Positions 1 to 64,000 of a DNA stretch of 64,000 nt are shown here, one piece after another; the stretch's first letter is position 1; every line of letters starts with the position of its first letter. The stretch comes from Eledone cirrhosa. Its lineage: Eukaryota. Both the position numbers and the translations under genes were made by a program. Below the pieces are notes generated by a model. The model was not told the origin of the DNA. It was given only the letters and a program-made list of their open reading frames with translations, and searched no databases. The stretch lies in assembly GCA_964016885.1 (NCBI GenBank), contig OZ024752.1, positions 22,630,001 to 22,694,000 of the forward strand, written 5' to 3'.

Positions 1-2250
1 TCTCTTCTAGTTGTCTCACTAAGCAGAGGGCATCTGTTGTACTTTTCCCAGGCACAAAACCAAACTGCATCTCATCTAGTTTGACCCTTTCTCTAATCAG
101 TTGTGCTAATATTCTCTCTCCCACTTTCATAACCTGATCCATCAGCTTAATGCCCCTATAATTGCTCCTCTCCAGAGCATCCCCTTTACCTTTGTAGCAA
201 TTTATGAGAATACTGCTGCACCAGTCTTTGGGTATGACACCACCATATATAGCTTGATTGATGATGCATGCAACCAGTTTAGTGCCAACTTCTCCTGATG
301 CCTTCAGCATCTCAGCAACTATCCCCGACGTTCCAGCAGCCTTACCATTCTTCTTTTCCTTAATTGCCTCTTGTACCCTATATTCGTCAATCTCAATAGC
401 TGGTCCCACTGTCGGGTCTACTGGGGCTAATTTTTCTCTCTCCCATTCGTTCTCCACATTCATCAGTGTCTCATAATGACATTTCCAGGCCTCTTTTTTC
501 TGATCATTCGTGACACAAAGTACACCGGCATCATTCCGGACACATTTATCTCCAACAACATCCTGATTTGCACTGACACACTGGCTTGCAATGCAGAACA
601 CCGCATGTCGCTGATCTTCCCGTCGCAAAACATTGGCAAACCTCCTACTCTCAGCCTCCCTGTGGGCTAAGTACACCTGACGTCTAGCTTCTCTCTTAAC
701 GGCTGTATATCCTTCTCTACTACCACCCTTTTTCCAAGCCTTCCATGCCAGTCTTTTGTCTCTAATGGCCCTATCTACCATGCTGTTCCACCACCAGGTC
801 ACTCTCTGTCTGGTTGAAGCTCTGCCTCAGCCACAAGTTTCTTCAGTAGCCTGCAGTAAGTTGTCACGCAAGAAATTCCAGTTATCATCTATGTCATACA
901 AGTCTAAATCGTCTTCTTTTTCATTATACACATCTTGAAGGGCTTTGCTAAATTTATATTTTAGTGAAAGGTCTTTTAGCTTCCAGACCTTTCTTCTCCA
1001 CACTTTCCTGTATATCTCATTCTTTCTCTTGCTTACTGAGATGTCACTAACGACTAACCTATGCTGTGGGGTACATTCTTCCCCGGGGTATGCCTTAATT
1101 TTTGACACCATCTGTTTGTCTCGCTGTCTAACTAGCAGGAAGTCAATCTTGCTTATGTGCTCGCCTGATTTGTAGGTTATTAGGTGGTTGGTAGGATTCT
1201 GGAAGTTAGTGCTGCAAATGGTTAGTACACTTGCACCACAAAATTCAAGAAGCCTCACTCCTTCATTTCTTGAGCCGTAACCGTGCCCACCATGTACCCC
1301 AGTGTAACCATCCTGGAGCTGTCCAACATGACCATTGAAGTCCCCTGCTAGCATAAAGATGTCTCCGTCCTCTGTCATTCAGGCTGTTTGTAAAAGTTGC
1401 TCGTAATAGCCGTCTTTCTCTTCTTTACCTAGGCCTGCCTGGGGAGCATAGGTAGAGATGATTGTCAGCAGTCTATTGCCTACAACTAATCTAAGCTTAA
1501 TTATTCTATTACTAACTCTAACTACCTCTATTGTCTTATCAATTCATCTCTCAGCCAGTAATTGCCTACCCTTCCTAACCCATCATCATTACCCACCCAG
1601 AAAAGCTTATAACTACGATGTTTGCTTGCGATTAGTCTTGCAGTGGCACCTCTCCATCTCACCTCTTGCACACATCCACAGGCCTTTTCTCCAGCATCTC
1701 CACTATCTCACCAGATCTACCTGTTAGAGTGCCAACATTAAGTGTGGAAACTCTGAGATGCGACGTCTCGTTCTTTTTCCTGCTGTGCGATTGCTTGATG
1801 ACGGTCGTGGTGTTCTCACACATGGCCTCACTAGCCACCCCACTACCATGCACAGCCCTAACATGGTTAGTGTTATTGCTGTTTACGCAGTTGTTTTGTG
1901 CGATTGCTTGATGGCGGTCGTGGGGTTCTCGCACATGGCCACACCAGCCACCCCACTACCGTGCACAGCCCTAACATGGTTAGTGTTATTGCTGTTTACG
2001 CAGTTGTTGCAAATCTCATTTGTTGTGCTCATAGTTTTTGGCTGTAGTATATATACTGGTTAGATGCCCTTCCTAACACCAACACCACTTTATAGCATGG
2101 ACTGGCTGCTTTTATTCGTGCTACCAGCACTAGAGGGGCCGTCTTACTGGACTTAGGGGACTTCTCTACTCCGCACCAATTTATTCGGAGAGGTAGCTCT
2201 CCTAGACGGGTTGCCTACACTATGGCTTCTGGAGCCTCCGTCTGCCCCTA
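1..2250 (-). mobile_element. Degenerate RTE-clade LINE, 5' portion (5'UTR, APE endonuclease, start of RT); continues off the left edge
   Basis: Minus ORF pieces give APE motifs (STLNVGTL, AGDFNGHVG, IDFLLVR..QHRLVVSD) and the RT N-terminus with frameshifts. ~115-bp tandem duplication at ~1802-2008. RTE-type UTR motif near 2061-2230. Confidence 0.9.
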
Positions 2251-2529
2251 GTCTGTTCTATGATATATTCACGAGGGATTGGTTATCATACAACGTCAGG
2301 CATGCATACCGAACGTGGTGGAGGTTTAAGTGAGAAGGAAAATTGCTATACGTACAAATTTATATCAACACAGTTTATATCACATACAAATGGCTATACG
2401 TACAAATTTATATGCAAAACAATCAACACCGTTTATAACACATACAAATCACATACATATATATATATCCAGCGAACCTCAACCGTTAAGGTTGTCTTAA
2501 TGCAGATATGTCAATATTTATTTATTCCA

Positions 2530-2730
2530 CGCTGTATGTGGCCGTGTAGGTAACACGGTAAAAACCTCCCAGTCCACACTGTAAACGTGGTTGGTGTTAG
2601 GAAGGGCATCCAGCTGTAGAAAACCCGCCAGACAGTCCTGAGCAAGACAACCAATCTTGCCTCAAGTGGGACAATTCCCGTCCAGACCCATGCTAGCGTG
2701 GAAAATGGACGTTAAACGATGTTGATGATG
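2530..2730 (+). mobile_element. RTE LINE 3' end fragment
   Basis: ggttggtgttaggaagggcatccagc...ggacgttaaacgatgttgatgatg, the same 3'UTR and (GAT)n tail as the other RTE copies. Confidence 0.85.
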
Positions 2731-2941
2731 AAAACAAATTTGTATTTTATCTGATGAAAGCACACCATAATTTGCCTTGGTTGCCCTTGAAATATATATA
2801 ATAAAATAATTATGGTTTTATAAATATAGTTTCCATTTATTAATATATTGAATATTTACTCCACTAACTTGTTGAGTGCTTTATATCAGTTATAAAATTT
2901 TTAAGCTTGTTGAATCTCAACAAATTAAATATAACCTCTGC
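2731..2941 (+). mobile_element. Penelope-like pseudo-LTR 3' end fragment
   Basis: Homologous to 10830-11037, the end of the Naiad-like PLE. Contains a hammerhead and ends in (TA)n. Confidence 0.75.
2743..2808 (+). ncRNA. Minimal type I hammerhead ribozyme
   Basis: tattttat-CTGATGA-stem II (aag..acca/tggt..ctt)-GAAA-tatata-TA-ataaaata; perfect 8-bp stem I and palindromic stem III. Confidence 0.75.
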
Positions 2942-2974
<33 letters not shown>

Positions 2975-2978
2975 TATA

Positions 2979-3930
2979 TCATCATCATCATCGTTTAACG
3001 TCTATCTTCCACGCTAGCATGGGTTTATACTGGAATTATCCCACTTGAGGCAAGATTGGTTGTCTTGCTCATATAGGACTGTCTGGCAGGTTTTCTACAG
3101 CTGGATGCCCTTCCTAACACCAACTACGTTTATAGTGTGAACTGGGAGGTTTTTACCGTGTTACCTACACGGCCACATTACAGTGTGGACTGTTGTTTTT
3201 TTTGTTGTGACACCTACACGACCTCATCTATTTAGGACTGGATGTTGTGGTACCAACATAACTTTACAGAGAAAGGGGTGGTGTTGATGGGGGTGGAGTT
3301 GAGGTAGTGGGATGGGGGTGTACATTTGATTAAGAGGTGCCTACTGACTAGGTTTTGCTTTGTACTTGAGAAAGGCGGGTCTTCTGTATTACTGTGTAGC
3401 ACCAAAGATCTCGGTCCAGTGACATTGTCTTGGAGAGGTGTAAGTGTGTAAGGTCGGAATTTATGAAATCTCCCAGGTTTTTCTGGGTCTGCCTACTCCG
3501 TAACTTCCATCAATTTTGATCGCCCTGCACTTTTTTATACAGCTGTCATCTTTCATGCACATCTGATCCCTCTTATTCCTAATTTCTCACTTAGTTCATT
3601 TATGCTCTGCTGTTCATGTATATTACTATTACACATCCAACGGAGCATGAATGCTTCGTTCCTCTCCAGTCTGCGCAGGTCCTCTGCACACAATGCCCAT
3701 GTCTCACTGCCATGTAACATTGGTGTTTGTATGCAGGCATCATACAGTCTGCCTTTCATTTTTAGAGAGAAACCTTTAGCAGCCAACAGTGGTATTAGCT
3801 CTCTGAACATTTTCCACCCTGTTCTGACTCTGGCTACTGTACTTTTCAGAGAACCCTCCACCACTGCTGATTTTGTCACCCAGGTAACGGAAGGTGTCCA
3901 TTATTTCTATAGAGCCATCTGGGCAATAGG
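2979..3930 (-). mobile_element. RTE LINE 3' fragment with internal deletions
   Basis: (ATC)n tail at left; ORF 3553-3879 is the RTE C-terminal region (LHGSETWAL). Confidence 0.9.
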
Positions 3931-4045
3931 AGCTAGTATCCTATATACAAATCTCATACATATAAACATGTACAAATCTGATGCAAAAACCAAACCGAAA
4001 AGTTTGGAGACATGAAAATAAATAAACTTATCTTAACAAAGTCTT

Positions 4046-5093
<1,048 letters not shown>

Positions 5094-5094
<1 letters not shown>

Positions 5095-6434
5095 TAATAC
5101 AATAACAGAGATAGTTTAAAGCTAATCTCTGACTGGTAACCATCTCACTCAACAAACATTAGGTTATATTTTAATATAAACCCAATTTAAGTGTTTGGGG
5201 TGCTAACAATATGTATTATGTGGAAAAGCCAGTTGTATTATTTTATGAGATATAATTAAAGTTAAAATATATCTCTCTTTCCAAACAATTGTTTCATAAG
5301 TTTTCTACAAATTCGGAGAATATTTCCAGTTTATGTAGAAGCCTAATATACATTCATGTAAGAATATATTTAGGTGGGCGCTTATAAATCATCAGTGGAA
5401 GCCCAATAAACTTTGATATAAGAAAAACATTTCTTACCACAGTTAAAAATCATGTCCGTTAAGTTGCTCCTTCCCGCATTGAATGACCGGCAAATTTGAA
5501 ATTCCAGCAGTTTTTGACTGAGGAAGTTTTATAGCGTCACTAAGCGGGAAGGGGAGACAACCACGATCCAAGAAAGGAGGAAAAAAAATAATATACATGC
5601 GGGTTAATCAGTTTTTTCGAAAGCATTATCAATCCAACGTGTTAAGAACTCAATTGAAATTAAAAAAATAAAAATATGCGTGTATAAATTACACACGCAT
5701 ATAGATATTTTCTTAGGCTAAAAACAGAGGTTGTACCTGAATAAGAAACCGCATCTCGTAACCGTAGTAAATACGGAAAGTTATGCTTTAAAGGGCAAAT
5801 GGGAATGTAAATCTCCGGCCGAATTAAGAGTAAAATATAAAACACACGCGGGTTAATTAGTTATTTCAAAACCAATATCAATTCCTCGTGTAAAGAACTC
5901 AATTAATTTAAAAAAATAAATGTATGCATGTAATTATATACATAGGCATATATATATTTTCTTAGGCTAAAATACAGAGAAGTTACAACCAATAAAAACC
6001 ACAATATCGCACAACAGTAATAAATACGGAAAGTCAAATTTATAAGGTACCTGGAAATAAATACCTCTGGCCAATCAAGAGTAAAATATTAATACAATAA
6101 CAGAGATAGTTTAAAGCTAATCTCTGACTGGTAACCATCTCACTCAACAAACATTAGGTTATATTTTAATATAAACCCAATTTAAGTGTTTGGGGTGCTA
6201 ACAATATGTATTATGTGGAAAAGCCAGTTGTATTATTTTATGAGATATAATTAAAGTTAAAATATATCTCTCTTTCCAAACAATTGTTTCATTATAAGTA
6301 TTCTACAAATTCGGAGAATATTTCCAGTTTATGTAGAAGCCTAATATACATTCATGTATCTGTTTCGTTGGCCTAATGGTAGGTGTTAGAGACTATGTAG
6401 ACACTGATGTGGTGTTCAATCTCAGTCCGAATCT

Positions 6435-6530
<96 letters not shown>

Positions 6531-6538
6531 TATATATA

Positions 6539-6595
<57 letters not shown>

Positions 6596-6719
6596 TAGTA
6601 ATAAATACGGAAAGTCAAATTTATAAGGTACCTGGAAATAAATACCTCTGGCCAATCAAGAGTAAAATATTAATACAATAACAGAGATAGTTTAAAGCTA
6701 ATCTCTGACTGGTAACCAT
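5094..6719 (-). repeat. 994-bp repeat unit (one full copy plus partial copies from 6088 and ~6597), PLE pLTR/retrozyme-like
   Basis: attaatacaataacagagatag at 5094, 6088 and 6669; internal divergent ~249-bp direct repeat (5596/5845); hammerhead on the minus strand. Confidence 0.8.
5279..5400 (-). ncRNA. Hammerhead ribozyme candidate with greatly extended stem II
   Basis: Minus strand: ttcca-CTGATGA-tttataag...~85 nt...cttat-GAAA-caattg-TT-tggaa. The second copy (6280-6298) has a longer ttataag/cttataa pairing arm. Confidence 0.6.
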
Positions 6720-7286
6720 ACGGCGAGCTGGCCATATTCACTGAACCAGAACATTTCTCCCAATCCCTTTTCTCTTGACCACTATCTCTCCATTGTCATA
6801 ACATTCACTATAAAGACTACAGAATAGTTTTCCAAATAAGGGTGCAAAAATGTAATAAAAACTTGTTCACGTGACAGCCAAATTTCATTTATAACCAACC
6901 AAAAAAAAGCCTTCGTGAGCCTCCTTTTTTCAAGTAAAACGAAATTCAAACACTCATATATGAAAAAACAACCTGTGACAACCCCCCCCCCCCTCTCTTA
7001 TTTGAAGAACTATTGTAACGCGAACTGGCGCAAAATTTATTATAATTATTGACAAACCAATCAAATTACTTCTCGAAAAACCTGGAATTTCGAGCCACTT
7101 TTTCCATATAAAACAAGTAACATTCACAGACCAACCAGATGTGAGAAAAACCACAGACCCTCCATCTCAGCTCACCTTTTGAAAAGCGGAAGAACTGCGA
7201 AATCGGTAAAGGAACCAAATAAATATATATATTTTTTTAAAAAATAAGACTTCAGTTGCATTTTCGATTTCATCTCTTTTTCTTTA

Positions 7287-7290
<4 letters not shown>
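6720..7290 (+). mobile_element. Solo 3' pLTR fragment of the Neptune-like PLE
   Basis: Near-identical to 27617-28185; includes the variant hammerhead at 7175-7212. Confidence 0.9.
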
Positions 7291-7364
<74 letters not shown>

Positions 7365-7398
7365 ATATAATATATATATATTTATATATATATATATA

Positions 7399-7665
7399 GT
7401 AATAATAATAAAATTGAAGACTAAAATCCAGAGAGGGCTCGATAAGGAAAATATATATCAAATATATAAGAACCGAAGAGCAAATATTTATTAAAATAAC
7501 AGATTAAAGTTTAAGCAAAGAATCGCTGCTTTCACCCTTTGCAACGTTTTTTGAAATATCCAGTTCTGCGTTTACAGATTGACTTTGTTAGTTTCAGAAG
7601 ATCCCGTTAAGGGTGAAAGCAGCGATTCTTTGCTTAAACTTTAATCTGTTATTTTAATAAATATA
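7399..7665. repeat. Fragment of a dispersed repeat with ~56-bp perfect inverted arms (7484-7539 / 7609-7664)
   Basis: The arms are exact reverse complements. The left flank recurs at 32229-32320 and, inverted, near 34890-34945 and 35331-35375. Confidence 0.7.
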
Positions 7666-7677
7666 TATATATATATA

Positions 7678-8110
7678 TCATCATCATCATCATCATCATC
7701 ATCAGGTTTAGCGTCCGTGTTCCACGCTTGCATGGGTTTGGACGGGGGTTTTCCCACTTGAGGCAAGAGTGGTTGTCTTGCTCGCATAGGACTGTCTGGC
7801 GGGTTTTCTACAGTTGGATGCCCTTCCTAACACCAACCACATTTACAGTGTGGGGCTGGGAGGTTTTTACCGTGTTGCCTACACGGCCACATTACAGCGT
7901 GGACTGTCTGGCGGGTTTTCTACAGCTGGATGCCCTTCCTAACACCAACCACATTTACAGTGTGGGGCTGGGAGGTTTTTACCGTGTTGCCTACACGGCC
8001 ACATTTACAGCGTGGACTGTGTGTTTTTTGTCGTGACACCTACACGATCTCATTTGTTTTGGCCTGGATGTTGTGGGACCAACATAACTTTACATTGAAA
8101 GGGGCGGTGT
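7678..8110 (-). mobile_element. RTE 3'UTR fragment with internal ~117-bp duplication
   Basis: (ATC)n tail; duplicated ggatgcccttcctaacacc block; same variant as 16808-17375. Confidence 0.9.
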
Positions 8111-8147
8111 ATATATATATATTTATATTTATATATTTATATATATA

Positions 8148-8187
<40 letters not shown>

Positions 8188-8229
8188 CAATATTAAATAA
8201 ATGGAAAACTATATTTATAAAACCATATT

Positions 8230-8295
8230 TATTTCATTATATATATTTCGGGGATATCATATTAACAATATGCTATGCCTTCATCAGACAAAATA
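8230..8295 (-). ncRNA. Minimal hammerhead (inverted pLTR copy)
   Basis: Reverse complement of 10840-10905. Confidence 0.65.
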
Positions 8296-8660
8296 CAATA
8301 TAAACAGTTTTATAGATAAATATATTCGACATACCGTAATAAACATCAACTTCATTTGAAGAGGTTCACTCTAGCAGTGAAAATACAGAGAGAAAGAAAG
8401 AGAGAGAGAAAAGAGGGAAATAAGAAAGAAAGAAAGACAAAATGAAGAAAAGGAAGAAAAAGAAGAAAAAGAAGAAATGCATGGGACAAAATAGAGAGAT
8501 GGAAAAATAGATAAAGCGAAGAGCTTCATGTAAAGAGACCGAAAGAGATATATATATATATATAGAGAGAGAGGAAATAGAGATAGATACATATATAAAT
8601 ATAGATATAGAAAAATTAGGTAGTGGGAGGTCATTTTGAGTAAGTGTATCAATGATGCAT

Positions 8661-8695
<35 letters not shown>

Positions 8696-8696
8696 T

Positions 8697-9280
8697 TCCC
8701 TAGAACACATAGGTACCACTCAATCTTCAATAGGCATACAATTAAATTAACCTACTCATCCACCAAAAATTTAGCACAAAATATTAATAGAATAAATAAT
8801 AGGAACTTAAAACCTACTGATAATAGCATAAATAATATACAAGTTAACAAATGTAACTGTAGAGATAGATCTAAATGTCCGTTAAATAACAACTGCTTAG
8901 TTAAAAATATAGTATACAATTGTAATGTTAATACTGACTCTAATTCTTTTAACTATGTCAGTTCCACATCGACGGAATTTAAACTTCGCTATAATAACCA
9001 CAAGAATTCTTTCACAGATCCAAATAAAAAATCTTCAACGGCACTATCAGGTGTACTCTGGCAACTTAAGCTAGATAACGTTAGATATTCGACGGCTTGG
9101 AATATAGTCTCAAGAGGGATTCCTTTTAATTCATCCTCTGAGACATGTGACCTCTGCGCAGAGGAGATATTCTTTATACTAAAATCTAAAAATTCCCTTA
9201 ACCTACGGACAAATTTATTCAGTTGTTGCAAACATAGATTAAACTCAACGTTTAAATATAAATTTAAATTTAAAATGTAG
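8697..9280 (+). pseudogene. Truncated PLE ORF (GIY-YIG endonuclease region)
   Basis: CNCRDRSKC, NIVY..NYVSST..FKLRYNNH, CDLC. The Gly of YVG is Ser here but Gly in the 54.7-kb copy. Confidence 0.88.
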
Positions 9281-10439
9281 TATATTTAGTTTGATTTATA
9301 TTTATATGAGAACTAGCCGATAAATCTTTTGATTCCTAAATCTTTGATTCCCTCTTTTTACTCTTTTTATTGTTTATTTTATTTTATTTATTTTTATTTT
9401 TATTTTTATTTTTATTTTTATTTTTATTTTTATTTTTATTTTTATCTAAACATTCCTCATGAAAAATTAAGCTACCCTAAAAGCCGATGCTCCAAATTTT
9501 CTGAATTAACCTTACACTTGATAAACTTATATATTAAATATAGGAACATATGTAGACATTATTGGACATCATAATCTTTTTGCGATATTCCTTGCTAGAT
9601 GTGATTTGATAGATAATTTTTGGCTTTGTCTTGTAGTGAACTTGGCAATATATTGTCAATTAACCTTGAAGGGTTGTTCTTTGGGGTTTATTTTTATTTT
9701 CATTTTTATTTTTATTTTTATTTTTATTTTTATTTTTATTTTTATTTTTATTTTTATTCTTTTAGTATTGTAGTATTCTATAATATTTTTATATTTTTAT
9801 TTTTTATTTTTTATTTTTTTATATGTAAATTTTTTTTTTATATGTAAATTTTTATTTTTAATATTTTTAATATTTTTATATGTAAAGTTTTAATACGTAA
9901 TATTTTTAATACGTAGTATTTTTAATATGCAATATTTTTATTATGTAATATTCTTTCGTAATATTCTTTTTTAGTTTTCTATTCTATATTTTTATATTTT
10001 TATATATTTTTACTTATTATCATTATTATTGTTATCTCTGCTTATAATATAATATATATTTTCGATTAGTATATTGAAATCTGCTCTCTATTTCTGCTTG
10101 ATAGATAATCTTGTAGAGTAATCGCAAGAATAATAATACGCTCAAATTTTTATACCACATTGAGAATGTTTTCCGGTAACTTTGAATTTGCGGAGTGAAT
10201 CAGTTGGATTCACATAGACATATGAATTTTTCTAAAAAACTAAACATAAGATAATGAATTTTCACGCATTGTGAATACTTGTTTCATTCAGGAATACTGA
10301 TATTTACAATATAGTGTAAGTTTTATAAATACTAATACATTAAAACATAGGGTTTTCTATGTCTGGCTATTTTTAAATTTTTCTCTCTCTATATCTCTCT
10401 ATATCTCTCTATATATCTCCCTTACATTAATACTTGAGC

Positions 10440-10474
<35 letters not shown>

Positions 10475-10839
10475 ATGCATCATTGATACACTTACTCAAA
10501 ATGACCTCCCACTACCTAATTTTTCTATATCTATATTTATATATGTATCTATCTCTATTTCCTCTCTCTCTCTATATATATATATATCTCTTTCGGTCTC
10601 TTTACATGAAGCTCTTCGCTTTATCTATTTTTCCATCTCTCTATTTTGTCCCATGCATTTCTTCTTTTTCTTCTTTTTCTTCCTTTTCTTCATTTTGTCT
10701 TTCTTTCTTTCTTATTTCCCTCTTTTCTCTCTCTCTTTCTTTCTCTCTGTATTTTCACTGCTAGAGTGAACCTCTTCAAATGAAGTTGATGTTTATTACG
10801 GTATGTCGAATATATTTATCTATAAAACTGTTTATATTG

Positions 10840-10905
10840 TATTTTGTCTGATGAAGGCATAGCATATTGTTAATATGATATCCCCGAAATATATATAATG
10901 AAATA
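10840..10905 (+). ncRNA. Minimal hammerhead in PLE pLTR
   Basis: tattttgt-CTGATGA-(catatt/aatatg stem II)-GAAA-tatata-TA-atgaaata; A.C mismatch at the base of stem II. Confidence 0.65.
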
Positions 10906-11103
10906 AATATGGTTTTATAAATATAGTTTTCCATTTATTTAATATTGTAAATATACTCCAAGTATTTGTCGAGTGCTTTTATATCAGTTATAAATATTTA
11001 CTAGTTGTAACCCAACAATTTTAAATATAACTTTACATGTATATTTATATATATATATTTATATATTTATATATTTATATATATATATTTATATATATAT
11101 ATT

Positions 11104-11207
<104 letters not shown>

Positions 11208-11227
11208 TATATATATATATTTATATT

Positions 11228-11261
<34 letters not shown>

Positions 11262-11375
11262 TATATATTTATATATATATATTTATATATTTATATATAT
11301 ATATTTATATACATATATTTATATATATATATTTATATACATATATTTATATATATATATTTATATACATATATT

Positions 11376-11408
<33 letters not shown>

Positions 11409-11412
11409 ATTC

Positions 11413-11468
<56 letters not shown>

Positions 11469-11472
11469 ATTC

Positions 11473-11528
<56 letters not shown>

Positions 11529-11537
11529 ATATATATA

Positions 11538-12773
11538 TCATCATCATCATCATCATCATCAACGTTTAACGTCCGTGTTCCACGCTTGCATGGGTTTGGA
11601 CGGGGGTAGTCCCACTTGAGGCAAGAGTGATTGTCTTGCTCGCATAGGACTGTCTGGCAGGTTTTCTACAGTTGGATGCCCTTCCTAACACCAACCACAT
11701 TTACAGTGTGGGTCTGGGAGGTTTTTACCGTGTTGCCTACACGGCCACATTACAGCGTTGACTGTGTGTTTTTTTGTCGTGACACCTACACGATCTCATT
11801 TGTTTCGGCCTGGATGGCGCGGCACCAACATAACTTTACATAGAACGGGGTGGTGTGGATGGGGTGGGGGTGGTGGTGGTGGGACGGGGTGTATTTTGTT
11901 AGAGATGCCTACTGGCTGGAGTAGGTTTTACTATATATTTAGGTAAGGCGGGTCTTCTCTGTTACTGAGTACCGCCAAAGGTCTCGGTCCAGTGACATTG
12001 TCTTGGAGAGGTGTAAGTGTGTGATGTCGGAGTTTATCAGCTCGTCCCAGATTTTTCTAGGTCTGCCTATTCCGTGACTACCGTCTATCTTTATTGCCCT
12101 GCACTTTGTTATACAGCTATCGACTTTCATGCGCATCACGTGTCCATACCAACGTAGCCTTCTCTCGAGTAAACAACATCTGATCCCTCTTATCTCTAAT
12201 TTTTTTCCTTAGTTCGTTTATGCTTTGCCGTTCACGTATATTACTGTTACACATCCAGCGGAGCATGCAAGCTTCGTTCCTCTCTAGTCTGCGTATATCC
12301 TCTGCACACAATGACCAGGTCTCACTGCCATGCAGCATTGTTGTTCGTATGCAGGCATCGTACAACCTGCCTTTCATTTTTAGGGAGAACCCTTTAGCAG
12401 CTAATAGTGGTATAAGCTCTCTGAACTTTTTCCAACCAGTTCTGACTCTAGCTACAGTATTTTCAGAGCACCCTCCCCCACTGCTGATTTTATCGCCCAG
12501 GTAACGGAAGCTGTCCACTATTTCTATAGAACCCTCTGCGCAATTGAAAGAGCTAGTATTTTGTGGGCACTTGCTGCTACTTATTGCACCAGAACACCGG
12601 CCACATATAAAATCTATGTTCTTAGTTAGCTTACCTGTGATCCCACTACATCTTTTATGCACCCATACTTTGCATTTAGGACATAAAATGGAGTTTCTAC
12701 CTACGCCTTTCCTACACACCGAGCACGACCATTTCCCAGAAGGGACCGCCGCGTTGTTTTCTTTCCTACAAAC
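11538..12773 (-). mobile_element. 5'-truncated RTE LINE (PHD finger, C-terminus, 3'UTR)
   Basis: ORFs 12117-12719 and 11939-12139 are near-identical to the C-terminus of 61276-63606; frameshift in an A-run. Confidence 0.93.
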
Positions 12774-12837
12774 TATATATATTTATATATATTTATATAT
12801 ATTTATATATATATATATATTTATATATTTATATATG

Positions 12838-13166
12838 GAAGCACATGGCTTAGTGGTTAGAGCATTGGCCTTGCAATCGGAAGGTTGTGAGTTCAATTCT
12901 CAGACCGGGTGATGTGTTGTTTCCTTGAGCAAGACACTTTATTTCACATTGTTCCAGTTTACTCAGCTGTAGAAATGAGATGATAGGGACTGGGGTCCCT
13001 GTCATTCCACTGCAAAGTGGTCGTGGAGGTGCCACGGCACCCAGCACTCACTGTAAATGAGGTTGGTGTTAGGAAGGGCATCCAGCTGTAGAAATCAAGC
13101 CAGAATCAGTTCCCGTCCCACCCTTGCAAGCAGGGAAAAAGCGGACGTAAAATGAAATGATGATGA
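12838..13166 (+). mobile_element. tRNA-derived SINE with RTE-derived 3' tail
   Basis: A box TGGCTTAGTGG, B box GAGTTCAATTC, body ccttgagcaagacact; tail matches RTE 3'UTR 18940-19095; ends in (GAT)n. Confidence 0.9.
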
Positions 13167-13253
13167 TATATATATATATTTATATATATATATTTATATA
13201 TATATATATTTATATATATATATTTATATTTATAAATTTATATAATATTTATA

Positions 13254-13314
<61 letters not shown>

Positions 13315-13331
13315 CTATATATATATATATC

Positions 13332-13370
<39 letters not shown>

Positions 13371-13383
13371 ATATATTTATATC

Positions 13384-13418
<35 letters not shown>

Positions 13419-13537
13419 ATATTTATATCTATATATATATATATATATATATATCTATATATATATATATCTATATATATCTATATATATATATATATCT
13501 ATATATATCTATATATATATATATCTATATATATATA

Positions 13538-13838
13538 TAAAGTTATGTTGGTGCCGCGCCATCGAGGCCGAAACAAATGAGATCGTGTAGGTGTCACGAC
13601 AAAAAAACACACAGTCCACGCTGTAATGTGGCCGTGTAGGCAACACGGTAAAAACCTCCCAGACCCACACTGTAAATGTGGTTGGTGTTAGGAAGGGCAT
13701 CCAACTGTAGAAAACCTGCCAGACAGTCCTATGCGAGCAAGACAATCACTCTTGCCTCAAGTGGGACTACCCCCGTCCAAACCCATGCAAGCGTGGAACA
13801 CGGACGTTAAACGCTGATGATGATGATGATGATGATGA
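13538..13838 (+). mobile_element. RTE 3'UTR fragment
   Basis: Reverse complement of 11538-11836; (GAT)n tail. Confidence 0.9.
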
Positions 13839-13951
13839 TATATATATATTTATATATATATATATATATTTATATCTATATATATATATTTATATATATT
13901 TATATCTATATATATATATTTATATCTATATATATATATTTATATATATTT

Positions 13952-14472
13952 ACGGAATAGGCAGACCAAGAAAAACCTGGGACGAGCTGATAAACTCCAA
14001 CATCACACACTTACACCTCTCCAAGACAATGTCACTGGACCGAGACCTTTGGCGGTACTCAGTAACAGAGAAGACCCGCCTTACCTAAACATATAGTAAA
14101 ACCTACTCCAACCAGTAGGCATCTCTAACAAAATACACCCCGTCCCACCACCCCCACCCCATCCACACCACCCCATTCTATGTAAAGTTATGTTGGTGCC
14201 GCGCCATAGGCCGAAACAAATGAGATCGTGTAGGTGTCACGACAAAAAAACACACAGTCCACGCTGTAATGTGGCCGTGTAGGCAACACGGTAAAAACCT
14301 CACAGACCCACACTGTAAATGTGGTTGGTGTTAGGAAGTGCATCCAACTGTAGAAAACCTGCCAGACAGTCCTATGCGAGCAAGACAATCACTCTTGCCT
14401 CAAGTGGGACTACCCCCGTCCAAATCCATGCAAGCGTGGAACACGGACGTTAAACGTTGATGATGATGATGA
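13952..14472 (+). mobile_element. RTE 3' fragment (ORF end and 3'UTR)
   Basis: Reverse complement of 11538-12075 with few differences. Confidence 0.9.
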
Positions 14473-14482
14473 TATATATATA

Positions 14483-14542
<60 letters not shown>

Positions 14543-14577
14543 TATATATATATATTCCTATGCGAGCAAGACAATCA

Positions 14578-14658
14578 CTCTTGCCTCAAGTGGGAAAACC
14601 CCCGTCCAAACCCATGCAAGCGTGGAACACGGACGTTAAACGTTGATGATGATGATGA
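14578..14658 (+). mobile_element. Very short RTE 3' end
   Basis: 3'UTR terminus beginning near 14557, ending ggacgttaaacgttgatgatg. Similar stubs at 46140-46235 (+) and 46980-47158 (-). Confidence 0.85.
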
Positions 14659-14676
14659 TATTTATATATATATATT

Positions 14677-14707
<31 letters not shown>

Positions 14708-14740
14708 ATTTATATATATATAAATATATTTATATATATT

Positions 14741-14776
<36 letters not shown>

Positions 14777-14903
14777 TATATATATATGTTTATAATATAT
14801 ATATTTATATATATATATATATATATAGATTTATATATATATATATAGATTTATATATATATATATAGATTTATATATATATGTATTTATATATATATGT
14901 ATT

Positions 14904-14958
<55 letters not shown>

Positions 14959-15011
14959 ATATTTATATATATTTATATATATATATTTATATATATTTAT
15001 ATATATATATT

Positions 15012-15042
<31 letters not shown>

Positions 15043-15131
15043 ATATATTTATAAATGAGAGGTATAGAGATTGTTTTAGCAAGAAGCTAACGGCATTCTA
15101 TAACATATATATGCGACTATATATATATATT

Positions 15132-15206
<75 letters not shown>

Positions 15207-15223
15207 TTATATATATATATATT

Positions 15224-15307
<84 letters not shown>

Positions 15308-15349
15308 TTTATATATTTATATATATATATAAATATTTATATATTTATA

Positions 15350-15800
15350 TCATCATCATCATCATCATCAACGTTTAACGTCCGTGTTCCACGCTTGCAT
15401 GGGTTTGGACGGGGGTAGTCCCACTTGAGGCAAGAGTGATTGTCTTGCTCGCATAGGACTGTCTGGCAGGTTTTCTACAGTTGGATGCCCTTCCTAACAC
15501 CAACCACATTTACAGTGTGGGTCTGGGAGGTTTTTACCGTGTTGCCTACACGGCCACATTACAGCGTGGACTGTGTGTTTTTTTGTCGTGACACCTACAC
15601 GATCTCATTTGTTTCGGCCTGGATGGCGCGGCACCAACATAACTTTACATAGAACGGGGTGGTGTGGATGGGGTGGGGGTGGCGGCGGGAGGGGTGTATT
15701 TTGTTAGAGATGCCTACTGGCAAGGCGGGTCTTCTCTGTTACTGAGTACCGCCAAAGGTCACGGTCCAGTGACATTGTCTTGGAGAGGTGTAAGTGTGTG
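15350..15800 (-). mobile_element. RTE 3' fragment
   Basis: Matches 60912-61370, including the short variant cctactggcaaggcggg. Confidence 0.9.
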
Positions 15801-15809
15801 ATATATATA

Positions 15810-15844
<35 letters not shown>

Positions 15845-15849
15845 TTATA

Positions 15850-16170
15850 TAGATTTTGAGTTTATGCTGGTTGTATACCAACACCTCAGTATGCAGGCTG
15901 GAGCACTCGACGAAGTGCGCAGGTTGGTTTGGTTACTCAGGAGTAGTGTAAAATAAAGTTAAATAAAAGTCAAATGATTAAAATTTAGCTTCGTTTATTA
16001 CTGCTTTATATATTTCAGTGACAGCCATCTCTGGCTGTGAACTCTTCAGGCAATTTGAATTAGTATGGTATAGACAAGTACATATGTTGTTTAGGTGTAT
16101 GATATTGTCAACACTCTGATATGCCCAGTTCCTTGTTGGGTTGTTAATTCACTGGGGAACTGGAGTCATA
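15850..16170 (-). mobile_element. PLE pLTR fragment of another family with a degenerate hammerhead (16000-16054)
   Basis: Minus strand: attgc-CTGAAGA-..acagcca/tggctgt..-GAAA-tatata-aa-gcagt, followed by the ACTC...GAGT hairpin; flanked by (TA)n. Confidence 0.6.
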
Positions 16171-16186
16171 TATATTTATATATATA

Positions 16187-16225
<39 letters not shown>

Positions 16226-16296
16226 TTATATATATATATATTTATATATATATATATTTATATATATATATAAATATATATATAAATATATATATA

Positions 16297-16397
<101 letters not shown>

Positions 16398-16414
16398 ATA
16401 TATATTTATATTTA

Positions 16415-16508
<94 letters not shown>

Positions 16509-16532
16509 TATATATATATATTTATATATATA

Positions 16533-16588
<56 letters not shown>

Positions 16589-16598
16589 TATATTTATA

Positions 16599-16670
<72 letters not shown>

Positions 16671-16690
16671 TATATTTATATATATATATT

Positions 16691-16760
<70 letters not shown>

Positions 16761-16807
16761 CATATATATTTATATTTATATATATTTATATATATATATA
16801 TATTCAA

Positions 16808-17374
16808 ACAATGTCACTGGACCGAGACCTTTGGCGGTACTCAGTAATAGAGAAGACCCGCCTTACCTAAATACAAAGTAAAAACCTACTACAGTCAGTA
16901 GGCATCTCTATCAAAACACACCCCCGTCCCACCACCTCCACCCCACACACACCGCCTCTTTCAATGTAAAGTTATGTTGGTCCCACAACATCCAGGCCGA
17001 AACAAATGAGATCGTGTAGGTGTCACGACAAAAAACACACAGTCCACGCTGTAAATGTGGCCGTGTAGGCAACACGGTAAAAACCTCCCAGCCCCACACT
17101 GTAAATGTGGTTGGTGTTAGGAAGGGCATCCAGCTGTAGAAAACCCGCCAGACAGTCCACGCTGTAATGTGGCCGTGTAGGCAACACGGTAAAAACCTCC
17201 CAGCCCCACACTGTAAATGTGGTTGGTGTTAGGAAGGGCATCCAACTGTAGAAAACCCGCCAGACAGTCCTATGCGAGCAAGACAACCACTCTTGCCTCA
17301 AGTGGGAAAACCCCCGTCCAAACCCATGCAAGCGTGGAACACGGACGCTAAACCTGATGATGATGATGATGATG

Positions 17375-17375
<1 letters not shown>
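16808..17375 (+). mobile_element. RTE 3' fragment with internal duplication
   Basis: Inverted sister of 7678-8110. Confidence 0.9.
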
Positions 17376-17405
<30 letters not shown>

Positions 17406-17427
17406 TATATATATTTATATTTATATA

Positions 17428-17481
<54 letters not shown>

Positions 17482-17539
17482 TATATATATTTATATTTAT
17501 ATATATTTATATTTATATATATTTATATTTATATATATT

Positions 17540-17570
<31 letters not shown>

Positions 17571-17635
17571 ATATTTATATTTATATATATATTTATATTT
17601 ATATATATATATATTTATATTTATATATATATATA

Positions 17636-18620
17636 TGAATATAGACATAGAATATTCGAAAATATTCTGTATGTTTATAATAAACATTTTGAAGACCTAA
17701 TCGCTATAGAATAGAATACGTCACGTATTACAATTAGATTCTCGATAAAAGCAAGGGAAGTAATCTACGCGTTTCATTCTTGTTAGAAATCATCAGGACT
17801 ACATATCCAGTGCTTTTATCGAGAATGACACAGCTAGAGACTTATAGAATACTTAGCTGTGTACAGGAACTGGTTTGAAAGAGCGGTTGCCGGTCCGGCA
17901 GAAATTAGAAATTGGAATAAATGCTCTGAAATAGCGATATATATGTGAATATAGACATAGAATATTCGAAAATATTCTGTATGTTTATAATAAACATTTT
18001 GAAGACCTAATCGCTATAGAATAGAATACGTCACGTATTACAATTAGATTCTCGATAAAAGCAAGGGAAGTAATCTACGCGTTTCATTCTTGTTAGAAAT
18101 CATCAGGACTACATATCCAGTGCTTTTATCGAGAATGACACAGCTAGAGACTTATAGAATACTTAGCTGTGTACAGGAACTGGTTTGAAAGAGCGGTTGC
18201 CGGTCCGGCAGAAATTAGAAATTGGAATAAATGCTCTGAAATAGCGATATATATGTGAATATAGACATAGAATATTCGAAAATATTCTGTATGTTTATAA
18301 TAAACATTTTGAAGACCTAATCGCTATAGAATAGAATACGTCACGTATTACAATTAGATTCTCGATAAAAGCAAGGGAAGTAATCTACGCGTTTCATTCT
18401 TGTTAGAAATCATCAGGACTACATATCCAGTGCTTTTATCGAGAATGACACAGCTGTGGATGAATTTATATCCTGATTCTCTTTTGAGATGAGTTTGAGT
18501 TATTTTTCCTAAATCTTTCGTTAACTACTTTTCCCATCTTGACGTTATAGTCGCATATATGTTATATATGTTATAGAATGCCGTTAGCTTCTTGCTAAAA
18601 CAATCTCTATACCTCTCATT
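17636..18620 (-). repeat. 310-bp tandem array (~2.6 units plus unique 5' leader), one hammerhead per unit; retrozyme-like
   Basis: Unit starts at 17636, 17946 and 18256; hammerheads at 17760-17802, 18070-18112 and 18380-18422. Confidence 0.9.
17760..17802 (-). ncRNA. Minimal type I hammerhead (first of 3)
   Basis: gtagtc-CTGATGA-t-ttct/agaa-t-GAAA-cgcg-TA-gattac; stem I extended by a perfect 16-bp inverted repeat (17738-17753 / 17811-17826). Confidence 0.85.
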
Positions 18621-18624
18621 TATA

Positions 18625-18796
<172 letters not shown>

Positions 18797-18822
18797 TATA
18801 TATATATATATTTATATATATA

Positions 18823-21800
18823 TCATCATCATCATCATCATCATCACTGTTTTACGTCCGTTCTTCCACGCTAGCATGGGTTAGACGGGTTGTCCTGTTG
18901 TTGGCAGTGTCTGGTCGGCTGACCATGCCTTGCTCATACAGGAACTGATCTGGCTTGATTTCTACAGCTGGATACCCTTCCTAACACCAACCTCATTTAC
19001 AGTGAGTGCTGGGTACTTTTTCGTGGCGCCTATACGTCCACTTTACAGTGTGGGCTGGGTGCTTTTTTGCCGTGGCACCTCCACGACCACCTTGCGGTGG
19101 GGGGGGGGGGGGGGGGCATATTGTTTATATGCTTCAGCATGTACCCATGGGAGGTCGGGTACCCTGTATTACTGCGTGACGCCAGAAGTCACGGTCGTGT
19201 GTCATTGACTTTGAGAGGTGTAGTTGGGTAAGGTCGGCTTTTATCACCTCATCCCAAGTCATCTTGGGTCTCCCCACTCCGCGGTTTCCATCAACTTCTA
19301 GTGCTCTGCACCTTTTTATGCAGCTGTCATCCTTCATACGCATCACATGTCCATACCAGCGTAACCGCCTCTCCTGCACGCAGCATTTGATTCCTCTTAT
19401 GCTCAGTCTCTCTCTCAATTCCTTTATGCTTTGTCGTTCACGTATATTACTGTTACACATCCATCGGAGCATGCAGGCTTCGTTTCTCTCTAATCTACGT
19501 AAGTCTTCCACCTTCAGCGCCCAGGTCTCACTACCATGCAACATCGCTGTTCGGATACACGCATCATACAGTCTGCCTTTCATTCTGAGGGAGAAGCCTT
19601 TTGCAGCTAGCAGTGGTAGTAGTTCCCTAAACTTCTTCCATCCCGTTCTTACCCTAGTTATTGTACTTTCTGAGCACCCACCTCCGTTGCTAATTCGGTC
19701 ACCTAGGTAGCAGAAGCTGTCTACTGTTTCTACAGGGCCCTCCCAGAGATTGGTGGTACTTGTTTCCTGTGGCTGTTTGCTTGCTGTTTCAGCACAGCTG
19801 CTGCATGTGAATCCTACATTCTTAATTAAGCTTCCTGAGATCCCGCTACATCTCTTGTGTACCCATTGTTTGCATTTGGGGCAGAGAATGGAGTTCCTAC
19901 CTACACCTTTCCTACATACTGAGCAAGGCCATTTCCCTGAGGGGATCTGGGTTCTGTTTTCTCGTCTACTTATAAGGACCTTAGTCTTTGTCATGTTGAC
20001 TTTGAGGCCCTTTCTCTCTAGTCCCTGCTTCCAGGTTTGGAATTTATTCTCTAGTTCTACCATAGATTCAGCTATGAGTGCGAGGTCATCAGCATACAGG
20101 AGTTCCCATGGGCATCCGGTCTTAAACTCCTCCGTTATTGCCTGCAGGACTATGATGAACAGGAGAGGGCTAAGAACAGAGCCCTGGTGGACCCCAACCT
20201 GTACGCTAAATTCCTTGCTATACTCATTGCTAATCCTAACTTTGCTGACTGCTCCCCTATACATGGCTTGTACCGCTTTCACAAGCCATTCATCTACTCC
20301 TAGTTTTCTAAGAGCCCACCAGATTACTGCACGTGGAACTCTGTCAAAGGCTTTCTCAAGGTCGACAAATGCCAAGTAGAGTGGCTTACTTTTAGCTAGG
20401 TACTTTTCCTGTAATTGCCTCACAAGGAAGAGGGCATCAGTGGTGCCTTTCCCTGGTACAAACCCAAATTGCATCTCGTCTATATTCACCCGGTCCCTAA
20501 TCAGCTGTGCTATAACTCTTTCTGTTACTTTCATGACCTGGTCCATCAACTTTATACCTCTATAGTTTCCTCTATCTAGTGCATCGCCTTTACCTTTGTA
20601 GCAGTTGACAATGATGCTACTGCACCAATCTTTTGGTATGGCCCCCTCTAGTATTACCTGGTTAACGATACGTGTGGTTATAGTGTGACCTACAGACCCA
20701 GATGCCTTCAGCATCTCGGCAGCTATACCCAATGGACCGGTTGCCTTCCCTATCTTCATATCTCTGATTGCCTTACTTACTACGCTGCCGCTGACTTGTA
20801 CTGCTGGTCCCTCTATAGGGTCTACGTGGGGTAGGGTCTCTTCTTCCCATGCATTCTCCTCATTTAGTAATCTATCATAATGACTCTTCCATGCATCTTT
20901 CTTCTCAGCACTTGTGAGGGCAAGCTCACCTTTATCATTCCGGATACACTTCTCTCCAATGACATCACAACTATCTCTGACACTGCCTCGCAATCTTGAA
21001 TACCTCCTGTTTCTGGTCCTCACGTTGTAAAACATGCTTGAATTTTCTATCCTCTGCTTCCCTCCTAGCTAAGTATACTTGTCGCCTAGCTTCCCTCTTG
21101 GTCTCTATGTAATGTACCCTGCTCCCCCCGCTCTTCCATTCTTTCCATGCCTGTCTCTTGGCCTTGACTGCTTCATCTACCTTATTGTTCCACCACCAAG
21201 TCACTCTCCTCCTGCTTGAGGTCTTACTCCAGCCACAAACCTCATCCGTCGCCTCTAGTAAGTTATTTTTTAGGAACTCCCAGTTCTCTTCTACGTTAAA
21301 TGTCTCTATCTGTTCTTCTTTACTGTCGTAGGCGTTGAGTAAAATATCTTTAAATCTGTTACTGGTTGAGGGGACTTTCAGCTTCCAGATCTTTCTTCTC
21401 CAGGTTGGCCTCTGTTTCAGGGCTCGTCTAGTTCTGACCGTGAGGTCGCTGACAACTAAGCTATGTTGGGATGTACATTCCTCACTAGGGAAGGCTTTTG
21501 TGTTTACGACCGTCCATCTGTCACGTCCTCTGATGAGGATAAAATCTAACTGACTAGAGTGCTCCCCTGATCTATAGGTGATCAGGTGGTTGTCGGGTTT
21601 TTTAAAGTTTGTGTTACATATCGACATGTCATTGGCGTCGCAGAATTCTAGAAGTCTGAATCCTTCCTCATTCCTTGTGCCAACTCCATGGCCTCCATGT
21701 ACTCTATTGAAGCCGTCGCAGTGTTTACCTACGTGTCCGTTAAAATCTCCTGCAATGATTAGGAAGTCCTTGTCGTCTGTTAGAGCAGTAGTGCGTATTA

Positions 21801-23200
21801 GGGACTCGTAAAACCTATCCTTAAGTTCGTCTGGCAGCCCCGATTGGGGTGCGTAAGCTGATATTATTGTGGTAATTGTCTTATTCAGGACTAGTCTGAG
21901 TTTAATGATTCTTGCATTTACCCTGTACACTGAGATTACTTTATCTACCCACTTGTCAGCTAATAGTATACCTACACCACCCATCCCATCGTCATTTCCC
22001 ACCCAGAAAAATTTGTAGCACTGGCTTTTTCCTACAAGGACTCTAGCAGACCCTCCTCTCCATCTAGTCTCTTGCACACAGCATACATCAACTTCCTTTC
22101 GCTCTAGCATTTCTACGATTTCTCCTGCTCTTCCTTTCATTGAGCCTACATTGATGGTACCAACTCGGAGTTTTGGGCATTTGTCGACACTCGTAGGGGA
22201 GGGTCTCTGGGTTGGCGCTTCACGTGGGTGCTTGGTAGCTCGCAGATTCATATTTCATCTATTGATTCAGAGTTGCTCGTGTATTTCCAGCTCATCCATC
22301 CATAACGGTGGGAAAATTGAGGGCTAGAAGAACAGTGGTGGTGGGGTAATGGCAGGGTGTGTTGGGATGCGCCAGAGGAGGAGAGAGTTAGTTAGGCAGG
22401 TAGTAGCAGCAGCAGTGGAAATGGCATGCTAGGTTTGATTGGTCGAATAGACTATGGTGGTGTGTGGGGGTGGGGGGGAGGGAAATTGTGAGGTAGGAAC
22501 TGAGGGTCGCATGGTAAATAACTGAGAGAGATACAATAGAATTAGAATACCGCATGGTAAATATCCAAGTTAATACTACATCAGTAAAATTAACAATAAT
22601 AACGTCATGAAAAACTACTAAGAGAAACCCTCGAAAATTTATCGCTAATACAGCAGGGAAAATTTAACGCTAATACAGCAGGGAACATCATAATATTAAC
22701 AACAATATGTAGGCTAAAATACCTTCGTAGATTAGATGGATGGCTGGAAAAATTGGAATCAACTCTAGTGATACATTTTAGCAGAGAAGAATGGGAAAGT
22801 GTCTTATCTCTTCAATATTTTCAGATTGAATGAATTAGGTTAAAGACAGGGTAGTAAGCCTTAAAGAAGTGCATAGAGAGGGGGGGGGGGGGTAGGAACA
22901 GAGGGTCGCATGGTAAATAACTGAGAGAGATACAATAGAATTAGAATACCGCATGGTAAATATCCAAGTCAATACTACATCAGTAAAATTAACAATAATA
23001 ACGTCATGAAAAACTACTAAGAGAAACCCTCGAAAATTTATCGCTAATACAGCAGGGAAAATTTAACGCTAATACAGCAGGGAACATCATAATATTAACA
23101 ACAATATGTAGGCTAAAATACCTTCGTAGATTAGATGGATGGCTGGAAAAATTGGAATCAACTCTAGTGATACATTTTAGCATTTCGAACAGCTATTTAG
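18823..23200 (-). mobile_element. Near full-length RTE-clade LINE
   Basis: (GAT)n tail, 3'UTR, APE+RT ORF, and an upstream region with a 290-bp direct repeat (22492/22891). The 5' boundary is approximate. Confidence 0.93.
19134..22251 (-). pseudogene. RTE ORF: APE endonuclease, reverse transcriptase (LYADD) and PHD finger, split by one frameshift near 20980
   Basis: The 426-aa and 633-aa ORFs join if a GT dinucleotide is restored, giving RQCVRDSCDVIG versus RQCVKENRDIVG in the 61-63 kb copy. Confidence 0.93.
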
Positions 23201-23687
23201 AACACTGGTTTGAGAGCTTTACTTCCCTCAGAAGAAGAGATATTATCTCGAAAATTAAGGAGATTTAAATAAATCTAAGGTAAAAGACTAATTGTCAACA
23301 ATATCTTTTGCATTTGCATTCTTTATTCTATGTTCATACCTGCATTGTTTTGGCTTTATTATACATATACAAGCGTTTATACCTCATTACACAAGGCTTC
23401 AAGTGAACTATAACCTCCTCATTTATATATATATATATATATAAATCAGGAAAGAAGGTTGACATGGTTTGCTATACAAAAAAGGTTTTTAATCTCATGT
23501 CAACCTTATTTCCTGATTTATTATTACTCCAAGTGTTTACAACATAGGAATTACAGCATACCCGCAGCATCACTATGAAAACGCCTTGTTGAGTCAAACC
23601 AAGCCAAGCGTTGATATCATCCACTACCTGGAATACCATAACTGGACTATACCTAAGTGGACTGCATTTAACTATTATTTGTTACCC

Positions 23688-23718
<31 letters not shown>

Positions 23719-24410
23719 GTGAGGTTTTTTTTACAAAATGAAAAATAACCGAGGTATCCTACACGAGTGAAAGTATAAAGAAAAAGAGATGAAATCGAAA
23801 ATGCAACTGAAGTCTTATTTTAAAAAAAAATATATATATTTATTTGGTTCCTTTACCGATTTCGCAGTTCTTCTGCTTTTCAAAAGGTGAGTTGAGATGG
23901 AGGGTCTGTGGTTTTTCTCACATCTGGTTGGTCTCTGAATGTTACTTGTTTTATATGGAAAAAGTGGCTCGAAATTCGAGGTTTTTCGAGAAGTAATTTG
24001 ATTGGTTTGTCAATAATTATAATAAATTTCGCGCCAGTTCGCGTTACAATAGTTCTTCAAATAAGAGAGGGGGGGGGGGTGTCACAGGTTGTTTTTTCAT
24101 ATATGAGTGTTTGAATTTCTTTTTACTTGAAAAAAGGAGGCTCACGAAGGCTTTTTTTTGGTTGGTTATAAATGAAATTTGGCTGTCACATGAACAAGTT
24201 TTTATTACATTTTTGCGCCCTTATTTGGAAAACTATTCTGTAGTCTTTATAGTGAATGTTATGACAATGGAGAGATAGTGGTCAAGAGAAAAGGGATTGG
24301 GAGAAATGTTCTGGTTCAGTGAATATGGCCAGCTCGCCAGGGTGTCAGAGTTCAGATTTTCTATTGAGACTGAAGATATGTATGTTTATTTGTGTGCTTG
24401 TGTGTGTGTA

Positions 24411-24491
<81 letters not shown>

Positions 24492-24956
24492 TGGAAGATG
24501 ATTCTATTAGTAGAGATGGGGGAGGGAGTTGTGTGTGTGTGTATATGGGTGTTATGTGTGTGTGTGCGAGTATGTTAAGATGGAGAGAATATATATTTTG
24601 TGTGTGTGTATATATATATGTGTGTAGGAAAGTGGTTCTATTAGTAGAAATGGGGAGAGAGTTGTAGGTGTGGGGGTTATGTGTGTGTATGGGTGTTATG
24701 TGTGTGGGAGTATGGTTAGCATGTTAAGATGAAGAGAATATATATATATATATATATTGTGTGTGTGTGTAGGAAAGTGATTCCTTTAGTAGGAATATTT
24801 TTGAATGAACATATTTTCCTTACTTTTTCGTGTTTGTTGTTGTATTGCCAGTGCAAACGTATGTTAAGGTTTATTTAGTTCGGGTTTTTATTTTCTAAAG
24901 TAGAAGGTGTTATGTGTGTGTGTGTATGTCATATTGTAGTGTTGACATAATGTATA

Positions 24957-26477
24957 TTAAACCTTATTTAATGTTGGTCTATATTTTTGAATAAACATAT
25001 TTTCCTTATTTATTTGCATTTGTTCTGTTGTATTGTTAGCGCAAAGGTAAAATGGGAAGACTTGGAATTTGGGTGTCTTATTACTTGCGCAAATGTCTAG
25101 ATGTGCACTTAGTGGTATCTGTCTCGTGGTTGGATCTCGTAATTGTTGGCGATGAACTGTCATTCTGTTTCTGAGTGTGAGTTTAGTTTGTCCTATATAA
25201 TCTTCATTGCATCCTTTACATTTAATGGCATAAAGTAGATTTTTTGATGAGCAAGTGAAGTGATTTTTTACAGTAAAATTTTGTCCTGATTTAAATGTAT
25301 ATGTGTTGCCTTCAATGAGGTGAGTGCAGGTTCCACAATTAGAGCGACCACATTTTTTGATACTTGGTTGTGGGTTTGTGGTAGGTAATTTGGCATTGGT
25401 GAGTAATGTTTTCAGTGATTTTGGTTGTCTTTTGCTTTTGATTATTTTGTGTGTTTCAAGGGCTTTTTTCATTCTTGGGTTTTGTTTTAGTAGTGGGATG
25501 TTATTGTGAATAGTGTTGTAAGCTTCCGCATTTCTTGGGTTGTGTGTTGAGATATATGATAGAATATTGGACGTACCTTGAATTTGTTTCTGTTTCCGTA
25601 ATTCATCAATGCCTATTGCTTTAGCCCTTTCTATTCCATTATTTATTAGTAATAGTGGGTACTCTCTCTCAAGTAGAATTTCCTTTAATTCTTGAAGTCT
25701 TTTATTTCGCGTTTCATAATTGGAGACAATTGTGCAAATTCTTCTTGCTAGGTTAAAAGGAATGTTCGTCTTCGTGTGCTTTGGATGGTTGGAGGTGAAT
25801 AGCAGATATTGTTTGGAATCTGTTGGTTTGTAGTGTATGTCAGTTTCGATATTTGTGTCTTTTTTTGTGATTAAGATGTCCAGAAATGGGAGTTGATCTT
25901 GGCTGTATTCCATTGTGAATTGGATGTGGTTATTGATGCCGTTTATTAAGTTTTTGAAATCCTTCAGTTGGTCGAGTGTGTGGGACCAAAGAATGAGGCA
26001 ATCGTCCAAGTAGCGTTTCCAATTCTCTGATAAATATTTGTGGAAGTTCAATCCGTATTTTGATTTGGACTGTTCATATATCTGGACTTCTAAGTATGCC
26101 ATGACTAAGTTGGCATAAGTTGGAGCGGCTTTTGTGCCCATCGCAGTCCCCGATATTTGCTTGTAAGTATTGCCATCGAAATCAAAAAAGTTGTTCTGTA
26201 GGATGAATTTTAATCCCTCGGTGATGAAGCTTTTTTCTATTCTGTCAGGTACCTCATTGGGATATTTCTCTAGCCAGAATCCTATTGCTTCTAGTCCGTA
26301 TTGGTGTGGGATCGGTGTGTAGAGATTCACTACATCGAAAGACACAATAATAGTGTCGTTGTTGACATGTTTGGGGAGGTGGTTTAAGAGGTCCAGATCG
26401 TCTCTTACAAGGCTTGGTATGTGTTTCAGTAGTATGTCTATAAAGTTGCTCAATCTGTGTGTTTCACATTGTGACAT
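24957..26477 (-). CDS. PLE reverse transcriptase and GIY-YIG endonuclease (5'-truncated)
   Basis: SFDVVNLY, GTAMGT, RYLDD, LPFLDI; linker CGRSNCGTC; NLLYAIKC..DYIGQT..RMTVH. Confidence 0.92.
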   Translation of the reverse strand: MSQCETHRLSNFIDILLKHIPSLVRDDLDLLNHLPKHVNNDTIIVSFDVVNLYTPIPHQYGLEAIGFWLEKYPNEVPDRIEKSFITEGLKFILQNNFFDFDGNTYKQISGTAMGTKAAPTYANLVMAYLEVQIYEQSKSKYGLNFHKYLSENWKRYLDDCLILWSHTLDQLKDFKNLINGINNHIQFTMEYSQDQLPFLDILITKKDTNIETDIHYKPTDSKQYLLFTSNHPKHTKTNIPFNLARRICTIVSNYETRNKRLQELKEILLEREYPLLLINNGIERAKAIGIDELRKQKQIQGTSNILSYISTHNPRNAEAYNTIHNNIPLLKQNPRMKKALETHKIIKSKRQPKSLKTLLTNAKLPTTNPQPSIKKCGRSNCGTCTHLIEGNTYTFKSGQNFTVKNHFTCSSKNLLYAIKCKGCNEDYIGQTKLTLRNRMTVHRQQLRDPTTRQIPLSAHLDICASNKTPKFQVFPFYLCANNTTEQMQINKENMFIQKYRPTLNKV

Positions 26478-27497
26478 TGTGGGCCCGCTACAATTGGTCT
26501 TAATTTAAGGTCTGTGGGGTATTGTGTGTTCACGCAAAACACACAAAATAATCAAAAGCAAAAGACAACCAAAATCACTGAAAACATTACTCACCAATGC
26601 CAAATTACCTACCACAAACCCACAACCAAGTATCAAAAAATGTGGTCGCTCTAATTGTGGAACCTGCACTCACCTCATTGAAGGCAACACGTATACATTT
26701 AAATCAGGACAAAATTTTACTGTAAAAAATCACTTCACTTGCTCATCAAAAAATCTAATTTATGCCATTAAATGTAAAGGATGCAATGAAGATTATATAG
26801 GACAAACTAAACTCACACTCAGAAACAGAATGACAGTTCATCGCCAACAATTACGAGATCCAACCACGAGACAGATACCACTAAGTGCACATCTAGACAT
26901 TTGCGCAAGTAATAAGACACCCAAATTCCAAGTCTTCCCATTTTACCTTTGCGCTAACAATACAACAGAACAAATGCAAATAAATAAGGAAAATATGTTT
27001 ATTCAAAAATATAGACCAACATTAAATAAGGTTTAATATACATTATGTCAACACCACAATATGACATACACACACACACACATAACACCTTCTACTTTAG
27101 AAAATAAAAACCCGAACTAAATAAACCTTAACATACGTTTGCACTGGCAATACAACAACAAACACGAAAAAGTAAGGAAAATATGTTCATTCAAAAATAT
27201 TCCTACTAAAGGAATCACTTTCCTACACACACACACAATATATATATATATATATATTCTCTTCATCTTAACATGCTAACCATACTCCCACACACATAAC
27301 ACCCATACACACACATAACCCCCACACCTACAACTCTCTCCCCATTTCTACTAATAGAACCACTTTCCTACACACATATATATATACACACACACAAAAT
27401 ATATATTCTCTCCATCTTAACATACTCGCACACACACACATAACACCCATATACACACAACTCCCTCCCCCATCTCTACTAATAGAATCATCTTCCA

Positions 27498-27544
<47 letters not shown>

Positions 27545-28070
27545 TACACACACACAAGCACACAAATAAACATAAATATCTTCAGTCTCAATAGAAAATC
27601 TGAACTCTGACACCCTGGCGAGCTGGCCATATTCACTGAACCAGAACATTTCTCCCAATCCCTTTTCTCTTGACCACTATCTCTCCATTGTCATAACATT
27701 CACTATAAAGACTACAGAATAGTTTTCCAAATAAGGGCGCAAAAATGTAATTAAAACTTGTTCACGTGACAGCCAAATTTCATTTATAACCAACCAAAAA
27801 AAAGCCTTCGTGAGCCTCCTTTTTTCAAGTAAAAAGAAATTCAAACACTCATATATGAAAAAAAAAACCTGTGACCCCCCCCCCCCCCCTCTCTTATTTG
27901 AAGAACTATTGTAACGCGAACTGGCGCGAAATTTATTATAATTATTGACAAACCAATCAAATTACTTCTCGAAAAACCTCGAATTTCGAGCCACTTTTTC
28001 CATATAAAACAAGTAACATTCAGAGACCAACCAGATGTGAGAAAAACCACAGACCCTCCATCTCAGCTCA

Positions 28071-28108
28071 CCTTTTGAAAAGCAGAAGAACTGCGAAACC
28101 GGTAAAGG
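28071..28108 (+). ncRNA. Variant-core minimal hammerhead in pLTR (UUGAAAA core)
   Basis: cctt-TTGAAAA-gcag/ctgc-GAAA-ccgg-TA-aagg; copies at 7175-7212 (+) and 23850-23887 (-). Confidence 0.6.
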
Positions 28109-28183
28109 AACCAAATAAATATATATATTTTTTTTAAAAATAAGACTTCAGTTGCATTTTCGATTTCATCTCTTTTTCTTTAT

Positions 28184-28263
<80 letters not shown>

Positions 28264-28267
<4 letters not shown>

Positions 28268-29770
28268 AAATAACGAAACGAAATTAAACTTCGTTTCGTT
28301 TGTAACTCACTTTTGTATGACTGACGCTTAAACAATTAAGTTAAAGATGTACATCCATATATGTATACTGAAATACTAGTATGTATATGAATACACACAC
28401 GTATACATATGTAGATGTACCAAGTTTTTTCACTGGTCACTTTACTGTGAGTGGCCAGCTATTCTGTATGTAAACACACAGACAAACCGGTTTTTAGAGT
28501 CATACTGGTTTTTGAGGAAACACCTTTCCTCTATTCTCCAGAAAGCCAGACAAGGAATATTGAACTAGTTTCGTTGTTGTTACAACTCATCAGCAATATT
28601 TACCTATCTTCCGGCCTCTCTAGAGAATCGTAAAAGCACATATCGTTATATGCTTTTTCTATGAAAATTAGTAGTGGGCAGACTAATTTGCATAGAGTGT
28701 GAGTAAGTACCGGTTCAACGGAGACGATAAAAACAAATAACGAAACGAAATTAAACTTCGTTTCGTTTGTAACTCACTTTTGTATGACTGACGCTTAAAC
28801 AATTAAGTTAAAGATGTACATCCATATATGTATACTGAAATACTAGTATGTATATGAATACACACACGTATACATATGTAGATGTACCAAGTTTTTTCAC
28901 TGGTCACTTTACTGTGAGTGGCCAGCTATTCTGTATGTAAACACACAGACAAACCGGTTTTTAGAGTCATACTGGTTTTTGAGGAAACACCTTTCCTCTA
29001 TTCTCCAGAAAGCCAGACAAGGAATATTGAACTAGTTTCGTTGTTGTTACAACTCATCAGCAATATTTACCTATCTTCCGGCCTCTCTAGAGAATCGTAA
29101 AAGCACATATCGTTATATGCTTTTTCTATGAAAATTAGTAGTGGGCAGACTAATTTGCATAGAGTGTGAGTAAGTACCGGTTCAACGGAGACGATAAAAA
29201 CAAATAACGAAACGAAATTAAACTTCGTTTCGTTTGTAACTCACTTTTGTATGACTGACGCTTAAACAATTAAGTTAAAGATGTACATCCATATATGTAT
29301 ACTGAAATACTAGTATGTATATGAATACACACACGTATACATATGTAGATGTACCAAGTTTTTTCACTGGTCACTTTACTGTGAGTGGCCAGCTATTCTG
29401 TATGTAAACACACAGACAAACCGGTTTTTAGAGTCATACTGGTTTTTGAGGAAACACCTTTCCTCTATTCTCCAGAAAGCCAGACAAGGAATATTGAACT
29501 AGTTTCGTTGTTGTTACAACTCATCAGCAATATTTACCTATCTTCCGGCCTCTCTAGAGAATCGTAAAAGCACATATCGTTATATGCCTTTTCCTCAAAA
29601 ACCAGTATGACTCTAAAAACCGGTTTGTCTGTGTGTTTACATACAGAATAGCTGGCCACTCACAGTAAAGTGACCAGTGAAAAAACTTGGTACATCTACA
29701 TATGTATACGTGTGTGTATTCATATACATACTAGTATTTCAGTATACATATATGGATGTACATCTTTAAC

Positions 29771-29776
<6 letters not shown>
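28264..29776 (-). repeat. 467-bp tandem array (~2.8 units) with inverted terminal segment 29590-29776; one hammerhead per unit
   Basis: Unit starts at 28264, 28731 and 29198; both ends abut (TA)n. Confidence 0.93.
28556..28600 (-). ncRNA. Canonical-core minimal type I hammerhead (also 29023-29067 and 29490-29534)
   Basis: aatattg-CTGATGA-gttgt(aaca)acaac-GAAA-ctag-TT-caatatt: perfect 7-bp stem I, 5-bp stem II, GUU cleavage triplet. Confidence 0.9.
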
Positions 29777-29822
<46 letters not shown>

Positions 29823-29827
29823 GTTTA

Positions 29828-30150
29828 AGGCACATGGCTTAGTGGCTAGAGCATTGAGCTTACAATCATGAGGTTGTGAGTTCTATTCTTGGACCAGGTG
29901 ATGTGTTGTATTCTTGAGCAAGACACTTTATTTCATGTGGCTCCAGTTCACTCAGCTGTAGAAATGAGTTGTGATGTCACTGGTACCAAGCTCTTGCGGC
30001 CATTGCCTTTCCCTTGGACAACATTGGTGGTGTGGATAGGGGAGGCTGGTATGCTGGTTTTCCACAAAAAACCTTGCCTAGACTTGTGCCTCAGCGGCAC
30101 CTTTCTAGGTGCAAATCCCGTGGTCATTTGTGACTTAAGGGGGTCTTGAC
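29828..30150 (+). mobile_element. tRNA-derived SINE (same head and body, different tail)
   Basis: ggcacatggcttagtggctagagc...ttgagcaagacact. Confidence 0.8.
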
Positions 30151-30174
30151 TCTATTCTTTACTGCTATGAACAA

Positions 30175-30330
30175 TAGTGGTTTCCACACAATTTCCATCA
30201 ATCAAATTTCATTCATATGGCAATGCAGGGCTATGGTAGAAGTCACTTGCCTAAAATACTCTGCATTGGGATTAAACCCCCAAATCAGGTTGTTGTGAAG
30301 CAAGTGTTTAACCACATAGCCATGCCTGCA
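30175..30330 (-). mobile_element. Degenerate tRNA-derived SINE of a second family
   Basis: Minus strand reads gcaggcatggctatgtggttaaac...ggcaagtgacttctaccatagcc; resembles an abundant octopus SINE (from recognition, not a search). Confidence 0.65.
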
Positions 30331-30956
30331 TTCATACTTGCTAGTGATTGTGAAGTCTTAAGATGTTTTTGCTTTGCTGATGAAGTGTGATAAGACTGAA
30401 AGTTCTCCATAGTTGTAATCTTGCCTACTAACAAAGACTGTATATTTCTCTTAAGCATGAAAATAAAATTTTCTGTGGACCTGTATCTTATTACCTCCCT
30501 TTTTCTTTAAGCAGTGCTGACATTGGCTGCAAGGTTTTTACTCTCTTCTTTTTCTTCGAATTTCCCCACTAAAAGGCGAATTTCAGTTCATTAAATGTTA
30601 ATCCCCAACTAATACTATTTATATTTTTTTAACTGCTTATTTCATCAATCTTATTTCGGATTTTAAATATTTCAAGCCTTAAAAATGTATTTTCTCCAAT
30701 TTAACTTTTAACATCCTGTACCATACGAAACCGCATTACCAAGCAATTCTTGAAAAAGGCCCCCAAAATGCACCATGGCTGTATCACATTCAATATTAAA
30801 GTCTTTAATATAATATTACAAATTGTTATGATAATCTGTTGACTAATAAAGAAAATCATAAACATTTGAATTAACAAATTTGTTTGAAAATATTTTCAGG
30901 ATATTAAGAGTTAATTAGTTAAATAAGTTAACTTTATTTTGCTTCTTCTGTTTCAG

Positions 30957-30985
30957 ATTTCTTCTATATATGTACATCTCCATAG
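30957..30985 (+). other. Candidate 29-bp host micro-exon
   Basis: ttttgcttcttctgtttcag|ATTT...CATAG|gtaagt in non-repetitive sequence. Confidence 0.45.
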
Positions 30986-31099
30986 GTAAGTTTAATTATT
31001 TTGCTTCTTTTAAACATCATGTAGTTGTTCTTTAATATCAGGTCAACCTTAATTAAGGAGACCTGTAATCAAAAGCATTCCATTGTAACCATTTAATTT

Positions 31100-31500
31100 A
31101 ATGTGAGGCTAAACTCTGCCAGTTGCAGACTGCGCATCAACATGAGATATTTTTCTCCACAAAGTTCGATCACCAACAGCAGAGTTTAAAAAGCAAAGAT
31201 CAAGTCCAGTCCACAAGTTGACATTCTCAAGCCATCATTTTGGCTGCCGGCCTCTGCTTTTACCAGCCAACCTTCCTTCTAGGCATAACCTACTCACATC
31301 ATGAGTTGATCTTTTTATATGACCATACAGTTTAAGTACTCTTCACTTGACAATCGATGTAATTGGTCTAAGTTTGGTGATGTTGAGCAGCTCACTAATA
31401 GAGATACGGTCACTGATACAGATACGGTCGCTGCTTGCCAGTCATAAGTCTCATGATGTTCTGGAATGTTGAGAGCTTCTGAAGTGACCTTGTCGTTCAA
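31100..31500 (-). mobile_element. Old degenerate RTE-like LINE C-terminal fragment
   Basis: Minus translation EGRLAGKSRGRQPK*WLENVNLWTGL resembles the RTE C-terminal GxRxRGRPxxxW motif. Confidence 0.55.
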
Positions 31501-31531
31501 TTAACATAGTCAAGACCATATAACCAACTGT

Positions 31532-31771
31532 TTAACCCTTTAGTTACCAACCCAGTCAAAACTGGCTCTGGTTCTATGAAATAAAACCATCCATTTTAAA
31601 GATTTCCGATTTAAACTGAAATCTTCCAATATAATTTTATATAAGAACCTTACATTAAGTTACTATCTTAACAATGAAATAATTAATTATTTTAGCAAAT
31701 CCCTCAAAATTCTTCATTAATTAATTAAAATAGACTGTATTTTGTTAGAAATACATTCATGAAAGGGTTAA
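31532..31771. mobile_element. MITE with piggyBac-like ends (TTAA-CCCTTT...AAAGGG-TTAA)
   Basis: Short TIRs flanked by TTAA on both sides; 232-bp non-coding body. Confidence 0.6.
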
Positions 31772-32108
31772 AGGATTTTACTAATACATCATTTACCTTA
31801 TATTTCAAGTGCCTGGATGTGGTTTTAAGGGAGATTTAGCTGCTAAATTTAGCAGGTTATGAAACAACCTGCATCTTGATCTCTTAAACTTCTGAAAGTC
31901 TGAATAGGTCTGATAACACAGGCATTTTTTTATAATAGTTTTTAAAATATCCTGAAAGGTGAAAAATGATACTGTTCCTTGATATATATGGTGTGTGTGG
32001 GTTAGTGTATATATAATTAAAACATTAAAACATTTTTTTTTTTATGCCCGCTTTTCCGTGCTTGCATGCGTTGGACATATATATGTAGGGTTAGGTTTAG
32101 TTTGTATG

Positions 32109-32144
<36 letters not shown>

Positions 32145-32145
32145 G

Positions 32146-32210
32146 CCAGGTGGTGCTATTAAGTTAGACATGGCCTGGCCCATACTGGCCGAAACTTATC
32201 AAACTTATAT
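32146..32210 (+). mobile_element. Solo 3' end of the CR1/L2-group LINE
   Basis: Matches 60684-60755 (gccaggtggtgctattaagttagacatggcc). Confidence 0.85.
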
Positions 32211-32580
32211 ATATATATATATATATAGTAATAATAATAAATTTGAAGACTAAAATACAAAGAGGGCTCGATAAGGATAAATATATATCAAATATATAAG
32301 AACCGTAGAGCAAATATTATATATACACACACAGACACATATATATAGTTGTTGTAGGGTTGCTGGTAAATGTGTCTGTAGGCGGTATGCCAGTTGAGCA
32401 CTTGATGCTTGCGCAGAGCAGAGTATAATAGAAGACTCTTGGAATGCAGAGGCGGGTTCGATCTGTAACAGATCCTGCCTTGAGCTGATTGACAGAGAAA
32501 CATATGTAATATATTAATAAATTGTTGTGATTTGATGCAATACTGATTCCTAGTTCTTTATAATATATATATATATATAT

Positions 32581-33485
32581 ATCATCATCATCATCATCAT
32601 TTTACATCCGCTTTACCCTGCTTGCAAGGGTTGGATGGGTCCTATTCAGCACAGCATCTCTCCACTTGTCACGGTCCTTCGTCATCTCCTCCGTGAGTTT
32701 CAGCGATCTGAGGTCTGCTCTCACCACCTCCGCCCATGTTTTTCATGGTCTTCCTCTATTGCGATTTCTTGGCAATTCTTTACCCAGCGGTCATCCTCTA
32801 TGCGCATCACATGTCCATACCATCTCAGTTTTCTCTCCTGCACACCACAACTTATTCCTCTTATACCCAGTTTCTTTCTCAACTTGTCTATGCTTGGTCG
32901 TTCACACACATTGACATTGTACATCCAACGGAGCATGCTTGCTTCATTTCTCTTCAGCCGTCGCATATCCTCTGTAGTTGCTGCCCGTGTCTCACTACCA
33001 TGCAGCATCGCGCATCTCACACAGGCATCATATAACTGTCCGTTTGTACACAGGGAGAAACCCTTCTTTGTCAACAGAGGAAGCATCTCCCTAAATTTCT
33101 TCCAACCCGTCCTTATTGTAGATACTATGGCCTCGGAACCCCCCCACCCCTCCCATGCTAATCTGATCACCTATAGAACCCACCTGCATTGGAAAAATGT
33201 GTCTATCACTGCGATTACTACTGCCAACTTTCCCTGTACATCTACTGCATACATAGTTTTCCCTACCTGTTAGTTTGCCTGCTATCCCACTACATCTCTT
33301 GTGTACCCAAGATCTGCATTGCGTACATTTTATAGGATTTATGCCAGTTCCTTTTCTACATATTGAACATGGCCATTTCCCTGATGGAATCAGAGTATTG
33401 TCCCCTGTTCTACTTATCAACACTTTTGTCTTAGCTATGTTCACTCTCAGTCCTCTTGATTCCAACTGCTGTTTCCATAGCCAGA
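32581..33485 (-). mobile_element. Older RTE subfamily 3' fragment with PHD finger
   Basis: ORFs 32721-33170 and 33091-33579 (WPCSIC..CTQC..WVHKRC..CSRC); (ATC)n tail. Confidence 0.88.
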
Positions 33486-33499
33486 ATTCATTCTCTATG

Positions 33500-33710
33500 T
33501 GTGTGTTTGGCTGAGTGGTTAGAAAATTGGATTCGCAATCGTGAGGTTGTGAGTTCAACTCCCAGACTGGGCGATGCATTATGTCCTTTAGTAAGACACT
33601 TTATGTCTTCTACTTGGATTTGCGAGCGGTAGATAGTATTAGCAATTGGAAAGACCTATGGAAACATAGTTTCCTTGGTCTGATTTGACGAAAGTCGATT
33701 GACTGTCAAT
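33500..33710 (+). mobile_element. tRNA-derived SINE; related inverted fragment at 35160-35290
   Basis: tggctgagtggttag...gagttcaactccc; tail gacgaaagtcgattgactgtc shared in reverse with 35167-35220. Confidence 0.7.
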
Positions 33711-33899
33711 ATATATATATATAACACTACTCATACGTCTATCTATTCTCTCCTTATCTAAACTTTCCTCAAGAAAGACTTCTGTCTGAAACATTGAAAC
33801 CTCCTCCACTCCCTCCAACCTAATATAACTGTAATTTTGCCTTCTGTGTTTTATTTTGTTTCATTTATTAACTATATATATATAGTTAATAAATGAAAT

Positions 33900-34305
33900 G
33901 ATTGCACTTCTGAAAGGCGATGACACCGGACTGAGACCTCTGGCGTTAAGCAGTAATACAGAAGACCCGACTTCCCACGTGTACAAGCCAAAGCTGAAGC
34001 ATATAGACAGTATGCTATCCCCCTCCCACAGTAAAGTGGTCGTGTAGGTATCACGACAAAAAGCACCCAGTCCACACAGTAAAGTGGTCGTGTAGGTATC
34101 ACGACAAAAAGCACCCAGTCCACACAGTAAAGTGGTCGTGTAGGTGCCACGATAAAAAGCACCCAGTACTCACTGTAAATGAGGTTGGTGTTAGGAAGGA
34201 CATCCAGCCGTAGAAATCAAGCCAAAATCAGTTCTGTATGAGCTAGACATGGTCACCTGACCTGGCATTGCGCACAACAGGATAACCCGTCTAACCCATG
34301 CTATC
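33900..34305 (+). mobile_element. RTE 3' fragment (18.8-kb subfamily type) with ~54-bp tandem repeats
   Basis: cacagtaaagtggtcgtgtagg three times; aggttggtgttaggaagg. Confidence 0.8.
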
Positions 34306-34702
34306 CCGTGGGGTGGAAGGTTGAGGAGAGTCGGGCATTGCGTTCAGGGGTGCGGGGGATCAGATCTTCTGCTATATGGGTAAGGAGAAGAGATGCCTGA
34401 AATAGGAGGTTGGGGGCGAGTTAGGATGGAGGATTGTAAACTGTCCCAGGAGCGAGTGCACACATGGTGTTGAGAAGAGTGCCGTGTGTGTCCGGGCACC
34501 GTAAGCAGCAAGTTCGATAACAGTGAAGAAAAAAAAAAAGAGAAAAAAGAAAAGATAGAATATTTGTCTAGAGAGAGAAATGTTTCTGTTCATTAATCTG
34601 CTGCCCAATAAACCCTCAATGCTTGAAAGCACTAAAACTTACTCTAGCTGAGGGCACACACATAGTTATTGTTATAGTGAGAAACATGGAGAGTAAATAT
34701 AT

Positions 34703-34885
34703 ACTAGGGGCTGTTGAAAAGTTCCTGGCTTTGGGTAAAAGAAAATACTGGAGGATCAGTTAATTATGATTTTATTCAAGAAGCGGATTCAGAAAGACCA
34801 TTGCAATAAGTGTGTGAATCCAAGAGGGATTCACACACTTATTGCAATGGTCTTTCAGTTTTTCTAAACCATGTAAGAAGAACTC
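34703..34885. mobile_element. Tc1/mariner-like terminal fragment with internal 29-bp hairpin (34792-34856)
   Basis: Begins ta-ctaggggctgttgaaaagttcctggc, resembling a mariner TIR; perfect inverted arms read directly. Confidence 0.5.
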
Positions 34886-35380
34886 AACCAAACGCTTAGA
34901 TTTTAATCTGAATTAATAATAAATATTTGCTTTAGGTTTATATATTTATTTATATATATGTATGTAAAAGGTAAACAGAAATAACAATGCAATCGGTACA
35001 GTATATGGAAGGAATATATTAGTTTAACACTTGACATAGCAGGAAGAGAGTCTTAACGTTTTGGACACTAGTCCTTCATCGGAAGAAAGAATGAGAAATT
35101 AGAAAGATTGAAGTGACGGGGAGGGTGGAATTGGAAAAAATGTTAATTATATATATATGACAGTCGACAGTCGATTGACTTTCGTCAAATCGGACCGGGG
35201 AAACAATGTTTCCATTGGTCTTTTTAATTGCTTCCAGGTAGAAGGAGCAACGTGAAATAAAGTGTCTTGCTCAAGGACATAACACGTTATATATAAAGAC
35301 ATAATGCGTTATATATATATATATATGTAATCCTTATTGAGCCCTCTTCGGATTTTGGTCTTCATAATTATTAATATATA

Positions 35381-35717
35381 TGGCACATGGCTTAGTGGTT
35401 AGAGCATTGGCCTTGCAATCAAAAGGTTGTGAGTTCAATTCTCAGACGGGGTGATGTGTTGTTTCCTTGAGCAAGACACTTTATTTCACATTGCTCCAGT
35501 TTACTCAGCTGTAGAAATGAGATGATAGGGACTGGGGTGCCTATCATTCCACTGCAAAGTGGTTGTGGAGGTGCCACGGCAAATAAGCACCCAGCACTCA
35601 CTGTAAATGAGGTTGGTGTTAGGAAGGGCATCCAGCTGTAGAAATCAAGCCAGAATCAGTTCCCGTCCCACCCTTGCAAGCAGGGAAAAGCGGACGTAAA
35701 ATGATGATGATGATGAT
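35381..35717 (+). mobile_element. tRNA-SINE with RTE tail
   Basis: Near-identical to 12838-13166. Confidence 0.9.
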
Positions 35718-36303
35718 ATATATATATATATAATAATATATAAGGGAATATATACTGCCTATGGATTCAATTGATTTGCACCTTTAATAGCTATATATAT
35801 ATACATCAATGTGTATCTTCTTCCCTGCATCGGCTCTGTTTGTTTCTTTCTTTCTTACACAATTAGTTTTATAAAAATAAGTAATTTCCATCATGTCATC
35901 AGTATGGCCATTCATTACTGTCTCCCACCACACAGGCAGTGGAAGGAATAAATAGTGATCTCGAGTAAGAAGGGTGATGATTGAGAGAATATTTATTGCA
36001 TAGATGAATTGATTTCAGGTCACTAAAGCTTATGGAGGATCACGACAAGTGGAGAAATGCTGTACTGAAAAGGACCTGGCCAACCCATGCATATATGGGA
36101 ATAGATGTTGTCAGCCAGTCATGATGCCATTGGCAAACAGTATGGTGCCACTTGATTGTGCCAATCCACATTTTCAGCTGTCCACCTTGCTATTTATATA
36201 ATATTCACACTACTATAGTCCAATATCTACTGAGGGTTTGTCATAGGAATTTTGACACAGACTTTCATTTAATTAAATCTGGTCTGAAATGTGTGTTGAT
36301 TTA

Positions 36304-36339
<36 letters not shown>

Positions 36340-36989
36340 TGTGTGTGTGTGGGGGGGGGGGGGGCAGGTTTCCTGTTTTCCTGGTAAAATACTAGAATGT
36401 TTATTCACATACATATTTTGTCACTAGCAGCAATAAAGACTAACCTACTCAAATGTTTTCTTTATACTTTTCATTTATTTTCTTTATCTCTTTTTATAAT
36501 GGCGAACTTTATAAAAAAGTTAACTTTGCTAAACAGGAGTTTGTCAATACTCTGTTAATATGACACTCAATGAAATATAAGTTTCAGGTTTTTCCATTAT
36601 GATAACAATAGAAATAAGAAAAAATAAAACTGAAAAAAAAAAAGTTAAATACAAAAAAGTAATTGACAACATTATCCACCCCCTTATACATTCTAATTCT
36701 TTTATTCATTTCAAATAGAAAAACTTAAGATATATAAAACAAACCACTTTGTGGTGGAAACAAAAATTCCCCCAAAACTTTATTGTTTATTATTTTTCAT
36801 TCAAATACTTATTTTTATCTAAAACAACCAATCAGAAGTCCCATTTTACCATTGCTACTCGTATCTGGATCCTACATATATAAACAGATCACGTACACTC
36901 CAGACTAGTTTTCTTCTAAATATATATTAATGTAAACCTTTATGTCTTTAGCCAATGTTGCAAGATGTTTGACCAGGGTTTCCCACCAC

Positions 36990-37265
36990 CATCATCATCA
37001 TCATCATCATCATCACACATCCATTCTTGCACGTGACCATTTCTTGCTCATACAGAACTGATTCTACAGCAGGATATCCTTCCTAACACCAACCTCATTA
37101 CAGTGGGAGGGTTGGTGGTGGCATACTGTATAGATGCTTCAGCTTTGGCCTGTACCCATGGGAAGTCGGGTCTTCTGTATTACTGCGTAATGCCAGAGGT
37201 CTCAGTCCTGTGTCATCACCTTTGAGAGGTGCAATTGGGCAAGATTGGCTTTTATCACCTCATCC
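36990..37265 (-). mobile_element. Deleted RTE 3' fragment
   Basis: (ATC)n tail, cttcctaacaccaacc, and an ORF end matching 19134-19260. Confidence 0.75.
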
Positions 37266-37360
37266 TGGGCAATTTCAACTGTTGGGCGGGCGATTGGAAA
37301 TTTTGGAGTATGATATAGGATTTTGAGTATTAAGAAGATATTTCAACATATGCTAACCGT

Positions 37361-37570
37361 GCTTTTTTGCTGTGACACCTCCACGACCACTTTGCAGTGG
37401 AATGATAGGGACTGGGGTCCCTGTCATCTCATTTCTACAGCTGAGTAAACTGGAGAAATGTGAAATAAAGTGTCTTGCTCAAGGAAACAACACATCACCT
37501 GGTCTGAGAATTGAACTCACAACCTTTCGATTGCAAGGCCAATGCTCTAACCACTAAGCCATGTGCCTCC
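37361..37570 (-). mobile_element. tRNA-SINE, 3'-truncated
   Basis: Reverse complement of the SINE head and body. Confidence 0.88.
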
Positions 37571-37630
37571 ACACATGTATATATATATATATGTATATAT
37601 GTATATGTATATATATATGTATATATATAT

Positions 37631-37950
37631 GGAGGCACATGGCTTAGTGGTTAGAGCATTGGCCTTGCAATCGAAAGGTTGTGAGTTCAATTCTCAGACC
37701 AGGTGATGTGTTGTTTCCTTGAGCAAGACTCTTTATTTCACATTGCTCCAGTTTACTCAGCTGTAGAAATGAGATGATAGGGACTGGAGTCCATATCATT
37801 CCACTGCAAAGTGGTCGTGGAGGTGCCACTGTAAATGAGGTTGGTGTTAGGAAGGGCATCCAGCTGTAGAAATCAAGCCAGAATCAGTTCCCGTCCCACC
37901 CTTGCAAGCAGGGAAAAGCGGACGTAAAATGATGATGATGATGATGAAAA
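37631..37950 (+). mobile_element. tRNA-SINE with RTE tail
   Basis: Same family as 12838 and 35381. Confidence 0.9.
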
Positions 37951-38059
37951 TGATGAATATGTATATATATATATATACATTAAGCCAGTGTTGATGCCAG
38001 ATGGCTAAAAATATCCCCTTTTTATATATATATATATGTATACATATATATATATATAT

Positions 38060-41030
38060 AGAAGGTGAGTAATATTGTAGAACAATAAAACTATGCATAT
38101 ATCAGATAAGTAGCACTCAACAGTTGGTAGAACTGGAGTATATATAATAAAGATGAAATAAAAGATGGTTATAAGAGTTCCATATATTTTATTATACGTA
38201 TTTCGAATACAAAATCATCCTGGGACAGATATTGTGTTCTCTTCAGATAAAAAATAAGGTACAATGACATGAGGCATAATAGTACTTGTTTATAGGAAAG
38301 TGCTAAGTCTACATATGACAGAAATATATGTGTTAATACTATAGTAAGAAATAGATAGGAAAATAGAAGAAAAGAAGAGAAAAAGGCAAAAGAAAGAGAA
38401 GAAAGAAAATAAGAAGGAAGAGAGAGAGAGAGAGATTTTTGATGAGGAATGCTGTCAAATTGAAAACAGCTGTAAATAACTGTTAAAAATAAATTGATGA
38501 GGTGTATGTGCGAATATTATAGAAGGTATTCAAATATTAGAGGTCTAAATATAGAAACTGGATATATTATTAAAACAACAGATTAACGTTTAAGCACTGA
38601 GTAATTGCTGGCCTTGTGCCTAAAGTAGAAACAATTAATATATATTGGGTTTAAATACTAAAAATTGGTTTAAGAAGTGTAAAAATGTGTTAATAACATA
38701 AATATAAAAACATTTTTATAAAATAAAATAAAAAATAGTCTATCTATGTCAAAATTAATAATTTCTAGTAAAAATATATATGTGGGGTATACTATTTAAT
38801 TTTTATTTTATATCAACAAGTAAATAAAGGAAATTGCTAGAATGATTTATAAACATAGAAAAAATGTAGAGAAAGTCTATTATGACGTCATAGTCTACAA
38901 AGGTTTGAGCGAAAATCTAAGGCTACAGAAAAGAAGATCAAAGGTTTAATATATAATGAGAAAACCAAAATAATACATTGTAGAATATAATGAAAGATGT
39001 GTAAAGATAACAGTGACTCATGGAATATGTTATAGGACATTAACTATATACTTTGTGAAAGGTCTTGAAGGATTTATGATTGCAAAGACCAAATATATCT
39101 GTTCTATTTATTATAGAGTTGAAATTCGAGATAATGGTAAATTTTTCAACTAGACATAAATTACAAACACTAGATATGGAAGCATTGGAGTATGGAGATG
39201 CGTTGTAGATTTTACGCCAAGAAATTTCGTAATTTATGTTTTTGTCTTTTAAGGACCAAATAAGTTCTGAGAGTGCGGTGCTGGTCCTTTTAAGTGGAGA
39301 TTTAAATGTAGAAGAATGATTATAGAATCTTGCTTTAAAGGAGGTAGAAGTAGAGCCAATGTAGGTATAGGAATTGGTACTAGTTACCACTTTACATTTG
39401 TATACTAGATTATTTACAGAGTTATTGGCAAGTGGTCCGGGATTAATTATATTAGGATCAGGAGGGGTGGAATTAACTAAAGGAGGTGCTAGAGTGTCTA
39501 GATTTACATTACTATTTGATGCATTCCTCAAAGTTACGTTTGATGTCGTATTTATACTTGTGTTATTTTGCCTAGAGTTTACATTGACGTCAGGCCTTAT
39601 AGTGTTATTACTGACTCTCATGGTAGGATGCATATGAGTTATTATTTAATATTTCAGAATTATGTCTTGAGATAATTTTTGAAATGTTCGAAGTAGTAGA
39701 ATACGAGAATTTAATAGTATGCCTATTGAAAATCTTGCTATATATATATGTAATGCCCTAAAAAATAATTTAGGGATATTATTAATAATGGAAATAGAGA
39801 AGGGAGCATTGTACCAAAGGATATTTTTATATCTAGATCTCCTCCTTTTGTTAGCAGTATGATTATTACTAGCTACATTGCTAGAGTTATTATAACCTCT
39901 GCCAATATTAAGTTCTTTAGTATACCTAATTTTGTCTAGATATCCAGCCCTAGATAGCGCATTATTATAATAGTTGGCATTAGCTTCGAAGATATCTTTA
40001 TTAGTGGATAAATTAGAAATTCTTTTTTCTACGCTTTTGACTATAGCAGTTTTAACGTTATTAGGGTCGTTAGATTTAAAGTTAACGTAATTTAAGTTCT
40101 CATTATCCTTATGATATGGGTAATATAGGCCGGTGTCTAGATTAAAGGATATATCAAGGAAATTTGCTAGTTTGTCATTATTCTCGAATTCAATTTTTAA
40201 GTTAAGATGCTTAAATAGATCAAGTATTTTTTTCTTAAGTATTACAGTGTTATAATTAGAGACAGTAAAGAGAGCATCATCACGATAAATCCCACCACAA
40301 AGTTGGGGTATTTTCTAGTTTAAAGAATTCAAGATGAAAATTCCAACTAAGTCGGTCAGTTGAGCTGAATCCGAAGAACCCATGGTGATGTCGAAATTGT
40401 TGGAGGTATCCGCTCTTGTCCAATATTCGTTCTTAAATTCCAAGATGGTTTTCCTAGCGGCGAGAATGATGTTTATTTCTTCACTAGTAATGTCCGTATA
40501 TTTTAAAGCATATGAGAGAGCTTTGTTTAGGAGTGAAGGAGAAATAGAAGAGTAATAGCTAGCAATGTCTAATTGAATAAATTTCAGTTTGTTTTTATTT
40601 TTTAGGTCATTGAACCAGTCTATTACTTCAGATGAACCCAACCATAAATTTAGTTGAGATTTATTCCTAACCTGTAGGATAATTCTATCCAAGATGGATT
40701 TACTAACAACTCCTAGGTCAGATTTAGAAGGGGCAATTAGTCTTACAAGCAAGTCCGTTCGAAATGTCTTTTATGATCCTTCAGACTAATCCTCGGAGTT
40801 CTTGGGAAGAAAGGTTCTGTTTTTTTCTCACTTCCGAGGTTGGTTATTATCTCATATGCTTCTCTATTGATAGAATCCAGATTATCGTGCGTAGTTTTAC
40901 GATAATTTTTTCTTAGTTCTTTAAGGATAAGGTTATTATATTTATTCTTACTTATGCCATATTAATTATTTGTTTTGTCAGAATGAACTAATAGGTTTTT
41001 AGAAGAATTAAGGTCATGAATTAACGCATT
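38060..41030 (-). mobile_element. Degenerate Naiad-like PLE (RT, GIY-YIG, pLTR)
   Basis: FIQLDIASYY, ITMGS, GGIYRDDAL (~40270-40297), NLVY..TYIGST..FKARFYNH, CNLC; several stops and frameshifts. Confidence 0.9.
38187..38252 (-). ncRNA. Minimal hammerhead in pLTR
   Basis: ttttat-CTGAAGA-gaacacaa...ttgtattc-GAAA-tacgta-TA-ataaaa. Confidence 0.8.
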
Positions 41031-41039
41031 AACCAAAAT

Positions 41040-41330
41040 TATACGGGGACTTAAATTCAAAAGAAACCCTTATCGAAGCCAGGGACACCTTATCAACCTT
41101 AAGAATAAAATTAATGGCATAAGTAAGGATAAATATAAAGTGAGATTTATTTAATTATGTCTCATATAAAATAATACACCCGACTATCCACACAATACAA
41201 TATAGTTAGCACTCCAAATGTATAATTGGGAATATACTTAGGTATTTCGTAATGTTTGTTGAGTGAGATGGAAATTGGTCGGAGTATCGCTAATAGCTTT
41301 CTTTGTTAATCTATTAAGTATTTATTTATA
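41040..41330 (+). mobile_element. Inverted chimeric PLE fragment: ORF-like piece joined to a 3' end homologous to the 994-bp unit
   Basis: 41114-41138 matches the reverse complement of ~40938-40962; 41135-41330 aligns with the reverse complement of 5094-5280 (shared aatgtttgttgagtgagatgg). Confidence 0.65.
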
Positions 41331-41433
41331 TATATACACACACACATACATATACACACACACATACACACGTATATACACACACACATACACACGTACA
41401 CACACACTATATACATATATTTATATTTATGCA

Positions 41434-41465
<32 letters not shown>

Positions 41466-41466
41466 C

Positions 41467-41497
<31 letters not shown>

Positions 41498-41639
41498 CAT
41501 ATATATACTTATATATATATACATATATATCTATACAGGGAAAAAGCGGATGTAAAATGAAATGATGATAATGATATATATATACATAAATATATATATA
41601 TGCATATATATATATATACATATATATATACATATATAT

Positions 41640-42897
41640 ATGCATGGCTTTAGACGGGAATTGTCCCACTTGAAGCAAGTATGGTTGTTACGCTCGTATG
41701 GGACTGCCTGGCAGGTTTTCTACGGCTGGATGCCCTTCCTAACACCAACCACTTTTACAGTGTGGACTGGGAGGTTTTAACCGTGTTACCTACACGGCCA
41801 CATTACAGCATGGACTGTATATTTTTTTGTCATGAAACCTACACGACCTCCTTTATTTAGGACTGAATGTGGTACCAGGGGTGGTGTAGATTGGGGTGGG
41901 GGTAGGAGTAGTGGGATGGGGGTGTATTTTTGGTTATTAGGTGCCTACTGACTGTAGGTTTCGCTTTGAACTTAGTCAAGGCGGGTCTTCTGTATTACTG
42001 CATAACGCCAAAGATCTCGTTCCAGTGACGTTGTCTTGGAGAGGTGTAAGTGTGTAAGGTCGGAATTTATCAAATTATCCCAGGTTTTTCTGGATGTGCC
42101 TACTCCGTAGCTTCCATCTATTTTCATCGTCCTGCACTTTTTAATACAGCTGTCGTCTTTCATGCGCATCATGTGACCATACCAACGTACTCTTCTCTCC
42201 AGTAAACAGCATCTGATCCCTCTTATTCCTAATTTCTCACTTAGTTCATTTATGCTTTGCCGTTCACGTATGTTACTATTACACATCCAGCGGAGCATGC
42301 AAGCTTCATTCCTCTCCAATCTGTGCAGATCCTCTGCACACAATGCCCATGTCTCACTGCCATGTAACACTGCTGTTTGTATGCAGGCATCATACAGTCT
42401 GCCTTTCATTTTTAGAGAGAAACCTTTAGCGGCCAATAGTGGTATAAGCTCTCTGAAATTTTTCCATCCTGTTCTGACTTTGGCTACTGTACTTTCAGAG
42501 CACCCTCCACCACTGCTGATTTTGTCACCCAGGTAACGGAAGGTGTCCACTATTTCTATAGAACCATCTGGGCAATGGAAGGAGCTAGTATGCTGTGGGC
42601 ACTTGTTACTACTTATTGCACCTGAGCATCGACCACATATAAAATCTATGTTCTTAGATAGTTTACCTGTGATCCCACTACATCTTTTATGCACCCATAC
42701 TTTGCATTTGGGACATAAAATGGAGTTTCTGCCTACTCCTTTCCTACACACTGAGCATGGCCATTTCCTAGAGGGGACTAGTGCCCTATTTTCCTTCCTA
42801 CATACTAGAACTTTAGTCCTAGACAAGTTAATTTTAAGGCCTTTTGATTCTAGGCCATGCTTCCAAGTTTGGAATTTCTTCTTTAGTTCAGCCATCT
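41640..42897 (-). mobile_element. 5'-truncated RTE LINE
   Basis: 307-aa ORF 41972-42895 with PHD finger, plus 3'UTR. Confidence 0.92.
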
Positions 42898-42909
42898 ACA
42901 TTTATATAC

Positions 42910-42970
<61 letters not shown>

Positions 42971-42974
42971 CATA

Positions 42975-44955
42975 TCATCATCATCATCGTTTAACGCCCA
43001 TATTCCACGCTTGCATGGGTTTGGACAGGTATTTTCCCACTTGAGGTAAGAGTGGTTGTCTTGTTCGCATAGGACTGTCTGGCGGGTTTTCTACGGCTGG
43101 ATGCCCTTCCTAACACCAACCGCATTTACAGCGTGGAACTGGGAGGTTTTTACCGTGTTACCTACACGGCCACATTACAGCGTGGACTGTGTTTTTTTTT
43201 CGTGACACCTACACGACCTCATTTGTTTCGGGCTGGATGTTGTGGTACCAACATAACTTTACATTGAAAGGGATGGTGTAGATGGGGTGGGGGTAGTGGG
43301 ACGGGGGGGGGGGGGGTATTTTGTTAGAGATGCCTACTGACTGTAGTAGGTTTCACTTTGTACTTAGGTAAGGCGGGTCTTCTCTATTACTGTGTAGCAC
43401 CAAAGCTCTCGGTCCAGTGACATTGTCTTGGAGAGGTGTAAGTGTGTGAGGTCGGAATTTATCAAGTCGTCCCAGGTTTTTCTGGGTCTGCCTACTCCGT
43501 GGCTACCGTCTATTTTTATTGCCCTGCACTTTTTCATACCGCTGTCGTCTTTCATGTGCATCACGTGACCATACCAATGTAGCCTTCTCTCGAGTAAACA
43601 ACATCTGATCCCTCTTATTTCTAATATTTCCCTTAGCTCGCTTATGCTTTGCCATTCATGTATATTACTATTACACATCCAGCGGAGAATGCAAGCTTCG
43701 TTCCTCTCCAGTCTGCGTATATCCTCTGCACACAATGCACATGTCTCACTGCCATGCAACATTGCTGTTCGTATGCAGGTTAATTTTAAGGCCTTTTGAT
43801 TCTAGGCCATGCTTCCATGTTTGGAATTTCTTCTGTAGTTCGGCCATTGATTCAGCTATGAGCGTTAGATCATCTGCGTATAGGAGTTCCCACGGGCAGC
43901 CGGTCTTCTACTCCACTGTTATAGCCTGAAGGACGATAATAAATAGTAGGGGGCTAAGAACGGAGCCCTGATGAACACCAACTTTTACGCTAAACTCTTC
44001 GCTATATTCGTTGTTAATTCTAACCTTGCTGACTGTTTCTTTATACATGGCTTGTATAGCTCTCACAAGCCATTCATCAACACCTAGTTTTCTAAGAGCC
44101 CACCAGATAATGGAACGGGGGACTCTGCCGAAGGCTTTCTCCAAGTCGACAAAAGCTAAGTATAGGGGTTTACTTTTAGCTAGGTACTTCTCCTGTAGTT
44201 CTCGTACAATGAAAAGAGCGTCTGTGGTACTTTTGCCTGACACAAACCCGAACTGCATTTCATCTAGATCAATTCTCTCTCTGATTAGTTACGCTATTAC
44301 TTTTTCTGTGACCTTCATGACCTGGTCGATTAATTTAATGCCTCTATAGTTACCCGTATCTAAGGCATCTCCTTTAACCTTGTAGCAGTTAATCATGATG
44401 CTGCTACGCCAGTCCTTTGGAACAACCCCATTCTGTATGACTTGGTTACTATCCGGGTGACCATGGTGTGTCCCACCGTTCCAGAAGCTTTCAGCATTTC
44501 AGCAACTATTTCCGAAGGCCCAGCCGCCTTACCCGTCTTTATATCTTTGATTGCCTTACTTATTATACTACCTTCGACTAACACTGCTGGTCCCTCTATT
44601 GGATCGATGTGGGGAAGACTGTCTTTCTCCCATTTATTCTCCTCATTTAGTAGCCTTTCGTAGTGACACTTCCAAGCTACCTTCTTATCAGTGTCGGTGA
44701 TGGCAAGTACGCCGTCATCATTAAGTACACACTTCTCCCCGACAATATCATGGTTTTCCTTGACACATTGCCTAGCAATCCTGAACACCTCACGTTTTTG
44801 GTCCTCGCGTTGTAGAACATGCTTGAACTTTCTTTCCTCTGCTTCCCTTCTTGCGAAGTACACTTGTCTCCTAGCTTCCCTACTGGCCACTTGATAGTCT
44901 TCTCTACTTCCCCCATCCCGCCATACTTTCCAAGCCTGCTTTTTGGCCTTAATTG
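42975..44955 (-). mobile_element. 5'-truncated RTE LINE with ~440-bp internal deletion
   Basis: RT ORF pieces 43908-44955; the junction at ~43778 skips the PHD region. Confidence 0.92.
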
Positions 44956-46139
<1,184 letters not shown>

Positions 46140-47168
46140 TGCGAGCAAGACAACCACTCTTGCCTCAAGTGGGAAAACTCCCGTCCAAACCCATGCGAGC
46201 GTGTAATATGGACGTTAAACGAAGATGATGATGATATATATATACATATATATACATATATATACATATATATATATATATACATATATATACATATATA
46301 TATATATACATATATATACATATATATACATATATATATATATACATATATATACTTAGGTCAGTGTTGTTTCTTTGGGTGTTGTTGTTATTCCATTCAT
46401 TATATAAACAGACTAAATAAAGATGGCGTAGAAAATACAATGTAACGGAAGGAAACAATAGCACCACTGACGATGTTGCAGATGTGCAACGAAAGAACTT
46501 TCATAAACTATATATATGTGTTTGTGTGTATATTGTATCTGTATTATTTTTGACCGTTGGTCAGTCAATGGCAACATTGAGGACCGAATAAATTAGATTA
46601 CCGATATAAAAGTCACAGAAGCGAAAAGCGAAAACCAACCAAACAGTGAGTGTATTCTGTTATTAATTCTGGCAATATTACACAAATGACCCTCCCCAAG
46701 TATAACAATGTTTGTTTCGACACACGATTTCATATCAAAAACTTCCCAAAACTAATTCATATATATATATATATATATATATACTTAATATACATATATA
46801 CACATATTTATATATATATACTTAATATACATATATACACATATATATATACATATACATATATACACATATATATATACATATACATATATATACATAT
46901 ATATATACATATATGTACATATACACATATATACATATATATATACATATATATATATATACATACATATATATATCATGATCATCATCATCATCGTTTA
47001 ACGTCCATGTTCCAAGCTTGCATGGGTTTGGACGGGAGTTTTCCCACTTGAGGCAAGAGTGGTTGTCTTGCTCGCATAGGACTGTCTGGCGGGTTTTCTA
47101 CAGCTGGATGCCCTTCCTAACACCAACCACATTTACAGTGTTTTTTTTGTCGTGACACATATACATAC

Positions 47169-47241
<73 letters not shown>

Positions 47242-47305
47242 TATACATATATATATATACATATATATATACATATACATATATATATATATACATATAC
47301 ATATA

Positions 47306-47338
<33 letters not shown>

Positions 47339-47393
47339 CTACACATATATATATATACATATATACATATATATATATACATATATATATATA

Positions 47394-47660
47394 GAGGGAC
47401 CAGCAGTGCAAGTTGAAGGTAGTATAATAAGAAAGGCGATCAAATGAAGACAGGCAAGGCGGCTGGGCATTCAGAAATAGTTGCCGAAATGCTGAAAGCA
47501 TCTGGAACGGTGGGACACACTATGGTCACCCGGATAGTAAACCAAGTCATACAGAATGGGGTCGTTCCGAAAGACTGGCGCAGCAGCATCATCATAAACT
47601 GCTACAAACCCATGCAAGCGTGGAACACGGACGTTAAACGATGATGATGATGATGATGAT
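47394..47660 (+). mobile_element. RTE deletion derivative: internal RT segment fused directly to the 3' tail
   Basis: KTGKAAG..IINCYK runs straight into cccatgcaagcgtggaacacggacgttaaacgatgatg. Confidence 0.85.
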
Positions 47661-47662
47661 AC

Positions 47663-47743
<81 letters not shown>

Positions 47744-47832
47744 CATATATATACATATATATATATACATATATATATACATATACATATATATATATAT
47801 ACATATACATATATATATATATATATATATAC

Positions 47833-50800
47833 ATATAAAGGACGTAAAATAAAAAAATATTTTTTTAAAAAAAATTCAAAAAAAAAAAATTTTTTTCTTA
47901 CTTAAATTTTCACTCCAACTAATTAGTTTCTGCAATGGGATAAAGACAGTTACGTAATTCAACTGTCGAGAATTCATTGCGTCATCAGGAAGTCTATTCT
48001 CAGTTAAGTCTCCAGGCAATGCGCGGACACTGGCGGCTCATATAAAAATAATAATAATTCGGTAGATCGAACAGCTTGCGAGGACTGAATTCTATGTACC
48101 GAAATTCTCACTGCTTCAAGTCAAATGGCCGATTCTAAAGAATCAATCACGTGACACAGAGGCTAGTTAGAAGGAATGGGATGGTAAGATGACTGACGCC
48201 TACTAACACCCCAAAAAAATTTTTTTAGAAGTGGTTTTGACAAGTTTGCTCGACAAATCAGTGATTTGGAGATAAATATAGATAATTTAATATATCAACT
48301 AACATAAGCGCACAGATGCACGCCCATGCCAGCAAATACACAGGTTATGTCATAGTACCTAGGTGGTTCAATGCAGGAGAATGCAGAACAATAATATAAA
48401 GGACGTAAAATAAAAAAATATTTTTTTTAAAAAAATTCAAAAAAAAATTTTTTTCTTACTTAAATTTTCACTCCAACTAATTAGTTTCTGCAATGGGATA
48501 AAGACAGTTACGTAATTCAACTGTCGAGAATTCATTGCGTCATCAGGAAGTCTATTCTCAGTTAAGTCTCCAGGCAATGCGCGGACACTGGCGGCTCATA
48601 TAAAAATAATAATAATTCGGTAGATCGAACAGCTTGCGAGGACTGAATTCTATGTACCGAAATTCTCACTGCTTCAAGTCAAATGGCCGATTCTAAAGAA
48701 TCAATCACGTGACACAGAGGCTAGTTAGAAGGAATGGGATGGTAAGATGACTGACGCCTACTAACACCCCAAAAAAATTTTTTTAGAAGTGGTTTTGACA
48801 AGTTTGCTCGACAAATCAGTGATTTGGAGATAAATATAGATAATTTAATATATCAACTAACATAAGCGCACAGATGCACGCCCATGCCAGCAAATACACA
48901 GGTTATGTCATAGTACCTAGGTGGTTCAATGCAGGAGAATGCAGAACAATAATATAAAGGACGTAAAATAAAAAAATATTTTTTTAAAAAAATATTTTTT
49001 TAAAAAAAATTCAAAAAAAAAAATTTTTTTCTTACTTAAATTTTCACTCCAACTAATTAGTTTCTGCAATGGGATAAAGACAGTTACGTAATTCAACTGT
49101 CGAGAATTCATTGCGTCATCAGGAAGTCTATTCTCAGTTAAGTCTCCAGGCAATGCGCGGACACTGGCGGCTCATATAAAAATAATAATAATTCGGTAGA
49201 TCGAACAGCTTGCGAGGACTGAATTCTATGTACCGAAATTCTCACTGCTTCAAGTCAAATGGCCGATTCTAAAGAATCAATCACGTGACACAGAGGCTAG
49301 TTAGAAGGAATGGGATGGTAAGATGACTGACGCCTACTAACACCCCAAAAAAATTTTTTTAGAAGTGGTTTTGACAAGTTTGCTCGACAAATCAGTGATT
49401 TGGAGATAAATATAGATAATTTAATATATCAACTAACATAAGCGCACAGATGCACGCCCATGCCAGCAAATACACAGGTTATGTCATAGTACCTAGGTGG
49501 TTCAATGCAGGAGAATGCAGAACAATAATATAAAGGACGTAAAATAAAAAAATATTTTTTTAAAAAAAATTCAAAAAAAAAAATTTTTTTCTTACTTAAA
49601 TTTTCACTCCAACTAATTAGTTTCTGCAATGGGATAAAGACAGTTACGTAATTCAACTGTCGAGAATTCATTGCGTCATCAGGAAGTCTATTCTCAGTTA
49701 AGTCTCCAGGCAATGCGCGGACACTGGCGGCTCATATAAAAATAATAATAATTCGGTAGATCGAACAGCTTGCGAGGACTGAATTCTATGTACCGAAATT
49801 CTCACTGCTTCAAGTCAAATGGCCGATTCTAAAGAATCAATCACGTGACACAGAGGCTAGTTAGAAGGAATGGGATGGTAAGATGACTGACGCCTACTAA
49901 CACCCCAAAAAAATTTTTTTAGAAGTGGTTTTGACAAGTTTGCTCGACAAATCAGTGATTTGGAGATAAATATAGATAATTTAATATATCAACTAACATA
50001 AGCGCACAGATGCACGCCCATGCCTGCAAATACACAGGTTATGTCATAGTACCTAGGTGGTTCAATGCAGGAGAATGCAGAACAATAATATAAAGGACGT
50101 AAAATAAAAAAATATTTTTTTAAAAAAAATTCAAAAAAAAAAAAATTTTTTTCTTACTTAAATTTTCACTCCAACTAATTAGTTTCTGCAATGGGATAAA
50201 GACAGTTACGTAATTCAACTGTCGAGAATTCATTGCGTCATCAGGAAGTCTATTCTCAGTTAAGTCTCCAGGCAATGCGCGGACACTGGCGGCTCATATA
50301 AAAATAATAATAATTCGGTAGATCGAACAGCTTGCGAGGACTGAATTCTATGTACCGAAATTCTCACTGCTTCAAGTCAAATGGCCGATTCTAAAGAATC
50401 AATCACGTGACACAGAGGCTAGTTAGAAGGAATGGGATGGTAAGATGACTGACGCCTACTAACACCCCAAAAAATATATATTACGTAACTGTCTTTATCC
50501 CATTGCAGAAACTAATTAGTTGGAGTGAAAATTTAAGTAAGAAAAAAATTTTTTTTTTTTGAATTTTTTTTAAAAAAATATTTTTTTATTTTACGTCCTT
50601 TATATTATTGTTCTGCATTCTCCTGCATTGAACCACCTAGGTACTATGACATAACCTGTGTATTTGCTGGCATGGGCGTGCATCTGTGCGCTTATGTTAG
50701 TTGATATATTAAATTATCTATATTTATCTCCAAATCACTGATTTGTCGAGCAAACTTGTCAAAACCACTTCTAAAAAAATTTTTTTGGGGTGTTAGTAGG

Positions 50801-53800
50801 CGTCAGTCATCTTACCATCCCATTCCTTCTAACTAGCCTCTGTGTCACGTGATTGATTCTTTAGAATCGGCCATTTGACTTGAAGCAGTGAGAATTTCGG
50901 TACATAGAATTCAGTCCTCGCAAGCTGTTCGATCTACCGAATTATTATTATTTTTATATGAGCCGCCAGTGTCCGCGCATTGCCTGGAGACTTAACTGAG
51001 AATAGACTTCCTGATGACGCAATGAATTCTCGACAGTTGAATTACGTAACTGTCTTTATCCCATTGCAGAAACTAATTAGTTGGAGTGAAAATTTAAGTA
51101 AGAAAAAAATTTTTTTTTTTTTGAATTTTTTTTAAAAAAATATTTTTTTATTTTACGTCCTTTATATTATTGTTCTGCATTCTCCTGCATTGAACCACCT
51201 AGGTACTATGACATAACCTGTGTATTTGCTGGCATGGGCGTGCATCTGTGCGCTTATGTTAGTTGATATATTAAATTATCTATATTTATCTCCAAATCAC
51301 TGATTTGTCGAGCAAACTTGTCAAAACCACTTCTAAAAAAATTTTTTTGGGGTGTTAGTAGGCGTCAGTCATCTTACCATCCCATTCCTTCTAACTAGCC
51401 TCTGTGTCACGTGATTGATTCTTTAGAATCGGCCATTTGACTTGAAGCAGTGAGAATTTCGGTACATAGAATTCAGTCCTCGCAAGCTGTTCGATCTACC
51501 GAATTATTATTATTTTTATATGAGCCGCCAGTGTCCGCGCATTGCCTGGAGACTTAACTGAGAATAGACTTCCTGATGACGCAATGAATTCTCGACAGTT
51601 GAATTACGTAACTGTCTTTATCCCATTGCAGAAACTAATTAGTTGGAGTGAAAATTTAAGTAAGAAAAAAATTTTTTTTTTTTGAATTTTTTTTAAAAAA
51701 ATATTTTTTTATTTTACGTCCTTTATATTATTGTTCTGCATTCTCCTGCATTGAACCACCTAGGTACTATGACATAACCTGTGTATTTGCTGGCATGGGC
51801 GTGCATCTGTGCGCTTATGTTAGTTGATATATTAAATTATCTATATTTATCTCCAAATCACTGATTTGTCGAGCAAACTTGTCAAAACCACTTCTAAAAA
51901 AATTTTTTTGGGGTGTTAGTAGGCGTCAGTCATCTTACCATCCCATTCCTTCTAACTAGCCTCTGTGTCACGTGATTGATTCTTTAGAATCGGCCATTTG
52001 ACTTGAAGCAGTGAGAATTTCGGTACATAGAATTCAGTCCTCGCAAGCTGTTCGATCTACCGAATTATTATTATTTTTATATGAGCCGCCAGTGTCCGCG
52101 CATTGCCTGGAGACTTAACTGAGAATAGACTTCCTGATGACGCAATGAATTCTCGACAGTTGAATTACGTAACTGTCTTTATCCCATTGCAGAAACTAAT
52201 TAGTTGGAGTGAAAATTTAAGTAAGAAAAAAATTTTTTTTTTGAATTTTTTTAAAAAAAATATTTTTTTATTTTACGTCCTTTATATTATTGTTCTGCAT
52301 TCTCCTGCATTGAACCACCTAGGTACTATGACATAACCTGTGTATTTGCTGGCATGGGCGTGCATCTGTGCGCTTATGTTAGTTGATATATTAAATTATC
52401 TATATTTATCTCCAAATCACTGATTTGTCGAGCAAACTTGTCAAAACCACTTCTAAAAAAATTTTTTTGGGGTGTTAGTAGGCGTCAGTCATCTTACCAT
52501 CCCATTCCTTCTAACTAGCCTCTGTGTCACGTGATTGATTCTTTAGAATCGGCCATTTGACTTGAAGCAGTGAGAATTTCGGTACATAGAATTCAGTCCT
52601 CGCAAGCTGTTCGATCTACCGAATTATTATTATTTTTATATGAGCCGCCAGTGTCCGCGCATTGCCTGGAGACTTAACTGAGAATAGACTTCCTGATGAC
52701 GCAATGAATTCTCGACAGTTGAATTACGTAACTGTCTTTATCCCATTGCAGAAACTAATTAGTTGGAGTGAAAATTTAAGTAAGAAAAAAATTTTTTTTT
52801 TGAATTTTTTTTAAAAAAATATTTTTTTATTTTACGTCCTTTATATTATTGTTCTGCATTCTCCTGCATTGAACCACCTAGGTACTATGACATAACCTGT
52901 GTATTTGCTGGCATGGGCGTGCATCTGTGCGCTTATGTTAGTTGATATATTAAATTATCTATATTTATCTCCAAATCACTGATTTGTCGAGCAAACTTGT
53001 CAAAACCACTTCTAAAAAAATTTTTTTGGGGTGTTAGTAGGCGTCAGTCATCTTACCATCCCATTCCTTCTAACTAGCCTCTGTGTCACGTGATTGATTC
53101 TTTAGAATCGGCCATTTGACTTGAAGCAGTGAGAATTTCGGTACATAGAATTCAGTCCTCGCAAGCTGTTCGATCTACCGAATTATTATTATTTTTATAT
53201 GAGCCGCCAGTGTCCGTGCATTGCCTGGAGACTTAACTGAGAATAGACTTCCTGATGACGCAATGAATTCTCGACAGTTGAATTACGTAACTGTCTTTAT
53301 CCCATTGCAGAAACTAATTAGTTGGAGTGAAAATTTAAGTAAGAAAAAAATTTTTTTTTTTTTTTGAATTTTTTTAAAAAAAATATTTTTTTATTTTACG
53401 TCCTTTATATTATTGTTCTGCATTCTCCTGCATTGAACCACCTAGGTACTATGACATAACCTGTGTATTTGCTGGCATGGGCGTGCATCTGTGCGCTTAT
53501 GTTAGTTGATATATTAAATTATCTATATTTATCTCCAAATCACTGATTTGTCGAGCAAACTTGTCAAAACCACTTCTAAAAAAATTTTTTTGGGGTGTTA
53601 GTAGGCGTCAGTCATCTTACCATCCCATTCCTTCTAACTAGCCTCTGTGTCACGTGATTGATTCTTTAGAATCGGCCATTTGACTTGAAGCAGTGAGAAT
53701 TTCGGTACATAGAATTCAGTCCTCGCAAGCTGTTCGATCTACCGAATTATTATTATTTTTATATGAGCCGCCAGTGTCCGCGCATTGCCTGGAGACTTAA

Positions 53801-54646
53801 CTGAGAATAGACTTCCTGATGACGCAATGAATTCTCGACAGTTGAATTACGTAACTGTCTTTATCCCATTGCAGAAACTAATTAGTTGGAGTGAAAATTT
53901 AAGTAAGAAAAAAATTTTTTTTTTTGAATTTTTTTTAAAAAAATATTTTTTTATTTTACGTCCTTTATATTATTGTTCTGCATTCTCCTGCATTGAACCA
54001 CCTAGGTACTATGACATAACCTGTGTATTTGCTGGCATGGGCGTGCATCTGTGCGCTTATGTTAGTTGATATATTAAATTATCTATATTTATCTCCAAAT
54101 CACTGATTTGTCGAGCAAACTTGTCAAAACCACTTCTAAAAAAATTTTTTTGGGGTGTTAGTAGGCGTCAGTCATCTTACCATCCCATTCCTTCTAACTA
54201 GCCTCTGTGTCACGTGATTGATTCTTTAGAATCGGCCATTTGACTTGAAGCAGTGAGAATTTCGGTACATAGAATTCAGTCCTCGCAAGCTGTTCGATCT
54301 ACCGAATTATTATTATTTTTATATGAGCCGCCAGTGTCCGCGCATTGCCTGGAGACTTAACTGAGAATAGACTTCCTGATGACGCAATGAATTCTCGACA
54401 GTTGAATTACGTAACTGTCTTTATCCCATTGCAGAAACTAATTAGTTGGAGTGAAAATTTAAGTAAGAAAAAAATTTTTTTTTTTTGAATTTTTTTTAAA
54501 AAAATATTTTTTTATTTTACGTCCTTTATATTATTGTTCTGCATTCTCCTGCATTGAACCACCTAGGTACTATGACATAACCTGTGTATTTGCTGGCATG
54601 GGCGTGCATCTGTGCGCTTATGTTAGTTGATATATTAAATTATCTA
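47833..54646. repeat. ~560-bp tandem array, ~12 units, with central inversion (minus arm 47833-50474, plus arm 50480-54646); one hammerhead per unit
   Basis: Periods of 558-576 bp varying mainly in A/T runs; 5 complete hammerheads on minus and 7 on plus. Confidence 0.95.
51006..51087 (+). ncRNA. Type I hammerhead with long stem II (representative of 12)
   Basis: acttc-CTGATGA-c-gcaatg..gacagtt/aactgtc..cattgc-a-GAAA-ctaattag-TT-ggagt. Confidence 0.8.
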
Positions 54647-54657
54647 TATATATATAC

Positions 54658-54696
<39 letters not shown>

Positions 54697-54699
54697 CAT

Positions 54700-55756
54700 A
54701 ATTTGCCTAAACCACTCAACAACCTCTTTCCTAGATATAACATTAAATCTCAACACATGTCTCCACTATCCTTTTCACAAGTTGAATGAGAACTTAAACT
54801 ATGTCAACTTTAACTCTAACCACCCCAGATCTGTCAGAAACACTATAGTAAACTCAGTCCAAAAGCGTATCTCTAGGATCTCGTCGAATAGAAAGATTTT
54901 TGACGAAAAGGCCCAATACTATAATGATGCACTAGCTAGGGCAGGGTATGCTGATAAGATTGTGTACATAGATAATGATAAACAAACTAAACAAAGTAAC
55001 AACTTTTTTAATTATGGCAACAACATTAACAACTATAATAGAAAGCATTACAATAATTCCAAAGGACAAAAAAGAAATAGAACTAGGAACATAATTTGGT
55101 TTGCCCCCCCTTTCTCACTAAACATTAAAACCCACATCGCTAAATTATTTTTCAAAGCTCTTGATAATCGCTTCCCTAGAACACATAGGTACCACTCAAT
55201 CTTCAATAGGCATACAATTAAATTAACCTATTCATCCACCAAAAATTTAGCACAAAATATTAATAGAATAAATAATAGGAACTTAAAACCTACTGATAAT
55301 AGCATAAATAATATACAAGTTAACAAATGTAACTGTAGAGATAGATCTAAATGTCCGTTAAATAACAACTGCTTAGTTAAAAATATAGTATACAATTGTA
55401 ATGTTAATACTGACTCTAATTCTTTTAACTACGTCGGTTCCACATCGACGGAATTTAAACTTCGCTATAATAACCACAAGAATTCTTTCACAGATCCAAA
55501 TAAAAAATCTTCAACGGCACTATCAGGTGTACTCTGGCAACTTAAGCTAGATAACGTTAGATATTCGACGGCTTGGAATATAGTCTCAAGAGGGATTCCT
55601 TTTAATTCATCCTCTGAGACATGTGACCTCTGCGCAGAGGAGATATTCTTTATACTAAAATCTAAAAATTCCCTTAACCTACGGACAAATTTATTCAGTT
55701 GTTGCAAACATAGATTAAACTCAACGTTTAAATATAAATTTAAATTTAAAATGTAG
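54700..55756 (+). CDS. PLE ORF C-terminal part (SFLDITL, SNHP, WFAPPFS, CxCx5C, GIY-YIG)
   Basis: Open frame within ORF 54584-55756; the first ~39 aa come from flanking repeats. Confidence 0.88.
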
Positions 55757-56866
55757 TATATTTAGTTTGTTTTATATTTATATGAGAACTAGCCGATAAA
55801 TCTTTTGATTCCTAAATCTTTGATTCCCTCTTTTTACTGTTTATTTTATTGTATTTATTTTTATTTTTATTTTTTTTTTTTTTTTTTTTATCTAAACATT
55901 CCTCATGAAAAATTAAGCTACCCTAAAAGCCGATGCTCCAAATTTTATGAATTAACCTTACACTTGATAAACTTATATATTAAATATAGGAACATATGTA
56001 GACATTATTGGACATCATAATCTTTTTTTTTTTGCGATATTCCTTGCTAGGTGTGATTTGATAGATAATTTTTGGCTTTGTCTTGTAGTGAACTTGGCAA
56101 TATATTGTCAATTAACCTTGAAGGGTTGTTCTTTGTGGTTTATTTTTTATTTTCATTTTTATTTTTATTTTTATTTTTATTTTTATTTTTATTCTTTTAG
56201 TATTGTAGTATTCTATAATATTTTTATATTTTTATATTTTTATTTTATTTTTTATTTTATTTTATTTTTATTTTTAATATTTTTATATGTAAAGTTTTAA
56301 TACGTAATATTTTTAATACGTAGTATTTTTAATATGCAATATTTTTATTATGTAATATTCTTTCGTAATATTCTTTTTTAGTTTTCTATTCTATATTTTT
56401 ATATTTTTATATATTTTTATATATTTTTACTTATTATCATTATCTCTGCTTATAATATAATATATATTTTCGATTAGTATATTGAAATCTGCTCTCTATT
56501 TCTGCTTGATAGATAATCTTGTAGAGTAATCGCAAGAATAATAATACGCTCAAATGTTTATACCACATTGAGAATGTTTTCCGGTAACTTTGAATTTGCG
56601 GAGTGAATCAGTTGGATTCACATAGACATATGAATTTTTTTTTTTTTTTTTAAAAACTAAACATAAGATAATGAATTTTCACGCATTGTGAATACTTGTT
56701 TCATTCAGGAATACTGATATTTACAATATAGTGTAAGTTTTATAAATACTAATACATTAAAACATAGGGTTTTCTACGCCTCGAATATGTCTGGCTATTT
56801 TTTAAATTTTTCTCTCTCTATATCTCTCTATATCTCTCTATATCTCCCTTACATTAATACTTGAGC

Positions 56867-56901
<35 letters not shown>

Positions 56902-57455
56902 ATGCATCATTGATACACTTACTCAAAATGACCTCCCACTACCTAATTTTTCTATATCTATATTTATATATGTATCTATCTCTATTTCCTCTCTCTCTAT
57001 ATATATATATATATCTCTTTCGGTCTCTTTACATGAAGCTCTTCGCTTTATCTATTTTTTCCATCTCTCTATTTTGTCCCATGCATTTCTTCTTTTTCTT
57101 CTTTTTCTTCGTTTCGTCTTTCTTTCTTTCTTATTTCCCTCTTTTCTCTCTCTCTTTCTTTCTCTCTGTATTTTCACTGCTAGAGTGAACCTCTTCAAAT
57201 GAAGTTGATGTTTATTACGGTATGTCGAATATATTTATCTATAAAACTGTTTATATTGTATTTTGTCTGATGAAGGCATAGCATATTGTTAATATGATAT
57301 CCCCGAAATATATATAATGAAATAAATATGGTTTTATAAATATAGTTTTCCATTTATGTAATATTGTAAATATACTCCAAGTATTTGTCGAGTGCTTTTA
57401 TATCAGTTATAAATATTTACTAGTTGTAACCCAACAATTTTAAATATAACCTTAC
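54700..57455 (+). mobile_element. 5'-truncated Naiad-like PLE (RT thumb, GIY-YIG, long 3'UTR/pLTR; hammerhead 57259-57324)
   Basis: Near-identical to 8697-11037; flanked by (TA)n. Confidence 0.93.
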
Positions 57456-57469
57456 ATGTATATATATAC

Positions 57470-57526
<57 letters not shown>

Positions 57527-57539
57527 TACATATATATAC

Positions 57540-57570
<31 letters not shown>

Positions 57571-57693
57571 CATACATATATATATATACATACATATATA
57601 TATATACATACATATATATATATATACATACATATATATATACATACATATATATATATACATACATATATATATATATACATACATATATAT

Positions 57694-57746
<53 letters not shown>

Positions 57747-58060
57747 CATACATATATATATATACATACATATATATATATACATACATACATATATATA
57801 TATATATACATACATATATATATATATACATACATATATATATATATACATACATATATATATATATACATACATATATATATATATACATACATATATA
57901 TATATATATACATACATATATATATATATATACATACATATATATATATATATACATACATATATATATATATATACATACATATATATATATATATATA
58001 CATACATACATATATATATACATACATATATATATACATACATATATATATACATACATA

Positions 58061-60755
58061 CCCCAAACGCCTGTACCATGCTTCAAGGAATGCCTCAACA
58101 GCATAAAGTGTTTCATCCAAGAGTGTCACCCTGACAACATCTTAATGATGGGGGACTTCAACCTCCCCGGAGTTGACTGGTCCACAAACAGCCTGCCACC
58201 AGGTTCTTCTGCCTCAACCTCTGACAGGGAAGCTGTGGAATCGCTTCTTGACTTCATGGATGATTTCTTCCTATCCCAACTGGTGCTCGAACCAACGAGG
58301 TGCCACAAAAACGTCCTAGACTTAATTTTCAGCAATCACACTGACAATATCCACAATATTGCAGTGGAGAAAACTCTACTCTCTGATCATGACATGGTTC
58401 TCTGTGATCTGAGATTCCACCGTCCAATATACAAACCCAATGTCATCTCTCCTGTCCATCCGTTTGACGCTATGGATTTCCACAATCCAAACTGGGAAGC
58501 GATCAGTCATGATCTTGCACATGTCGACTGGTCCTTCACGCACACTCATACACCCACTAACATCAAAAAGTCCTGGCAGACATTTGTGGACACTGTTACA
58601 AACATATGTGCTAAACACACCCCATTAAGAACTATAAACAAATCTAAGAGCAGAATCCCTAGAAATAGAAAAACGCTCATCAGAAAAATTAAGAGAACGA
58701 ACAAAAAAATCAACAAGCTGAAATACTGTCAGCAGCAACACATCAACTTGACTGCCATTTCATCACTAGAGATTAAAAAACATAACCTCCAAAACAACAT
58801 AATGTCCCTCATCAACAATCAGAGAAGAGCTGAAGAGGCCTGGGCCATTGAGAAGATCAAACTCAATCCCAAAGTGTTCTTTTCATTTGCAAAAAAACAC
58901 AAAATCACTGGCTCTACTGTTGGCCCTCTAATTGATGAAAATGGCACTCTTCAAGACAATGCTAAAACCATGGGTGAGATACTGCAGAAACAATACTGCT
59001 CTGTTTTCAGCAATCCTGATATGGCCGATCTGGGCTGTATCGGCAATGTTACTCCCCATTACACCTTATCGGACATAACGTTTGGCGCCCCTGATGTCTT
59101 GGCGGCAATAAAGGAAATCAAGCATAATTCAGCAGTAGGTCCCGATAGGTTCCCTGCTTGTGTCTTGAAGGCGTGTCAACACCAACTTGCATCTCCTCTT
59201 GCCAATCTGTGGCGGAACTCACTGGATGCTGGATATGTGCCAGAAAACCTTCTATCCCAGTCTGTTGTCCCAGTTTTCAAAAAGGGAAACAGATCCCTTG
59301 CCGTGAATTACCGTCCAATCTCACTCACCTCTCATATCATTAAGGTATTTGAGCGAGTGGTGAGATCGCGAATGACCCACTTCCTTGAGAGTAACAATAT
59401 GCTGAACTCCAACCAGCATGGATTCCGTAATGGAAGGGATTGCCTGACGCAGCTACTGCATCACTTTGATGACATTTTGAGAGCCTTGGGAGAGGGTTCC
59501 AACACTGATGTTATCTACCTTGATTTCAGCAAGGCCTTTGACAGGGTTGATCATAACATTCTACTGAGAAAGCTGTCCAATATTGGTGTCACTGGAAAGC
59601 TGCTGCAGTGGATCAAGAGCTTCCTGTCAAACAGAACCCAACATGTTGTAGTTGAGGGAGTCAAATCAAGCCCAGCCAAAGTCAGTAGTGGGGTCCCACA
59701 AGGCACTGTGTTGGGCCCACTTCTCTTCATCATCTATATTAATGACATCACTGACATCATCAAACACAGCAACATTAAAATTTTCGCTGATGATTCCAAG
59801 CTCCAAAAGGTCATCAATGGCGTGGATGACCGGATAAGCCTTCAGTCAGACCTACTGGCTGTTACCCAATGGGCAGAAAAGAACAACATGTTACTGAACG
59901 AAGACAAATTCGAACTGATCCACTTTGGAAAAGAGGATGCTCTGAAACTCCCGTACTCCCTTCCCTCCGGGGAAACTCTCGTGGCATCTAACAACATCAG
60001 AGACTTGGGAGTAACCGTGGACAGCAACATAAGCTGGACCACGCATATAAGCAGCAAAGTTGACATGGCCCGCAGAATGTGTTCCTGGATCCTCAGAACC
60101 TTCCAGTCGAGAGATTCCCGCACCATTATCCTTCTCTTCTCTACTTTCGCCCGACCACACCTTGAATACTGTTGTCCACTGTGGTCTCCCCACACGAAAC
60201 AAAGTATCATGAAACTTGAAGCTCCTCAAAGGGCAATCACGAAAAAGATAGATGGCATGTCAGACCTTGACTACTGGGGTCGATTGGAAAACCTGAAACT
60301 TTACTCACCCCAACGTCGCCGTGAGCGTTATATTATCTGCATGATGTGGAAAATGTTCCATCATCACTGCCCAAATGATGTTGGCATCGCCTTAGAGATA
60401 CACCCAAGGCTTGGGCCCCGTGCTATCCGTCCCATTCAAAAATCTAAATCGCAACTCATAACAACAATACGGCACAATTATTTCACCTCAATCGGCCCTG
60501 CTCTCTTCAACATCACACCAGGACACGTCAAAACAGAAACTGACCACACGAAATTCAAGAAGTCTTTGGACAAATTCCTCCAAGTAATCCTGGACAAACC
60601 ACCCACACCCGGATATGTCTCCGCAAACAGTAATTCTCTTCTCGAATGGGCCATGGTGCCCAAATCCTGAATTGAAAGACTTCGCCAGGTGGTGCTATTA
60701 AGTTAGACATGGCCTGGGCCAATACTGGCCAAAACATTTCAAAGTTATTCAAAGT
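58061..60755 (+). mobile_element. 5'-truncated CR1/L2-group LINE
   Basis: 841-aa uninterrupted ORF; short 3'UTR abutting (TA)n. Confidence 0.92.
58145..60670 (+). CDS. LINE ORF2: C-terminal half of APE (GDFN, SDH) and reverse transcriptase ([18 protein letters not shown])
   Basis: Motifs read directly; [14 protein letters not shown]-terminal signature of CR1-like ORF2. Confidence 0.93.
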
Positions 60756-60796
60756 TATATATATACAGACATATATATATATATATATATACATAC

Positions 60797-60827
<31 letters not shown>

Positions 60828-60865
60828 CATACATATATATATACATATATATATATACAAATATA

Positions 60866-60911
<46 letters not shown>

Positions 60912-60941
<30 letters not shown>

Positions 60942-63592
60942 ACGTTTAACGTCCGTGTTCCACGCTTGCATGGGTTTGGACGGGGGTAGTCCCACTTGAG
61001 GCAAGAGTGATTGTCTTGCTCGCATAGGACTGTCTGGCAGGTTTTCTACAGTTGGATGCCCTTCCTAACACCAACCACATTTACAGTGTGGGTCTGGGAG
61101 GTTTTTACCGTGTTGCCTACACGGCCACATTACAGCGTGGACTGTGTGTTTTTTTGTCGTGACACCTACACGATCTCATTCGTTTCGGCCTGGATGGCGC
61201 GGCACCAACATAACTTTACATAGAACGGGGTGGTGTGGATGGGGTGGGGGTGGTGGCGGGACGGGGTGTATTTTGTTAGAGATGCCTACTGGCAAGGCGG
61301 GTCTTCTCTGTTACTGAGTACCGCCAAAGGTCTCGGTCCAGTGACATTGTCTTGGAGAGGTGTAAGTGTGTGAGGTCGGAGTTTATCAGCTCATCCCAGG
61401 TTTTTCTAGGTCTGCCTATTCCGTGGCTACCGTCTATCTTTATTGCCCTGCACTTTGTTATACAGCTATCGACTTTCATGCGCATCACGTGTCCATACCA
61501 ACGCAGCCTTCTCTCGAGTAAACAACATCTGATCCCTCTTATCTCTAATTTTTTCCTTAGTTCGTTTATGCTTTGCCGTTCACGTATATTACTGTTACAC
61601 ATCCAGCGGAGCATGCAAGCTTCGTTCCTCTCTAGTCTGCGTATATCCTCTGCACACAATGCCCAGGTCTCACTACCATGCAACATTGCTGTACGTATGC
61701 AGGCATCGTACAACCTGCCTTTCATTTTTAGGGAGAACCCTTTAGCAGCTAATAGTGGTATAAGCTCTCTGAACTTTTTCCAACCAGTTCTGACTCTAGC
61801 TACAGTACTTTCAGAGCACCCTCCCCCACTGCTGATTTTATCGCCCAGGTAACGGAAGCTGTCCACTATTTCTATAGAACCCTCTGCGCAATTGAAAGAG
61901 CTAGTATTTTGTGGGCACTTGCTGCTACTTATTGCACCAGAACACCGGCCACATGTAAAATCTATGTTCTTAGTTAGCTTACCTGTGATCCCACTACATC
62001 TTTTATGCACCCATACTTTGCATTTAGGACATAAAATGGAGTTTCTACCTACGCCTTTCCTACACACCGAGCACGACCATTTCCCAGAAGGGACCGCCGC
62101 CTTGTTTTCTTTCCTACAAACTAGAACTTTGGTCTTAGCCAGGTTAATTTTAAGTCCTTTTGACTCTAGGCCGTGCTTCCATATTTGGAATTTCTTCTCT
62201 AGCTCGGCCATTGATTCCGCTATGAGTGTCAGGTCGTCTGCATATAGGAGTTCCCATGGGCAGCCTGTCTTGAACTCCTCTGTTATAGCCTGAAGGGCAA
62301 TAATAAATAGTAGGGGGCTGAGAACAGAGCCCTGATGGACGCCAACTTTTACGCTAAACTCTTCACTATATTCGTTGTTAATTCTAACCTTGCTGACTGT
62401 TTCTTTATACATGGCTTGTATAGCCCTCACAAGCCATTCGTCAACGCCTAGTTTTCTAAGAGCCCACCAGATAATGGAGCGGGGGACTCTGTCGAAGGCT
62501 TTCTCCAGGTCGACAAAAGCTAAGTAGAGGGGTTTACCTTTAGCTAGGTACTTCTCCTGTAGTTGTCGTACTATGAAAAGAGCGTCTGTGGTGCTTTTGC
62601 CTGACACAAACCCGAACTGCATTTCATCTAGGTCAATTCTCTCTCTGATTAGTTGCGCTATTACTTTTTCCGTGACCTTCATGACCTGGTCGATTAATTT
62701 AATGCCTCTATAGTTACTCCTATCTAGGGCGTCTCCTTTACCCTTATAACAGTTAACGATGATGCTGCTATGCCAGTCCTTCGGAACAACCCCATTCTGT
62801 ACGACTTGGTTAACTATGCGGGTGACCATGGTGTGTCCCACCGTGCCAGATGCCTTCAGCATCTCAGCAACTATTTCCGAAGGCCCAGCCGCCTTACCCG
62901 TCTTCATATCCTTGATTGCCTTACTTATTATACTCCCCTCGACTAACACTGCTGGTCCCTCTATCGGGTCGATATGGGGGAGACTGTCTTTCTCCCATTT
63001 ATTCTCCTCATTTAGTAGCCTTTCATAGTGACACTTCCAAGCTACCTTCTTATCAGTGTCGGTGATGGCAAGTATGCCATCATCGTTAAGTACACACTTC
63101 TCCCCGACAATATCACGGTTTTCCTTGACGCATTGCCTGGCAATCCTGAACACCTCACGTTTTTGGTCATCGCGTTTTTGGTCATCGCGTTGTAGAACAT
63201 GCTTGAACTTTCTTTCCTCAGCTTCCCTTCTTGCTAAGTACACTTCTCTCCTAGCTTCCCTCCTGGCCACTTGATAGTCTACTCTACTTCCCCCATCCCG
63301 CCATACTTTCCAAGCCTGCTTTTTGGCCTTAATTGACCCCTCCACCCTACTGTTCCACCACCATGTTACTCTCCTCCTGCCTACAGGCCTGCTCCAGCCA
63401 CAGACTTCGTCTGTCGCCAACAGAAATTCCCACTGTCCCTCTATATTGTCCGATTCTAGATGCTCTTCCTTACTGTCGAAAGCATCAAGTAATATGCTTT
63501 GAAATTTATTTCTGGCTGTGGGGTCCTTTAGTTTCCATATTTTCCTCCTGAGGATAGTCCTCTTCTGCTGTCGAGTACATCTCGTCCTGACT
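60912..63592 (-). mobile_element. Young 5'-truncated RTE LINE
   Basis: (GAT)n tail and an uninterrupted ORF. Confidence 0.95.
61276..63592 (-). CDS. RTE reverse transcriptase and PHD finger (endonuclease lost by truncation)
   Basis: AFVDLEKAFD, GVHQGS, LYADD; C4HC3 at ~61942-62079. Confidence 0.92.
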
Positions 63593-63610
63593 ATACATAT
63601 ATACATATAT

Positions 63611-64000
63611 ACTTGCCATCACCGACACTGATAAGAAGGTAGCTTGGAAGTGTCACTATGAAAGGCTACTAAATGAGGAGAATAAATGGGAGAAAGACAG
63701 TCTCCCCCATATCGACCCAATAGAGGGACCAGCAGTGTTAGTCGAGGGGAGTATAATAAGTAAGGCAATCAAGGATATGAAGACGGGTAAGGCGGCTGGG
63801 CCTTCGGAAATAGTTGCTGAGATGCTGAAGGCATCTGGCACGGTGGGACACACCATGGTCACCCGCATAGTTAACCAAGTCGTACAGAATGGGGTTGTTC
63901 CGAAGGACTGGCATAGCAGCATCATCGTTAACTGTTATAAGGGTAAAGGAGATGCCCTAGATAGGAGTAACTATAGAGGCATTAAATTAATCGACCAGGT
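63611..64000 (+). mobile_element. Inverted duplicate of RTE RT region; runs off the window
   Basis: Reverse complement of 62684-63073 with isolated substitutions. Confidence 0.93.

What the first reader, a model, noticed from the sequence alone, without database searches (positions are those of the whole stretch)
17636..18620. 310-bp hammerhead array with stem I clamped by a 16-bp perfect helix
Seen: three hammerheads (GAAA-CGCG-UA) at 310-bp spacing, each enclosed by attctcgataaaagca/tgcttttatcgagaat, plus further hairpins (acacagcta/tagctgtgt, agaatatt/aatattct, gccgg/ccggc). A unique ~165-bp leader (18455-18620) precedes the first unit on the sense strand. Inference: either a tandem pLTR of a 5'-truncated PLE or a retrozyme still attached to its parent's 3' region, a possible intermediate between the two.
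Basis: partly seen in the sequence, partly recalled or inferred. Interest (0 to 1): 0.78.

Follow-up and report, generated by a model that had tools for sequence, protein, structure and literature searches.

The report
Two ribozyme retroelements fused head-to-head
A short protein-free repeat with a predicted self-cutting RNA motif, present in thousands of near-identical copies, is here fused head-to-head to the end of a second, unrelated repeat and not to its parent; its other copies carry the insertion marks of Penelope-like retrotransposons, which likely move it.

Summary
The array is real: 2.7 copies of a 310-bp unit, each with a type I hammerhead inside a 16-bp helix. It belongs to a very young family (4,541 exact core matches). 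The 'unique leader' is not unique and is not a parent's 3' region. It is the 3' end of a second, 628-bp hammerhead tandem family (862 exact cores), lying on the opposite strand and joined through a 2-nt microhomology. This exact join occurs once in the assembly. The family is more informative than the locus. Most copies are head-to-head double arms in (TA)n tracts. One arm ends at site 1 and the other about 26-40 nt further on, in 76 of 76 resolved loci: the Penelope 'inverted + tail' signature. The arms share one haplotype (fixed difference in 1 of 92 loci; 67% of cross-locus pairs differ), and either arm can be much the longer. That points to one RNA primed twice and argues against simple fold-back self-priming. 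Verdict: a new member of the known non-LTR retrozymes, likely moved by a Penelope-like RT/endonuclease; the window's copy is a rare chimera. No parent was found; cleavage is untested.

The parts
17627..18455 (-). 310-bp non-LTR retrozyme arm, 2.7 units, 5'-truncated at 18455; 3' end at initiation site 1 (about 17636, blending into TA)
   Evidence: no variant from the family majority sequence
17738..17826 (-). type I hammerhead inside the 16-bp clamp, unit 1; core 17796-17790; predicted cut between 17766 and 17765
   Evidence: cut site inferred from the hammerhead consensus
18048..18136 (-). type I hammerhead and clamp, unit 2
18358..18446 (-). type I hammerhead and clamp, unit 3
17649..17668 (-). 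8-bp hairpin just upstream of initiation site 1 (also at 17959 and 18269); candidate RT-binding mark (inferred)
   Evidence: 94.6% of cells paired, 2 of 8 pairs with two-sided change in sister families
18454..18455 (.). 5'-to-5' junction; 2-nt microhomology CT shared by both families
   Evidence: the 30-mer across it occurs once in the genome
18454..18625 (+). the 'leader': 3'-terminal piece (unit positions 469-631) of a separate 628-bp hammerhead tandem family, ending at that family's fixed 3' site on (TA)n; it holds no hammerhead itself
18555..18563 (+). 9-bp duplication private to this copy
   Evidence: (1 match in the genome)
17375..17636 (.). left (TA)n target tract, preceded by a (GAT)n retroposon tail
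18621..18846 (.). right (TA)n target tract, followed by the (ATC)n tail of a LINE whose RT frame lies at 19134-21068

Best explanation
The array is one arm of a young, protein-free hammerhead tandem element (a non-LTR retrozyme) that is likely copied into (TA)n tracts by a borrowed Penelope-like RT/GIY-YIG enzyme, and the 'leader' is the 3' end of a different retrozyme family fused to it head-to-head. Usual cycle (inferred): both strands of a TA tract are cut; each DNA end primes reverse transcription on the same RNA, one at site 1 and one at site 2 about 26-40 nt downstream; the two cDNAs stop at unrelated points and are joined 5'-to-5' by short microhomology. In the window the site-1 arm is normal but the site-2 arm is missing. 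Most likely a 628-family copy landed in the same tract as a separate event, and a microhomology join or deletion removed what lay between. Shown: anatomy, copy numbers, end positions, shared haplotypes, identity of the leader. Inferred: the enzyme, the priming order, the origin of the chimera, ribozyme activity (predicted weak as a monomer, better as a dimer).
For: Family: 4,541 exact core matches; 98 single-unit changes in 250,891 aligned bases from 109 loci. Ends: 1,178 exact site-1/TA joins and 957 exact site-2/TA joins. Of 45 loci with both ends resolved (tallied), all pair site 1 with site 2. Of 40 loci picked from the site-2 side, 31 resolved two-arm loci all have a site-1 partner, 4 two-arm loci ran off the stretch, 1 arm was unresolved and 4 were single arms. 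One copy outside TA has an 11-bp target duplication (L046). Same template: fixed difference between arms in 0 of 57 and 1 of 35, against 2137 of 3192 cross-locus pairs; shared variants in 36 of 57 and 28 of 35. In L353 both arms switch haplotype at the same rank from the 3' end though they hold 3 and 18 units. Against simple fold-back: in 74 loci the site-1 arm is longer by more than one unit in 19 and the site-2 arm in 31; 5' phases are unrelated (median gap 74 nt, 77 expected). GIY-YIG elements abound in this genome (150 scored matches), and one (L278) has a hammerhead, inverted arms and a tail of about 50 nt. The 628 family behaves differently: fixed 3' end in 67 of 72, its own inverted arm in 1 of 77, and a 5' end off microsatellite in 17 of 77 by pattern, about 9 of them clear fusions into other sequence by eye. 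Literature: inverted copy and 30-40 bp tail at one end (PMC8557442, passages); two RT start sites bound the tail, both strands are cut and extended, dimer predicted (PMC11167929, parts 1-2 of 4).
Against: No autonomous parent was found: none of 50 GIY-YIG loci has the 310 unit as its terminal repeat (50 of 150 scored, 10,595 candidates). The hammerhead scores far below Rfam cut-offs. In 10.64898/2026.07.22.740005 eight of nine predicted retrozyme dimers did not cleave in vitro. The absence of locus-fixed variants in the 11 core positions is not significant (P about 0.29). L317 has a variant in all 7 units of one arm but only 2 of 6 of the other, and L330 has one fixed difference. Arm lengths correlate weakly (rho 0.27, p 0.018). 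The samples come almost all from contig C1 and from exact patterns, so they lean to young copies. Nothing here separates a two-step origin of the chimera from a one-step one. The junction has not been confirmed in reads.
Confidence: 0.8

Rival explanations
1. Same identities, but the chimera formed in one step: one end of a single break was primed on a 310 RNA and the other on a 628 RNA, and the two cDNAs were joined 5'-to-5'.
For: Both 3' ends face outward and sit at their families' own fixed sites on TA, with no TA between them. The 2-nt microhomology equals the commonest overlap at ordinary 310 junctions (10 of 56). Both pieces are equally young.
Against: Ordinary two-arm loci come from one template (1 of 92 differ). 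The 628 family almost never makes inverted arms (1 of 77), so it likely uses another enzyme, and its 5' ends fuse into various neighbours anyway.
Confidence: 0.3
2. The junction is an assembly error joining two high-copy repeats.
For: The join is seen once. In the contigs laid (X1, X6), the leader continues into 628 sequence and lacks the 9-bp duplication; contigs drop rare variants, so this is weak.
Against: Both outer ends are at the exact family-specific termini, the join has a microhomology, and the piece carries a private duplication.
Confidence: 0.08
3. One reading: the leader is the 3' region of the autonomous parent, so this is a PLE-to-retrozyme intermediate.
For: The unit is Penelope-like in motif and end structure.
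Against: The leader is part of a non-coding 628-bp tandem unit in the opposite orientation; it is never beside the 310 unit in 30 leader loci nor in 39 other scored matches of a query spanning the join.
Confidence: 0.03
4. The double arms of the family arise by fold-back self-priming on an antisense template (proposed for PLEs in PMC3846280), or one arm is copied from the other's DNA.
For: It explains shared haplotypes and same-rank variants (L353, L096, L105); a few junctions are near-palindromic (4 of 74 within 15 nt).
Against: Either arm can be far longer than the other, 5' phases are random (4 near-palindromic against 7.4 expected), and both arms end at fixed sites on the target.
Confidence: 0.15

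Closest known systems
Metazoan non-LTR retrozymes (PMC7229834; 10.64898/2026.07.22.740005); axolotl HHR_Amex2/Rtz_353 in particular
   Same: Tandem non-coding units of a few hundred bp, below 50% GC (34% here), one type I hammerhead per unit, thousands of copies, PLEs in the same genome. As described for Amex2: two-pair helix III and a U-U mismatch at the base of helix II.
   Different: Here the rule is a head-to-head double arm with two fixed 3' sites. 'inverted' and 'orientation' have 0 occurrences in PMC7229834, and I saw no such structure in the preprint's main text (parts 1-3 of 5; its supplements were not seen). Cleavage and circular RNA are not shown here.
EN+ Penelope-like elements (PMC8557442, PMC3846280, PMC11167929)
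   Same: Inverted 5'-truncated copy, short tail at one end only, AT-rich or (TA)n targets, a hammerhead some 130 nt upstream of the start site, a target duplication where visible.
   Different: No RT or GIY-YIG frame; both arms are multimers of the terminal repeat alone (up to at least 29 units). In vitro the anole enzyme showed no strand difference in start site, whereas here each insertion uses each site once.
L1 twin priming (recalled, not read)
   Same: Head-to-head inversion from two priming events on one RNA, joined by microhomology.
   Different: In L1 the second priming is internal and the two parts do not overlap; here both start at fixed sites about 30 nt apart and copy the same repeat.

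Membership tests
non-LTR retrozyme | tandem units of about 150-450 bp with a type I hammerhead in each | tested here: met
non-LTR retrozyme | no protein coding | tested here: met
   no frame of 120 aa or more within the array; the listed frames that touch its edges run through TA tracts
non-LTR retrozyme | dispersed, many copies, low GC, PLEs in the same genome | tested here: met
non-LTR retrozyme | self-cleavage of the RNA | not testable with these tools
   needs a co-transcriptional assay of monomer and dimer
non-LTR retrozyme | accumulates as circular RNA | not testable with these tools
   needs RNA data or northern blots
non-LTR retrozyme | lacks LTR, primer-binding site and polypurine tract | not tested
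   no dedicated search; the anatomy shows no LTR pair
type I hammerhead | core CUGANGA...GAAA...UH with three helices | tested here: met
   6-bp helix I, 4-bp helix II, palindromic 2-pair helix III. Two-sided changes in 4 of 6 and 3 of 4 pairs of helices I and II and 9 of 16 clamp pairs among 14 sequences; these are only about three independent families, and the structure was drawn from the window's row
type I hammerhead | Rfam gathering score | tested here: not met
   HH9 19.2 bits against 52; none at gathering
EN+ PLE integration signature | inverted 5'-truncated copy | tested here: met
   family: 57 two-arm loci and 35 of 40; absent in the window's own copy
EN+ PLE integration signature | 30-40 bp tail at one end only | tested here: met
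   76 of 76 resolved loci; about 26-40 nt, blurred by TA-like letters at both sites
EN+ PLE integration signature | AT-rich target, target duplication | tested here: met
   duplication seen in one non-TA locus only (L046)
autonomous PLE or truncated PLE with pLTR | RT + GIY-YIG frame continuous with the repeat | tested here: not met
   leader is a foreign non-coding piece; no long coding-like frame tied to the unit in 30 sister loci; no match as terminal repeat in 50 GIY-YIG loci

The most novel reading that the evidence does not exclude
A Penelope-type RT dimer holds both ends of a double-strand cut and primes each once, at two fixed sites on one retrozyme RNA, so this family is a record of thousands of in vivo events that solves the origin of the PLE 'inverted + tail' structure; the window is the rare event in which the second end was captured by the RNA of a different family, a cross-family co-integration.
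Probability: 0.25. Interest if true: 0.72.

Novelty: new member of a known kind. Interest (0 to 1): 0.45.

Why it matters
The link between animal retrozymes and Penelope-like elements rests, in the papers read, on shared motifs, co-occurrence and trees. This family shows the Penelope integration marks directly on a protein-free retrozyme. How PLE inverted arms and tails form is called open in PMC8557442 and PMC3846280. A family with more than a thousand near-identical insertions, a strict one-site-per-arm rule and traceable haplotypes lets twin priming, fold-back and rolling-circle models be tested by counting. The single chimeric locus is a curiosity unless it proves to be one event.

Tried and rejected
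A DNA search of the genome with the whole 310 unit found nothing because very common words are skipped; exact patterns were used instead. Sequencing runs: no RNA holder listed, which says nothing on expression. Twenty rows under 17 organism labels hold part of the stretch; I considered horizontal transfer and do not claim it. X1 and X6 each give one contig of the 310 unit and one of the 628 family together, as trace DNA of one host would; X23 gave 0 reads (no test). An apparent C>T strand bias in single-unit changes (74 against 8) came from the TA-blurred 3' end and vanished when ends were trimmed (18 against 8, p 0.32). 5' ends do not cluster at the predicted cleavage site (4 of 148, 5.3 expected). 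The sigma-70 scan was at chance level and is not apt for an animal genome. Parent hunt: no parent. Three look-ups in earlier findings were empty. Paper searches for 'Penelope-like + head-to-head + hammerhead' gave 0 papers; 'Penelope-like + twin priming' gave 3 unrelated listings; 'retrozyme + TPRT + inverted + GIY-YIG' gave only PMC8557442. The library lacks most subscription papers, so this is no proof that the structure is unpublished.

Full report
Observation. The window lies at G000:C12:22630001-22694000 in a 3.0-Gb genome; the organism was not identified. A 310-bp unit is repeated 2.7 times at 17627-18455 between two (TA)n tracts. Read on the minus strand, each unit holds helix I, CUGAUGA, a 4-bp helix II with a U-U pair at its base, GAAA, a palindromic two-pair helix III and UA, all inside a perfect 16-bp helix. 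The helix and fold exceed shuffled controls. Rfam gives only a sub-threshold HH9 match. The pairing holds up across related families: a roughly 75% identical 315-bp sister family (2,623 candidates, 40 scored) and a third variant show two-sided changes in the clamp and in helices I and II; no shuffle of 500 reaches the observed score. These 14 rows are only about three independent families.

The leader. It has 495 candidate matches (40 scored), many at 628-bp spacing. It is the 3' part of a 628-bp tandem unit with its own type I hammerhead on the other strand; 862 exact cores exist. In the window it covers unit positions 469-631, is identical apart from a private 9-bp duplication, and ends at that family's fixed 3' site. 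The two elements meet 5'-to-5' over a shared CT. The join occurs once, and among 358 loci held only the window's own place has the two families in contact; three other loci have them 589-851 bp apart. So this is not a retrozyme attached to its parent.

The 310 family. There are 4,541 exact core matches and 0.04% single-unit divergence. Loci were sampled three ways, nearly all on contig C1: first places of the core pattern (30 overlapping loci), 70 of the 100 listed site-1 ends and 40 further site-2 ends, 23 of them chosen because no site-1 partner was in the list. Most are head-to-head double arms. One arm ends at unit position 0-9 and the other at 35-42 in all 45 resolved loci (tally) and all 31; loci that ran off the fetched stretch were left out of these counts. 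About ten loci are single arms with the 5' end on or next to TA. One locus outside TA shows an 11-bp target duplication. This matches the inverted copy and 30-40 bp one-sided tail of EN+ PLEs (PMC8557442 and PMC3846280, passages) and the two RT start sites of the anole element (PMC11167929, parts 1-2 of 4).

One template. Arms of one locus differ by a fixed variant in 0 of 57 and 1 of 35 loci, against 67% of cross-locus pairs. In L353, L096 and L105 a variant or haplotype switch sits at the same rank from the 3' end in both arms, which fits a linear multimeric RNA read twice; L317 does not fit unless its arms started at different unit junctions. Arms of 29 or more identical units also fit a circle or later amplification, so circle against multimer stays open. 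Simple fold-back predicts linked 5' ends and a second arm no longer than the first; neither holds in 74 loci.

The 628 family has one fixed 3' end (67 of 72), almost no inversions (1 of 77), and 5' ends mostly on TA (57 of 77), with 3 on other microsatellites and 17 off microsatellite by pattern; several of those run into other repeats. It likely uses a different enzyme, and its 5' joining is loose. That makes a two-step origin of the window's chimera (about 0.55) more likely than co-integration (0.3), an assembly error (0.08) or a parent link (0.03). These odds are judgement; no call separates the first two, and the junction is unconfirmed in reads.

Partner enzyme. GIY-YIG matches are plentiful (150 scored of 10,595 candidates), and the window has an RT+GIY-YIG frame at 24957-26504. 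Of 50 loci examined, none carries the 310 unit as its terminal repeat. L278 has the same plan (hammerhead, start about 146 nt on, inverted arm, tail of about 50 nt) without sequence likeness. The clade labels I considered (Neptune for L278, RTE for the flanking LINE) are recalled and were not tested by a tree.

Comparison. It meets the testable marks of non-LTR retrozymes (PMC7229834, parts 2-3 of 6 and passages; preprint 10.64898/2026.07.22.740005, parts 1-3 of 5, supplements not seen). The short palindromic helix III is the described dimer-type metazoan hammerhead (PMC4209133, passages), which also notes nearby hammerheads on opposite strands. Cleavage and circles are untested. The element is a new member of a known kind. 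Its value is the clean Penelope signature and the one-site-per-arm, one-template rule, which I did not find described for retrozymes in searches.

Noticed in passing
window 28260-29776: A second hammerhead tandem family (467 bp, 2.9 units, minus strand) with its own inverted arm; its two ends lie about 75 nt apart here and in L273.
   Followed up: partly
window 8187-11040, 54581-57459; L169 neighbour family; L278: PLEs with hammerheads and inverted arms whose two ends differ by about 92 nt (window) or about 50 nt (L278): tail length looks family-specific and wider than the published 30-40 nt.
   Followed up: partly
310 family, 109 loci: Locus-fixed variants are rich in A>G on the hammerhead strand (11 of 34, against 10 of 98 single-unit changes, Fisher p 0.005; against T>C p 0.026); all 4 in the clamp keep a G-U pair. 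Captured A-to-I editing or selection on structure; not separated.
   Followed up: partly
L069:1998-2347, L204-L232, L104, L212: Older 315-bp sister family and a third variant with the same two end sites (8 and 35-37) and a covarying clamp.
   Followed up: yes
L353 (C1:136.72 Mb): Both arms carry two units of one haplotype and then switch to another, at the same rank from the 3' end.
   Followed up: yes
window 24957-27036: RT+GIY-YIG element with a partial tandem and inverted copy ending in (CA)n; my scan found no hammerhead near it.
   Followed up: partly
window +2751, -16049, -38246, +46467: Further single hammerhead-like motifs of other repeat families.
   Followed up: no
L122, L268, L272, L281, L029: A small palindromic family whose hammerhead core is close in sequence to that of the 310 unit.
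   Followed up: no
window 22500-23180: Two copies of a roughly 300-bp stretch 399 bp apart with an inner 25-bp repeat.
   Followed up: no
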